Source: Burkholderiales bacterium
GTDB taxonomy: Bacteria; Pseudomonadota; Gammaproteobacteria; Burkholderiales; SG8-39
NCBI GenBank assembly: GCA_035489775.1
Contig: DATHJM010000370.1
Span: 1-46,780 of the forward strand
Length of the DNA stretch: 46,780 nucleotides
Direction: 5' to 3'
Shown here: positions 1 to 46,780 of the stretch, in pieces
How positions within the stretch are numbered: the first letter of the stretch is position 1
Layout: each line of letters starts with the position of its first letter
Made by a program: the position numbers and the translations under genes
Notes under the pieces: generated by a model
What the model saw: the letters and a program-made list of their open reading frames with translations, nothing else
Database searches by the model: none
What the model was told of the DNA's origin: nothing

Positions 1-882
1 GCGCTCCTCGCCCTGCTGCTCGCCCCGGGACTGGGTCGGGAAGTCAATGGCGCGCGGCGCTGGCTCTCCCTCGGGTTCGTAAGCCTGCAGCCCTCCGAAT
101 TCATGAAGCTGTTCGTCGTTCTCTACGCGGCCGACTACACCGTGCGCAAGCTCGCTCTGATGCACAGCTTCAGGCGGGGCCTTCTCCCGATGTTCGCGGT
201 GATGCTGGTGGTCGGCTGGCTGTTGCTGCGAGAGCCCGACTTCGGTGCTTTTGTCGTGATCACGGCGATCGCCACGGGAATCCTGTTCCTCGGCGGCATG
301 AACGGCATGTGGTTTGCGGGTTTGCTCGTGATGATGGCGGTGGGCTTCGTCGGCCTGGTCCTGTCCTCCCCGTACCGAATGCAGCGCATTTTCGGCTTCA
401 TGGACCCGTGGTCGGATCCGTTCGGACGCGGCTACCAGCTTTCGCACGCGCTGATCGCCTTCGGCCGCGGCGAATGGTTCGGTGTGGGACTGGGGGCAAG
501 CGTCGAGAAGCTCCTCTATCTCCCCGAGGCGCATACCGACTTCCTGCTCGCGGTGATCGGCGAAGAGCTGGGATTTGCGGGGGTGATCGCGGTGATCGCG
601 CTCTTTTCGTGGCTGGTGCTGCGGGCGTTCGCCATCGGCCGCCAGGCGGTGGTCCTCGAACGCCCGTACCCGGCGCTGGTCGCTCAAGGGATCGGCGTGT
701 GGTTCGGGGTGCAGTCGTTCATCAACATGGGCGTGAACATGGGCGTGCTGCCCACCAAGGGCCTCACCCTTCCCCTCATGAGCTTCGGGGGCAGCGGCCT
801 GCTTGCGAACTGCCTGGCGCTCGCCGTGCTGCTGCGAATCGATTGGGAAAATCGCCAGCTCATGCGCGGAGTCCGCGCATGA
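1..882 (+). CDS. ftsW: SEDS-family cell-division peptidoglycan polymerase FtsW, 5' end outside window
   Basis: Frame 1 is open from nt 1, with no stop before the ATG at 103. Translation reads ...[26 protein letters not shown]..., then [18 protein letters not shown] and [17 protein letters not shown], which are FtsW/RodA signatures. It lies directly upstream of murG, as in dcw clusters. Confidence 0.93.
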
Positions 883-979
883 CCATGGCGATTTCAGTGA
901 AGGCCAATGCGGGCGTAGCCCGCGTAATGCCGAAACTAAAACCGGCGGCTGATGCAACGAACAGCGGCGTGAAGGCATC

Positions 980-2034
980 ATGGCGCGAACCATCATGATC
1001 ATGGCGGGTGGAACGGGGGGGCATGTCTTTCCCGGTCTCGCCGTGGCCGACTTTCTGCGCGGAGCCGGTTGGCGCGTGGTGTGGCTCGGGGCGAAGACGG
1101 GCATGGAAGCGACCCTGGTCCCCAAGCGCGGCTACGACATGGCCTGGATCAGTTTTTCGGGCCTGCGCGGCAAGGGGCTGGTCGCGTTGTTTCTCCTGCC
1201 GCTCAGGTTGCTTGTCGCCTTCTGGCAAAGCGCGCGCGCGATCTTCGCGCATCGCCCGGACGTGGTCCTCGGCATGGGCGGCTATATCTCGTTTCCCGGG
1301 GGGATGATGGCGGCGCTATTCGGAAAGCCGCTCGTCGTGCACGAACAAAACTCGATCCCCGGCCTTGCCAACAAGGTGCTTGCGGGAGTCGCCGACCGGG
1401 TTCTGTGCGCATTCCCGGGAGCGCTCAAACGCGCAACGTTGACCGGCAACCCGGTGCGGCCGGAGATCGCAGCGATTGCAACCCCGGAGAGCCGCTACGC
1501 GGAGCGCTCGGGCCCGCTCCGCGTGCTCGTCGTCGGCGGCAGTCTCGGCGCAAAGGCGCTGAACGACGTCGTTCCCAGGGCCCTGGCGCTGCTGACCGGC
1601 GAGAGGCCCCTCGTTACCCATCAGTCGGGCGCACAGCATTTCGAGTCGCTGCGGAGCGCCTACTCCGTGGCCGGCGTGCCCGCGAAGACGCCCGCTTTCA
1701 TCGAGGACATGGCAGCGGCCTATGCCGAGGCTGACCTCGTCGTGTGCCGCGCCGGAGCGATCACGGTCGCGGAGATCGCCGCCGCTGGCGTGGCGAGCAT
1801 CCTGGTTCCCTACCCTCACGCGGTGGACGACCACCAGACGGCCAACGCGCGCTTTCTCGCCGCCACGGGCGCCGCGGTCCTCTTGCCGCAAAGCGAGCTC
1901 AGTCCCGAGCGGCTCGCAGTGCTGCTCGCGGGGTTCGATCGCGTGCGCCTGTGCGACATGGCAAAGCGCGCCCGCTCGCTCGGCAGGCCCGACGCGACCC
2001 AAGCGGTTGCGATGGCGTGCGTGGAACTCGCGAA

Positions 2035-2038
<4 letters not shown>
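980..2038 (+). CDS. murG: UDP-N-acetylglucosamine--N-acetylmuramyl-(pentapeptide) pyrophosphoryl-undecaprenol GlcNAc transferase
   Basis: 352 aa. N-terminal [20 protein letters not shown]-loop, [10 protein letters not shown], and the dcw position between ftsW and murC. Confidence 0.96.
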
Positions 2039-3428
<1,390 letters not shown>

Positions 3429-3432
<4 letters not shown>

Positions 3433-4355
3433 AAATGGCTGAGCCGATCGCTCAACCCGCCGCAGTCCTTCGCGGGACTTTGCGCCTGAACGAGCCGATG
3501 GCGAAACACGTCAGCTGGCGCGCGGGGGGCGTCGCCGCGCGAGCCTACATTCCGGCCGGGCGCGCGGATCTTGCCGCATTTCTTGCGACGCTTCCCGGGC
3601 ACGAGCCGGTGTGTTTCGTCGGCTTGGGGAGCAATCTGCTCGTGCGCGATGGCGGCTATCGGGGCACGGTCGTGTTGATGCACAACCCCCGCGGCGCGAT
3701 GCGCGTCGAAGGCGAGTTTGTCTATGCCGAATCCGGTGTCGCGTGTCCCAAAGTGGCGCGGCTCGCGGCGACGCACGGCTTCGAAGGCGCGGAATTCCTC
3801 GCCGGAGTGCCCGGCACGGTCGGCGGGGCGCTCGCGATGAACGCCGGCTGTTACGGGTCGGAAACCTGGGAAGTCGTCGCGAAGGTGCTGACAGTGTCGC
3901 GCGCCGGGGAAATGAGCGAGCGCAGGCCCACGGAGTTCGAGGTCGGCTACCGCCGCGTCGAGCTGGGTGGATCGAAACTGGGTGAGGACGAATGGTTTCT
4001 CGCAGCCTGGTTCCGCTTCCGCCCTGGCGACGAGAAGCGCGCCCGGGCGCGCATCAAGGAGCTGCTTGCGAAGCGCATCGCGGAGCAGCCGCTCGATCTT
4101 CCGAATGCCGGCTCGGTATTCCGTAACCCGCGCGGCGACCACGCCGCGCGTCTCGTCGAAGCCTGCGGGCTCAAGGGCCATGAAATCGGCGGCGCTCGAA
4201 TCTCCGAAAAGCACGCGAATTTCATTGTTAACCCGAAGGGAAAGGCGCGTGCCTCGGACATCGAAGCGCTGATCGAGCACGCACGCAAAGCCGTGAAGGA
4301 ACGGTTCGGTATCGAGCTCGTCCCCGAAGTGAGAATCGTCGGGGAGGCCGCGTGA
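3429..4355 (+). CDS. murB: UDP-N-acetylenolpyruvoylglucosamine reductase
   Basis: 308 aa with [20 protein letters not shown] and AGSVFRNP motifs. The ATG overlaps the murC stop (ATGA). An alternative ATG lies at 3435. Confidence 0.94.
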
Positions 4356-5293
4356 AGGCGGGCGACTTTGGAAAGGTCGCCGTCCTGATGGGCGGGCGTT
4401 CCGCAGAGCGGGCCGTTTCGCTCAAAAGCGGTTCGATGGTGATGGCCGCCTTGAAGAAGAAAGGCGTCAATGCGCATCCGTTCGATCCGAAGGAGCGGGG
4501 GCTCGACGAGCTCGTCAAAGAGCGGTTCGACCGCGTCTTCATTGCGCTGCACGGCCGCTACGGCGAGGACGGAACCGTCCAAGGGGCGCTCGAGCTGTTC
4601 GGCATTCCCTATACCGGTTCGGGTGTACTGGCGAGCGCTCTCGCCATGGACAAGTGGCACGCGAAGCTCGTCTGGCAGGCGAGCGGAATTCCGACGCCCC
4701 GCAGCGAGCTTCTCGCACGCCAGACCGACCTTCAAGCGGTTGCGACGCGGCTCGGGCTGCCCTTGATGGTCAAGCCCGCGAACGAAGGCTCTTCGATCGG
4801 GATGACCAAGGTGAAGAGCGCTCGCGACCTCTCCGAGGCCTACGCGCTTGCAGCCAACTACGACCCGGTCGTGATCGCCGAGGCTTTCGTGGATGGTGTC
4901 GAACTGACTGTCGGGGTTTTGGGGGACACGCCCCTTCCCCTGATCAAGCTCGAAACGCCGCGCGAGTTCTATGACTACGCGGCGAAGTACGACGCGAAGG
5001 ATACCCGCTACATCATTCCCTGCGGATTGCCGCCCGACGCAGAACGCATCATCCAGGACGAAGCGCTGCGCGCTTTCGGTGCGTTGGGCTGCAGTGGATG
5101 GGGCCGCGTTGACCTGATGCTCGATCTCTCGGGGAAGCCCTACTTCCTCGAGGTCAACACCTCTCCGGGAATGACCGATCACTCGCTCGTGCCGATGGCG
5201 GCGCGCCACGCCGGATTGTCGTTCGAGGATCTTTGCTTTCGGATTCTCGAATTGGCGCACCTCAGGGAGCAAGGAGGCGATCGTGTGGGATAA
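4352..5293 (+). CDS. ddl: D-alanine--D-alanine ligase
   Basis: 313 aa with [22 protein letters not shown]-grasp core and [10 protein letters not shown]. The GTG start overlaps the murB stop. Confidence 0.95.
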
Positions 5294-6041
5294 CCCGCGC
5301 CTCGCCAACGCCGCCGCAAACGCGCTTTACGCGCTTGCGCTCGCGCTCATCGTGTACGCAGGGACACGTATCCTGTTCGAATCCTCTGTGTTTTCGCTCA
5401 AGACCATCGTCGTGGGGGGCGAGCTCCAGCATGTGGCGCGCGGCGAGATCGTCGGCGCGCTCCAGGGCCGGGTCAAGGGCACCTTTTTTACCGTGGACCT
5501 GGAGGCGGTGCGCGCCCTGTTCGAGGGGATTCCCTGGGTGCGCCGCGCTGAACTGCGGCGCGGCTGGCCCGACCGCCTGGAAGTTCGCATCGAAGAGCAC
5601 GTGGCGCTCGCGCGCTGGGGCCAGAGACGAGAGCCGCAGCTCGTGAATACTCATGGAGAGCTTTTCCACGGGCAGAGCGACGCCACACTGCCGGTCTTCT
5701 CCGGACCCACCAGTACGGAAGGCGAAGTCACGCAACGCTACCTTGCGTTTCGGGGTTTGCTGGCCCCGCTCGCCCTCGAGCCCAGTCAGGTTCTGCTCAG
5801 TACGCGTCTTGCCTGGCAGCTCAGGCTCTCCAACGGTCTCACCGTGAAACTCGGTCGTGACTCGGACAAGGACCGCGTCGACGGCCGTCTCGCCAGGCTC
5901 GTCTCCGTATACCAGCAAACCCTAGGGGAGGCCCGGCATCGTCCCGACTATGTCGACCTGCGCTACCCCAACGGCTTTGCGATGCGCGTTCCAGAAACGG
6001 TAACGCCCGAATCCCGGAAACCGGCGCGCAAGCGAGTCTGA
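5283..6041 (+). CDS. ftsQ: Cell division protein FtsQ
   Basis: 252 aa. One N-terminal TM segment ([14 protein letters not shown]) is followed by a POTRA-like region ([39 protein letters not shown]). Positioned between ddl and ftsA; the GTG start overlaps the ddl end by 11 nt. Confidence 0.9.
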
Positions 6042-6042
6042 C

Positions 6043-7272
6043 ATGGCGAGAGAAAACAAGAACCTCATCGTCGCTCTGGACATCGGCACATCCAAAGTCG
6101 TGGCGATGGTGGCGGAACTTTTCCCCGACGGACGCATGGACATCATCGGGACGGGCGGTCACGAGTCCAAGGGTCTGAAAAAGGGCGTCGTCGTGAACAT
6201 CGAGGCGACTGTAAACGCCATCCAACGCACGCTCGAGGAAGCGGAATTGATGGCCGACTGCAAGATCGAGCGGGTTTTCACCGGCATTGCCGGAAGCCAC
6301 ATCAAGAGCTTCAACTCCACGGGGATGGTAGCGATCAAGGACAAGGAGGTGACGCCGATCGACGTCGAGCGCGCGATCGAGACGGCGCGCGCGATGCCTA
6401 TTCCGACCGACCAGCAGGTGCTGCACATCCTCACCCAGGAATTCATCATCGACGGGCAGGACGGGGTGCGCGAGCCGCTCGGCATGAGCGGCGTGCGGCT
6501 CGAGGTCAAAGTGCACATCGTCACCGGTGCCGTCTCTGCCGCGCAGAACATCGTCAAGTGCGTGCGCCGCTGCGGGCTGGAAGTGAACGATCTCATCCTG
6601 CAGCCGCTCGCGTCTTCGCTTGCCGTGCTGACCGAAGACGAAAAGGAACTCGGCGTGTGCCTCGTCGACATCGGCGGCGGTACGAGCGACATAGCCGTGT
6701 TCCGCGAAGGCGCGATCCGCCACACGGCCGTCGTCCCGATCGCCGGAGACCAGATCACCAACGACATCGCGATGGCGCTGCGCACGCCCACCGCAGAGGC
6801 CGAAGAACTCAAGGTCCGCCACGGCTGCGCGCTCAGGCAGCTTGCCGAGGCTGGCCAGATGATCGAGGTCGCCGGCGTGGGCGATCGCCCGCCGCGAATG
6901 CTTTCGCGCCAAACGCTCGCCGAGGTCATCGAGCCCCGCGTCGAGGAACTTTACTCTCTCATTCAGCAGGTGCTGCGCGACTCCGGCTACGAGGAGCTCT
7001 TGTCGTCGGGAGTTGTGCTCACCGGGGGCTCCGCCGTGATGCAGGGGATGGTGGAACTGGGCGAGGAGATCTTTCACATGCCGGTGCGGCTCGGCATTCC
7101 CCGCTATACCGGCTCCCTTTCCGACGTGGTCCGCAGCCCGCGTTACGCCACCGGCGTCGGCCTGTTGCTCGAGGGCGTGGTGCAGACCCAGCGCGGACTG
7201 ATCGCGCGGCAGGGGGGATCTCTGAAGCAGATCGTAAAGAGGATGCGCCAATGGTTTCAACGGAATTTTTAG
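6043..7272 (+). CDS. ftsA: Cell division protein FtsA (actin-like ATPase)
   Basis: 409 aa with LIVALDIGTSKVVAMV, VDIGGGTSDIAVF and GVVLTGGSA motifs. Lies immediately upstream of ftsZ. Confidence 0.96.
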   Translation: MARENKNLIVALDIGTSKVVAMVAELFPDGRMDIIGTGGHESKGLKKGVVVNIEATVNAIQRTLEEAELMADCKIERVFTGIAGSHIKSFNSTGMVAIKDKEVTPIDVERAIETARAMPIPTDQQVLHILTQEFIIDGQDGVREPLGMSGVRLEVKVHIVTGAVSAAQNIVKCVRRCGLEVNDLILQPLASSLAVLTEDEKELGVCLVDIGGGTSDIAVFREGAIRHTAVVPIAGDQITNDIAMALRTPTAEAEELKVRHGCALRQLAEAGQMIEVAGVGDRPPRMLSRQTLAEVIEPRVEELYSLIQQVLRDSGYEELLSSGVVLTGGSAVMQGMVELGEEIFHMPVRLGIPRYTGSLSDVVRSPRYATGVGLLLEGVVQTQRGLIARQGGSLKQIVKRMRQWFQRNF

Positions 7273-7311
7273 AAGTGCACGATTTGCAGGCGTTTTTTTT
7301 CTTCACCCCGG

Positions 7312-7318
7312 AAGGAGG
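7312..7318 (+). promoter_or_regulatory. Shine-Dalgarno sequence of ftsZ (AAGGAGG)
   Basis: AAGGAGG lies 5 nt upstream of the ATG at 7324. Confidence 0.8.
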
Positions 7319-7323
7319 TCAGT

Positions 7324-8475
7324 ATGTTTGAAGTCGTCGAAAACACAGCGAGCGGCACCGTGATCAAGGTGATCGGTGTCGGCGGCGCGGGCGGCAATGC
7401 CGTCGATCACATGATCCGAAACGGCGTGGCCGGCGTCGAATTCATCACCGCCAATACCGACGGACAGGCGCTGTCGCGCACCCAGGCGAAGAGCCAGATC
7501 CAACTCGGGTCGACGGGCCTTGGCGCAGGGGCCAAGCCCGAAGCCGGGCGCGCCGCGGCGCTCGAAGCTCGCGAACAGATCGCCGACGCCCTGCGGGGTT
7601 CGCACATGGCCTTCATCACCGCCGGAATGGGCGGCGGCACCGGCACGGGCGCCGCGCCGGTAGTTGCGGAGGTCGCCAAGGAGATGGGCATCCTCACCGT
7701 CGCGGTCGTCACCAAGCCCTTCTCGTTCGAAGGCGTGCGCCGGATGCAGGCCGCCGAAACCGGCATCGCCGAGCTCTCCCAGCACGTCGACTCCGTCATC
7801 GTGATTCTCAACGAGAAACTCGAGGACGTGCTCGGCGACGAGGTGTCGATGGAGGAAGCATTTTCCGAAGCCGACAGCGTGCTGAAAAACGCCGTGGCGG
7901 GCATTTCCGAAATCATCAACGTCCCCGGTCTTATCAACGTCGATTTCCAGGACGTTCGCACCGTGATGGCCGAGCAGGGAATGGCGATGATGGGTTCCGC
8001 GGCCGCTTTGGGCGTGGATCGCGCGCGCATCGCAGCCGAACAGGCGGTCGCTTGTCCCCTGCTCGAAGGCGTCAATCTGTCCGGCGCGCGGGGGGTCGTA
8101 GTGAACATCACGGCCAACAAGTCGAGCCTGAAGCTGCGCGAGACCAAGGAGGTGATGAACACCATCCGCGGCTTCGCCGCGGACGATGCGACCATCATTT
8201 TCGGCGCCGTCTACGACGATCCCATTGGCGAGGAGCTACGCGTCACCGTGATTGCGACGGGTCTCGGCCAGCCGCAGATCGCGCGTCAGGCCAAGCCGAA
8301 GCTGGTGCAAAAGACGGGCACCGACAACCTGCCCGCCGCGGGGGTGGATTACCGGGTGCTCGACGAGATGCCTGCGGTGATCCGCAAGAACCGCGCTTCA
8401 ACCATCGAGGCGCTGCAAAACAGCGGGGTCGACAAGTACGACATTCCCGCATTCCTGCGCAAGCAAGCCGACTAG
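7324..8475 (+). CDS. ftsZ: Cell division GTPase FtsZ
   Basis: 383 aa with GVGGAGGNAV, the tubulin signature GMGGGTGTGAAPV, and the conserved C-terminal tail DIPAFLRKQAD. Confidence 0.98.
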   Translation: MFEVVENTASGTVIKVIGVGGAGGNAVDHMIRNGVAGVEFITANTDGQALSRTQAKSQIQLGSTGLGAGAKPEAGRAAALEAREQIADALRGSHMAFITAGMGGGTGTGAAPVVAEVAKEMGILTVAVVTKPFSFEGVRRMQAAETGIAELSQHVDSVIVILNEKLEDVLGDEVSMEEAFSEADSVLKNAVAGISEIINVPGLINVDFQDVRTVMAEQGMAMMGSAAALGVDRARIAAEQAVACPLLEGVNLSGARGVVVNITANKSSLKLRETKEVMNTIRGFAADDATIIFGAVYDDPIGEELRVTVIATGLGQPQIARQAKPKLVQKTGTDNLPAAGVDYRVLDEMPAVIRKNRASTIEALQNSGVDKYDIPAFLRKQAD

Positions 8476-8486
8476 GGAGCAATCAA

Positions 8487-8636
8487 ATGAGCACAGCCAA
8501 GAGAACGGGCATGCCTCGCTATCTGCGCAAGCCCTTGATCGTAAGAACGAGCGAGCGACTGCCCATTCGGCCAGCGCCGGTGCTGATCCGTACCGTCGCT
8601 TTCGTCCCGGCATACCTGCGCAAGCGGCCGCATTGA
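8487..8636 (+). CDS. Candidate small basic protein (49 aa) with FtsZ-tail-like [F/Y]LRK motifs; hypothetical
   Basis: ATG at 8487 is preceded by AGGGAG (8474-8479, 7-nt spacer) that overlaps the ftsZ stop. Translation: MSTAKRTGMPRYLRKPLIVRTSERLPIRPAPVLIRTVAFVPAYLRKRPH. There is no homology evidence. It is the tail of the long out-of-frame track ORF 8052..8636. Confidence 0.3.
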   Translation: MSTAKRTGMPRYLRKPLIVRTSERLPIRPAPVLIRTVAFVPAYLRKRPH

Positions 8637-8653
8637 GCACGCAAACGGCGCGG

Positions 8654-8678
8654 CTCACCGGAATTCCGGGTCGGTGAG
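8654..8678. other. Inverted repeat / palindrome in the ftsZ-lpxC spacer
   Basis: CTCACCG (8654-8660) pairs with CGGTGAG (8672-8678). It encloses the perfect 12-nt palindrome CCGGAATTCCGG (8658-8669). No U-tract follows, so it is not a classical terminator. Confidence 0.4.
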
Positions 8679-8741
8679 ACTGCCCGCTATGCTAAAATTC
8701 CATACTTTCAATCGGCTACGGCAATTGCTGCAGCGACGCAA

Positions 8742-9659
8742 ATGTTCAAGCAGCGCACCCTCAAATCCGTGATTCGCGCCACAGGCGTCGGCCTGCATAC
8801 CGGCGAGAAAGTGGCCGTGACCTTGCGACCGGCCTCGCCGGACGTGGGCATCGTGTTTCGGCGCATCGATTTGCCCGTGCCGATCGACATAGTAGCCGAC
8901 GCCTTCAAGGTCACCGACACGCGGCTTTGCAGCGCGCTGGAGGCAAACGGGGCAAAAGTGACCACGGTCGAGCATCTCATGTCGGCATTCGCGGGGCTCG
9001 GCATCGACAACGCCTACGTCGATCTCACGGGGTCGGAAGTTCCGATCATGGACGGGAGCGCCGCCCCTTTCGTGTTTCTCATTCAGTCGGCGGGCATCGA
9101 GCAGCAGCCCGCGCCAAAGCGTTTTTTCAGAATCAAGAGCGCGGTAGAAGTGACAGATGGCGACAAGTGGGCGCGCTTCGAGCCGTTCGAAGGCTTCAAG
9201 CTTTCGTTTTCGATCGAGTTCGACCACCCCGCCTTCGAGCGCTCGGCGCAGGCGGCTCACGTCGACTTTGCCGATACCTCCTACGTCAAGGAAGTCGCCC
9301 GGGCGCGCACCTTCGGTTTCATCCAGGACGTCGAGGCCATGCGCGATTCGGGCCTAGCTCTGGGCGGGAGCCTCGAAAACGCCGTCGTGGTGGACGAGTA
9401 CCGCGTGCTGAACGTCGAGGGACTGCGCTACAGCGACGAGTTCGTCAAACACAAGTTGCTCGACGCTATCGGCGATCTATACCTGATCGGACACCCGCTG
9501 ATCGGCTATTTTTCGGCCCACAAATCCGGCCATGCCCTGAACAACCGTTTGCTGCGGGCGACGCTTGCCTCCGAGCATGCCTGGGAATACGTGACCTTCG
9601 AACGCGAGGAGGACGCTCCGGCTGCCCTGTCCCGGTTGTTTGCCCTGCCTGCCGGCTGA
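8742..9659 (+). CDS. lpxC: UDP-3-O-acyl-N-acetylglucosamine deacetylase
   Basis: 305 aa with [41 protein letters not shown] and [12 protein letters not shown] motifs. Canonical position after ftsZ. Confidence 0.97.
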
Positions 9660-9675
9660 GCGGTATCGCGGGCCC

Positions 9676-9861
9676 ATGCTCGCCCTGCGCATCGCAGCGA
9701 TTCTCGCGGTGCTCGCCACCGCGGCTGGGATAGTCCTGTATCTGCTGACCCGTGACAGGAAGTATCTGCGCTTGGCGTTCCAGGTATTCAAGTACGCCCT
9801 GATTTTCGCCCTGCTGGTCTTCGGCCTTCTGATGCTCGAACGTGCGATTGTGCTCGTCTAG
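9676..9861 (+). CDS. Small hypothetical membrane protein (two predicted TM helices)
   Basis: Translation from the internal ATG 9676 reads MLALRIAAILAVLATAAGIVLYLL...ALIFALLVFGLLML. The track start at 9640 would overlap lpxC. No recognisable family. Confidence 0.45.
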   Translation: MLALRIAAILAVLATAAGIVLYLLTRDRKYLRLAFQVFKYALIFALLVFGLLMLERAIVLV

Positions 9862-9869
9862 GCAAAGAC

Positions 9870-10292
9870 TTACTTGCGGTGCCGCGCCGCGAACTTATCG
9901 ACGGCAATTTTCAGTTCTGAATCAGGGAGTTGCTCGCAGAGCCGGGCCAGGCCCAAAGCGGCCTCCACGCTAATTTTCGCTGATTTTTCAACAACTTGAG
10001 TGTCGGAATTGAGGGGTTGCACGCACACCTCCAATCCGGTAACCTCAAACGCTCGTTTAGAAAGCTGCTCCGTTAATGTCGGGAGCATAAGTTTCAGTTT
10101 GGCAGCGATAGCGCCGTTGGCAGCAAAAATAACGACTTTTCCCTGCTTGTAGTTTGCGATCGAGCAGCATCGCGCGAGGGATTCCGGCAGCACGGCTTCG
10201 AGAATCTCGCGCAACTCGATCAAGCGCTGGGTCTGCGGCATAAGAGGCGCAATGCCGTCGGGCTGATTCAAGAAGGCGCAAGGGTTCTTCAT
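9870..10292 (-). CDS. dciA: DUF721 / DciA-like protein (putative replicative helicase operator)
   Basis: 140 aa. The core CCSIANYKQGKVVIFAANGAIAAKLKLMLPTLTEQL resembles the DUF721 fold pattern. The lpxC - DUF721 - M23 peptidase - secA - argJ order matches the Pseudomonas PA4406-PA4402 arrangement, from memory. Confidence 0.65.
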   Translation of the reverse strand: MKNPCAFLNQPDGIAPLMPQTQRLIELREILEAVLPESLARCCSIANYKQGKVVIFAANGAIAAKLKLMLPTLTEQLSKRAFEVTGLEVCVQPLNSDTQVVEKSAKISVEAALGLARLCEQLPDSELKIAVDKFAARHRK

Positions 10293-10339
10293 AGGGATGT
10301 TCTAGGAATGCGTCGAGCGCGGCCCTAGGAGAGGGCAGC

Positions 10340-11260
10340 ATGCATATTATTCTCGTATCAAGCAAGTTGGCCAAGGCAAGGTCCTTGACCCTTACCAACC
10401 GGCACCTAATTGCCGGCGCCGTGTTCACAGCGGTGCTGGTGCTCAGCCTTACGCTCGGCCTGTTCTGGATCACGGTGCGCCATGCCACCGAGGTCAAGCT
10501 TCCGCTCCTCGATTCGCTGGTCTCGTCGGCGCAGGAAGCGCAACGGCGCAAGACGGAAGAATTCCTGCGGGAAAACCTGAACGCCATGGCCGTGAAGCTC
10601 GGCCAGATGCAAGCCCAGCTTATGCGGCTGGACGCACTGGGCGAACGCCTGTCGACCCTTGCCGGGCTCAAGCCCGGTGAATTCCGATTCACCGAGCCGC
10701 CCGGCCGTGGTGGCGCGATGTCGAGCATCCCGCCGCAAGATTTCTCGATCGCGGAATTCAACCGGCAGCTCGACCAGCTTTCCAGGCAGATGGAAAACCG
10801 GAGCGACTCCCTCGGGATCCTCGAGTCGCAGCTGTTCGACGCCAAGGTGAAGAAGAAGCTCATGCCGACGATTCCTCCAGTGGACGCGGCCTACAGCGCA
10901 TCCAGCTATGGCTGGCGCATCGATCCGTTCAACGGCATGCTCGCCATGCACGAGGGTGTGGATTTTCCCGTGGATATCGGGACCCCCGTTTTCGCGGCGG
11001 CAGGCGGCGTGGTGATCTACTCGGGACCGCATCCCCAATACGGTTTTCTGATCGAGATCGACCACGGCAACGATTTCACTACCCGCTACGCTCATTGCTC
11101 GAGAGTTCTGGTCAGGGAAGGCGAGGTGGTTCAGCGCGGAAGCAAAATCGCCGAATCCGGATCCACCGGCCGCGCCACCGGCCCGCACCTGCATTTCGAA
11201 GTCCGCTACCGCAGCGTGGCGCAGAACCCGATCCGGTTTCTTCAGGCTACGGCGCGCTAG
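10340..11260 (+). CDS. M23 family metallopeptidase (LytM domain), membrane-anchored with coiled-coil
   Basis: 306 aa with an N-terminal TM segment (AGAVFTAVLVLSLTLGLFWI). C-terminal motifs are HEGVDFPVDIGTPVFAAAGGVV ... HGNDFTTRYAH ... GSTGRATGPHLHFEV. Confidence 0.92.
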   Translation: MHIILVSSKLAKARSLTLTNRHLIAGAVFTAVLVLSLTLGLFWITVRHATEVKLPLLDSLVSSAQEAQRRKTEEFLRENLNAMAVKLGQMQAQLMRLDALGERLSTLAGLKPGEFRFTEPPGRGGAMSSIPPQDFSIAEFNRQLDQLSRQMENRSDSLGILESQLFDAKVKKKLMPTIPPVDAAYSASSYGWRIDPFNGMLAMHEGVDFPVDIGTPVFAAAGGVVIYSGPHPQYGFLIEIDHGNDFTTRYAHCSRVLVREGEVVQRGSKIAESGSTGRATGPHLHFEVRYRSVAQNPIRFLQATAR

Positions 11261-11401
11261 CCGGAATTTCCGGCCCGCCCGAGGACCTGCAGTCCCCACC
11301 GCGCGGATTCCCGCGCGCTCCCGTTTCGCCCGAATCGCGGGGACCAGCCGCTCCGGCGTGATAAACTTCGAACTTTTCCGCGCCACAGCCGTCATTCCTC
11401 G

Positions 11402-14167
11402 ATGATTTCCCGCGTATTGAAGGCGGTGTTCGGCAGCCGCAATGATCGCCTGCTCAAAAACTACGGCAGTTCCGTGCGGGCGATCAACGCTCTCGAGTCG
11501 TCGATGGCGGCGCTCCCGGATCATGGCTTGGGAGCCAAAACGCTCGAGCTGAGAGAGCGTTTCGCGAAGCGGATGCAGGGCGTCCCCGAAGAGGAACGCG
11601 ACGCGGCCGAAAAGGCTGCCCTTGCCGAGCTGCTGCCGGAGTCCTTCGCGGTGGTACGCGAGGCTGCGAGGCGCGTGCTCAACATGCGCCACTTCGACGT
11701 GCAGCTGATCGGCGGGATGGTGCTGCACGACGGCAAGATCTCGGAGATGCGCACCGGCGAAGGCAAGACGCTGGTGGCGACATTGCCCGCGTACCTCAAC
11801 GCTCTCTCCGGCCGCGGCGTGCATATCGTCACGGTCAACGACTACCTCGCGAGCCGGGACGCGGAGTGGATGGGGAAGGTCTACAAATTTCTCGGGCTGT
11901 CGGTGGGCGTGATCCTGACCCAGATGCCGCACGCAGAAAAACAATCGGCGTACGCCGCCGACATCACCTACGGCACCAATAACGAATTCGGCTTCGACTA
12001 CCTGCGCGACAACATGGCGATGCAGGTGGGCGACCGCTTTCAGCGCAGGCTGAACTACGCGATCGTCGACGAAGTCGACTCGATCCTGATCGACGAGGCG
12101 CGCACGCCGCTCATCATCTCCGGCCAAGCAGAGGATCGCACGGAGATCTACTCGCGCATGAACGAGGTGGCGCCGCTCCTGAAGCGCCAGGAAAAGGAAG
12201 GCGCGCCAGGCGACTTCCACGTGGACGAGAAGAACCACACGGTGCTGCTCTCGGAGGACGGGCACGAGCACGCCGAGAAGCTCCTTGGCCGCGCGGGGCT
12301 GCTGCCCGAAGGGCGCAGTCTCTACGAACCGGCGTACGTGAACCTGATGCACCACCTCAACGCGGCCCTCAGAGCGCACAACCTTTTCTTCCGCGACCGG
12401 CACTACGTGGTCCAGGACGACGAGGTGATCATCGTTGACGAGTTCACCGGCCGGCTAATGCCGGGACGCCGCTGGTCCGACGGCCTGCACCAGGCGATCG
12501 AGGCCAAGGAGAAGGTGTTGATCCAGAGCGAGAACCAGACGCTCGCCTCGATCACGTTCCAGAACTACTTCCGCATGTACCGCAAGCTCGCGGGGATGAC
12601 CGGAACGGCCGATACGGAGGCCTACGAATTCCAGGAGATCTACGGGCTCGAGGTCGTCGTCGTCCCGACGCATATGCCGATGATCCGCGCCGACCGGCAC
12701 GACCAGGTGTTTCGCACCGCGGCAGAGAAGCACAAGGCGATCATTCGCGATATCCAGGACTGCTATGAGCGCGGCCAACCGGTGCTCGTGGGAACCACCT
12801 CGATCGAGAATTCCGAGCTCATCTCGGGAATGCTGGAGAAGTTGCCGCACCAGGTCTTGAACGCGAAGCAGCATGCGCGCGAGGCGGAGATCGTCGCCCA
12901 GGCCGGGCGCCCCAAGGTAGTCACCATCGCGACCAACATGGCGGGCCGCGGCACCGATATCGTGCTGGGCGGCAACGTCGAGAAACAGATCGACCTCGTG
13001 CGGGACAAGGACGATCTCGACGCGGCAGAGAAGGAGCGCCGCATAGGCGAGCTGCGTCACGAGTGGCAGGACTTGCACAACCGGGTCATCGCAGCGGGCG
13101 GGCTGCACATCATCGGAACCGAAAGGCACGAGGCCCGGCGCATCGACAACCAGTTGCGCGGACGCTCCGGCCGGCAGGGCGATCCGGGCTCCTCGCGCTT
13201 TTACCTGTCGCTCGAGGACCCGTTGCTGCGGATCTTCGCAGGAGAGCGGGTCAACGCCATCATGCAGCGTCTGGGGATGCCCGAGGGCGAGCCGATCGAG
13301 CATGGTCTGGTCACCCGATCGATCGAGAGCGCGCAACGCAAAGTCGAGGCGCACAACTTCGACATCCGCAAGCAACTGCTGGAATACGACAACGTAGCCA
13401 ACGACCAGCGGCGCGAAATCTATCAGTTGAGGAACTCCATCCTCGAATCGCAGGATGTTTCGGACCAGATCCAGGCACTGCGCGAGGGCGTCGTGACCGA
13501 TTTCTTCCGCGCCCACGTACCCGAGGAAAGCATGGAGGAGCAATGGGACATTCCGGGCCTTGAAAAAGTGTACGCCGCCGAGCTCCGGCTCGAGCTGCCG
13601 CTGTCGAAGTGGCTCGAGAACGAGCCTGGACTCGATGACGAGGCGATGCTCAAGCGTTCCATCGAGGAAGCCAACGCCGCTTACCGCCGCAAGATAACAA
13701 GTGCCCCGGTTGACGCCGTGCACCAGTTCGAGCGCTTCGTGCTGTTGTCGACGCTGGACAATCACTGGCGCGAGCATCTGGCCGCGCTCGACCACCTGCG
13801 CCAGGGCATACACCTGCGCGGTTACGCGCAGAAGAACCCGAAGCAGGAATACAAGCGGGAGGCGTTCGAGCTGTTCGGCCTCCTGGTGGAATCGGTCAAA
13901 CTCGAAGTGACGCGCACACTGATGACGGTCGAGCTGCAGACCCGGGAACAGGTCGAGCAGGCGGAGAAAGTCCAGGCCCCAGCGGTCGAAAATGTGCAAT
14001 ACCAGCATGCCGGGTATGAAGAAGCGCTCGCCGGAGCGGGAGCCGATGCTGCTCCTGCGTCGAAGCCGGCGCCTTTCGTCAGGCAGATGGGCAAGATCGG
14101 CCGCAACGATCCTTGTCCGTGCGGATCGGGCAAGAAGTACAAGCACTGCCACGGGAAGCTGAGTTAG
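11402..14167 (+). CDS. secA: Preprotein translocase ATPase SecA
   Basis: 921 aa with [54 protein letters not shown] and the C-terminal zinc motif [14 protein letters not shown]. Confidence 0.98.
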
Positions 14168-14174
14168 CGGGGGC

Positions 14175-15404
14175 ATGGCAGTCAACCTAAGTCCTCCGGG
14201 ACCGGAGGATCTCCTTCCCGTCAAGGGCGTGAAGCTGGGCGTCGCCGAGGCAGGGATAAGGAAAGCCGGGCGCAAGGATCTGCTTCTCTTGACCCTCGCT
14301 GAGGGAGCACGGGTGGCGGGTGTGTTCACGCAAAACCGCTTCTGCGCGGCGCCGGTGCAAGTCGCGAAGGAGCACCTGGCCTCCGGCAGATCTCCTCGTG
14401 CGCTGCTCGTCAACACCGGCAATGCCAACGCCGGTACCGGGAAGACCGGGATTGCCGGTGCCAGGGCGAGCTGCGACGAGGTAGCTCGGCTGAACGAATG
14501 CGATTCCCGCGAGGTGCTGCCGTTTTCGACGGGCGTCATCATGGAGCCGCTGCCCGTGGAGCGCATCGTCGCGGGCTTGCCGGCGTGCATCGCCGACCTG
14601 CGCGAAGACAACTGGGCGCGGGCGGCCGAGGCGATCATGACCACCGATACGATTCCCAAGGCCCGATCTCGGCGAGCGCAGATCGGCGCGAGTAGCGTGA
14701 CCGTGACGGGAATCGCCAAGGGCGCGGGCATGATCCGCCCCGAGATGGCGACGCTGCTCGCGTTTGTCGCGACTGACGCTCCGGTTGCTCAAGGTGCGCT
14801 CGAGCACCTCCTCGCCGATGCCGCTGCGCGCTCGTTCAACCGCATCAGTGTCGACGGCGACGCCTCCACGAACGATTCCTTTGTCCTGATGGCAACCGGC
14901 GCCGGCGGCGGGCCGATGATCGACAACCCGGGCCATCCTGGATTCGCTGCATTGCGGGAAGCGGTGTTCGAGGTATCGCAGGGGCTCGCGCAGGCGATCG
15001 TGCGCGACGGCGAAGGAGCGACCAAGTTCATCACCGTGCGTGTGGAAAAAGGCAGGGACGAAGCCGAATGTGCCGGCGTCGCTTATGCGATCGCGCACTC
15101 GCCGCTGGTGAAAACCGCGTTCTTCGCTTCCGACCCGAATCTGGGGCGCCTCCTCGCCGCGATCGGCAACGCCGGCGTGCGCGATCTCGAGGTCGGCCGT
15201 GTCGAGCTGTACCTCGACGAGGTGCTGGTGTCGAAGGACGGAGGCCGCGCCCTGGCTTATCGCGAGGAGGACGGAAAGCGCGTGATGAGTAAAAGCGAGA
15301 TCACGGTTCGCGTCGTGCTCAACCGCGGGACTGCGGCCACCACCGTGTGGACCTGCGATCTGTCGCACGATTACGTTACTATCAACGCGGCATACAGGAC
15401 CTAG
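14175..15404 (+). CDS. argJ: Bifunctional glutamate N-acetyltransferase / amino-acid acetyltransferase ArgJ
   Basis: 409 aa with [32 protein letters not shown] (autoprocessing site region) and the C-terminal [15 protein letters not shown]. Confidence 0.95.
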
Positions 15405-15420
15405 GACCGGAGACGGCGCC

Positions 15421-16305
15421 ATGTCTGAGCTCGAACGGCTGATCAAGCGCGGCGAAGCGCTGCTTGAGCGCGTGGAAACGCTGCTCCCGCCCGCGTCGCG
15501 CGCCGTGGATTGGCAGGCGAGCATCGCTTTCCGCTGGCGCAAGACCTCGCGCAGTGCCTTTATCCAGCCCGTCGCAAATCTGCACCGCATCCGGCTTTCG
15601 GACCTCCACGGCGTGGACAGCCAGAAGGCACTGATCGAGCAGAACACGCGCCAGTTCGTCGAAGGCCGAACTGCCAACAACGCGCTTCTGACCGGCGCGC
15701 GGGGCACGGGCAAGTCCTCGCTCGTCAAGGCCGTGCTCAACAAGTTCCACCGCCAGGGTCTGCGCCTGATCGAGGTGGAAAAGCACGATCTCATCGATTT
15801 GCCCGACATCGTGGACCAGGTGGCGGGGCGGCCCGAGCGGTTCATTCTGTTTTGCGACGACTTGTCGTTCGAGCTCTCGGAAGCCGCGGGCTACAAGGCG
15901 CTCAAAGTCGTGCTCGACGGCTCGATCGCCGCGACTTCCGAGAATCTCCTCATCTACGCGACGTCCAACCGCCGGCATCTCATGCCCGAGTACATGCAGG
16001 AGAATCTCGAGACGAAGCATCTTGGCGAGGAGATTCATCCCGGCGAAACGGTGGAGGAGAAGATCTCGCTCTCCGAGCGTTTCGGACTGTGGGTCTCCTT
16101 CTATCCGTTCGACCAGGACGACTATCTCGAAATCGTGAGCCATTGGCTGCGCGAGCTGGGCTGCCGCGAGGGCGAGATTCCCAAGGCCCGGCAGGAAGCG
16201 CTGCAGTGGGCGCTGCTGCGCGGATCGCGCAGCGGCCGCGTCGCGTGGCAGTTCGCGCGCGATTACGCCGGACGCAACGCCGGCAACGGCAAACCGAAGC
16301 GCTGA
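15421..16305 (+). CDS. DUF815-type AAA+ ATP-binding protein
   Basis: 294 aa with Walker A LLTGARGTGKSSLVKAV, Walker B-like FILFCDDLSF and sensor-like IYATSNRRHL. The overall pattern matches the DUF815 family. Confidence 0.8.
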   Translation: MSELERLIKRGEALLERVETLLPPASRAVDWQASIAFRWRKTSRSAFIQPVANLHRIRLSDLHGVDSQKALIEQNTRQFVEGRTANNALLTGARGTGKSSLVKAVLNKFHRQGLRLIEVEKHDLIDLPDIVDQVAGRPERFILFCDDLSFELSEAAGYKALKVVLDGSIAATSENLLIYATSNRRHLMPEYMQENLETKHLGEEIHPGETVEEKISLSERFGLWVSFYPFDQDDYLEIVSHWLRELGCREGEIPKARQEALQWALLRGSRSGRVAWQFARDYAGRNAGNGKPKR

Positions 16306-16317
16306 CGGGGCTCCGCG

Positions 16318-17283
16318 ATGTCGGCCCCGGTGGATGTCGCCGTGGCGGTGCTGGTCCGTTCCGACGGCGCCGTGCTCCTTGCGCAACGTCCGGTGAGCAA
16401 AGTCTACCCGGGCTATTGGGAATTTCCCGGCGGCAAGATCGAGCCGGGCGAGCCGGTCGTGGACGCGCTCAGGCGCGAGATACGCGAAGAGCTCGGCATC
16501 GAGATCGAACGCGCTTATCCCTGGATCACCCGGATCTTCGTCTATCCGCACGCCAAAGTGCGCCTGCATTTTTATCGGGTCAACGCCTGGCGCGGGGAGC
16601 CGCGCGCGCTCGAACACCAGGCGCTCGCCTGGCAGCCGCCGGACGCGGTCAAACTCGATCCGCTTTTGCCTGCGAACGGCCCGGTGCTGCGCAGCCTGAT
16701 ACTGCCCCCCGAGTACGCCATCACGCGGGCCGGCGAGCTCGGCATCGGGCCGTTCCTTTCGCGGCTGGAGGCGAGGTTGCGAGGCGGCTTGAAGCTGATC
16801 CAGGTGCGGGAAAAGACGCTGGGGCATCAGGCCGCCGAAGAATTTGCGCGGCACGTGACTGCACTCGCCCGCGCGCATGGTGCAAAGGTCCTCGTCAACG
16901 CGGATGCCGCGCTCGCGCGCGAGGTCGGCGCCGACGGCGTGCACCTCACCGCGGAGCAATTGCGCAGTGCCTCCGCCCGCCCCGATTTTCCGTGGTGCGG
17001 CGCTTCGTGCCATTCGATCGAGGAGCTGCGCAGCGCGGAGACGCTGGGAGTCGACTTCGTCGTGCTGGGACCGGTGCGCGCGACGCCATCGCACCCGAAT
17101 GCAGTCCCGCTCGGCTGGGAACGATTCCGGGAGATTGCTGCAGGCGCCGCCATGCCGGTCTACGCACTCGGCGGGATCGTTCCTTCCGATCTCGAACAAG
17201 GCATGAGCTGCGGCGCGCACGGCATCGCCATGGTGCGGGGCAGTTGGGGAAACGGCGAAAAACCCAAGGACGCTTCCGTCTGA
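16318..17283 (+). CDS. mutT: Nudix hydrolase (MutT-like) fused to a TenI/ThiE-like (thiamine-phosphate synthase fold) domain
   Basis: 321 aa. N-terminal Nudix box GGKIEPGEPVVDALRREIREELGIE. C-terminal half has LIQVREK..., GADGVHL and VLGPVRATPSHP...PVYALGGI, typical of the TMP-TENI superfamily. Confidence 0.85.
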   Translation: MSAPVDVAVAVLVRSDGAVLLAQRPVSKVYPGYWEFPGGKIEPGEPVVDALRREIREELGIEIERAYPWITRIFVYPHAKVRLHFYRVNAWRGEPRALEHQALAWQPPDAVKLDPLLPANGPVLRSLILPPEYAITRAGELGIGPFLSRLEARLRGGLKLIQVREKTLGHQAAEEFARHVTALARAHGAKVLVNADAALAREVGADGVHLTAEQLRSASARPDFPWCGASCHSIEELRSAETLGVDFVVLGPVRATPSHPNAVPLGWERFREIAAGAAMPVYALGGIVPSDLEQGMSCGAHGIAMVRGSWGNGEKPKDASV

Positions 17284-17411
17284 TCCGGATCGGGCCTCCT
17301 TGTCGTCCTTCAAACGTAAAGTGATACTCTACCGAATTGCCGCGCTTTGTTCCGGGACACCGGTCATGCGCGGAGCACCTTCCGGAAAGCAAAGGGAAAG
17401 GAAAGGCCGCG

Positions 17412-17789
17412 ATGACCAAGATTCTCTGCGTTGAGGACAGCGAGGACAGCCTGTTCGCGCTGCACAAGCGCCTGGCCCTCGCCGGATTCGATGTCAAGGT
17501 CACAATGAATGGCGCGGAGGGCGTGAATTGGGCAAAAACGCTCCTGCCCGATCTGATCGTGATGGACCTGAGACTTCCGGGGCTCGACGGCTGGGAGGCG
17601 ACGCGCCGTCTGAAAAGCCAGCCGGAAACGAAACACATCCCGATCATCGTCGTCACCTCGGATACGTCGGAGAAAAGCCGCGAGAAGGCGTTCGCCGCCG
17701 GCTGTGACGAATACGAAACGAAACCGGCTAATTTTGAGAAACTGGTCGGGAAAATCCACTCGCTTCTGAGCCGCGGCGCAAAAGCATGA
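17412..17789 (+). CDS. Single-domain response regulator (CheY-like receiver)
   Basis: Translation from ATG 17412 reads MTKILCVEDSEDS...LIVMDLRLPGLDG...IIVVTS...ETKP, which carries the acidic pocket, phospho-Asp, Thr and Lys positions. AAAGGGAAAGGAAAGG lies upstream. The track TTG start at 17337 is less likely. Confidence 0.85.
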   Translation: MTKILCVEDSEDSLFALHKRLALAGFDVKVTMNGAEGVNWAKTLLPDLIVMDLRLPGLDGWEATRRLKSQPETKHIPIIVVTSDTSEKSREKAFAAGCDEYETKPANFEKLVGKIHSLLSRGAKA

Positions 17790-17816
17790 CCGAGGGGCGC
17801 AGGATGCAAGGCAAGA

Positions 17817-18026
17817 TCAATCCCTGCTCCCCGATCCTTCGTCCTGCTCTTCGGCGTCCGGCGCATCCTTGCCTCCCTCCACCGGAACCCGGTACCTTTC
17901 CATCGCCCAGTCGCCCAGATCGATGAGCTTGCAGCGCTCCGAACAAAACGGCCGGTAAGGATTTTCCCTCGACCACGCCACCTGTGCGCCGCAGCGCGGG
18001 CAGCTCACAAGCCGCACCTTGGGCAC
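17817..18026 (-). CDS. yacG: DNA gyrase inhibitor YacG (zinc finger)
   Basis: 69 aa reading [32 protein letters not shown]. Lies downstream of zapD and coaE, as in many proteobacteria. Confidence 0.92.
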
Positions 18027-18030
18027 GGTC

Positions 18031-18804
18031 TTACAGATTGCAGAAAGTCAGCTCGAACTCGACGTCCGCCTCGCACACGCGCGTGCCGAAAGTGCTGAAG
18101 CGGACGTTCAGCGCGTAACGGTTTGCGCTGATCTCGGGGATGAACTGCGATTCGCGCGGCAGCCGGATGCGCACCATCTGCGACATTTTGCCGCCGAGCA
18201 TTTGCGAGAAAGCAGCGCGGTGGGCGACGTGCTTCACGGGCTTGCCGCCTTCGCGCAGCAGTTTCAGCACGATGGAGGAAGCGTCACGGATCGGAAGCAA
18301 CGGGGAAATCCAGGTGCCGAGGTCGGCCCCGCGCCTGGCTCCTTCGCGGTGCAACCAGAAATGGTAGGAGGGCAGATCGAATTCGCAAACTCCGCCGGGG
18401 ATCCCGGTGCGCTGCTTGATCGACATCAGCCATTCGTTCTCGCGAAGGTACTGGCCGATCTTGCCGGTCATGGCGAAAAGCGCGGCGCTTGAGCGTTCGA
18501 TGTCGGAAATGACCTGCTGGAGCACGCTCTCCGCGATTTGAGGGTTGTTGCGAAACCCGAGCAGTACCTGCTTCTGTCGCTCGAGTTCTTGCAGCAGGTC
18601 CGACTTGAGCTCTGCGCGACCGGCGACTTCCAGGATCTCAAACAGCGTTATCAGCGCGGCGTGGTGTGCGCGCGAATCTTCCTGTGCTACAAAGTGATTG
18701 GCGCGCTCGAACAGGTCCTCCAGACGCAGCAGGGTCCGGATTCGTTCGTTGAGCGGATACTCGTAGGTGATCACGATGACATCCGCGACTGGAAGGGTAG
18801 GCAA
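18031..18804 (-). CDS. zapD: Cell division protein ZapD (FtsZ C-terminal tail binder)
   Basis: 257 aa with the N-terminal [23 protein letters not shown] signature. The coaE-zapD-yacG order is conserved. Confidence 0.92.
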
Positions 18805-18867
18805 TTGATCCCGGGGGAGCCTCGCCGGATTCTCCCCGATCCGCCCCGAATTGACAACGGGCGTGCG

Positions 18868-19488
18868 CTATGACGCTGTCTTGGATTGCGCAGCAAGCGT
18901 GAGATATTTCTCATTCAGATTCGACACCTGGCGCTCGAGCGCTTCCGGTGTTCCGCTGTTGTCGATCACATCGTCGGCTTCCGCGAGCCGCTGCTCGCGC
19001 GTGGCCTGCGCGGCGAGGATGGCGCGCACTTCCGCCTCCGAGAGACCGCTTCGCCGGATGGCTCGCTCGACCTGCTGCGCCTCGGTGCAATCGACCACTA
19101 GCACCCGCGCGTAGCGCGATCGGTCGACGCCGCCCTCCACCAGGAGCGGGACCACGAGAATTGCGTAGGGGCCCCGCGCGTGCGCGCGCCGGCGAGCGCT
19201 TTCCCCGCGTATGAGCGGATGCAGGATCCCCTCGAGCTTTTTCCTCGCCGCCGTGCTGCCGAACACCAGTTTGCGCATCCCGTCACGATCGAGTGCGCCG
19301 TCCGCGCCGATCAAGCCTGCGCCGAACGCCGCGCGTATCGCCTCGATCGCCTCGCCTCCCGGGCGCGTGAGTTCGTGGGCGATCTCGTCGGTATCGATCA
19401 CGGCGATCCCGCGTCCGGCGAACAGCCCGGCGACAGCGCTCTTGCCGCTGCCGATCCCGCCCGTGAGCCCGACCGTATACGGCTTCAC
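18868..19488 (-). CDS. coaE: Dephospho-CoA kinase
   Basis: The GTG at 19488 overlaps the pilD stop (minus strand reads ATGTGA). Translation: VKPYTVGLTGGIGSGKSAVAGLF...VIDTDEIAHEL. The rest of the 478-aa track ORF runs out of frame through pilD and is an artefact. Confidence 0.93.
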   Translation of the reverse strand: MKPYTVGLTGGIGSGKSAVAGLFAGRGIAVIDTDEIAHELTRPGGEAIEAIRAAFGAGLIGADGALDRDGMRKLVFGSTAARKKLEGILHPLIRGESARRRAHARGPYAILVVPLLVEGGVDRSRYARVLVVDCTEAQQVERAIRRSGLSEAEVRAILAAQATREQRLAEADDVIDNSGTPEALERQVSNLNEKYLTLAAQSKTAS

Positions 19489-20348
19489 ATGAACTGGTTG
19501 AGGTATTGGCGGGTGATCTGGGGTCCCCAGAACAGCGCGACGAACCCGGCGGCGCCCAGATACGGCCCGAAGGGAATCGGCACGCTGCGGCCGTGCCGGG
19601 CAAACACCATGAGGGCGATTCCCACGGCGGCCCCGATGAAGGACGACAGCAGGATCGTCAGCGGCAAGACCTGCCACCCGCACCACGCGCCGATCGCGGC
19701 GAGCAGTTTGAAATCGCCGAATCCCATTCCTTCCTTGCCCGTTGCGAGCTTGAACAGCCAGTACACGCTCCAAAGGGTGAGATATCCCGCGGCCGCGCCG
19801 ATCACCGCGGAACGCAGGTCGGTAAAGACGCCGCCCGCATTGACGAGCAATCCGAGCCACAGCAGCAGCAGCGTGACCGAATCGGGCAGCAGCTGGGTAT
19901 CGAAATCGATGAAGGTCGCGACGACGATGCACCACAGGAACACCATCGCGGCGAACCCCGCGGGGCTGGCCCCGAAGCGCACCGCCGACCAGGCCGCAGC
20001 GATCCCCCCAAGCAGCTCGACCAGCGGATAGCGCGGGCTGATGCGCGCTCGGCACGCCGAGCAGCGTCCGCGCAGCATCGCCCAGGAGACCAGCGGTATG
20101 TTCTCGGCTGCCGTGATCCCGTGACCGCAGGCGGGGCAGCGCGAGCGCGGCAGGAACAAGTTGAATTTTTCCTTCGGCACGTGCGTTTCGCCGCGGAGCT
20201 CCGCGCATTCCTCCTGCCAACCGAGCTCCATCATCTTCGGCAGGCGATAAATGACCACGTTCAGAAACGAGCCGACCACGAGCCCGAAAACCAGGCACAG
20301 CCACGGGAACACCGACGGGTGGGCGGCCGTTTTGAGAATCTCGCTCAT
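19485..20348 (-). CDS. pilD: Prepilin peptidase / N-methyltransferase (A24 family)
   Basis: 287 aa with VGSFLNVVIYRLP, the Cys pairs CPACGHGI...RGRCSACR, and GMGFGDFKLLAAIGAW. Confidence 0.95.
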   Translation of the reverse strand: MSEILKTAAHPSVFPWLCLVFGLVVGSFLNVVIYRLPKMMELGWQEECAELRGETHVPKEKFNLFLPRSRCPACGHGITAAENIPLVSWAMLRGRCSACRARISPRYPLVELLGGIAAAWSAVRFGASPAGFAAMVFLWCIVVATFIDFDTQLLPDSVTLLLLWLGLLVNAGGVFTDLRSAVIGAAAGYLTLWSVYWLFKLATGKEGMGFGDFKLLAAIGAWCGWQVLPLTILLSSFIGAAVGIALMVFARHGRSVPIPFGPYLGAAGFVALFWGPQITRQYLNQFM

Positions 20349-20359
20349 CGGATCAAATA

Positions 20360-20390
20360 AAAAGGGTCACGGCCGGGCCGTAACCCTTTT
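20360..20390 (-). terminator. Intrinsic-terminator-like hairpin between pilC and pilD
   Basis: The minus-strand RNA reads AAAAGGGUUACGGC-CCG-GCCGUGACCCUUUUUAUUUG. Within the 14-nt arms, the GC-rich 10-bp core contains one G-U wobble, which would be a C-A mismatch on the plus-strand RNA. A U-rich tract follows and ends about 6 nt before the pilD ATG. Confidence 0.6.
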
Positions 20391-20416
20391 CGACGAGGCG
20401 CGTGATGGAAATAGTG

Positions 20417-21637
20417 CTAGACCGCTTGGCCGATCTTGAAGATCGGCAGGTACATCGCGATCACCATGCCGCCGATCAGCACGCCGAGCACCACCATGAT
20501 CATCGGTTCCATCAGGCTGGTAAGGGCGTCAACCGCGTCGTCGACTTCAGCCTCGAAGAAGTCGGCGACCTTGCCGAGCATGGAATCGAGCGCGCCGGAT
20601 TCCTCTCCGATCGACACCATCTGGGTGACCATGTTGGGAAAGACGTTGGCTTCCTGCATCGAAGTCGTCAGGCTCGTCCCGGTGCTCACCTTCCTCTGGA
20701 TCTCCCTGGTGGCCATCATGTAGACGTAGTTTCCCGAAGCGCCGCCGACCGAGTCGAGCGCCTCGACCAGGGGCACGCCCGCAGCGAACATGATGGAGAG
20801 CGTCCGGGTCCAGCGTGCAATGGTGGATTTCCTGATCAGGTCGCCGAAAACCGGCACTTTGAGGATCAGCTTGTCCATGAACACCTGGACCGGCACAGAG
20901 CGCTTCCATAGCGCGAGAAAGCCCCAGACGCCTCCGATGACGGCGGGGAAGATGACGTACCAGTACCTGACGAAAATGTCCGAGATCGCCATGACGACCA
21001 GGGTCGGGGCGGGTAGATCGGCGCCGAAGTTCGAGAACACCTCCTTGAACGCCGGAATCACGAAAATCATGATGACCGCGGTGATGACGAAGGCCACCAC
21101 GATGATCGCGACTGGATAGAACAGGGCCCCCTTGATCTTCGATTTGATGGCGATGATTTTTTCTTTGTAGGTCGCCAGGCGCTCGAGGAGAGTTTCGAGG
21201 ATCCCGGCCTGCTCGCCGGCGGCAACGAGGTTGCAATACAGGGCGTCGAAGTGAAGCGGGTACTTCCGGAACGCCGAGGCGAGCGAGGACCCGGTCTCCA
21301 CGTCGGTCTTGATCCCCATCAGCAATCTCGCCACCGCCGGGTTGGAGTGGCCTTTGCCGACGATGTCGAACGATTGAAGGAGCGGCACGCCGGCCTTCAT
21401 CATCGTCGCCATCTGGCGGGTAAACAGACTGACGTCCTTCTCGCTGACCCTCCCGCCTCTTCCGATTCTCTGCTTGTGTACCTTGATGACGACGATGCCC
21501 TGGCGGCGCAGCGTGACGTTGACCACCGCTTCGCCGCCGGCGCGCATTTGACCCTTGATGACCTTGCCGGACTTGTCCTTGCCTTCCCAAAGGTAGGTGA
21601 TTTCCTTGACCTTGGCGACTGCTGCTGCGGTTGCCAT
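20417..21637 (-). CDS. pilC: Type IV pilus inner-membrane platform protein PilC (GspF family)
   Basis: 406 aa with two GspF repeats (FTRQMATMMKAGVPLLQSF... and WTRTLSIMFAAGVPLVEAL...). GGAGA Shine-Dalgarno lies upstream of the ATG. Confidence 0.94.
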   Translation of the reverse strand: MATAAAVAKVKEITYLWEGKDKSGKVIKGQMRAGGEAVVNVTLRRQGIVVIKVHKQRIGRGGRVSEKDVSLFTRQMATMMKAGVPLLQSFDIVGKGHSNPAVARLLMGIKTDVETGSSLASAFRKYPLHFDALYCNLVAAGEQAGILETLLERLATYKEKIIAIKSKIKGALFYPVAIIVVAFVITAVIMIFVIPAFKEVFSNFGADLPAPTLVVMAISDIFVRYWYVIFPAVIGGVWGFLALWKRSVPVQVFMDKLILKVPVFGDLIRKSTIARWTRTLSIMFAAGVPLVEALDSVGGASGNYVYMMATREIQRKVSTGTSLTTSMQEANVFPNMVTQMVSIGEESGALDSMLGKVADFFEAEVDDAVDALTSLMEPMIMVVLGVLIGGMVIAMYLPIFKIGQAV

Positions 21638-21845
21638 AGCGGTTTCTCCTGCTTCATTCGCCGGTGCAGAGCCTGCGGCTTCCTCGAGCGAAGTCGGGCG
21701 CCTCGCGGACAGTCCCGCGATGATGCATGGGCAGAGCCTCTTTGTAAAGTCTCAGGTATTTTCCGCAATGCATTGAAGACAAGCGTAAATCGACGGCTTT
21801 GCAGACCGTGAATTCCTTCCTTGATCTCGCCGCCCGGACAGCTTC

Positions 21846-23129
21846 TCAGGCGGCTTGCGCGAGGTCGGACAGGCGCGGGCGGAAAAGCCGCACGGTCTTG
21901 ATCAGCCGGCCCTGCGTCTGGACGATCTCCATCGGCACGTCGGCGATCTTGAGCGCGACCCCTGCCGCGGGAATGTCCTGCAGGTGTTCGAGGATGAGGC
22001 CGTTCAAGGTCTTCGGCCCGTCGAGGGGCAGCGCGAGCCCGAGCTTGCGGTTGAGCTCGCGCAGCACGCTCGAGCCCTCCACCAGGGCGCTGCCGTCCTT
22101 GTCCCAGGAATAGATTTCCGATTTCACCGGCGCGGTGGTGGTGAACTCGCCGATGATCTCCTCGATGATGTCCTCGAGGGTCACCAGCCCTTGCAGCTCC
22201 CCGTACTCGTCCACCACCAGAGCGAGGCGCTGATGGTTTTCCTGGAAATACTGGAGCTGCGCGAACAAGGGCGTGCCGGCGGGAACGAAATAGGGTTCAG
22301 CCAGCAGCTCGGCGAGCGCTTTCCGGTCGAACTCTTCCGCGCGCAGCAGGTGCATCACCTTGCGCAGGTGCAGGATTCCGGCGACGTTGCCGAGCTCGCC
22401 CCGATAGGCGGGGAGCCGCGTGTGGTACGCGGTGGTGAGCTGCGCGAGGATGTTTTCGGTGGAGGCCTCCAGATCGATCGCCTCGATCTGTGCCCGGGGC
22501 GTCATCACGTCCTCGATGGTGATCGCTTCGAGGTCGAACAGGTTGATGAGGATGCTCTGGTGCTTCTTCGGCATGAACTGCCCGGACTCGAGCACGAGGA
22601 AGCGCAGCTCCTCCATCGACAGGCGCTGCGGGCCAGGGTCGATCGGGACGCGCAGCAGCCACAGCAGGCACCGGACGAACAGGTTGACGATCCAGAGCAT
22701 CCAGGCCGTTGCTTTGACGAGCGGCTTGAGCACGTAGCTCGCCGCAAGGGCGGTCTGCTCCGGATAGCGCGCGCCGATCACCTTGGGCGTGATCTCGGCG
22801 AACACGAGGATCAATAGGGTCACTACGACGGTGGCGATTCCGAGAACGATCCTGTCGTGACCGAACAGGTCGATGGTCATGACGCTGACGATCATCGTGA
22901 TCGCCGCGTTCACCAGCGTGTTGCCGGCGAGCAGCACCGAAAGCAGCCTGTCGGTCCGGCGCAGCAGCTCGGAGGCGAGCCGCGCACCGCGCTGGCCGGC
23001 GCGCTCGAGCGCGCGCAGGCGATAGCGGTTGATCGCCATCATGCCGGTCTCCGCCATGGCGAAAAATCCGGAGAGGACCAGCAGGAGAGCGAGCGCGGCG
23101 AACTGTATTGCTAAGGGGATCTCGCCCAA
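21846..23129 (-). CDS. CNNM/CorB-type transporter (DUF21 - CBS pair - CorC_HlyC)
   Basis: 427 aa with an N-terminal DUF21 membrane domain (FFAMAETGMMAINRYRL). A CBS region (IEDVMTPR..., LALVVDEYGELQGLVTLEDIIEEIIGEF) and a C-terminal transporter-associated domain follow. It neighbours the YpjD-like gene and ffh, as E. coli yfjD does. Confidence 0.9.
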   Translation of the reverse strand: MGEIPLAIQFAALALLLVLSGFFAMAETGMMAINRYRLRALERAGQRGARLASELLRRTDRLLSVLLAGNTLVNAAITMIVSVMTIDLFGHDRIVLGIATVVVTLLILVFAEITPKVIGARYPEQTALAASYVLKPLVKATAWMLWIVNLFVRCLLWLLRVPIDPGPQRLSMEELRFLVLESGQFMPKKHQSILINLFDLEAITIEDVMTPRAQIEAIDLEASTENILAQLTTAYHTRLPAYRGELGNVAGILHLRKVMHLLRAEEFDRKALAELLAEPYFVPAGTPLFAQLQYFQENHQRLALVVDEYGELQGLVTLEDIIEEIIGEFTTTAPVKSEIYSWDKDGSALVEGSSVLRELNRKLGLALPLDGPKTLNGLILEHLQDIPAAGVALKIADVPMEIVQTQGRLIKTVRLFRPRLSDLAQAA

Positions 23130-23167
23130 GGCGAATGCCTAGGAGACGATGAGGATTCGAGTATAGC

Positions 23168-23992
23168 CTAGGCGAGGCCGCGTCGCAGGATCACCTCGAG
23201 CACGAAACGGCTGCCCACATAGGCGAGCAGGAGCGCCACGAAGCCGGCGAGCGTCCAGCGCAATGCGACGCGCCCGCGCCAGCCGTAGAAATATCGTCCG
23301 GTGAGGAGCGCCGCGAAAATGAACCAGGAGGCTACGGCGAAGACCGTCTTATGGTCGAATTTCATCGCCCGGCCGAAAAGCGTTTCGGAAAAAGCGATTC
23401 CGGTGGCGAGCGTCAAGGTCAGGAATACGAATCCCGCGAGGAGCACACGGAACAGGAGCTGCTCCATGGTGAGAAGCGGCGGCAGCGCTGCGAGCGGCCC
23501 GGCGAGGGCGCCCCCGTGCAGGCGTCGTTCCATCAGCGTCATCAGGAGCGCGTGCAGCGCGGCGATCGTGAACATTCCGTAGGCAATCATCGCGAGCGCG
23601 AGGTGCAGCCGGAACTCGGTCGAATGCGTGTACGCAGGACTGGCGAACCCGGGAAAAAGCGCCGGGAGCGGTGCACACACGGCGGCGAGTGCGAGGACGG
23701 GCGCCTGCATCCCTTCGAGTTCCATGAAGAGGCTCTCGACCCAGTAGATCAGCACCGCGAGCCACAGCATCACGGAAAGGGCGTGCCCGAAACCGAAGCG
23801 CAGCTCGGAATGCGCCCACAGCATGTCGTAGATCAGCCACGTATGCAGCGCGAACGGCGCGAGAATCGCCGTCCGTTCCCAGGGGGCGACGCGGCGCGAC
23901 ACGCTGGCGCCGCGCCAGCGCGTGCGCCAGAAGTGCAAGGCGAGCACCGCGTACAGGAGGAACGCCGCGCCGTAGAGTAGAATCGCCGGCAT
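23168..23992 (-). CDS. Cytochrome c assembly family (CcsA/YpjD-like) inner membrane protein
   Basis: 274 aa, polytopic, Trp-rich (WLAVLIYWVESLF...). It is divergent from ffh, as E. coli ypjD is. Confidence 0.8.
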   Translation of the reverse strand: MPAILLYGAAFLLYAVLALHFWRTRWRGASVSRRVAPWERTAILAPFALHTWLIYDMLWAHSELRFGFGHALSVMLWLAVLIYWVESLFMELEGMQAPVLALAAVCAPLPALFPGFASPAYTHSTEFRLHLALAMIAYGMFTIAALHALLMTLMERRLHGGALAGPLAALPPLLTMEQLLFRVLLAGFVFLTLTLATGIAFSETLFGRAMKFDHKTVFAVASWFIFAALLTGRYFYGWRGRVALRWTLAGFVALLLAYVGSRFVLEVILRRGLA

Positions 23993-24030
23993 CCGCGCAG
24001 TTTACACCACGATTTTTACCACGCCCTCCC

Positions 24031-25380
<1,350 letters not shown>

Positions 25381-25410
25381 CGGTATAGACTGTTAAGAGA
25401 GGGGGATATC

Positions 25411-25917
25411 ATGAACAAATCGATCGCTGCTGGTTTCGCCGTCTTGTTGCTGTTTGGAGCTTCGCAAGCCTGGGCCCAGCAAAGAGGTCCGATCTCGAAG
25501 AAGCTGCTGATCGGAAACTGGACGTACGTTTCAGCCCAGTCCGTGGCCAAGGACGGCACCAAATTCCCGTTGGTGGAGGGCGCGAATCCCAAGGGCCTGC
25601 TCACCTTCGACGGCGTCCGCTTTTCTCAGCAGATCATTTCCGAGTTTCCGAAACTGGCTTCCAACGACCGTCTGAAGACGACGCCGGAGGAAAACAAGGC
25701 CGTCGCGCACGGAGTGCTTTCGTATTACGGGACTTACTCGCTCAGCGAAGCCGACGGGGTCCTGACGCTCAACATCGAGCGCAGCTCGTTCCCCAACCAG
25801 AACGGCGCGTCCTTCAAGCGAGTCATCAAGACTCTGACCGCCGAGGATCTGGTCTACATCAATCCGTCGACGCTGGCAGGCAGAGTCAACACCAACGTCT
25901 GGAAACGGGTCAGGTAA
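25411..25917 (+). CDS. Secreted lipocalin-like domain protein, hypothetical
   Basis: 168 aa with Sec signal peptide MNKSIAAGFAVLLLFGASQAWA-QQ. LIGNWTYVS... then ...GVLSYYGTYSL resembles lipocalin-like (beta-barrel) domain families. GAGGGGGA Shine-Dalgarno. Visibly lower GC than its neighbours. Confidence 0.6.
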   Translation: MNKSIAAGFAVLLLFGASQAWAQQRGPISKKLLIGNWTYVSAQSVAKDGTKFPLVEGANPKGLLTFDGVRFSQQIISEFPKLASNDRLKTTPEENKAVAHGVLSYYGTYSLSEADGVLTLNIERSSFPNQNGASFKRVIKTLTAEDLVYINPSTLAGRVNTNVWKRVR

Positions 25918-25938
25918 TTGCAAGAGGACCGTTTTCCC

Positions 25939-25968
25939 TTGCCAACCTCGCCTAAGCTCGCGTAAAAT
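25939..25968 (+). promoter_or_regulatory. Putative sigma70 promoter of the rpsP-rimM-trmD-rplS operon
   Basis: TTGCCA (25939-25944), an 18-nt spacer, then TAAAAT (25963-25968), about 30 nt upstream of the rpsP ATG. Confidence 0.45.
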
Positions 25969-25997
25969 CACGCCCTTTTCGGCTTCGGTCATTCCTC

Positions 25998-26261
25998 ATG
26001 GTTGTGATTCGTCTTTCGCGCGGCGGCGCCAAGAAACGGCCCTTTTTCAATGTGGTGGTCGCCGATTCGCGCAGGGCCGCCGGCAAGCTCTTCATCGAGC
26101 GCGTCGGGTTCTACGATCCGAAGGCGCCCAAGGGCCGCGAGTCTCTGCGTTTCGCGACCGACCGGCTGACGTATTGGCGCGGCAAGGGCGCACAGCTCAG
26201 CCCGACCGTGGCCCGCCTGCTGAAGGGCTACAAGGCGCCGGCTGAAGCTGCGGCAAAGTAG
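25998..26261 (+). CDS. rpsP: 30S ribosomal protein S16
   Basis: 87 aa reading [25 protein letters not shown]. Confidence 0.97.
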
Positions 26262-26783
26262 TTGCGGGGCGGGTTGGCGACGCCAACCAGGTGGGTGGTG
26301 ATGGGGCGCGTGATGGCGCCCTGGGGCGTAAAGGGGGCGCTGAAGATCCAGCCCTTCGGCGCCGGAAGCGGCAACCTCTGCAAGTATTCCGCGTGGTGGG
26401 TCGGCAGGCCGGGGAAGCTCAGTGAGGTCGCAGTGGCGGAGTGCCGCGCGCACGGCGCCTATCTGGTGGCGCGCTTCGAAGGATGCAACGATCCGGAGCA
26501 GGCCGGGGCGTACCGCGGAGCCGAGGTGGCGCTCAGGCGCGAGGATCTGCCGAGGCCGGCGGAGCACGAGTTCTACCAGGTCGATCTGATCGGCCTCGAA
26601 GTGGTAAACGGGCAGGGCGAACGTCTGGGCCGCGTGGCGGGATTCATCACCACCGGCGCGAACGATGTGATGCGCGTCGAGCACGAAGGCGGAGAGCGCC
26701 TCGTACCGGCGAGGGCGGAAGTGATCCGCAAAGTCGATCTGGCCGCAGGAACGGTCGAAGTCGACTGGGGAGTGGACTGGTGA
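26262..26783 (+). CDS. rimM: Ribosome maturation factor RimM
   Basis: [21 protein letters not shown] and a PRC-barrel C-terminus, positioned between rpsP and trmD. The start is uncertain: TTG 26262 or ATG 26301. Confidence 0.9.
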
Positions 26784-27535
26784 TCCGCTTCGATTGCGTG
26801 ACGCTGTTTCCCGAGGCGTTCGCGGCGGTCACGGGCTCTGGCGTTACGCGCCGGGCGCTGGAGCAGGGATTGTGGAACCTCGCGCTGTGGAATCCGCGCG
26901 ATTTCACGACGGACAATTACCGCACGGTCGACGACAGGCCGTACGGGGGCGGGCCCGGCATGGTGATGCTCGCCGAGCCGCTGGAGAAAGCGATCGCCGC
27001 GGCGAAGGCCGCGGCGCAAGGCGAGGCGAAAGTAATCCATCTCTCGCCTCAAGGGCCGGTGATGGACCACCGCAAGGTAATGGAGTTGGCGGAGGGGGCG
27101 CGGTGGGTGTTGCTGTGTGGACGCTACGAGGGCGTGGACGAGCGCCTCGTCCGTCGCAGTGTGGATGAGGAGCTGTCGATCGGCGACTACGTCATCTCCG
27201 GCGGCGAGCTCGCGGCGATGGTGCTGATCGACGCGGTGGTGCGGCAGTTGCCCGGCGCGCTCGGGGACGGGCTGTCGGCCGAGCAGGACTCGTTCGTGAA
27301 CGGGCTCCTCGACTGCCCGCAGTACACGCGGCCGGAAACGTACGCGGGCGAGGCGGTGCCGCCGGTGCTGCTCTCGGGCCACCATGCGCAGATCGAGCGC
27401 TGGCGGCTGAAGCAGTCGCTCGGCCGTACCTGGCTGCGCAGGCCGGAGCTGCTCGAGCGGCGCGGGATGAGCGAGACGGAACGCAAACTGCTTGAAGAGT
27501 TCAGGCAGGAATTGAGCGAAGGAGCGAAGCGATGA
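26780..27535 (+). CDS. trmD: tRNA (guanine37-N1)-methyltransferase
   Basis: The GTG at 26780 overlaps the rimM stop (GTGA). [14 protein letters not shown]...[13 protein letters not shown]...[11 protein letters not shown]...[21 protein letters not shown]. The upstream part of the track ORF (26441-) overlaps rimM out of frame. Confidence 0.95.
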
Positions 27536-27909
27536 ACATCATTCAAAAGCTCGAAGAGGAAGAAATCAAGCGCATGGGGAAGAAGCTCCCCGAGTTTTCG
27601 CCGGGCGACACGGTGATCGTCAACGTCGGCGTCGTCGAAGGCGAGCGCAAGCGCGTGCAGGCCTACGAGGGCGTGGTCATCGCCAAGAGGAACCGCGGAA
27701 TCAATTCCTCGTTTACCGTGCGCAAGGTGTCCTCGGGCGAGGGCGTAGAGCGCACCTTCCAGACCTATTCCCCGCTGATCGACTCGATCGAGCTGAAGCG
27801 CAAAGGCGCCGTGCGCCGCGCCAAGCTCTATTACATGCGCCAGCGCTCGGGCAAGAGCGCGCGCATACGCGAGAAAATCGAAGGCCACGAGCCGGGCGGC
27901 GAGCAGTAA
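27532..27909 (+). CDS. rplS: 50S ribosomal protein L19
   Basis: 125 aa with [27 protein letters not shown] and RRAKLYYMR. Confidence 0.97.
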
Positions 27910-27920
27910 GCGCAGTACAT

Positions 27921-27955
27921 CCCCTCCTCGGAGAGGAGGGGTGCCCCGAAGGGGC
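27921..27955 (+). terminator. Tandem GC-rich stem-loops after rplS (terminator-like, no U-tract)
   Basis: CCCCTCCTC-GGA-GAGGAGGGG (27921-27941) is followed by GCCCC-GAA-GGGGC (27943-27955). Confidence 0.35.
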
Positions 27956-28014
27956 GGGGAGGCGGGTTCCTGCTGGAACGGTGCAGAGCCGATAGGCGTA
28001 AAATTCACGCTCCC

Positions 28015-29124
28015 ATGAGCCTCAATTCGATTCAGGAAATCATCGATGAGCTGAAGGCCGGCCGCATGGCCGTGCTCGTCGACGACGAGGACCGCGAGAA
28101 CGAGGGCGATCTCATTTTCGCCGCGGAGTTCGTCACCGCGGAAAAAATCAATTTCATGGCTAAGTTCGGCCGCGGCCTCGTCTGCATGCCGATCACCGAG
28201 GCGCACGCCGAGCGGCTGAACCTGCTGCCTATGGTGGCGCGCAACCGTTCCGTGCACGGCACGAATTTCACGGTGTCCATCGAAGCGGCTTCCGGCGTGA
28301 CCACGGGCATCTCCGCGGCCGACCGGGCGCACACCATCAAGGTGGCGGCGTCCTCCAGGGCGACCCCCGCGGACATCGTCCAGCCGGGCCACGTGTTCCC
28401 GCTCATCGCCCAGAACGGCGGGGTGCTGGTGCGCGCCGGCCACACCGAGGCCTGCTGCGACCTTGCGCAGCTCGCCGGACTTCATCCGGCGGCGGTGCTG
28501 TGCGAGGTCATGAAGGACGACGGAAGCATGGCGCGGCTGCCCGACCTGATCGAGTTCTCGAAACATCACGGGCTCAAGATCGGCTCGATCGCCGACCTGA
28601 TCCACTTTCGAAGCCGGAACGAATCGCTGGTGAAGCGGGTCACCGAGCGCGTGATCGAGACGCGCTTCGGGCCGTTCCGGCTGATCGCCTACCTGGAAAA
28701 GCTGAGCGGGGAGACCCAGCTCGCGTTCGTCCGGGGCGAGATCACGCCCGACAGGGAAACGCTGGTGCGCGTGCATGCGCCGCTGTCCGTGCTCGATCTC
28801 CTCGAGGCAGGCCCCCGGGCGCACTCCTGGTCGGTGCCCGACGCGCTCGAGCGCATCGCCACCGAAGGCAAAGGCGTCATGGTGCTGCTCAACTGCGCGG
28901 AGAGCGCGTCCCAGCTGATCGAGCGCGTCGCATCGCCCGAGCGGCCCCAGGGGTCGTCGAAGATGGATTTCCTCACCTACGGGATTGGCGCGCAGATCCT
29001 GCGCGATCTCAAGGTCGGCAAGATGCGTCTTATGGCCTCGCCCCGCAAGATGCCGAGCATGGCCGGATGGGAGCTGGAGATCGCCGGCTACGTCGAAAAG
29101 GCCGCCAGAGTGCGGGACGGCTGA
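28015..29124 (+). CDS. ribB: 3,4-dihydroxy-2-butanone-4-phosphate synthase fused to a degenerate GTP cyclohydrolase II-like domain (RibBX-type)
   Basis: 369 aa. The N-terminal half is RibB ([35 protein letters not shown]). The C-terminal half has a RibA-like fold pattern, but the zinc-binding Cys cluster region reads [20 protein letters not shown] with no cysteines. Confidence 0.9.
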
Positions 29125-29582
29125 TGGCGGAGATCAAGCCCGACTCGGGCGGGGAGGGCATGCGGGTCGGGATCGTGCGCTCCCGCTTCAACGAGCGCAT
29201 CGGCGTCGCGATGCTCGAGGCCTGCCGCAAGCGGCTCGGCGAATTGGGCGTCAGCGCGCTCACGGTGGTCAGCGTGCCGGGTGCGCTCGAAGCGCCGCTC
29301 GCCCTGCAGAATCTCGCGAACACTGAAAAATACGACGCGCTGATCGCGCTCGGCGCGGTGATCCGCGGCGAAACCCATCACTTCGAGATCGTCGCGGACG
29401 AGTCCGCATCGGGCCTCATGCAGGTGCAGCTCGACAGCGGCATCCCGGTCGCAAACGGAATTCTCACCACCGATACCGAGAAGCAGGCCGAGGCGCGCGC
29501 CGCGAAAAAAGGCCGGGACTGCGCCGAGGTCGCCGTGGAAATGGCGAACCTCGGCAAGAGCATCGCAAAGAGCCACAAATGA
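29124..29582 (+). CDS. ribH: 6,7-dimethyl-8-ribityllumazine synthase
   Basis: The ATG at 29124 overlaps the ribB stop (TGATG). [14 protein letters not shown]..., [23 protein letters not shown]. The upstream part of the track ORF 28500- is out of frame inside ribB. Confidence 0.94.
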
Positions 29583-30001
29583 AATCGGCGCGGCGCCGTT
29601 CGCGCGAGCTCGCACTTCAGGGCTTGTACGCGTGGCAGATCGCGGGCGACAACGCGGAAGACCTGCAATCCCATCTTGCCGAATCCAAGAGCTTTGGCAA
29701 GGCCGACACCAAGTATTTCGCGCGGCTCCTGCAGGGCACGATCGAGGACGCAGCGGAGCTCGAGCGCCTGATCGCGCCGCTGCTCGATCGCAAGCTCAAG
29801 GAGCTCTCGCCGGTTGAGCGCGGCATCCTGCTGCTTGCGGCGTTCGAGCTGAAAAACGCGACCGATATTCCCTACAAGGTGGTGATCAACGAGGCGATCG
29901 AGCTCGCCAAGGACTTCGGCGGCACCGACGGCCACAAGTACGTGAACGGCGTGCTCGACAAGCTCGTGTCCGAACTGCGCCCGCAGGAGAGGAAAACCTG
30001 A
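29579..30001 (+). CDS. nusB: Transcription antitermination factor NusB
   Basis: 140 aa reading [17 protein letters not shown]..., [28 protein letters not shown]. Confidence 0.95.
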
Positions 30002-30005
30002 AGGC

Positions 30006-30965
30006 GTGGCTTCCGAGTTCGACATCATCCGCAAATACTTCACCCGGCCCGCACCGAGCGCGGCGCTGGGGGTGGGCGACGACTGCGCGCTCGTCCGGCC
30101 CGACCCCGGAATGCTGCTCGCCGTTTCGACCGACATGCTGACGGCCGGAACCCATTTCTTCCCGGACGCCGAACCGGGGAAGCTCGGGCACAAGGCGCTC
30201 GCGGTCAACCTCTCGGATCTTGCCGCGATGGGCGCCGGCCCGCGTTGGGCCACGCTCGCGATCGCGCTGCCGGAGGCCGACGAGAAGTGGATCGCCGCGT
30301 TCGCGGAAGGCTTCTTCCGGCTCGCCGGCCGCTGGAGAACCGAGCTCGTCGGCGGGGACACGACCAGAGGGCCCCTCACGATCTCGGTGACCGTGATGGG
30401 CGAGGTGCCGGCGGATTTCGTCCTGCGCCGCGACGCGGCGCTCGCCGGGGACGATATCTGGCTTTCGGGCGCGACCGGAGAGGCGGCGCTCGCGCTCGCT
30501 CACCTGAAGGGGCGCGTGAAGCTCGAAGGCGCCGCTCTCGAAGCCTGCCTCACCCGGCTGCACATGCCCGAGCCGCGCGTCGAGCTTGGCCGGCGGCTGC
30601 GCGGGCTTGCGCGCAGCGCAATCGACGTCTCCGACGGACTGCTCGCCGATCTGGGCCATATCCTGGAAGCGTCCGGCGTGGGTGCGGATCTCCTATGGGA
30701 CAGCCTCCCGCGCGCAAGGGCGATCGCCGGCTGCCCCGACAAAGCTCTTGCCGACGACTGCCTGCTCGCCGGTGGCGATGATTACGAGCTGCTGTTCACT
30801 GCGCCGGCGTCCAGGCGCGCGCAGATCGAAGCTGTGGGAAAGTCTCTCGAAATCCCGCTCGCCCTTATCGGCGTCGCGGTTCCGGGCGATCCGGTGGCGA
30901 GGCTGCGAGACGCCCGCGGCACGCTCGTATCCAGTCCGCGCAAGGGTTTCGATCACTTCGCATGA
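30006..30965 (+). CDS. thiL: Thiamine-monophosphate kinase
   Basis: 319 aa from a GTG start, with GVGDDCALV, AVNLSDLAAMGA, GGDTTRGP and GGDDYELLFT. Confidence 0.93.
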   Translation: MASEFDIIRKYFTRPAPSAALGVGDDCALVRPDPGMLLAVSTDMLTAGTHFFPDAEPGKLGHKALAVNLSDLAAMGAGPRWATLAIALPEADEKWIAAFAEGFFRLAGRWRTELVGGDTTRGPLTISVTVMGEVPADFVLRRDAALAGDDIWLSGATGEAALALAHLKGRVKLEGAALEACLTRLHMPEPRVELGRRLRGLARSAIDVSDGLLADLGHILEASGVGADLLWDSLPRARAIAGCPDKALADDCLLAGGDDYELLFTAPASRRAQIEAVGKSLEIPLALIGVAVPGDPVARLRDARGTLVSSPRKGFDHFA

Positions 30966-31474
30966 TCCTTCGGCTCACCCCCCGTTTCGTCTTCGCCCAC
31001 CCGGCCCACTTCATCGCGCTCGGGTTCGGAACGGGGCTCGCGCCGCTCGCCCCGGGCACCGTGGGCACGCTGCTCGCGTTTCCGCTTTTCATTCTGCTCG
31101 ACTGGCTGCTGCCGCCGCGGGCTCTCTTCGGGGCCATCGTTCCGCTGTATTTTTTCGGGGTCATCGTCGTTTTCTTCGTAATCGGGGTTTGGGCGTGCGG
31201 GCGCACCGGACGCGATCTCGGCATCGCCGATCACAGCGCCATGAATTGGGACGAAGTGGTCGCGATGCTGCTGATCCTGCTGTTCACACCGCCGGGCTGG
31301 GCCTGGTGGGCCTTTGCGTTCTTCGCGTTCCGCTTCTTCGACGTGGTCAAGCCTCCGCCGATCCGCCAGATCGACCGCGCGATGAAAGGGGGCCTGGGCG
31401 TGATGTTCGACGACATCATGGCGGCGTTCTATACCCTGCTCCTTATCGCTCTCGTGAAAAGAATTCTCGGTTGA
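30962..31474 (+). CDS. pgpA: Phosphatidylglycerophosphatase A
   Basis: 170 aa with GFGTGLAPLAPGTVGTL, FRFFDVVKPPPIR and DDIMAAFYT. The ATG overlaps the thiL stop. Confidence 0.93.
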   Translation: MILRLTPRFVFAHPAHFIALGFGTGLAPLAPGTVGTLLAFPLFILLDWLLPPRALFGAIVPLYFFGVIVVFFVIGVWACGRTGRDLGIADHSAMNWDEVVAMLLILLFTPPGWAWWAFAFFAFRFFDVVKPPPIRQIDRAMKGGLGVMFDDIMAAFYTLLLIALVKRILG

Positions 31475-31971
31475 TGGCTCGCGACACGCTCAAGGCCCTG
31501 GCGAAACGGGCCGGCACCCGGTTGAAGAGGCGCAATCTGAAGCTCGCCACGGCCGAGTCCTGCACCGGCGGCTGGATCGCCCAGGCCGTGACTTCCGTGT
31601 CGGGAAGCTCCGGGTGGTTCGATCGCGGTTTCGTGACCTACTCCAACGAAGCCAAGAAAGAGCTGCTCGGCGTGCGCGCGCGGACTCTGTCGCGGCACGG
31701 CGCCGTGAGCAGGGAAACCGCGAAGGAAATGGCCGCGGGGGCGCTCGCGCGCAGCCGCGCGCAGGTCGCGATCGCGGTGACCGGCGTCGCCGGGCCGGGC
31801 GGCGGCACGAAGGCGAAACCCGTCGGCACGGTGTGCTTCGCGTGGTCGCGAAAACGGGGCGCGATGGAGAGCGTCACCCGGCATTTCCGGGGCGGCCGGG
31901 ACCGGGTGCGCCGGCAGTCGGTGGTGTTCGCCCTGCAAGGCTTGCTCGAAAGACTGGAGGAGACGGAATGA
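31474..31971 (+). CDS. pncC: CinA C-terminal domain / nicotinamide-nucleotide amidohydrolase PncC
   Basis: The ATG at 31474 overlaps the pgpA stop. LATAESCTGGWIAQAVTSVSGSSGWFDRGFVTYSNEAK...GVAGPGGGT.KPVGTV. The upstream part of the track ORF 30586- is out of frame. Confidence 0.92.
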   Translation: MARDTLKALAKRAGTRLKRRNLKLATAESCTGGWIAQAVTSVSGSSGWFDRGFVTYSNEAKKELLGVRARTLSRHGAVSRETAKEMAAGALARSRAQVAIAVTGVAGPGGGTKAKPVGTVCFAWSRKRGAMESVTRHFRGGRDRVRRQSVVFALQGLLERLEETE

Positions 31972-32846
31972 GGTGGTTCCTGCGCTGCGTAGCGCTCGCG
32001 GTGCTCGCGGTGGCGTTCGGATCCGGAAGGCCCGCTCTCGCGCAGGGCGCAGAGGAGAAAGACAACATCGCCGGCCCTTACGTTCCGACTCCGTGGGCGA
32101 TCGTGGACGAGATGCTGAAGCTCGCCGATATCCGCGCCGAAGACGTGGTCTACGACCTCGGTTCGGGAGACGGGAGGCTGGTGATCACGGCGGCCAAGCG
32201 CTTCCGCGCGCGCGGGGTCGGCGTGGAGCTGCAGAGCGAGCTTGTCGACCTAGCGAGAATCGGCGCGAAGCACGAAGGCGTGGCGGATCGCGTCAAATTC
32301 GTGCAGGGCGACCTGTTCGAGACCGACATCAGGGAGGCGAGCGTGGTGATGCTGTACCTGCTGCCGCGCTTCGTCACGCGGCTGGTGCCGAGGTTCCGCG
32401 CCGAGCTGCGGCCCGGCACGCGCATCGTGTCCCACGATTATCCGCTCGCGCCCTGGCCGCCCGACAAGGAGCTTGCGATGGACGTCCCCGAAAAGGAGAT
32501 GATCAGCGGCACCTCCTGGACGAGGCTCTACTACTACGTCGTCCCGGCGCGCGTGCAGGGCGTGTGGGAGCTCACTTTGCCCAAAGCGCTCGCGGACGGC
32601 CCGCTGATGCTGCAGATCACCCAGGAACCCCACGCCGTCGGCGGATCAATGCGCGAGGGCAACACCGAACAGTACTTGAGGGACCTGGCGGTGCGGGGCG
32701 AGCAGGTCCGTTTCGGGCTGCTTTACAAGGGCCGGTTGATGGCTTTCGAGGGGACCGTGGCCGGGGACGCCATGACGGGCGAGGTGCGCGCCCGCGACTT
32801 GCGCGGGCCGTGGACCGCGCGGCACCGCGGAGCGCTGCCGCACTAG
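31968..32846 (+). CDS. Class I SAM-dependent methyltransferase with an N-terminal Sec-type signal peptide and a C-terminal beta-rich domain
   Basis: The ATG at 31968 overlaps the pncC stop (ATGA). Signal peptide MRWFLRCVALAVLAVAFGSGRPALA-QG. SAM motif I reads VVYDLGSGDGRLVITAA, preceded by YVPTPWAIVDEML, with an acidic motif II in GVELQ. Confidence 0.8.
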   Translation: MRWFLRCVALAVLAVAFGSGRPALAQGAEEKDNIAGPYVPTPWAIVDEMLKLADIRAEDVVYDLGSGDGRLVITAAKRFRARGVGVELQSELVDLARIGAKHEGVADRVKFVQGDLFETDIREASVVMLYLLPRFVTRLVPRFRAELRPGTRIVSHDYPLAPWPPDKELAMDVPEKEMISGTSWTRLYYYVVPARVQGVWELTLPKALADGPLMLQITQEPHAVGGSMREGNTEQYLRDLAVRGEQVRFGLLYKGRLMAFEGTVAGDAMTGEVRARDLRGPWTARHRGALPH

Positions 32847-32898
32847 AGACGAGTGCGCCGGACTTGGGTCCGGCAGGCCAGTGCTCTATATTGAGGGC

Positions 32899-34284
32899 AT
32901 GAGCTTCTTCCGGAACGCCGACGTGCGGCCGCCTGCGGTCGCGAGCCTGTTCTATCCCGGGGACGCCCGCACGCTCGCCGAAGAAGTCTCCTCCTATCTC
33001 GACCAGACGGAGGAGATGCCTCTCGCGCCGGGATTCCCCAAGGCGGTGATCGTGCCTCACGCCGGTTTCATCTATTCCGGACCGGTCGCGGCGAGCGCGT
33101 ACGATCGACTACGTCCCGCGCGGGGTATCGTCAGGCGCGTCGTTATCCTCGGTCCCTGTCACCGCGTTCCCGTGCACGGCCTCGCGCTGCCGCGGGCGAA
33201 AGCATTCGATACGCCGCTCGGCAGGATCCCGCTCGACGAACAGACGATGGACTCGATCCGCGTGCTGCCTCAGGTCGTGGAATCGGCGGCGACGCACGCC
33301 GAAGAGCACGCGCTGGAAGTGCAGCTGCCGTTCCTGCAGCGGGTCCTGGGCGAATTTTCGCTCGTGCCGCTGGTGGTGGGCGACGCGGCTCCGGAGAGAG
33401 TCGCCGATGTGCTGGAGCGCCTCTGGGGCGGTGCCGAAACGCTGATCGTGATCAGCTCGGATCTCTCGCACTACCATTCGTACGAGGCCGCGCGCAGAAT
33501 CGACGGCGCCACCGTGCGTGCGATTCTCGGCTTCGACGCTGGAATCGGTCACGAGCAGGCCTGCGGGGCGACCCCGGTGGCCGGCATGCTGATCGCAGCC
33601 AAGCGCAAGGGGCTCGCGCCGAAGCTCCTCGACTGCCGCAACTCCGGCGACACCGCGGGCGACAAGAACCGGGTCGTCGGCTACGCTTCCTTCGAGCTCG
33701 CCCCCCGAAGCCTGTCCTACGGAGCGGAGCACGGAAGAAAGCTTCTGCAGATCGCGCGCGCCTCGGTCGGCGAAGCACTCGGACTGCAGGCGCAAGCTGC
33801 CGCGATCGACGAACCCTGGCTCAAGGAATCGCGTGCGACCTTCGTCACCCTCATGCAAGGCGAAGAGTTGCGCGGTTGCGTAGGCGCGCTCGAAGCGCAG
33901 CGGCCGCTCGCTCAGGATGTCGCCGAGAACGCCCGCGCCGCGGCGTTCCAGGACACGCGCTTCAAGCCTCTCACACCCGACGAGTTCGAGCGCACCGACA
34001 TCGAAGTCTCGCTCCTGGCGACGCCCAAGCAGCTCCTGTTCGAGGACCACGCCGGCCTGATAGCCCGGCTCCGCCCCGGCGTGGACGGGCTCATTCTCGA
34101 AGAAGCCGGGGAAGGCAAGCGCGCGACCTTCCTGCCGCAGGTCTGGGAAGGGTTGCCCGATCCGGAACAGTTCATCGCGCACCTCAAGCAAAAGGCCGGG
34201 ATTGCGCCGGACACCGACATCCGGCGCTGCCGGGTGAAGCGTTACACCGTGCTCAAGTGGCGCGAAGCTGAGCTTCTTCAATGA
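32899..34284 (+). CDS. AmmeMemoRadiSam system fusion protein: Memo-like (protein B) N-terminal domain + AMMECR1 (protein A) C-terminal domain
   Basis: ATG 32899 (track GTG 32881 is also possible). The Memo part has VIVPHAGFIYSG, VVILGPCH, EHALEVQLPFLQ, IVISSDLSHY and NRVVGYASF. The AMMECR1 part starts at about nt 33720 with FVTLMQGEELRGCVGALE, IEVSLL and KRATFLPQVWE. Confidence 0.88.
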   Translation: MSFFRNADVRPPAVASLFYPGDARTLAEEVSSYLDQTEEMPLAPGFPKAVIVPHAGFIYSGPVAASAYDRLRPARGIVRRVVILGPCHRVPVHGLALPRAKAFDTPLGRIPLDEQTMDSIRVLPQVVESAATHAEEHALEVQLPFLQRVLGEFSLVPLVVGDAAPERVADVLERLWGGAETLIVISSDLSHYHSYEAARRIDGATVRAILGFDAGIGHEQACGATPVAGMLIAAKRKGLAPKLLDCRNSGDTAGDKNRVVGYASFELAPRSLSYGAEHGRKLLQIARASVGEALGLQAQAAAIDEPWLKESRATFVTLMQGEELRGCVGALEAQRPLAQDVAENARAAAFQDTRFKPLTPDEFERTDIEVSLLATPKQLLFEDHAGLIARLRPGVDGLILEEAGEGKRATFLPQVWEGLPDPEQFIAHLKQKAGIAPDTDIRRCRVKRYTVLKWREAELLQ

Positions 34285-35375
34285 GCGCCGTGCTCGAAAA
34301 ACCCTACATCGGCCGCTGGTGGCACATGCTGGAGGACGGGAGGCTCCAGTGCGACCTGTGCCCGCGCGACTGCCGGCTGCACGAAGGCCAGCGAGGCGCG
34401 TGTTTCGTGCGCATGCGCGAGCACGAAAAGATGGTGCTGACCACTTACGGACGCTCTTCGGGCTTTTGCATCGACCCGGTGGAAAAGAAACCGCTCAACC
34501 ATTTCTACCCGGGTTCGAGCATCCTGTCCTTCGGAACCGCCGGCTGCAATCTGGCCTGCAAGTTCTGCCAGAACTGGGACATTTCCAAGTCGCGCGACGT
34601 CGACATCCTGGCCGATGCGGCCAGCCCGCAGCAGCTCGCCCGGGCAGCGCTCGAGCACGGGTGCCGCAGCGTCGCCTTTACCTACAACGATCCGGTGATT
34701 TTTGCGGAGTATGCGATGGACGTCGCCGATGCGTGCCGCGAGGTCGGCGTCAAGGCGGTGGCCGTCACCGCCGGCTACATGCACGATCAGCCGCGGCGCG
34801 AGTTCTACGCCAAGATGGACGCGGCCAACGTCGACCTGAAGGCTTTCACCGAGGAGTTCTACTTCCGGACCTGCAGCGCGCATCTGAAAGACGTGCTCGA
34901 TACGCTCGCCTACCTCGAGCACGAGACCGAGGTCTGGTTCGAGATCACCACGCTCCTTATTCCCGGCAGGAACGACTCGGACTCCGAGATCGACGCCGAG
35001 TGCCGCTGGATCGCAGCAGAGCTCGGGCCGGAGGTGCCGCTGCACTTTACCGCTTTCCATCCCGACTACAAGATGACCGACATTGCCCCCACGCCGGCTG
35101 CGACGCTGACGCGCGCGCGCAACATTGCGCTGGGGCACGGCCTGCGCTATGTGTATACAGGCAACGTCCACGATCCCGAGGGCGGTTCGACCTACTGCCC
35201 GGGCTGCGGCAGCGCGGTGATCGCCCGCGATTGGTACAGCATCCTCGACTACCGCGTCACGGAGGACGGCCGGTGCAAGGAATGCGGGGCGGAGATAGCC
35301 GGGTGCTTCGAGCGATTCAAGAAGCCGTTCGGGCCGAGGCGGATTCCGGTCCGCCTCACCGCCGCTTCACGCTAG
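34281..35375 (+). CDS. AmmeMemoRadiSam system radical SAM enzyme
   Basis: 364 aa. The ATG overlaps the upstream stop (ATGA). N-terminal Cys motif CDLCPRDC...CFVR. Radical SAM cluster GCNLACKFCQNWDIS (from about 34545). C-terminal zinc-ribbon-like YCPGCGSAV...GRCKECG. Overall PflA-like. Confidence 0.88.
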   Translation: MSAVLEKPYIGRWWHMLEDGRLQCDLCPRDCRLHEGQRGACFVRMREHEKMVLTTYGRSSGFCIDPVEKKPLNHFYPGSSILSFGTAGCNLACKFCQNWDISKSRDVDILADAASPQQLARAALEHGCRSVAFTYNDPVIFAEYAMDVADACREVGVKAVAVTAGYMHDQPRREFYAKMDAANVDLKAFTEEFYFRTCSAHLKDVLDTLAYLEHETEVWFEITTLLIPGRNDSDSEIDAECRWIAAELGPEVPLHFTAFHPDYKMTDIAPTPAATLTRARNIALGHGLRYVYTGNVHDPEGGSTYCPGCGSAVIARDWYSILDYRVTEDGRCKECGAEIAGCFERFKKPFGPRRIPVRLTAASR

Positions 35376-35424
35376 ATTCGACCGCAAGTCCTTGATTGTT
35401 ATATAGGGCTTGCAATTCCTCCGA

Positions 35425-35444
35425 TACTGTATAAAAATCCAGGT
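35425..35444. promoter_or_regulatory. Putative LexA (SOS) box upstream of recA
   Basis: TACTGTATAAAAATCCAGGT is CTGT-N8-CCAG, one mismatch from the proteobacterial CTGT-N8-ACAG consensus. It lies in an A/T-rich patch about 180 nt upstream of the recA ATG. Confidence 0.55.
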
Positions 35445-35619
35445 CAACCGCTTGTTTCGGCCGCGCGTTCAAGCGGCGAAACACCCCACGATGGCTGACG
35501 TGTGGGGCGACGAGAGGCAGGTTCCTCGTTTCGGTTGCGCCGCCCCGGTGGGTGCGGCGCGGGCGTCCGCTGCAACGTTTAAGATGAGGGATAATCCGAT
35601 GGTCAACGAAGGGAAAGTC

Positions 35620-36641
<1,022 letters not shown>

Positions 36642-36645
<4 letters not shown>

Positions 36646-37088
36646 AAAAGCAGACTACGCTGCGCGAGCGGGCCCTGCGGCTGCTCGCGCGGCGGGAGCA
36701 CAGCCGCGCCGAGCTTGGCCGCAAGCTCGCGGCCCACGCGAATCCTGAGGACGATATCGAGTCGCTGCTGGGAGACCTGTCGCGGCGGAAACTCCTGTCG
36801 GACGAGCGCTACGCGGAATCGAGGGCTCACTCGCTTTCGCGCAAGTTCGGTGCGGCGCGCATCGCGCACGAGCTGCGCGCGAAAGGCCTCGACAAGGGAC
36901 TCGCCGAGCAGGCCTCCGGCGCCGCCCGCGCAACCGAGGTCGAGCGCGCGCGCGAAGTCTGGCGCAGGAAGTTCCGGGTCGCTCCCCAAACGCGCGAGGA
37001 GCGCGCCAAGCAGATGCGCTTTCTCCAGACGCGCGGGTTTTCCTTCGATGCGATTCGCGCCGTCGTCAGCGGCCCCCGCGAGGATTGA
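36642..37088 (+). CDS. recX: RecA regulator RecX
   Basis: 148 aa. The GTG overlaps the recA stop. [20 protein letters not shown] and three-helix repeats, positioned after recA. Confidence 0.9.
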
Positions 37089-37124
37089 ATTCGCCTAGAA
37101 TCCCGGCTGGGAGACGGGAGACGC

Positions 37125-38153
37125 ATGGCGCAATCGGGGGAAGGCTGGCTCGACGAGACGCGTTCCGCGTATCTCTACCGCGTGATCGCGGAAGTCGAGC
37201 GCGGCTCGCCGCGCTCGGAGCTGTTCCAGCAGCTCGCGCGCGAAGCCGAAGGCCAGGCCGCGATCTGGGCGAAGAACGCGGGGCTCGCGTCGGTGCCCGC
37301 CTTCGTTCCCGATCTGCGCACCCGCATCGTCGCGAGCCTCGTGCGCCGCTACGGCCCGCGCGCGATGCGCGGAATTCTCGCCGCGATGAAAGTGCGGGGA
37401 CTCTCCATATACAGCCATGCCGTGCCCGGACACCCGGCGCCGACCTCGGTCGACGAAATCGGGAAGCGCCACCGCGGCTTCGGCGCCGGTGGAAACCTGC
37501 GCGCGGCGGTATTCGGGATCAACGACGGGCTGGTGTCGAACCTGAGTCTCATCCTCGGTGTCGCGGGAGCGTCCTCGAACACCGGTTTCATCCTGCTCTC
37601 GGGCATCGCCGGCCTGCTCGCGGGGGCTTTCTCGATGGCCGCGGGGGAGTACGTTTCGGTGCGTTCGCAGCGCGAAATGTTCGAGTATCAAATCGGACTG
37701 GAACAGGCCGAGCTCGATGAGTACCCCGACGAAGAGGCGGAGGAACTGGCGTTGATCTACGCGGCGCGAGGGATGAATCGCGAGGACGCCCACGCGCTCG
37801 CGAAGCGCACCATCGCCGATCCGCGCCTGGCCCTCGACACGCTGGCGCGCGAGGAGCTCGGCCTCAATCCCGACGACCTCGGGTCGCCCCGGGGAGCGGC
37901 GCTGTCCTCGTTTTTTTCGTTCGGCGTCGGCGCGCTCGTGCCGCTTGCGCCGTTTCTGTTCGCGCGCGGCGACGGCGCTCTCATCGCGGCGGTCGCTCTG
38001 ACGGGCGTCGCCTTGTTCGGCACCGGCGCGACGATCAGCCTGTTTACGGGCCGTAGCGCGGTGCGCGACGGCCTGCGCATGCTCGCGATAGGCGGCGGTG
38101 CAGGGGCGGTCACCTATTTCCTCGGCACTCTGCTCGGCGTGAGCCTCGCCTGA
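37125..38153 (+). CDS. VIT1/CCC1 family metal (Fe/Mn) transporter with an N-terminal ferritin-like extension
   Basis: 342 aa. The C-terminal membrane domain has RAAVFGINDGLVSNLSLILGVAGA and MAAGEYVSVRSQRE. The N-terminal roughly 130 aa is a helical ExxA...ExxQ region. Confidence 0.85.
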   Translation: MAQSGEGWLDETRSAYLYRVIAEVERGSPRSELFQQLAREAEGQAAIWAKNAGLASVPAFVPDLRTRIVASLVRRYGPRAMRGILAAMKVRGLSIYSHAVPGHPAPTSVDEIGKRHRGFGAGGNLRAAVFGINDGLVSNLSLILGVAGASSNTGFILLSGIAGLLAGAFSMAAGEYVSVRSQREMFEYQIGLEQAELDEYPDEEAEELALIYAARGMNREDAHALAKRTIADPRLALDTLAREELGLNPDDLGSPRGAALSSFFSFGVGALVPLAPFLFARGDGALIAAVALTGVALFGTGATISLFTGRSAVRDGLRMLAIGGGAGAVTYFLGTLLGVSLA

Positions 38154-38172
38154 ACGAGCGCGAATTCGCCGA

Positions 38173-39423
38173 ATGGACGCCGGGCTCGTCGTTCACAGTC
38201 TCGCCGGGTTTTTCCTGCTGCACGTCATCGCCTGGGTTTTCAGCGAAAACCGCAGGACCATAGCCTGGCGTCCGGTCACCGGCGGGATGCTGCTGACCTT
38301 CGGCCTCGGGCTCCTGCTGCTGAAGGCTCCTTACGCGAAGGATGTTTTTCTCGCCTTGAACAGTGCGCTCAACGCGCTTGAAAAAGCGACGCAGGACGGA
38401 ACCTCGTTCGTATTCGGGTTTCTGGGTGGCGGGCCGCTGCCGTTCGCTGAAACCTATCCGGGAGCGAGCTTCGTGCTTGCGTTCCGGGCCCTGCCGCTGG
38501 TGCTCGTTGTGAGCGCTCTCTCGGCGTTGCTCTTTTACTGGCGGGTGCTGCCCTGGATCGTGAAGGTGTTTTCCCTTCTCTTGCAAAAGACCATGGGAGT
38601 CGGCGGCGCGATCGGCTTGTCCTCCGCGGCGAACGTGTTCGTCGGCATGGTCGAGGCCCCGCTGGTCGTCAAGCCCTATATCCGGAATATGAGCCGCGGT
38701 GAGCTATTCATCCTCATGAGCTGCGGGATGGCGACGGTCGCGGGCACCGTTATGGCGCTCTACGCGAGCATCCTTTCGAAGGTGATCCCCGACGCCCTCG
38801 GGCACATCCTGATCGCCTCGATCATCAGCACCCCGGCGGCGATCGCGATCTCGGTGCTCATGGTTCCGGGGGAGGCGCCGGCCACGGAGGGAAAGCTCGT
38901 GTCCCAGGCCGCGACCTCGAGCATGGACGCGGTCGCCCGCGGGACCGTCGATGGAGCGCAACTCCTCGTCAACATCGTCGCGATGCTCCTGGTGCTGGTC
39001 GCGCTGGTGAGCCTCGCCAACCAGGTGCTCGCGCTGCTTCCGGACGTCGCAGGGGCCCCGGTCACGCTCCAACGCGTGCTCGGCATTGCATTGGCGCCTC
39101 TTGTCTGGATCATGGGCATTCCGTGGTCGGAGGCGACGACCGCCGGGGCGTTGATGGGGACGAAGACCGTGCTCAACGAGCTGCTCGCCTACATCGATCT
39201 CGCGAAGCTTCCCGGGGGCGCGCTCAGCGAGCGCAGCCGCCTGATGATGACCTACGCGCTGTGCGGCTTCGCCAATTTCGGCAGCCTCGGCATCATGATC
39301 GGGGGCCTGGCGACCATGGCTCCGGAGCGCCGCGACGAGATCGTTTCCCTGGGCGGAAAAACCATCGTCTCCGGAACGCTTGCGACCTGCGTCGCGGGTT
39401 CGGTCGTGGGTATTCTCTATTGA
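38173..39423 (+). CDS. NupC/CNT family nucleoside transporter
   Basis: 416 aa, polytopic. N-terminal FLLHVIAWVFSENRR, LLGGGPL-type loop, C-terminal GFANFGSLGIMIGGL typical of concentrative nucleoside transporters. Confidence 0.85.
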   Translation: MDAGLVVHSLAGFFLLHVIAWVFSENRRTIAWRPVTGGMLLTFGLGLLLLKAPYAKDVFLALNSALNALEKATQDGTSFVFGFLGGGPLPFAETYPGASFVLAFRALPLVLVVSALSALLFYWRVLPWIVKVFSLLLQKTMGVGGAIGLSSAANVFVGMVEAPLVVKPYIRNMSRGELFILMSCGMATVAGTVMALYASILSKVIPDALGHILIASIISTPAAIAISVLMVPGEAPATEGKLVSQAATSSMDAVARGTVDGAQLLVNIVAMLLVLVALVSLANQVLALLPDVAGAPVTLQRVLGIALAPLVWIMGIPWSEATTAGALMGTKTVLNELLAYIDLAKLPGGALSERSRLMMTYALCGFANFGSLGIMIGGLATMAPERRDEIVSLGGKTIVSGTLATCVAGSVVGILY

Positions 39424-39452
39424 GGGGCCGGATTTTCCGCTAAGATCGAGAG

Positions 39453-42068
39453 ATGAAATCGGCGGAGATCCGAACCAAGTTCTTGAAGTTCTTCGAAGAG
39501 CGGGGCCACACGGTCGTCGCGTCGAGCCCGCTCGTGCCGGCCAACGATCCGACGCTGCTTTTCACCAACTCGGGCATGGTGCAGTTCAAGGACGTGTTTC
39601 TCGGCAGGGAGACGCGAGCGTACAAGCGCGCGGCCACCTCTCAACGGTGTTTGCGTGCCGGCGGCAAGCACAACGATCTCGAGAACGTCGGCTACACGGC
39701 GCGTCACCATACCTTCTTCGAGATGCTCGGCAACTTCTCCTTCGGCGATTACTTCAAGCGCGACGCGATCCGGCATGCCTGGGACCTGCTGACCAAGGTC
39801 TACAAGCTGCCGCCGGAACGCTTGTGGACGACGGTGTACCACGAGGACAACGAGGCCTGCGATCTCTGGACAAAAGAGATCGGCGTGCCGAAAGAGCGCT
39901 GCATCCGCATCGGTGACAAGCCCGGCGGCCCGAAATACCAGAGCGATAACTTCTGGCAGATGGCCGACACCGGTCCCTGCGGTCCCTGCAGCGAAATCTT
40001 CTACGACCACGGGCCCGGGATCCCGGGTGGCCCGCCCGGCTCGAGCGAAGCCGAAGGCGATCGCTACATCGAGATCTGGAATCTGGTTTTCATGCAGTTC
40101 AATCGGGACGACAAAGGGGCGATGACGCCCCTGCCCAAACCCTGCGTGGACACCGGCATGGGTCTGGAGCGAATCGCAGCAGTTCTCCAGGGCGTTCACT
40201 CGAACTACGAGATCGACCTTTTCCGGGACCTGATACGCGCCGCGGCGCGGGAGACGGGGACGAAGGACCTCGCGAACAATTCGCTTAGGGTGATCGCCGA
40301 TCACATCCGGGCGTGCGCCTTTCTCGTCGTGGACGGCGTCATACCCGGAAACGAAGGACGCGGTTACGTGCTACGCCGCATCATCCGCCGCGCGATCCGC
40401 CACGGCTACAAGCTCGGGCGCAAGGAACCCTTCTTTCACCGTCTCGTCGCGGATCTTTCACGCGTGATGGGCGATGCCTATCCGGAATTGGCGCGGGCGA
40501 AGGAGCGCGTCACGCAGGTGCTCAAGGTGGAGGAGGAGCGCTTTGCCGAGACGCTGGAGAACGGCATGAAGGTGCTGGAGGGCGCGCTGCATCGCGAAGA
40601 CCGCATGCTCGACGGCGAAACCGTATTCCAGCTCTACGACACCTTCGGTTTTCCGGTCGATCTGACCGCGGACATGGCGCGCGAGCGCGGCATCATGATC
40701 GACCACGCGGGATTCGAGGCGGCGATGCAACGCCAGCGCGAGCGCGCCCGCGCCGCGGGCAAGTTCAAGATGGACGCGGGGGTCGAGTATTCCGGCCGCG
40801 CGACCGAATTCCGCGGCTACGACACCCTTGCACTCGATGACGCCAAGGTGGCGGCTCTCTACAGGGAAGGTACTTCGGTGCCGGCCGTCGCGGCGGGCGA
40901 AGCCGCCATCGTCGTGCTGGACAAGACCCCGTTCTACGCCGAATCGGGCGGCCAGGTGGGCGACGCGGGCGAGCTCGTCGCCGCAGGCGGCACTTTCGTC
41001 GTCTCCGACACGCAGAAAATCCAGCCCGAAGTGTTCGGCCACCACGGCGCGCTCGCGACCGGCCGGCTCGCCGTGGGCGACAGGGTAGCGGCGCGCGTGG
41101 ACGCGCCGCGGCGCGCGCGCACCATGCGCAATCACTCGGCCACGCACCTGATGCACAAGGCCCTGCGCGAGGTGCTGGGGCCGCACGTGCAGCAAAAGGG
41201 TTCGCTGGTGGATGCCGACAAGACGCGCTTCGACTTCTCGCACGACGCGGGTATGACCGATGAGCAGATCCGTCGCATCGAAGCGATGGTCAATGCGGAG
41301 ATTCTCAGGAACGAGGCGACTTCAGCGCGCATCATGAAGTTCGACGACGCGGTCAAGGGCGGCGCGATGGCGCTCTTCGGCGAGAAGTACGGCGACGAGG
41401 TGCGCGTGCTCGACATCGGCTCCTCGCGCGAGCTGTGCGGCGGCACGCACGTCGCCCGCACCGGCGACATCGGCTTTTTCAAGATCACTTCCCAGGGCGG
41501 CGTGGCGGCGGGCGTGCGCCGCGTCGAGGCGACCACCGGCGAAGGCGCTCTCGCCTGGGTGCAGGCGATGGAAGACGAACGGCATTTCGTCGAAGGCTTC
41601 TATCAGGCGTCAGGCGACGCATTGAAGGAAAAGCTCAAGGCCGAGCGCGAGGAGAAAAGAGCGCTGGAAAAGGAGCTCGCGCGCTTGAAGTCGAAGCTCG
41701 CATCGAGCCAGGGCGAAGACCTTGCGGCGCAGGCAGTCGAGGTCAAGGGCATCAAGGTGCTCGCGGCGGCGCTCGACGGCGCGGATGCGAAAACCTTGCG
41801 CGAGACGCTGGATAGTCTGAAGAGCAAGCTGAAAACGGCGGCCATCGTGCTCGCCTCCGCGCAGGACGGGAAGGTGAGCCTTATCGCCGGGGTTACTCCG
41901 GACCTTACAGCGAAGCTGAAAGCCGGGGAGCTGGTCAACTTCGTCGCGCAGCAAGTGGGCGGGAAGGGCGGAGGCCGGCCGGACATGGCCCAGGCCGGGG
42001 GCAGCGACGCGTCGAAACTGCCGGGGGCCCTGCAGTCGGTCAAGGGATGGGTCGAGCAGCGCCTGTGA
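39453..42068 (+). CDS. alaS: Alanine--tRNA ligase
   Basis: 871 aa with [43 protein letters not shown], the editing-domain HSATHLMH...CGGTH, and a C-terminal DHHA1-like region. Confidence 0.98.
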
Positions 42069-42091
42069 GAAGTCCTCGAGGAGAGTAAGCC

Positions 42092-42505
42092 ATGAGAGTC
42101 TTCGCGGTCCTGATCGCGCTTGTCCTGCTCGTCTCCGGATACTTCCTGTTCGTCTTCAATTGGAGCTACTCGGAAGGCGAGCGCGCCGGTTGGATTCAGA
42201 AATTCTCCAGCAAAGGATGGCTGTGCAAGACCTGGGAGGGGGAATTGGCGATGGTGTCGATGCCCGGCTCGATGTCCGAGAAGTTTTTCTTCACGGTCTG
42301 GGACGATTCGACCGCCGAAGAGATCAACAAGGTGATGGGAAAACGGGCTTCTCTCCACTACGAAGAAAAGGTCGGGATTCCGACGACTTGCTTCGGGGAG
42401 ACCCGGTACTACGTCACCAAAGTCAGCGTGGTTGAGGAGATTCCCCTCGCGCCCGGAGTGGTGGTGCCGGCGCCGCAGGCCCCCGCGCCGCCGGCCAAGC
42501 AGTAG
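42092..42505 (+). CDS. Hypothetical N-terminally anchored protein with a Pro/Ala-rich tail
   Basis: 137 aa with GAGGAGAG Shine-Dalgarno. TM/signal anchor VFAVLIALVLLVSGYFLFVF, two Cys residues (WLCKTW, TTCFGE), and tail PLAPGVVVPAPQAPAPPAKQ. No family recognised. Confidence 0.55.
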   Translation: MRVFAVLIALVLLVSGYFLFVFNWSYSEGERAGWIQKFSSKGWLCKTWEGELAMVSMPGSMSEKFFFTVWDDSTAEEINKVMGKRASLHYEEKVGIPTTCFGETRYYVTKVSVVEEIPLAPGVVVPAPQAPAPPAKQ

Positions 42506-43477
42506 CTAAAATCCGATCCGCTGCCTTTTCGGCGACCGGGCCTCGCCGATATCGGAGACGTCGATTTCGTCGCGGCCCGCAAGCTTCGCGTTGCCGAACG
42601 CGTTCATGATGGCGCGGCGCATTTCCCGCGGCGAGAGCTCCGCGAATCGCTCCTGCACATCCTGCGCGAGCCCCTCGGGAAAGTCCTTGCCCCAGTCGTG
42701 GCTGCCGCGAATCTCGCCGTAGATCGCCTGCGCGATGCGGCCGGAACCGTCGCGGTCGGGCGACCCGACCTCGTAGACGTTCATGCGGTTGAGGATCGGA
42801 TCCGGGATTCTGGATTCTTCGTTTGCAGTGGCGATCCAGACCACGCCCGAGGCATCGATGGGGATCTCGACGAACTCATCCACGAACTCGGCCGCGGTGT
42901 CGCGCTCGAGCAGCATGTACAGCGCACCCAGCGGATCGTACTGATTGCCGCCGCCCGCCTTGTCGAGCTCGTCGACCATGACCACCGGGTTGGCGTAGGT
43001 GCCGTTCAGGATGGTCTCGAATACCTTTCCGGGCTTGGCGTTCTTCCATTGCGATGAAGCCCCGGAGATGACCCAGCCTGCGGTCATCGAGCTCATCGAG
43101 CACAGACCAAAACCCGTGGAGAGGAGCTGCGACAGGCGCCGGCCGAAATAGGTCTTGCCGATTCCGGGCTCTCCGAGCAGAAGAATCGGCGGCAACTCCA
43201 TGCAGTCGTTCGACGAAGCACACAGCGCGATGTGCTTCTTGACGTCGTCTAGGACTTCCGCGAAGTTGGGAAGCTCGTCGTAGAGACTTTCCATCGCCGG
43301 AATGCCCGAGGGCTTCACCGTGAGGCGGGTGCCGCCCGCCTTGATCATTTTTTCATAGGTGGACTTCAGCGCATCGTTCGCCGAAGCGGAAAGTTCCTGC
43401 AACGCGCGGTCGACTTCCGCGACGTCATAGACATCCTTGAATCCTCCGATCGGGATGTTGACCGCTTCTGTCGTCAT
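42506..43477 (-). CDS. Stand-alone AAA+ ATPase with a Lon-like ATPase module (no protease domain)
   Basis: ATG 43477 is preceded by GGAGG (the track TTG start at 43498 is less likely). Walker A LLLGEPGIGKTYFGRRLS, Walker B VVMVDELDKAG, and sensor/Arg-finger region WIATANEESRIPDPILNRMNVYEV, resembling Lon/AAA modules. Confidence 0.8.
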   Translation of the reverse strand: MTTEAVNIPIGGFKDVYDVAEVDRALQELSASANDALKSTYEKMIKAGGTRLTVKPSGIPAMESLYDELPNFAEVLDDVKKHIALCASSNDCMELPPILLLGEPGIGKTYFGRRLSQLLSTGFGLCSMSSMTAGWVISGASSQWKNAKPGKVFETILNGTYANPVVMVDELDKAGGGNQYDPLGALYMLLERDTAAEFVDEFVEIPIDASGVVWIATANEESRIPDPILNRMNVYEVGSPDRDGSGRIAQAIYGEIRGSHDWGKDFPEGLAQDVQERFAELSPREMRRAIMNAFGNAKLAGRDEIDVSDIGEARSPKRQRIGF

Positions 43478-43683
43478 TCTGCCTCCAGGCAAACACAACT
43501 TATCACGCAGGAACGATGTCTACAAATCCATCTGACATCTTCAACGGGCTATGGTTTCGCTGCGTTGACAGGCGTTCTGGCACTCCGGCACGGAGTCTGC
43601 CAACGGCGTGACTTATTTGCGATCGGAGGAAACGCCCAACGGATTTATTCGGGTAAAATCCAAGCTTTTCAGCTTCTTAGAGA

Positions 43684-44778
43684 ATGTCCGCCGCACCGGC
43701 GACAGCCATGCACTTCAAAGTCGACGACGTCAGAATCCAGGACATCAAAGAGCTCGCTCCGCCTGTACAGCTGCTGCGCGAGTTTCCCTGCTCTGAGAAA
43801 ACCGAGGAGCTGACCTACAACACGCGGCAGGCGATTCACCGCATCCTTCACGGATCGGACGATCGGGTGCTCGTGATCATCGGCCCGTGTTCCATGCATG
43901 ATCCCAAGGCCGGCCTGGAGTACGCGCGCAAGCTTGTCGAAATGAAAAAGGAGCTCGAGCGGGACCTGGTCATCGTCATGCGCGTCTATTTCGAGAAGCC
44001 CCGCACTACCGTGGGGTGGAAGGGGCTGATCAACGATCCGGATCTCGACGGCAGCTTCAAGATCGGCAAGGGGCTGCGCCTCGCGCGCCAGTTCCTCCTG
44101 GAAGTCAACGAACTGGGGCTTCCCGCAGGGAACGAATTTCTCGACATGATTTCGCCGCAGTACTACGCTGACCTGGTGAGCTGGGGCGCGATCGGAGCGC
44201 GCACCACGGAATCGCAGGTCCATCGCGAACTGGCATCCGGGCTGTCCTGCGCAGTCGGCTTCAAGAACGGCACCGACGGCAACGTGCGCATCGCGGTGGA
44301 CGCACTGAAGGCCGCACGCACGCCTCACCATTTCCTGTCCGTCACCAAGGAGGGGCACTCGGCGATCGTCTCGACCAACGGGAACGAGGACTGCCACATC
44401 ATCCTGCGCGGAGGCAAGCACCCGAACTATGACGCGGCGAGCATCGACGCGGCCGCCAAGGAACTGGCCGGCGCCGGGCTCGAGCAGCGCCTGATGGTCG
44501 ATTGCAGCCACTCGAACAGCCAGAAGATGTATCAGCGCCAGATCGACGTCGCGCGCGAGGTCGCGCGCCAGATCGCCACCGGAGAAGATCGCGTCATCGG
44601 ACTCATGGTCGAATCGCACCTCAAGGCGGGACGCCAGGACCTCGTTCCGGGAAAACCGCTCGTGTACGGCCAGAGCATCACCGATGCCTGCATCGGCTGG
44701 GAGGACAGCGTGCCGCTGCTGAAAAATCTCGCCGAAGCGGTGCGCAAGCGCCGGTTGGTAAAAGCTGAAGAATCCTAG
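43684..44778 (+). CDS. aroG: Class I (AroG/F/H-type) 3-deoxy-7-phosphoheptulonate synthase
   Basis: 364 aa with DDVRIQDIKELAPPVQLLREFP, RVLVIIGPCSMHDP, KPRTTVGWKGLINDP and MVDCSHSNS. The isoenzyme and feedback specificity cannot be told from sequence. An alternative ATG lies at 43708. Confidence 0.93.
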   Translation: MSAAPATAMHFKVDDVRIQDIKELAPPVQLLREFPCSEKTEELTYNTRQAIHRILHGSDDRVLVIIGPCSMHDPKAGLEYARKLVEMKKELERDLVIVMRVYFEKPRTTVGWKGLINDPDLDGSFKIGKGLRLARQFLLEVNELGLPAGNEFLDMISPQYYADLVSWGAIGARTTESQVHRELASGLSCAVGFKNGTDGNVRIAVDALKAARTPHHFLSVTKEGHSAIVSTNGNEDCHIILRGGKHPNYDAASIDAAAKELAGAGLEQRLMVDCSHSNSQKMYQRQIDVAREVARQIATGEDRVIGLMVESHLKAGRQDLVPGKPLVYGQSITDACIGWEDSVPLLKNLAEAVRKRRLVKAEES

Positions 44779-44992
44779 CGACAACCGGGGACAAGCCACG
44801 TTTTTTCATCGAGCCAAGGAAGCCGGCGACCCGGGATCGGGCCGTGGTCTGTCCCCGGTCTTCTGGGGCACCGCTGCGCTGATCCTCGCGTTCAAGCTCT
44901 GGCTGTCCGCGGTCTTTCCTTTCACCGGCGACGAAGCCTATTTCGCCTACTGGGGCGCGCTCCCCGACTACGGCTACTACGATCATCCGCCG

Positions 44993-46354
44993 ATGATCGG
45001 CTGGCTGCTGTTCCTGATGCTCAAGCTGTCGCACGCCGAATGGGTGCTGCGGCTGCCGGTGACCCTGCTGCCCTTCGCGCTCGCAGCGGGAATCTATTTC
45101 GTGCTGCGCCGCGCCGACGAGACGAAGGCGGCGCTCGCCGCGCTCGCCTTTTTGCTGCTCCCTGCGAATGTATGGGGTGTCTTCATCACCACCGACACGC
45201 CGCTAATTTTCTTTTCCTTCGCCTCGGCGTTCGCATTCTGGCAGGGGATCGTCCGGCGCTCGCCGGGCTGGCAGGCGCTCGCCGGCGCATTTCTCGGGCT
45301 GGCGTTTCTTTCGAAGTATTTCGCGGTCCTGTTGGGATTGGCCTACGTCGCTTACGCAGCTTTCTCTCCCCGCGGGCAGCGCGATTGGCGCGGCCTTGCG
45401 CTCGTCGTGCTGTGTTCGCTTCCGTTCTGCCTGGTCAACCTCTGGTGGAACTACGAACACTGCTGGGCGAACCTGATGTTCAATCTTTACAACCGGCACG
45501 AGACTGCCGGCTGGTCCTGGAAGACGCCGCTCCTCTACGCCGTCTCGGTGCTCTACCTGCTCAGCCCGGTCGCCCTCTGGCAGCTCGCAAGGAAACGCCG
45601 GACCGCGGCCGCCGCCCTCGGCGATCCGGCGGTGCGATTTTTCGTCGTCGTCTTTGCGCTCCCCTTCGGATTCTTCGCCGTGCTCTCCGCGGTCAAGCTG
45701 ATCGGCTTGCACTGGATGCTCGCCTTCGTGCCTTTCTTTTTCGTCTCGGCAGGCTGGTTCCTGTCGCCCGAGCAGCTGCGGCGCTCGGTCGTGTACCTCG
45801 GGGCATTCAGCGCGCTCCACGTCGCCGCAATCATCGCCGTGGCGATGCTTCCGCTCGACACCTGGAAGAGCACGCGTTTCTACGACGGCATCGTGTACCA
45901 CGTCCGCATGCCTGCGATCCTTCGCGAGCTGGAATCCTACGGGGAGGGATTCGATTTCGCGACCGACGGGTATTCGATGTCGGCAGTCGCGTCGTTTCAT
46001 GCGCGCCGGCCTGTGGCCGTCTTCGGCGCGGCGTCCTCGCACGCGAGGCACGACGACATCCTGACCGACTTCAGGCGGCTCGACGGCAGGAACATCCTGG
46101 TGCTGCGCAAGGATGCGCCCGGCGATGCCGAGTATGGTCCCTACTTCCGCAGCGTCGAATACAGGGAGTTCACGCTTTCGGGCGCGACCTTCCATGTCGT
46201 GATCGGCCGCGGATTCGATTTTGCCGAATACCGGGAGCGGGTGCTGAAGCCGGTGCGCGAGCGCTTCTACGCCATTCCCCGGTACCTGCCTCAGGGACAT
46301 TGCTATTTCTGCGAGCGCTATTTCGGTGCTCCCACCTGCCCGGCAAAGGACTGA
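44993..46354 (+). CDS. GT-C fold glycosyltransferase family 39 (ArnT/PMT-like); coordinates are the ATG-bounded ORF, but homology continues upstream
   Basis: 453 aa, polytopic. The same frame is open back to 44762. That upstream stretch encodes ...VFWGTAALILAFKLWLSAVFPFTGDEAYFAYWGALPDYGYYDHPPM, which is TM1 plus the conserved DE loop of GT39 enzymes, with no in-frame ATG/GTG/TTG. See findings. Confidence 0.8.
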   Translation: MIGWLLFLMLKLSHAEWVLRLPVTLLPFALAAGIYFVLRRADETKAALAALAFLLLPANVWGVFITTDTPLIFFSFASAFAFWQGIVRRSPGWQALAGAFLGLAFLSKYFAVLLGLAYVAYAAFSPRGQRDWRGLALVVLCSLPFCLVNLWWNYEHCWANLMFNLYNRHETAGWSWKTPLLYAVSVLYLLSPVALWQLARKRRTAAAALGDPAVRFFVVVFALPFGFFAVLSAVKLIGLHWMLAFVPFFFVSAGWFLSPEQLRRSVVYLGAFSALHVAAIIAVAMLPLDTWKSTRFYDGIVYHVRMPAILRELESYGEGFDFATDGYSMSAVASFHARRPVAVFGAASSHARHDDILTDFRRLDGRNILVLRKDAPGDAEYGPYFRSVEYREFTLSGATFHVVIGRGFDFAEYRERVLKPVRERFYAIPRYLPQGHCYFCERYFGAPTCPAKD

Positions 46355-46358
46355 CCCG

Positions 46359-46780
46359 ATGACGAGCGCTCTCATCCGCCTTATGCGCCCACACCAGTGG
46401 ATCAAGAACGGGTTCCTTTTCATCGGCCTGGTTTTCGGCCACGGATGGAGCGACGCAAGGCTCGTCGGGGAAGTGCTTGCCTTGTTCGCCGCCTTCTGCC
46501 TGGTGTCGAGCGCCGCGTACATCTTGAACGACATCGCCGACCGGGATGCCGACCGCCTGCATCCGCAAAAGCGGGAACGGCCGCTCGCTCGGAGCGAGAT
46601 CGGCGTGGGCGCCCCGATCGCGCTGTGCATCGCGCTCGCGCTGGGGGGGCTCGCGCTCGCGGCCGCCGTCTCGCTGCCGGCGCTGGTGATCGCCGCCGCC
46701 TATGTCGTGCTCAACATCGGATACAGCGCCGGGCTGAAGCACGTGGCGATTCTGGATGTGTTCATGATCGCCGGCGGATT
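46359..46780 (+). CDS. UbiA-superfamily polyprenyl-phosphate phosphoribosyltransferase (DPPR synthase-like), 3' end outside window
   Basis: The ATG at 46359 lies 5 nt after the GT39 stop, and the frame is open to the window end. MTSALIRLMRPHQWIKNGFLF..., YILNDIADRDADRLHPQKRERPLA, YSAGLKHVAILDV. This is the pattern of M. tuberculosis Rv3806c-type enzymes. It is absent from the track because it has no stop. Confidence 0.8.
   Translation, partial: MTSALIRLMRPHQWIKNGFLFIGLVFGHGWSDARLVGEVLALFAAFCLVSSAAYILNDIADRDADRLHPQKRERPLARSEIGVGAPIALCIALALGGLALAAAVSLPALVIAAAYVVLNIGYSAGLKHVAILDVFMIAGG

Follow-up and report, generated by a model that had tools for sequence, protein, structure and literature searches.

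Membrane anchors, bundling proteins, positional inhibitors and a protease all gain access to the Z ring through one hub, the C-terminal peptide of FtsZ. E. coli FtsZ ends in IPAFLRKQAD, the same tail as that of the FtsZ described below. Small regulators of FtsZ are known from several sources, among them MciZ (Bacillus), lambda Kil, P1 Icd, SulA and SidA/DidA (Caulobacter). To our knowledge, none of these works by copying the FtsZ tail. Residues I374, F377 and L378 of FtsZ are reported to be critical for ZipA binding (PMC8669495), and growth of E. coli is inhibited by free 30-aa FtsZ fragments that span residues 354-383 (Savinov et al., 2022, PMC9245647; FragFold, 2025, PMC11831152). A literature search found nothing on natural FtsZ-tail mimics or decoys, and a natural small protein that copies the FtsZ tail at the locus reported here was previously undescribed.

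The small protein is encoded by a 49-codon ORF between ftsZ and lpxC in the window (the whole stretch of DNA analyzed, 46,780 nt; Table 1). It has in common with the growth-inhibiting FtsZ fragments that it presents a free tail-motif peptide, an expected competitor for FtsA, ZipA, MinC or FtsZ itself. In contrast, those fragments are laboratory constructs cut from FtsZ, whereas the small protein is the product of a naturally evolved, separately translated gene, with only the 8-residue core related in sequence to FtsZ. In size it resembles MciZ, Kil, Icd, SulA and SidA/DidA (peptides of about 40 to 75 residues), and modulation of the divisome, thought to be their role, is hypothesized here as well. 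Those regulators are induced by stress, phage or development, but the small protein stands constitutively behind ftsZ. No homology to small divisome inhibitors (MciZ, SulA, Kil, DicB and others) was detected via Pfam, NCBIfam and PDB, and PHROGs gave no more than a marginal match.

Table 1. Features of the ftsZ to lpxC region and related genes in the window
Feature	Position	Strand	Remark
FtsA gene	6043-7272		In window
ZapD gene	18031-18804	-	In window
ftsZ, 383 aa	7324-8475	+	ORF list; 53-97% identity to ftsZ from 80 genomes
FtsZ linker motif M-P-A-V-I-R-K, residues 349-355	8368-8388	+	P-x-x-[IL]-R-K-like, upstream of tail
FtsZ conserved C-terminal peptide D-I-P-A-F-L-R-K-Q-A-D	8440-8472	+	Includes 10-mer copy 1 (8455-8464)
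Shine-Dalgarno (SD) AGGGAG	8474-8479	+	Overlaps ftsZ TAG; 7 nt to ATG
Small-protein gene, 49 codons + TGA, net charge +11	8487-8636	+	Open in every recovered copy
N-terminal tail-like motif M-P-R-Y-L-R-K-P	8511-8534	+	Includes 10-mer copy 2 (8523-8532)
Variable linker, residues 17-30, P/A/R/T-rich, indel-tolerant	8535-8576	+	From alignment
Near-invariant block P-V-L-I-R-T-V-A-F, residues 31-39	8577-8603	+	From alignment
C-terminal tail-like motif V-P-A-Y-L-R-K-R-P-H + stop	8604-8636	+	Includes 10-mer copy 3 (8616-8625)
GC-rich hairpin CTCACCGG / loop AATTCCGGGT / CGGTGAG	8654-8678	+	18 nt past ORF stop; T-run absent
TATGCTAAAAT, extended -10-like box, candidate lpxC promoter (putative function)	8688-8698	+	Near-invariant in 54 relatives
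lpxC, 305 aa	8742-9659	+	ORF list; Pfam LpxC in syntenic loci

A sequence-only reading of this DNA had pointed to the ORF. The ftsZ end DIPAFLRKQAD-TAG, the AGGGAG, the ATG (8487) and the ORF translation are all as that reading gave them, and FtsA and ZapD are both encoded in the window. Between the ftsZ stop and the ATG lie 11 nt. It had also reported three copies of the 10-mer CTGCGCAAGC, each translated as [F/Y]-L-R-K. A search of both strands of the window located the three copies at the reported positions, within 170 bp, and none elsewhere. In shuffled windows the mean was 0.39 copies; three copies occurred in 1 of 100 shuffles and were not clustered. Over a longer stretch, CC(C/G)GCAT(T/A)CCTGCGCAAGC, the end of ftsZ (8446-8464) and the end of the ORF (8607-8625) are identical at 17 of 19 positions, as near-identical as had been described. 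P-x-[FYW]-L-R-[KR] occurs four times in the six-frame translation of the window, three of them in 8446-8625 (shuffle mean 0.68).

Homologs of the ORF were found in soil metagenomes and MAGs as at least 120 distinct clusters at 90% identity (41 to 72 aa), all annotated as 'hypothetical'; 148 metagenomic copies were confirmed. Independent gene-calling pipelines also called the small ORF as a gene. The gene order ftsQ-ftsA-ftsZ-ORF-lpxC is fixed, with the ORF between ftsZ and lpxC wherever the flanks are present. The spacer from the ftsZ stop to the ORF varies from 9 to 24 nt across relatives, and a GGAG/GAGG-type SD lies in it in 78 of 78 relatives regardless of spacer length and sequence. The ORF is open in all copies, its indels are in-frame, and it starts with ATG in 82 of 83 (stop codons TGA 68, TAA 10, TAG 5). 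Its pN/pS ranges from 0.07 to 0.15, the higher value being that of the N-terminal 16 codons; the ftsZ tail of these genomes gives an equal pN/pS (0.10), with pS of about 0.43 in both. The other reading frames over the ORF show pN/pS of 1.4 to 6.9, except one wobble-sharing antisense frame that has stops in 63 of 66 copies. A chance ORF or an antisense gene is ruled out by the in-frame pN/pS and by these antisense stops. Read-through or frameshift extension of FtsZ is also ruled out, because the ORF occupies all three frames relative to ftsZ (53, 17 and 8 cases). Judged from the comparative sequence data, 8487-8636 is a genuine protein-coding gene whose origin lies within a single lineage of uncultured Burkholderiales from soil. 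By its distribution it is a clade-specific insertion, because the sister clades lack it.

The protein has the layout MSTAKRxxMPRYLRKP, variable linker, PVLIRTVAF-[V/I/M/L]PAY[L/Q]R[K/R]RxH-stop. In the N-terminal motif the counts among 110 members are P 100, R 110, Y 105 (F 5), L 105, R 110, K 92 (R 18) and P 102. Length variation and low conservation are confined in the alignment to linker residues 17-30. PVLIRTVAF is the most conserved element and is without counterpart in FtsZ; its V, L, R, T, V and F are the same in all 110 members, with synonymous changes at third codon positions. In the C-terminal motif P, R, R and H are invariant in the 110 members, and the Leu position is L in 81, Q in 28 and H in 1 (74%, 25% and 1%). 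The motif is followed by three residues and the stop in all 110 members, with the spacing found in FtsZ. At least one intact [FYW]LR[KR] is kept in every member; mutual redundancy of the two motifs was considered on this ground and set aside, as the association is not significant (Fisher P 0.19). The net charge is conserved at +11 to +13 across members. AF2 gave no globular fold (pTM 0.20), helical turns exactly on both tail-like motifs (the first at residues 11-13) and a beta hairpin at residues 32-34/37-39, in PVLIRTVAF. The 49-residue, highly basic protein is predicted to be intrinsically disordered.

Side by side with the FtsZ CCTP/CTP, the small protein shares the series hydrophobic-P-x-aromatic-L-R-K three residues short of the C-terminus, with a disordered linker ahead of it that varies and tolerates indels, as well as the operon and a helical turn predicted on the motif. 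It differs in that it has no GTPase domain, carries the motif twice and has the extra invariant PVLIRTVAF. Its motif has Tyr for Phe, and Q for Leu in 25% of members. The docking-peptide core P-x-[F/W/Y]-[L/I/M]-[R/K] with an upstream hydrophobic residue is present twice, but the acidic flanks of the FtsZ peptide (D-[I/L]-P ... Q-A-D) are absent and A-F-V-P ... R-P-H is found instead, a basic context (RPH, net +11) where that of FtsZ is acidic. IPAFLRKQAD itself is identical in every relative that carries the small ORF. Comparison of profiles by hhalign gave a sole match between the small protein and FtsZ, vPAYlRkR to IPAFLRKQ (E 3.9e-4, 8 columns). BLASTP weakly aligned VPAYLRK of the ORF to the FtsZ linker motif (E 0.01), for which the profile comparison gives no backing; many FtsZ tails among the Burkholderiales listed share a conserved xPAV[IFWV]R.

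The sequence-only reading had offered three options for the ORF, one of them a decaying duplication of the ftsZ 3' end. The first 39 codons show no similarity to ftsZ in ungapped DNA comparison (27% identity against 28.5% in control windows), and none was detected beyond the last 10 codons (BLOSUM permutation P = 0.45). A duplicate of the last 49 ftsZ codons was rejected, with no leftover similarity at the DNA or protein level. The ORF lies between the ftsZ stop and a hairpin; where sister clades lack the ORF, a comparable hairpin comes immediately after ftsZ. This position of the ORF fits a duplication origin. Such an origin cannot be shown from the sequence, because similarity survives only in the last 10 codons.

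The small protein is probably a competitor or modulator of FtsZ-tail docking, to judge from the conserved motifs. The best explanation as a whole, to which we give somewhat less than an even chance, is a real gene co-made with FtsZ, the motifs of which would occupy the tail pockets of FtsZ partners. The ORF would form the final cistron on the ftsZ transcript, its product being synthesized alongside FtsZ. The two P-x-[Y/F]-L-R-[K/R] motifs of the protein, the second at the C-terminus and in the FtsZ register, appear to copy the core of the docking peptide, and would occupy pockets on FtsA, ZapD, ZipA, MinC, SlmA and ClpX that otherwise take the FtsZ tail. A single tail binds weakly and polymeric FtsZ has the advantage of avidity, so a co-expressed soluble decoy might mainly blunt the binding of monomeric or short FtsZ. 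The outcome might then be tuning of Z-ring anchoring, bundling or antagonism, not a division block, and the two motifs could perhaps bridge dimeric partners. Mimicry is supported by the conserved hydrophobic-P-x-aromatic-L-R-basic positions, which include the equivalents of I374, F377 and L378. Against it, the Q of 28 members and the H of one fall at the Leu378 equivalent of the C-terminal motif. Pockets that rely on the acidic residues of the FtsZ peptide could be closed to a protein that lacks them and carries a charge of +11 to +13, and a decoy produced in stoichiometric amounts with FtsZ might do harm if it bound with more than low affinity. Tail mimicry may not be the main function, because PVLIRTVAF, the most conserved element, has no FtsZ counterpart. 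Of the option of a tail-mimic small protein, the gene half is firmly upheld by the conserved frame, SD, pN/pS, homologs and synteny; the half that concerns competition for pockets is plausible and is weakened by the L to Q change and the basic context.

The same block of nine residues, the conserved high positive charge and the tolerance of L to Q in the terminal motif would also suit a real small protein that acts on something other than the tail pockets, its tail-like motifs being a leftover or a coincidence. We consider this rather unlikely. As a polycation with a beta hairpin, such a protein might attach to the acidic core or polymer of FtsZ and bundle it in the manner of positively charged C-terminal variable regions. 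It might instead take up the place on the FtsZ core against which FtsZ folds its own tail: FtsZ tail fragments are predicted to bind FtsZ itself (PMC11831152), and FtsZ tail-core autoinhibition has been reported (PMC12747378). It might also bind nucleic acid, the ribosome or anionic membrane; the database searches gave no similarity to known nucleic-acid-binding or ribosomal families, which speaks against the first two. Action away from the pockets leaves unexplained the purifying selection on two P-x-[Y/F]-L-R-[K/R] copies, the C-terminal placement of the second copy, in exact FtsZ register in all 110 members, and the fixed place of the gene beside ftsZ.

The invariance of the C-terminal 19 residues and the last His, a stop codon 18 nt before a conserved hairpin and the position of lpxC as the next gene (start 105-124 nt beyond the ORF) would fit a cis-acting leader or arrest peptide, in which stalling at the C-terminus would control the hairpin and hence lpxC read-through or stability of the ftsZ mRNA 3' end. 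This is improbable. The N-terminal 16 residues are also under selection, which is needless for an arrest peptide, and the stop codon varies. The hairpin has 6 consensus pairs with weak covariation and no U-tract, and a near-invariant -10-like box lies between the ORF and lpxC. A scan after the ORF gave no canonical terminator or -35/-10 promoter; it did not report the -10-like box, and a -35 element is absent. The box also occurs, as TRTG(T/G/C)TAAAAT, in several ORF-less relatives, three of the four nearest sister loci among them. Since box and hairpin are present in sister clades that lack the ORF, the control of lpxC would predate it, though some transcripts may read through. By far the least probable reading is that the ORF is non-functional, either a duplicated ftsZ 3' end in decay or a DNA repeat such as a protein-binding site in three copies. 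Three 10-mers in 170 bp and a position compatible with tandem duplication are in its favor, but no copy has lost the open frame, start, SD or stop at a synonymous divergence of about 0.43, third positions change in and around the repeats, and similarity to ftsZ is limited to the last 10 codons. The divergence of the metagenomic copies excludes assembly artifacts of one sequence. Decaying duplication is refuted by the purifying selection. The remaining option of the earlier reading, a DNA repeat acting on lpxC, also fails: variation falls at third codon positions, it is the peptide and not the 10-mer that is conserved, and lpxC has its own, older -10-like box.

Database searches with the small protein found no match in Pfam, NCBIfam or PDB at E <= 10. 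PHROGs returned a marginal, sub-threshold match to a functionally uncharacterized 37-aa family (E 9e-4 to 0.06) with no tblastn support. An exhaustive HMMER search of 1.84 billion representatives yielded no remote homologs other than the ORF family itself and P0122, a tandem-repeat ORF on a 2-Mb contig that was judged spurious. A phage origin of the ORF family was rejected, as viral contigs hold no relatives and the PHROGs match lacks tblastn support.

If the docking-tail mimicry is true, a conserved free copy of the FtsZ peptide, encoded directly behind ftsZ, would add a new level of divisome control and provide a ready-made probe. The locus is also an example of a new small gene arising within one of the most conserved gene clusters of bacteria. 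Because E. coli FtsZ carries an identical IPAFLRKQAD, its cells and proteins would lend themselves to a direct test.

In a side search, unrelated small proteins on phage-like contigs were found to end in [L/I]PxFLRKQAD-stop. No cultured-phage counterparts of these viral-contig proteins were found, and the searched literature holds no description of them. Like the small protein in the window, they are non-FtsZ proteins whose extreme C-terminus mirrors the FtsZ docking peptide after a variable linker. They carry a near-exact tail, whereas the window protein is chromosomal, with a diverged tail, two motifs and no folded domain. Tail borrowing may be a recurrent strategy, and the near-exact tails on phage-like contigs suggest a principle wider than one clade. 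We tentatively propose, as a possibility short of our main reading in likelihood, that bacteria and phages have repeatedly evolved FtsZ-tail mimics; the window protein would be the first chromosomal, operon-encoded example, a bivalent decoy produced along with FtsZ that sets the share of tail-binding capacity on FtsA, ZipA, ZapD, MinC or SlmA left to FtsZ, and the phage-like-contig proteins would be hijackers. In two families of the latter the tail is conserved across homologs; the genes lie in phage early regions and the N-terminal part of the proteins looks folded.

The window encodes a conserved small protein right after ftsZ. It carries two FtsZ docking motifs, MPRYLRKP near the N-terminus and, at the C-terminus and in the register seen in FtsZ, VPAYLRKRPH-stop. 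The ftsZ end, the ribosome-binding-like AGGGAG over its TAG and the 49-codon frame are as the sequence-only reading described them. The three copies of CTGCGCAAGC that it reported start at 8455, 8523 and 8616; no further copy was found on either strand of the 46.8-kb window, and shuffles gave a mean of 0.39 copies. With flanks, the copies at the ftsZ end and the ORF end are identical at 17 of 19 nt. The six-frame translation of the window contains four matches to P-x-[FYW]-L-R-[KR], and this 180-nt stretch accounts for three of them. FtsA and ZapD are also encoded in the window, as had been noted. A second conserved motif of the FtsZ linker, (D/E)xPAV[I/F/W/V]R[K/R], lies about 25 residues before the tail (window 8368-8388); it loosely resembles the tail motif and was found in many of the Burkholderiales FtsZ proteins examined.

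Features of the ftsZ-lpxC region and FtsZ-like tails on viral contigs
Feature	Location	Strand	Remarks
ftsZ	window 7324-8475	+	ends ...DKYDIPAFLRKQAD-TAG
AGGGAG	window 8474-8479	+	overlaps ftsZ stop
Small ORF	window, ATG 8487, TGA 8634-8636	+	49 codons
Hairpin	window 8654-8678		GC-rich, without T-run; 18 nt after small-ORF stop
Extended -10-like box	window 8688-8698		TATGCTAAAAT, near-invariant; between small ORF and lpxC
lpxC	window, start 8742	+	
L166-family gene	L166 7365-7568	-	same gene as L168 7400-7603
L166-family gene	L167 6001-6207		
113-aa ORF	L169 782-1123	-	ends KLPHFLRKQAD-stop
82-aa ORF	L170 10773-11018	+	ends EDLPVFLRKQAD-stop
82-aa ORF	L171 1102-1347	-	ends EDLPVFLRKQAD-stop

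The small ORF is a real gene. A metagenome scan gave 148 confirmed copies, 80 of which were fetched, and 83 small ORFs were extracted. The ftsZ stop is found 9-24 nt upstream in 78 of the 83, in all three relative frames (53, 17 and 8 cases); in the other five the ftsZ end is absent from the 150 nt scanned, probably due to the contig ending there. Every ftsZ-ORF spacer contains a GGAG/GAGG element whatever its length, 82 of the 83 ORFs start with ATG, and the stop codon is TGA (68), TAA (10) or TAG (5). Among the four closest relatives alone, the ORF takes all three frames with respect to the ftsZ stop, and one carries a four-codon insertion that keeps the reading frame; this argues that the ORF is coding and excludes a read-through or frameshift extension of FtsZ. 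Among 66 distinct DNA sequences, variability was 0.21-0.24 at the third codon position vs 0.01-0.06 at positions 1 and 2, and pN/pS was 0.15 over the first 16 codons and 0.07 over the last 20, compared to 1.6-6.9 in shifted frames. One antisense frame also has a low ratio as a result of shared wobble positions; it contains stops in 63 of the 66 sequences and an antisense gene was ruled out. The last 38 codons of ftsZ in the same genomes show a pN/pS of 0.10 at the same synonymous divergence (about 0.43), so selection constrains the end of the small protein to the same degree as the tail of FtsZ.

The gene is confined to one clade. When the FtsZ of the window was searched against one genome per species (80 loci returned), the ORF with its two motifs was present at the four closest loci, from uncultured Burkholderiales-type MAGs with FtsZ 91-97% identical, and absent from every locus with FtsZ at 81% identity or below. 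A profile search over 5.8 billion proteins recovered at least 120 clusters (90% identity, 41-72 aa), all 120 of them unnamed or "hypothetical" and none with a Pfam domain. The place between ftsZ and lpxC recurs in divergent members (FtsZ 88.5-91.6% identical), which keep the order ftsQ-ftsA-ftsZ-ORF-lpxC-(61 aa)-dciA-M23-secA and in which the ORF was called as a gene by independent pipelines. A 27-kb metagenome contig (L081, Ga0193699_10000195) has an identical small protein and downstream spacer, and is probably from the same organism or a very close relative.

In sister clades lacking the ORF, about 14 nt separate the ftsZ stop from a GC-rich hairpin whose loop is CTCCGGGTCG, and at three of four such loci a TRTGTTAAAAT box precedes lpxC. 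In the ORF-bearing clade both elements come after the ORF stop instead, which indicates that the ORF is an insertion between ftsZ and the ancestral hairpin. These elements are probably the 3' structure of the ftsZ mRNA and the lpxC promoter. The sequence-only reading had also offered a decaying duplicate of the ftsZ 3' end, or a DNA-level repeat acting on lpxC; both were rejected on the coding signature and on the box, which predates the ORF. A tandem duplication of the ftsZ end would land exactly at this position; judged from the present sequences, any trace of such an origin has been erased or was never there. DNA similarity to ftsZ was not detected outside the last ten codons (ungapped identity 27% vs 28.5% in control windows), and protein similarity there was no better than with permuted columns (P = 0.45). 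In the lpxC leader, a palindrome, GCTACGGCAATTGCTGCAGC (window 8715-8734), stops about 8 nt short of the ATG; a CUGCRG...CUGCRG hairpin is retained in relatives, with variable loop length and sequence. This element may control translation. The leader shows no obvious SD for lpxC.

Family members begin with MSTAKRxxMPRYLRKP and end with PVLIRTVAF followed by [V/I/M/L]-P-A-Y-[L/Q]-R-[K/R]-R-x-H-stop. The linker in between, about 12-18 residues long and rich in P/A/R/T, is variable and accepts indels. The protein is basic, as first described (net charge +11 to +13). AlphaFold2 with an alignment of 110 sequences predicted no globular fold (pLDDT 69, pTM 0.20); VLI..VAF was modelled as a beta hairpin, and short helical turns coincided exactly with the two YL(R) motifs. 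Searches of Pfam, NCBIfam and PDB gave no match, and PHROGs only a marginal one to a 37-residue family of unknown function, for which no tblastn support was found. Exhaustive HMMER against 1.84 billion representative proteins returned the family itself, one spurious tandem-repeat ORF and nothing else; the family is therefore narrow and unannotated. The tandem-repeat ORF, P0122 (profile E 6.6e-6), was judged unrelated, its score being the sum of four weak repeats. This 214-aa ORF (L165 3001-3645) consists of 58-residue tandem repeats starting STVKRLLRTVSLLPAYHRS, and is located on a gene-poor 2-Mb contig near an UNC-93-like gene.

Profile-profile comparison with the last 50 FtsZ residues aligned eight columns (vPAYlRkR with IPAFLRKQ, E 3.9e-4), and the distance between the terminal motif and the C-terminus does not vary among the 110 aligned members. 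I374, F377 and L378 of E. coli FtsZ were reported to be critical for ZipA binding (PMC8669495), and their equivalents are among the conserved positions of the small protein. The best-supported reading, which we would place a little below an even chance, is a putative tail mimic: the ORF would be co-transcribed with ftsZ and its product would bind the same pockets as the FtsZ tail. The partners of that tail in E. coli-type divisomes are FtsA, ZipA, ZapD, MinC, SlmA and ClpX. Pocket binding is plausible because growth of E. coli is inhibited by free FtsZ fragments of 30 residues that span positions 354-383 (PMC9245647, PMC11831152). A single tail binds weakly, with a KD of 20-35 uM for ZipA. FtsZ polymers reportedly bind by avidity (Du et al. 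2015). Given this weak affinity and polymer avidity, a co-expressed decoy might weaken the binding of unpolymerised FtsZ without abolishing ring anchoring; speculatively, two motifs could bridge dimeric partners. Small-protein divisome modulators are a known kind, and this one would act by motif mimicry. The hypothesis is specific and directly testable with E. coli reagents.

A serious rival is that the protein acts on FtsZ itself, nucleic acid or membrane. It gains from three features that speak against pocket binding: the Leu378-equivalent of the terminal motif is Q in 25% of members, the motif flanks are basic where those of FtsZ are acidic, and nothing in FtsZ corresponds to PVLIRTVAF, the most conserved block. 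The N-terminal motif is intact in every Q-bearing member, and each member has at least one intact motif; this pattern does not reach significance (P 0.19). A less favoured alternative is a cis-acting leader or arrest peptide. An invariant C-terminus and the hairpin close behind the stop would suit it, but the N-terminus is also constrained, the stop codon varies and lpxC has an independent promoter signal.

Tail mimicry may extend to phages. IMG/VR contigs were scanned for DNA encoding P-x-F-L-R-K-Q-A-D-stop, and five matches were found (about 0.5 expected by chance, by our own estimate). In the L166 family (P0123-P0131, 67-68 aa), an N-terminal part with weak resemblance to CsrA (Pfam CsrA E 0.085) is joined through a variable linker to a conserved end, D[I/L]P[A/L]FLRKQAD-stop. 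This end is a nearly exact copy of the FtsZ docking peptide; in two of the nine members the motif is degenerate. The genes of the family sit in early operons, on contigs that show features of temperate phages (CI/Cro-type repressors, serine recombinase, primase, diversity-generating retroelement and amidase). The L169 ORF directly follows genes for Mu-type transposases A and B, where phage Mu has kil; its sole homologue, P0133, is 53% identical and ends NLPHFLRRQAD-stop. No homologues were found for the 82-aa ORF of L170 and L171, which has ParB-like and ribonucleotide-reductase-like genes nearby, and no cultured-phage relatives for any of these tail-bearing proteins. Full-text literature searches turned up no account of natural FtsZ-tail mimics, and borrowing of the FtsZ tail looks like a recurrent, undescribed strategy. 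The viral proteins raise the prior for mimicry by the window protein, short of proof.

Beyond lpxC, a small hydrophobic ORF (window 9640-9861, plus strand, 61-73 aa) overlaps the lpxC end. Its start is probably ATG 9676 and two membrane-spanning stretches were predicted by eye. The counterpart in two syntenic loci (L161 and L163) is a 61-aa gene call without a Pfam match.
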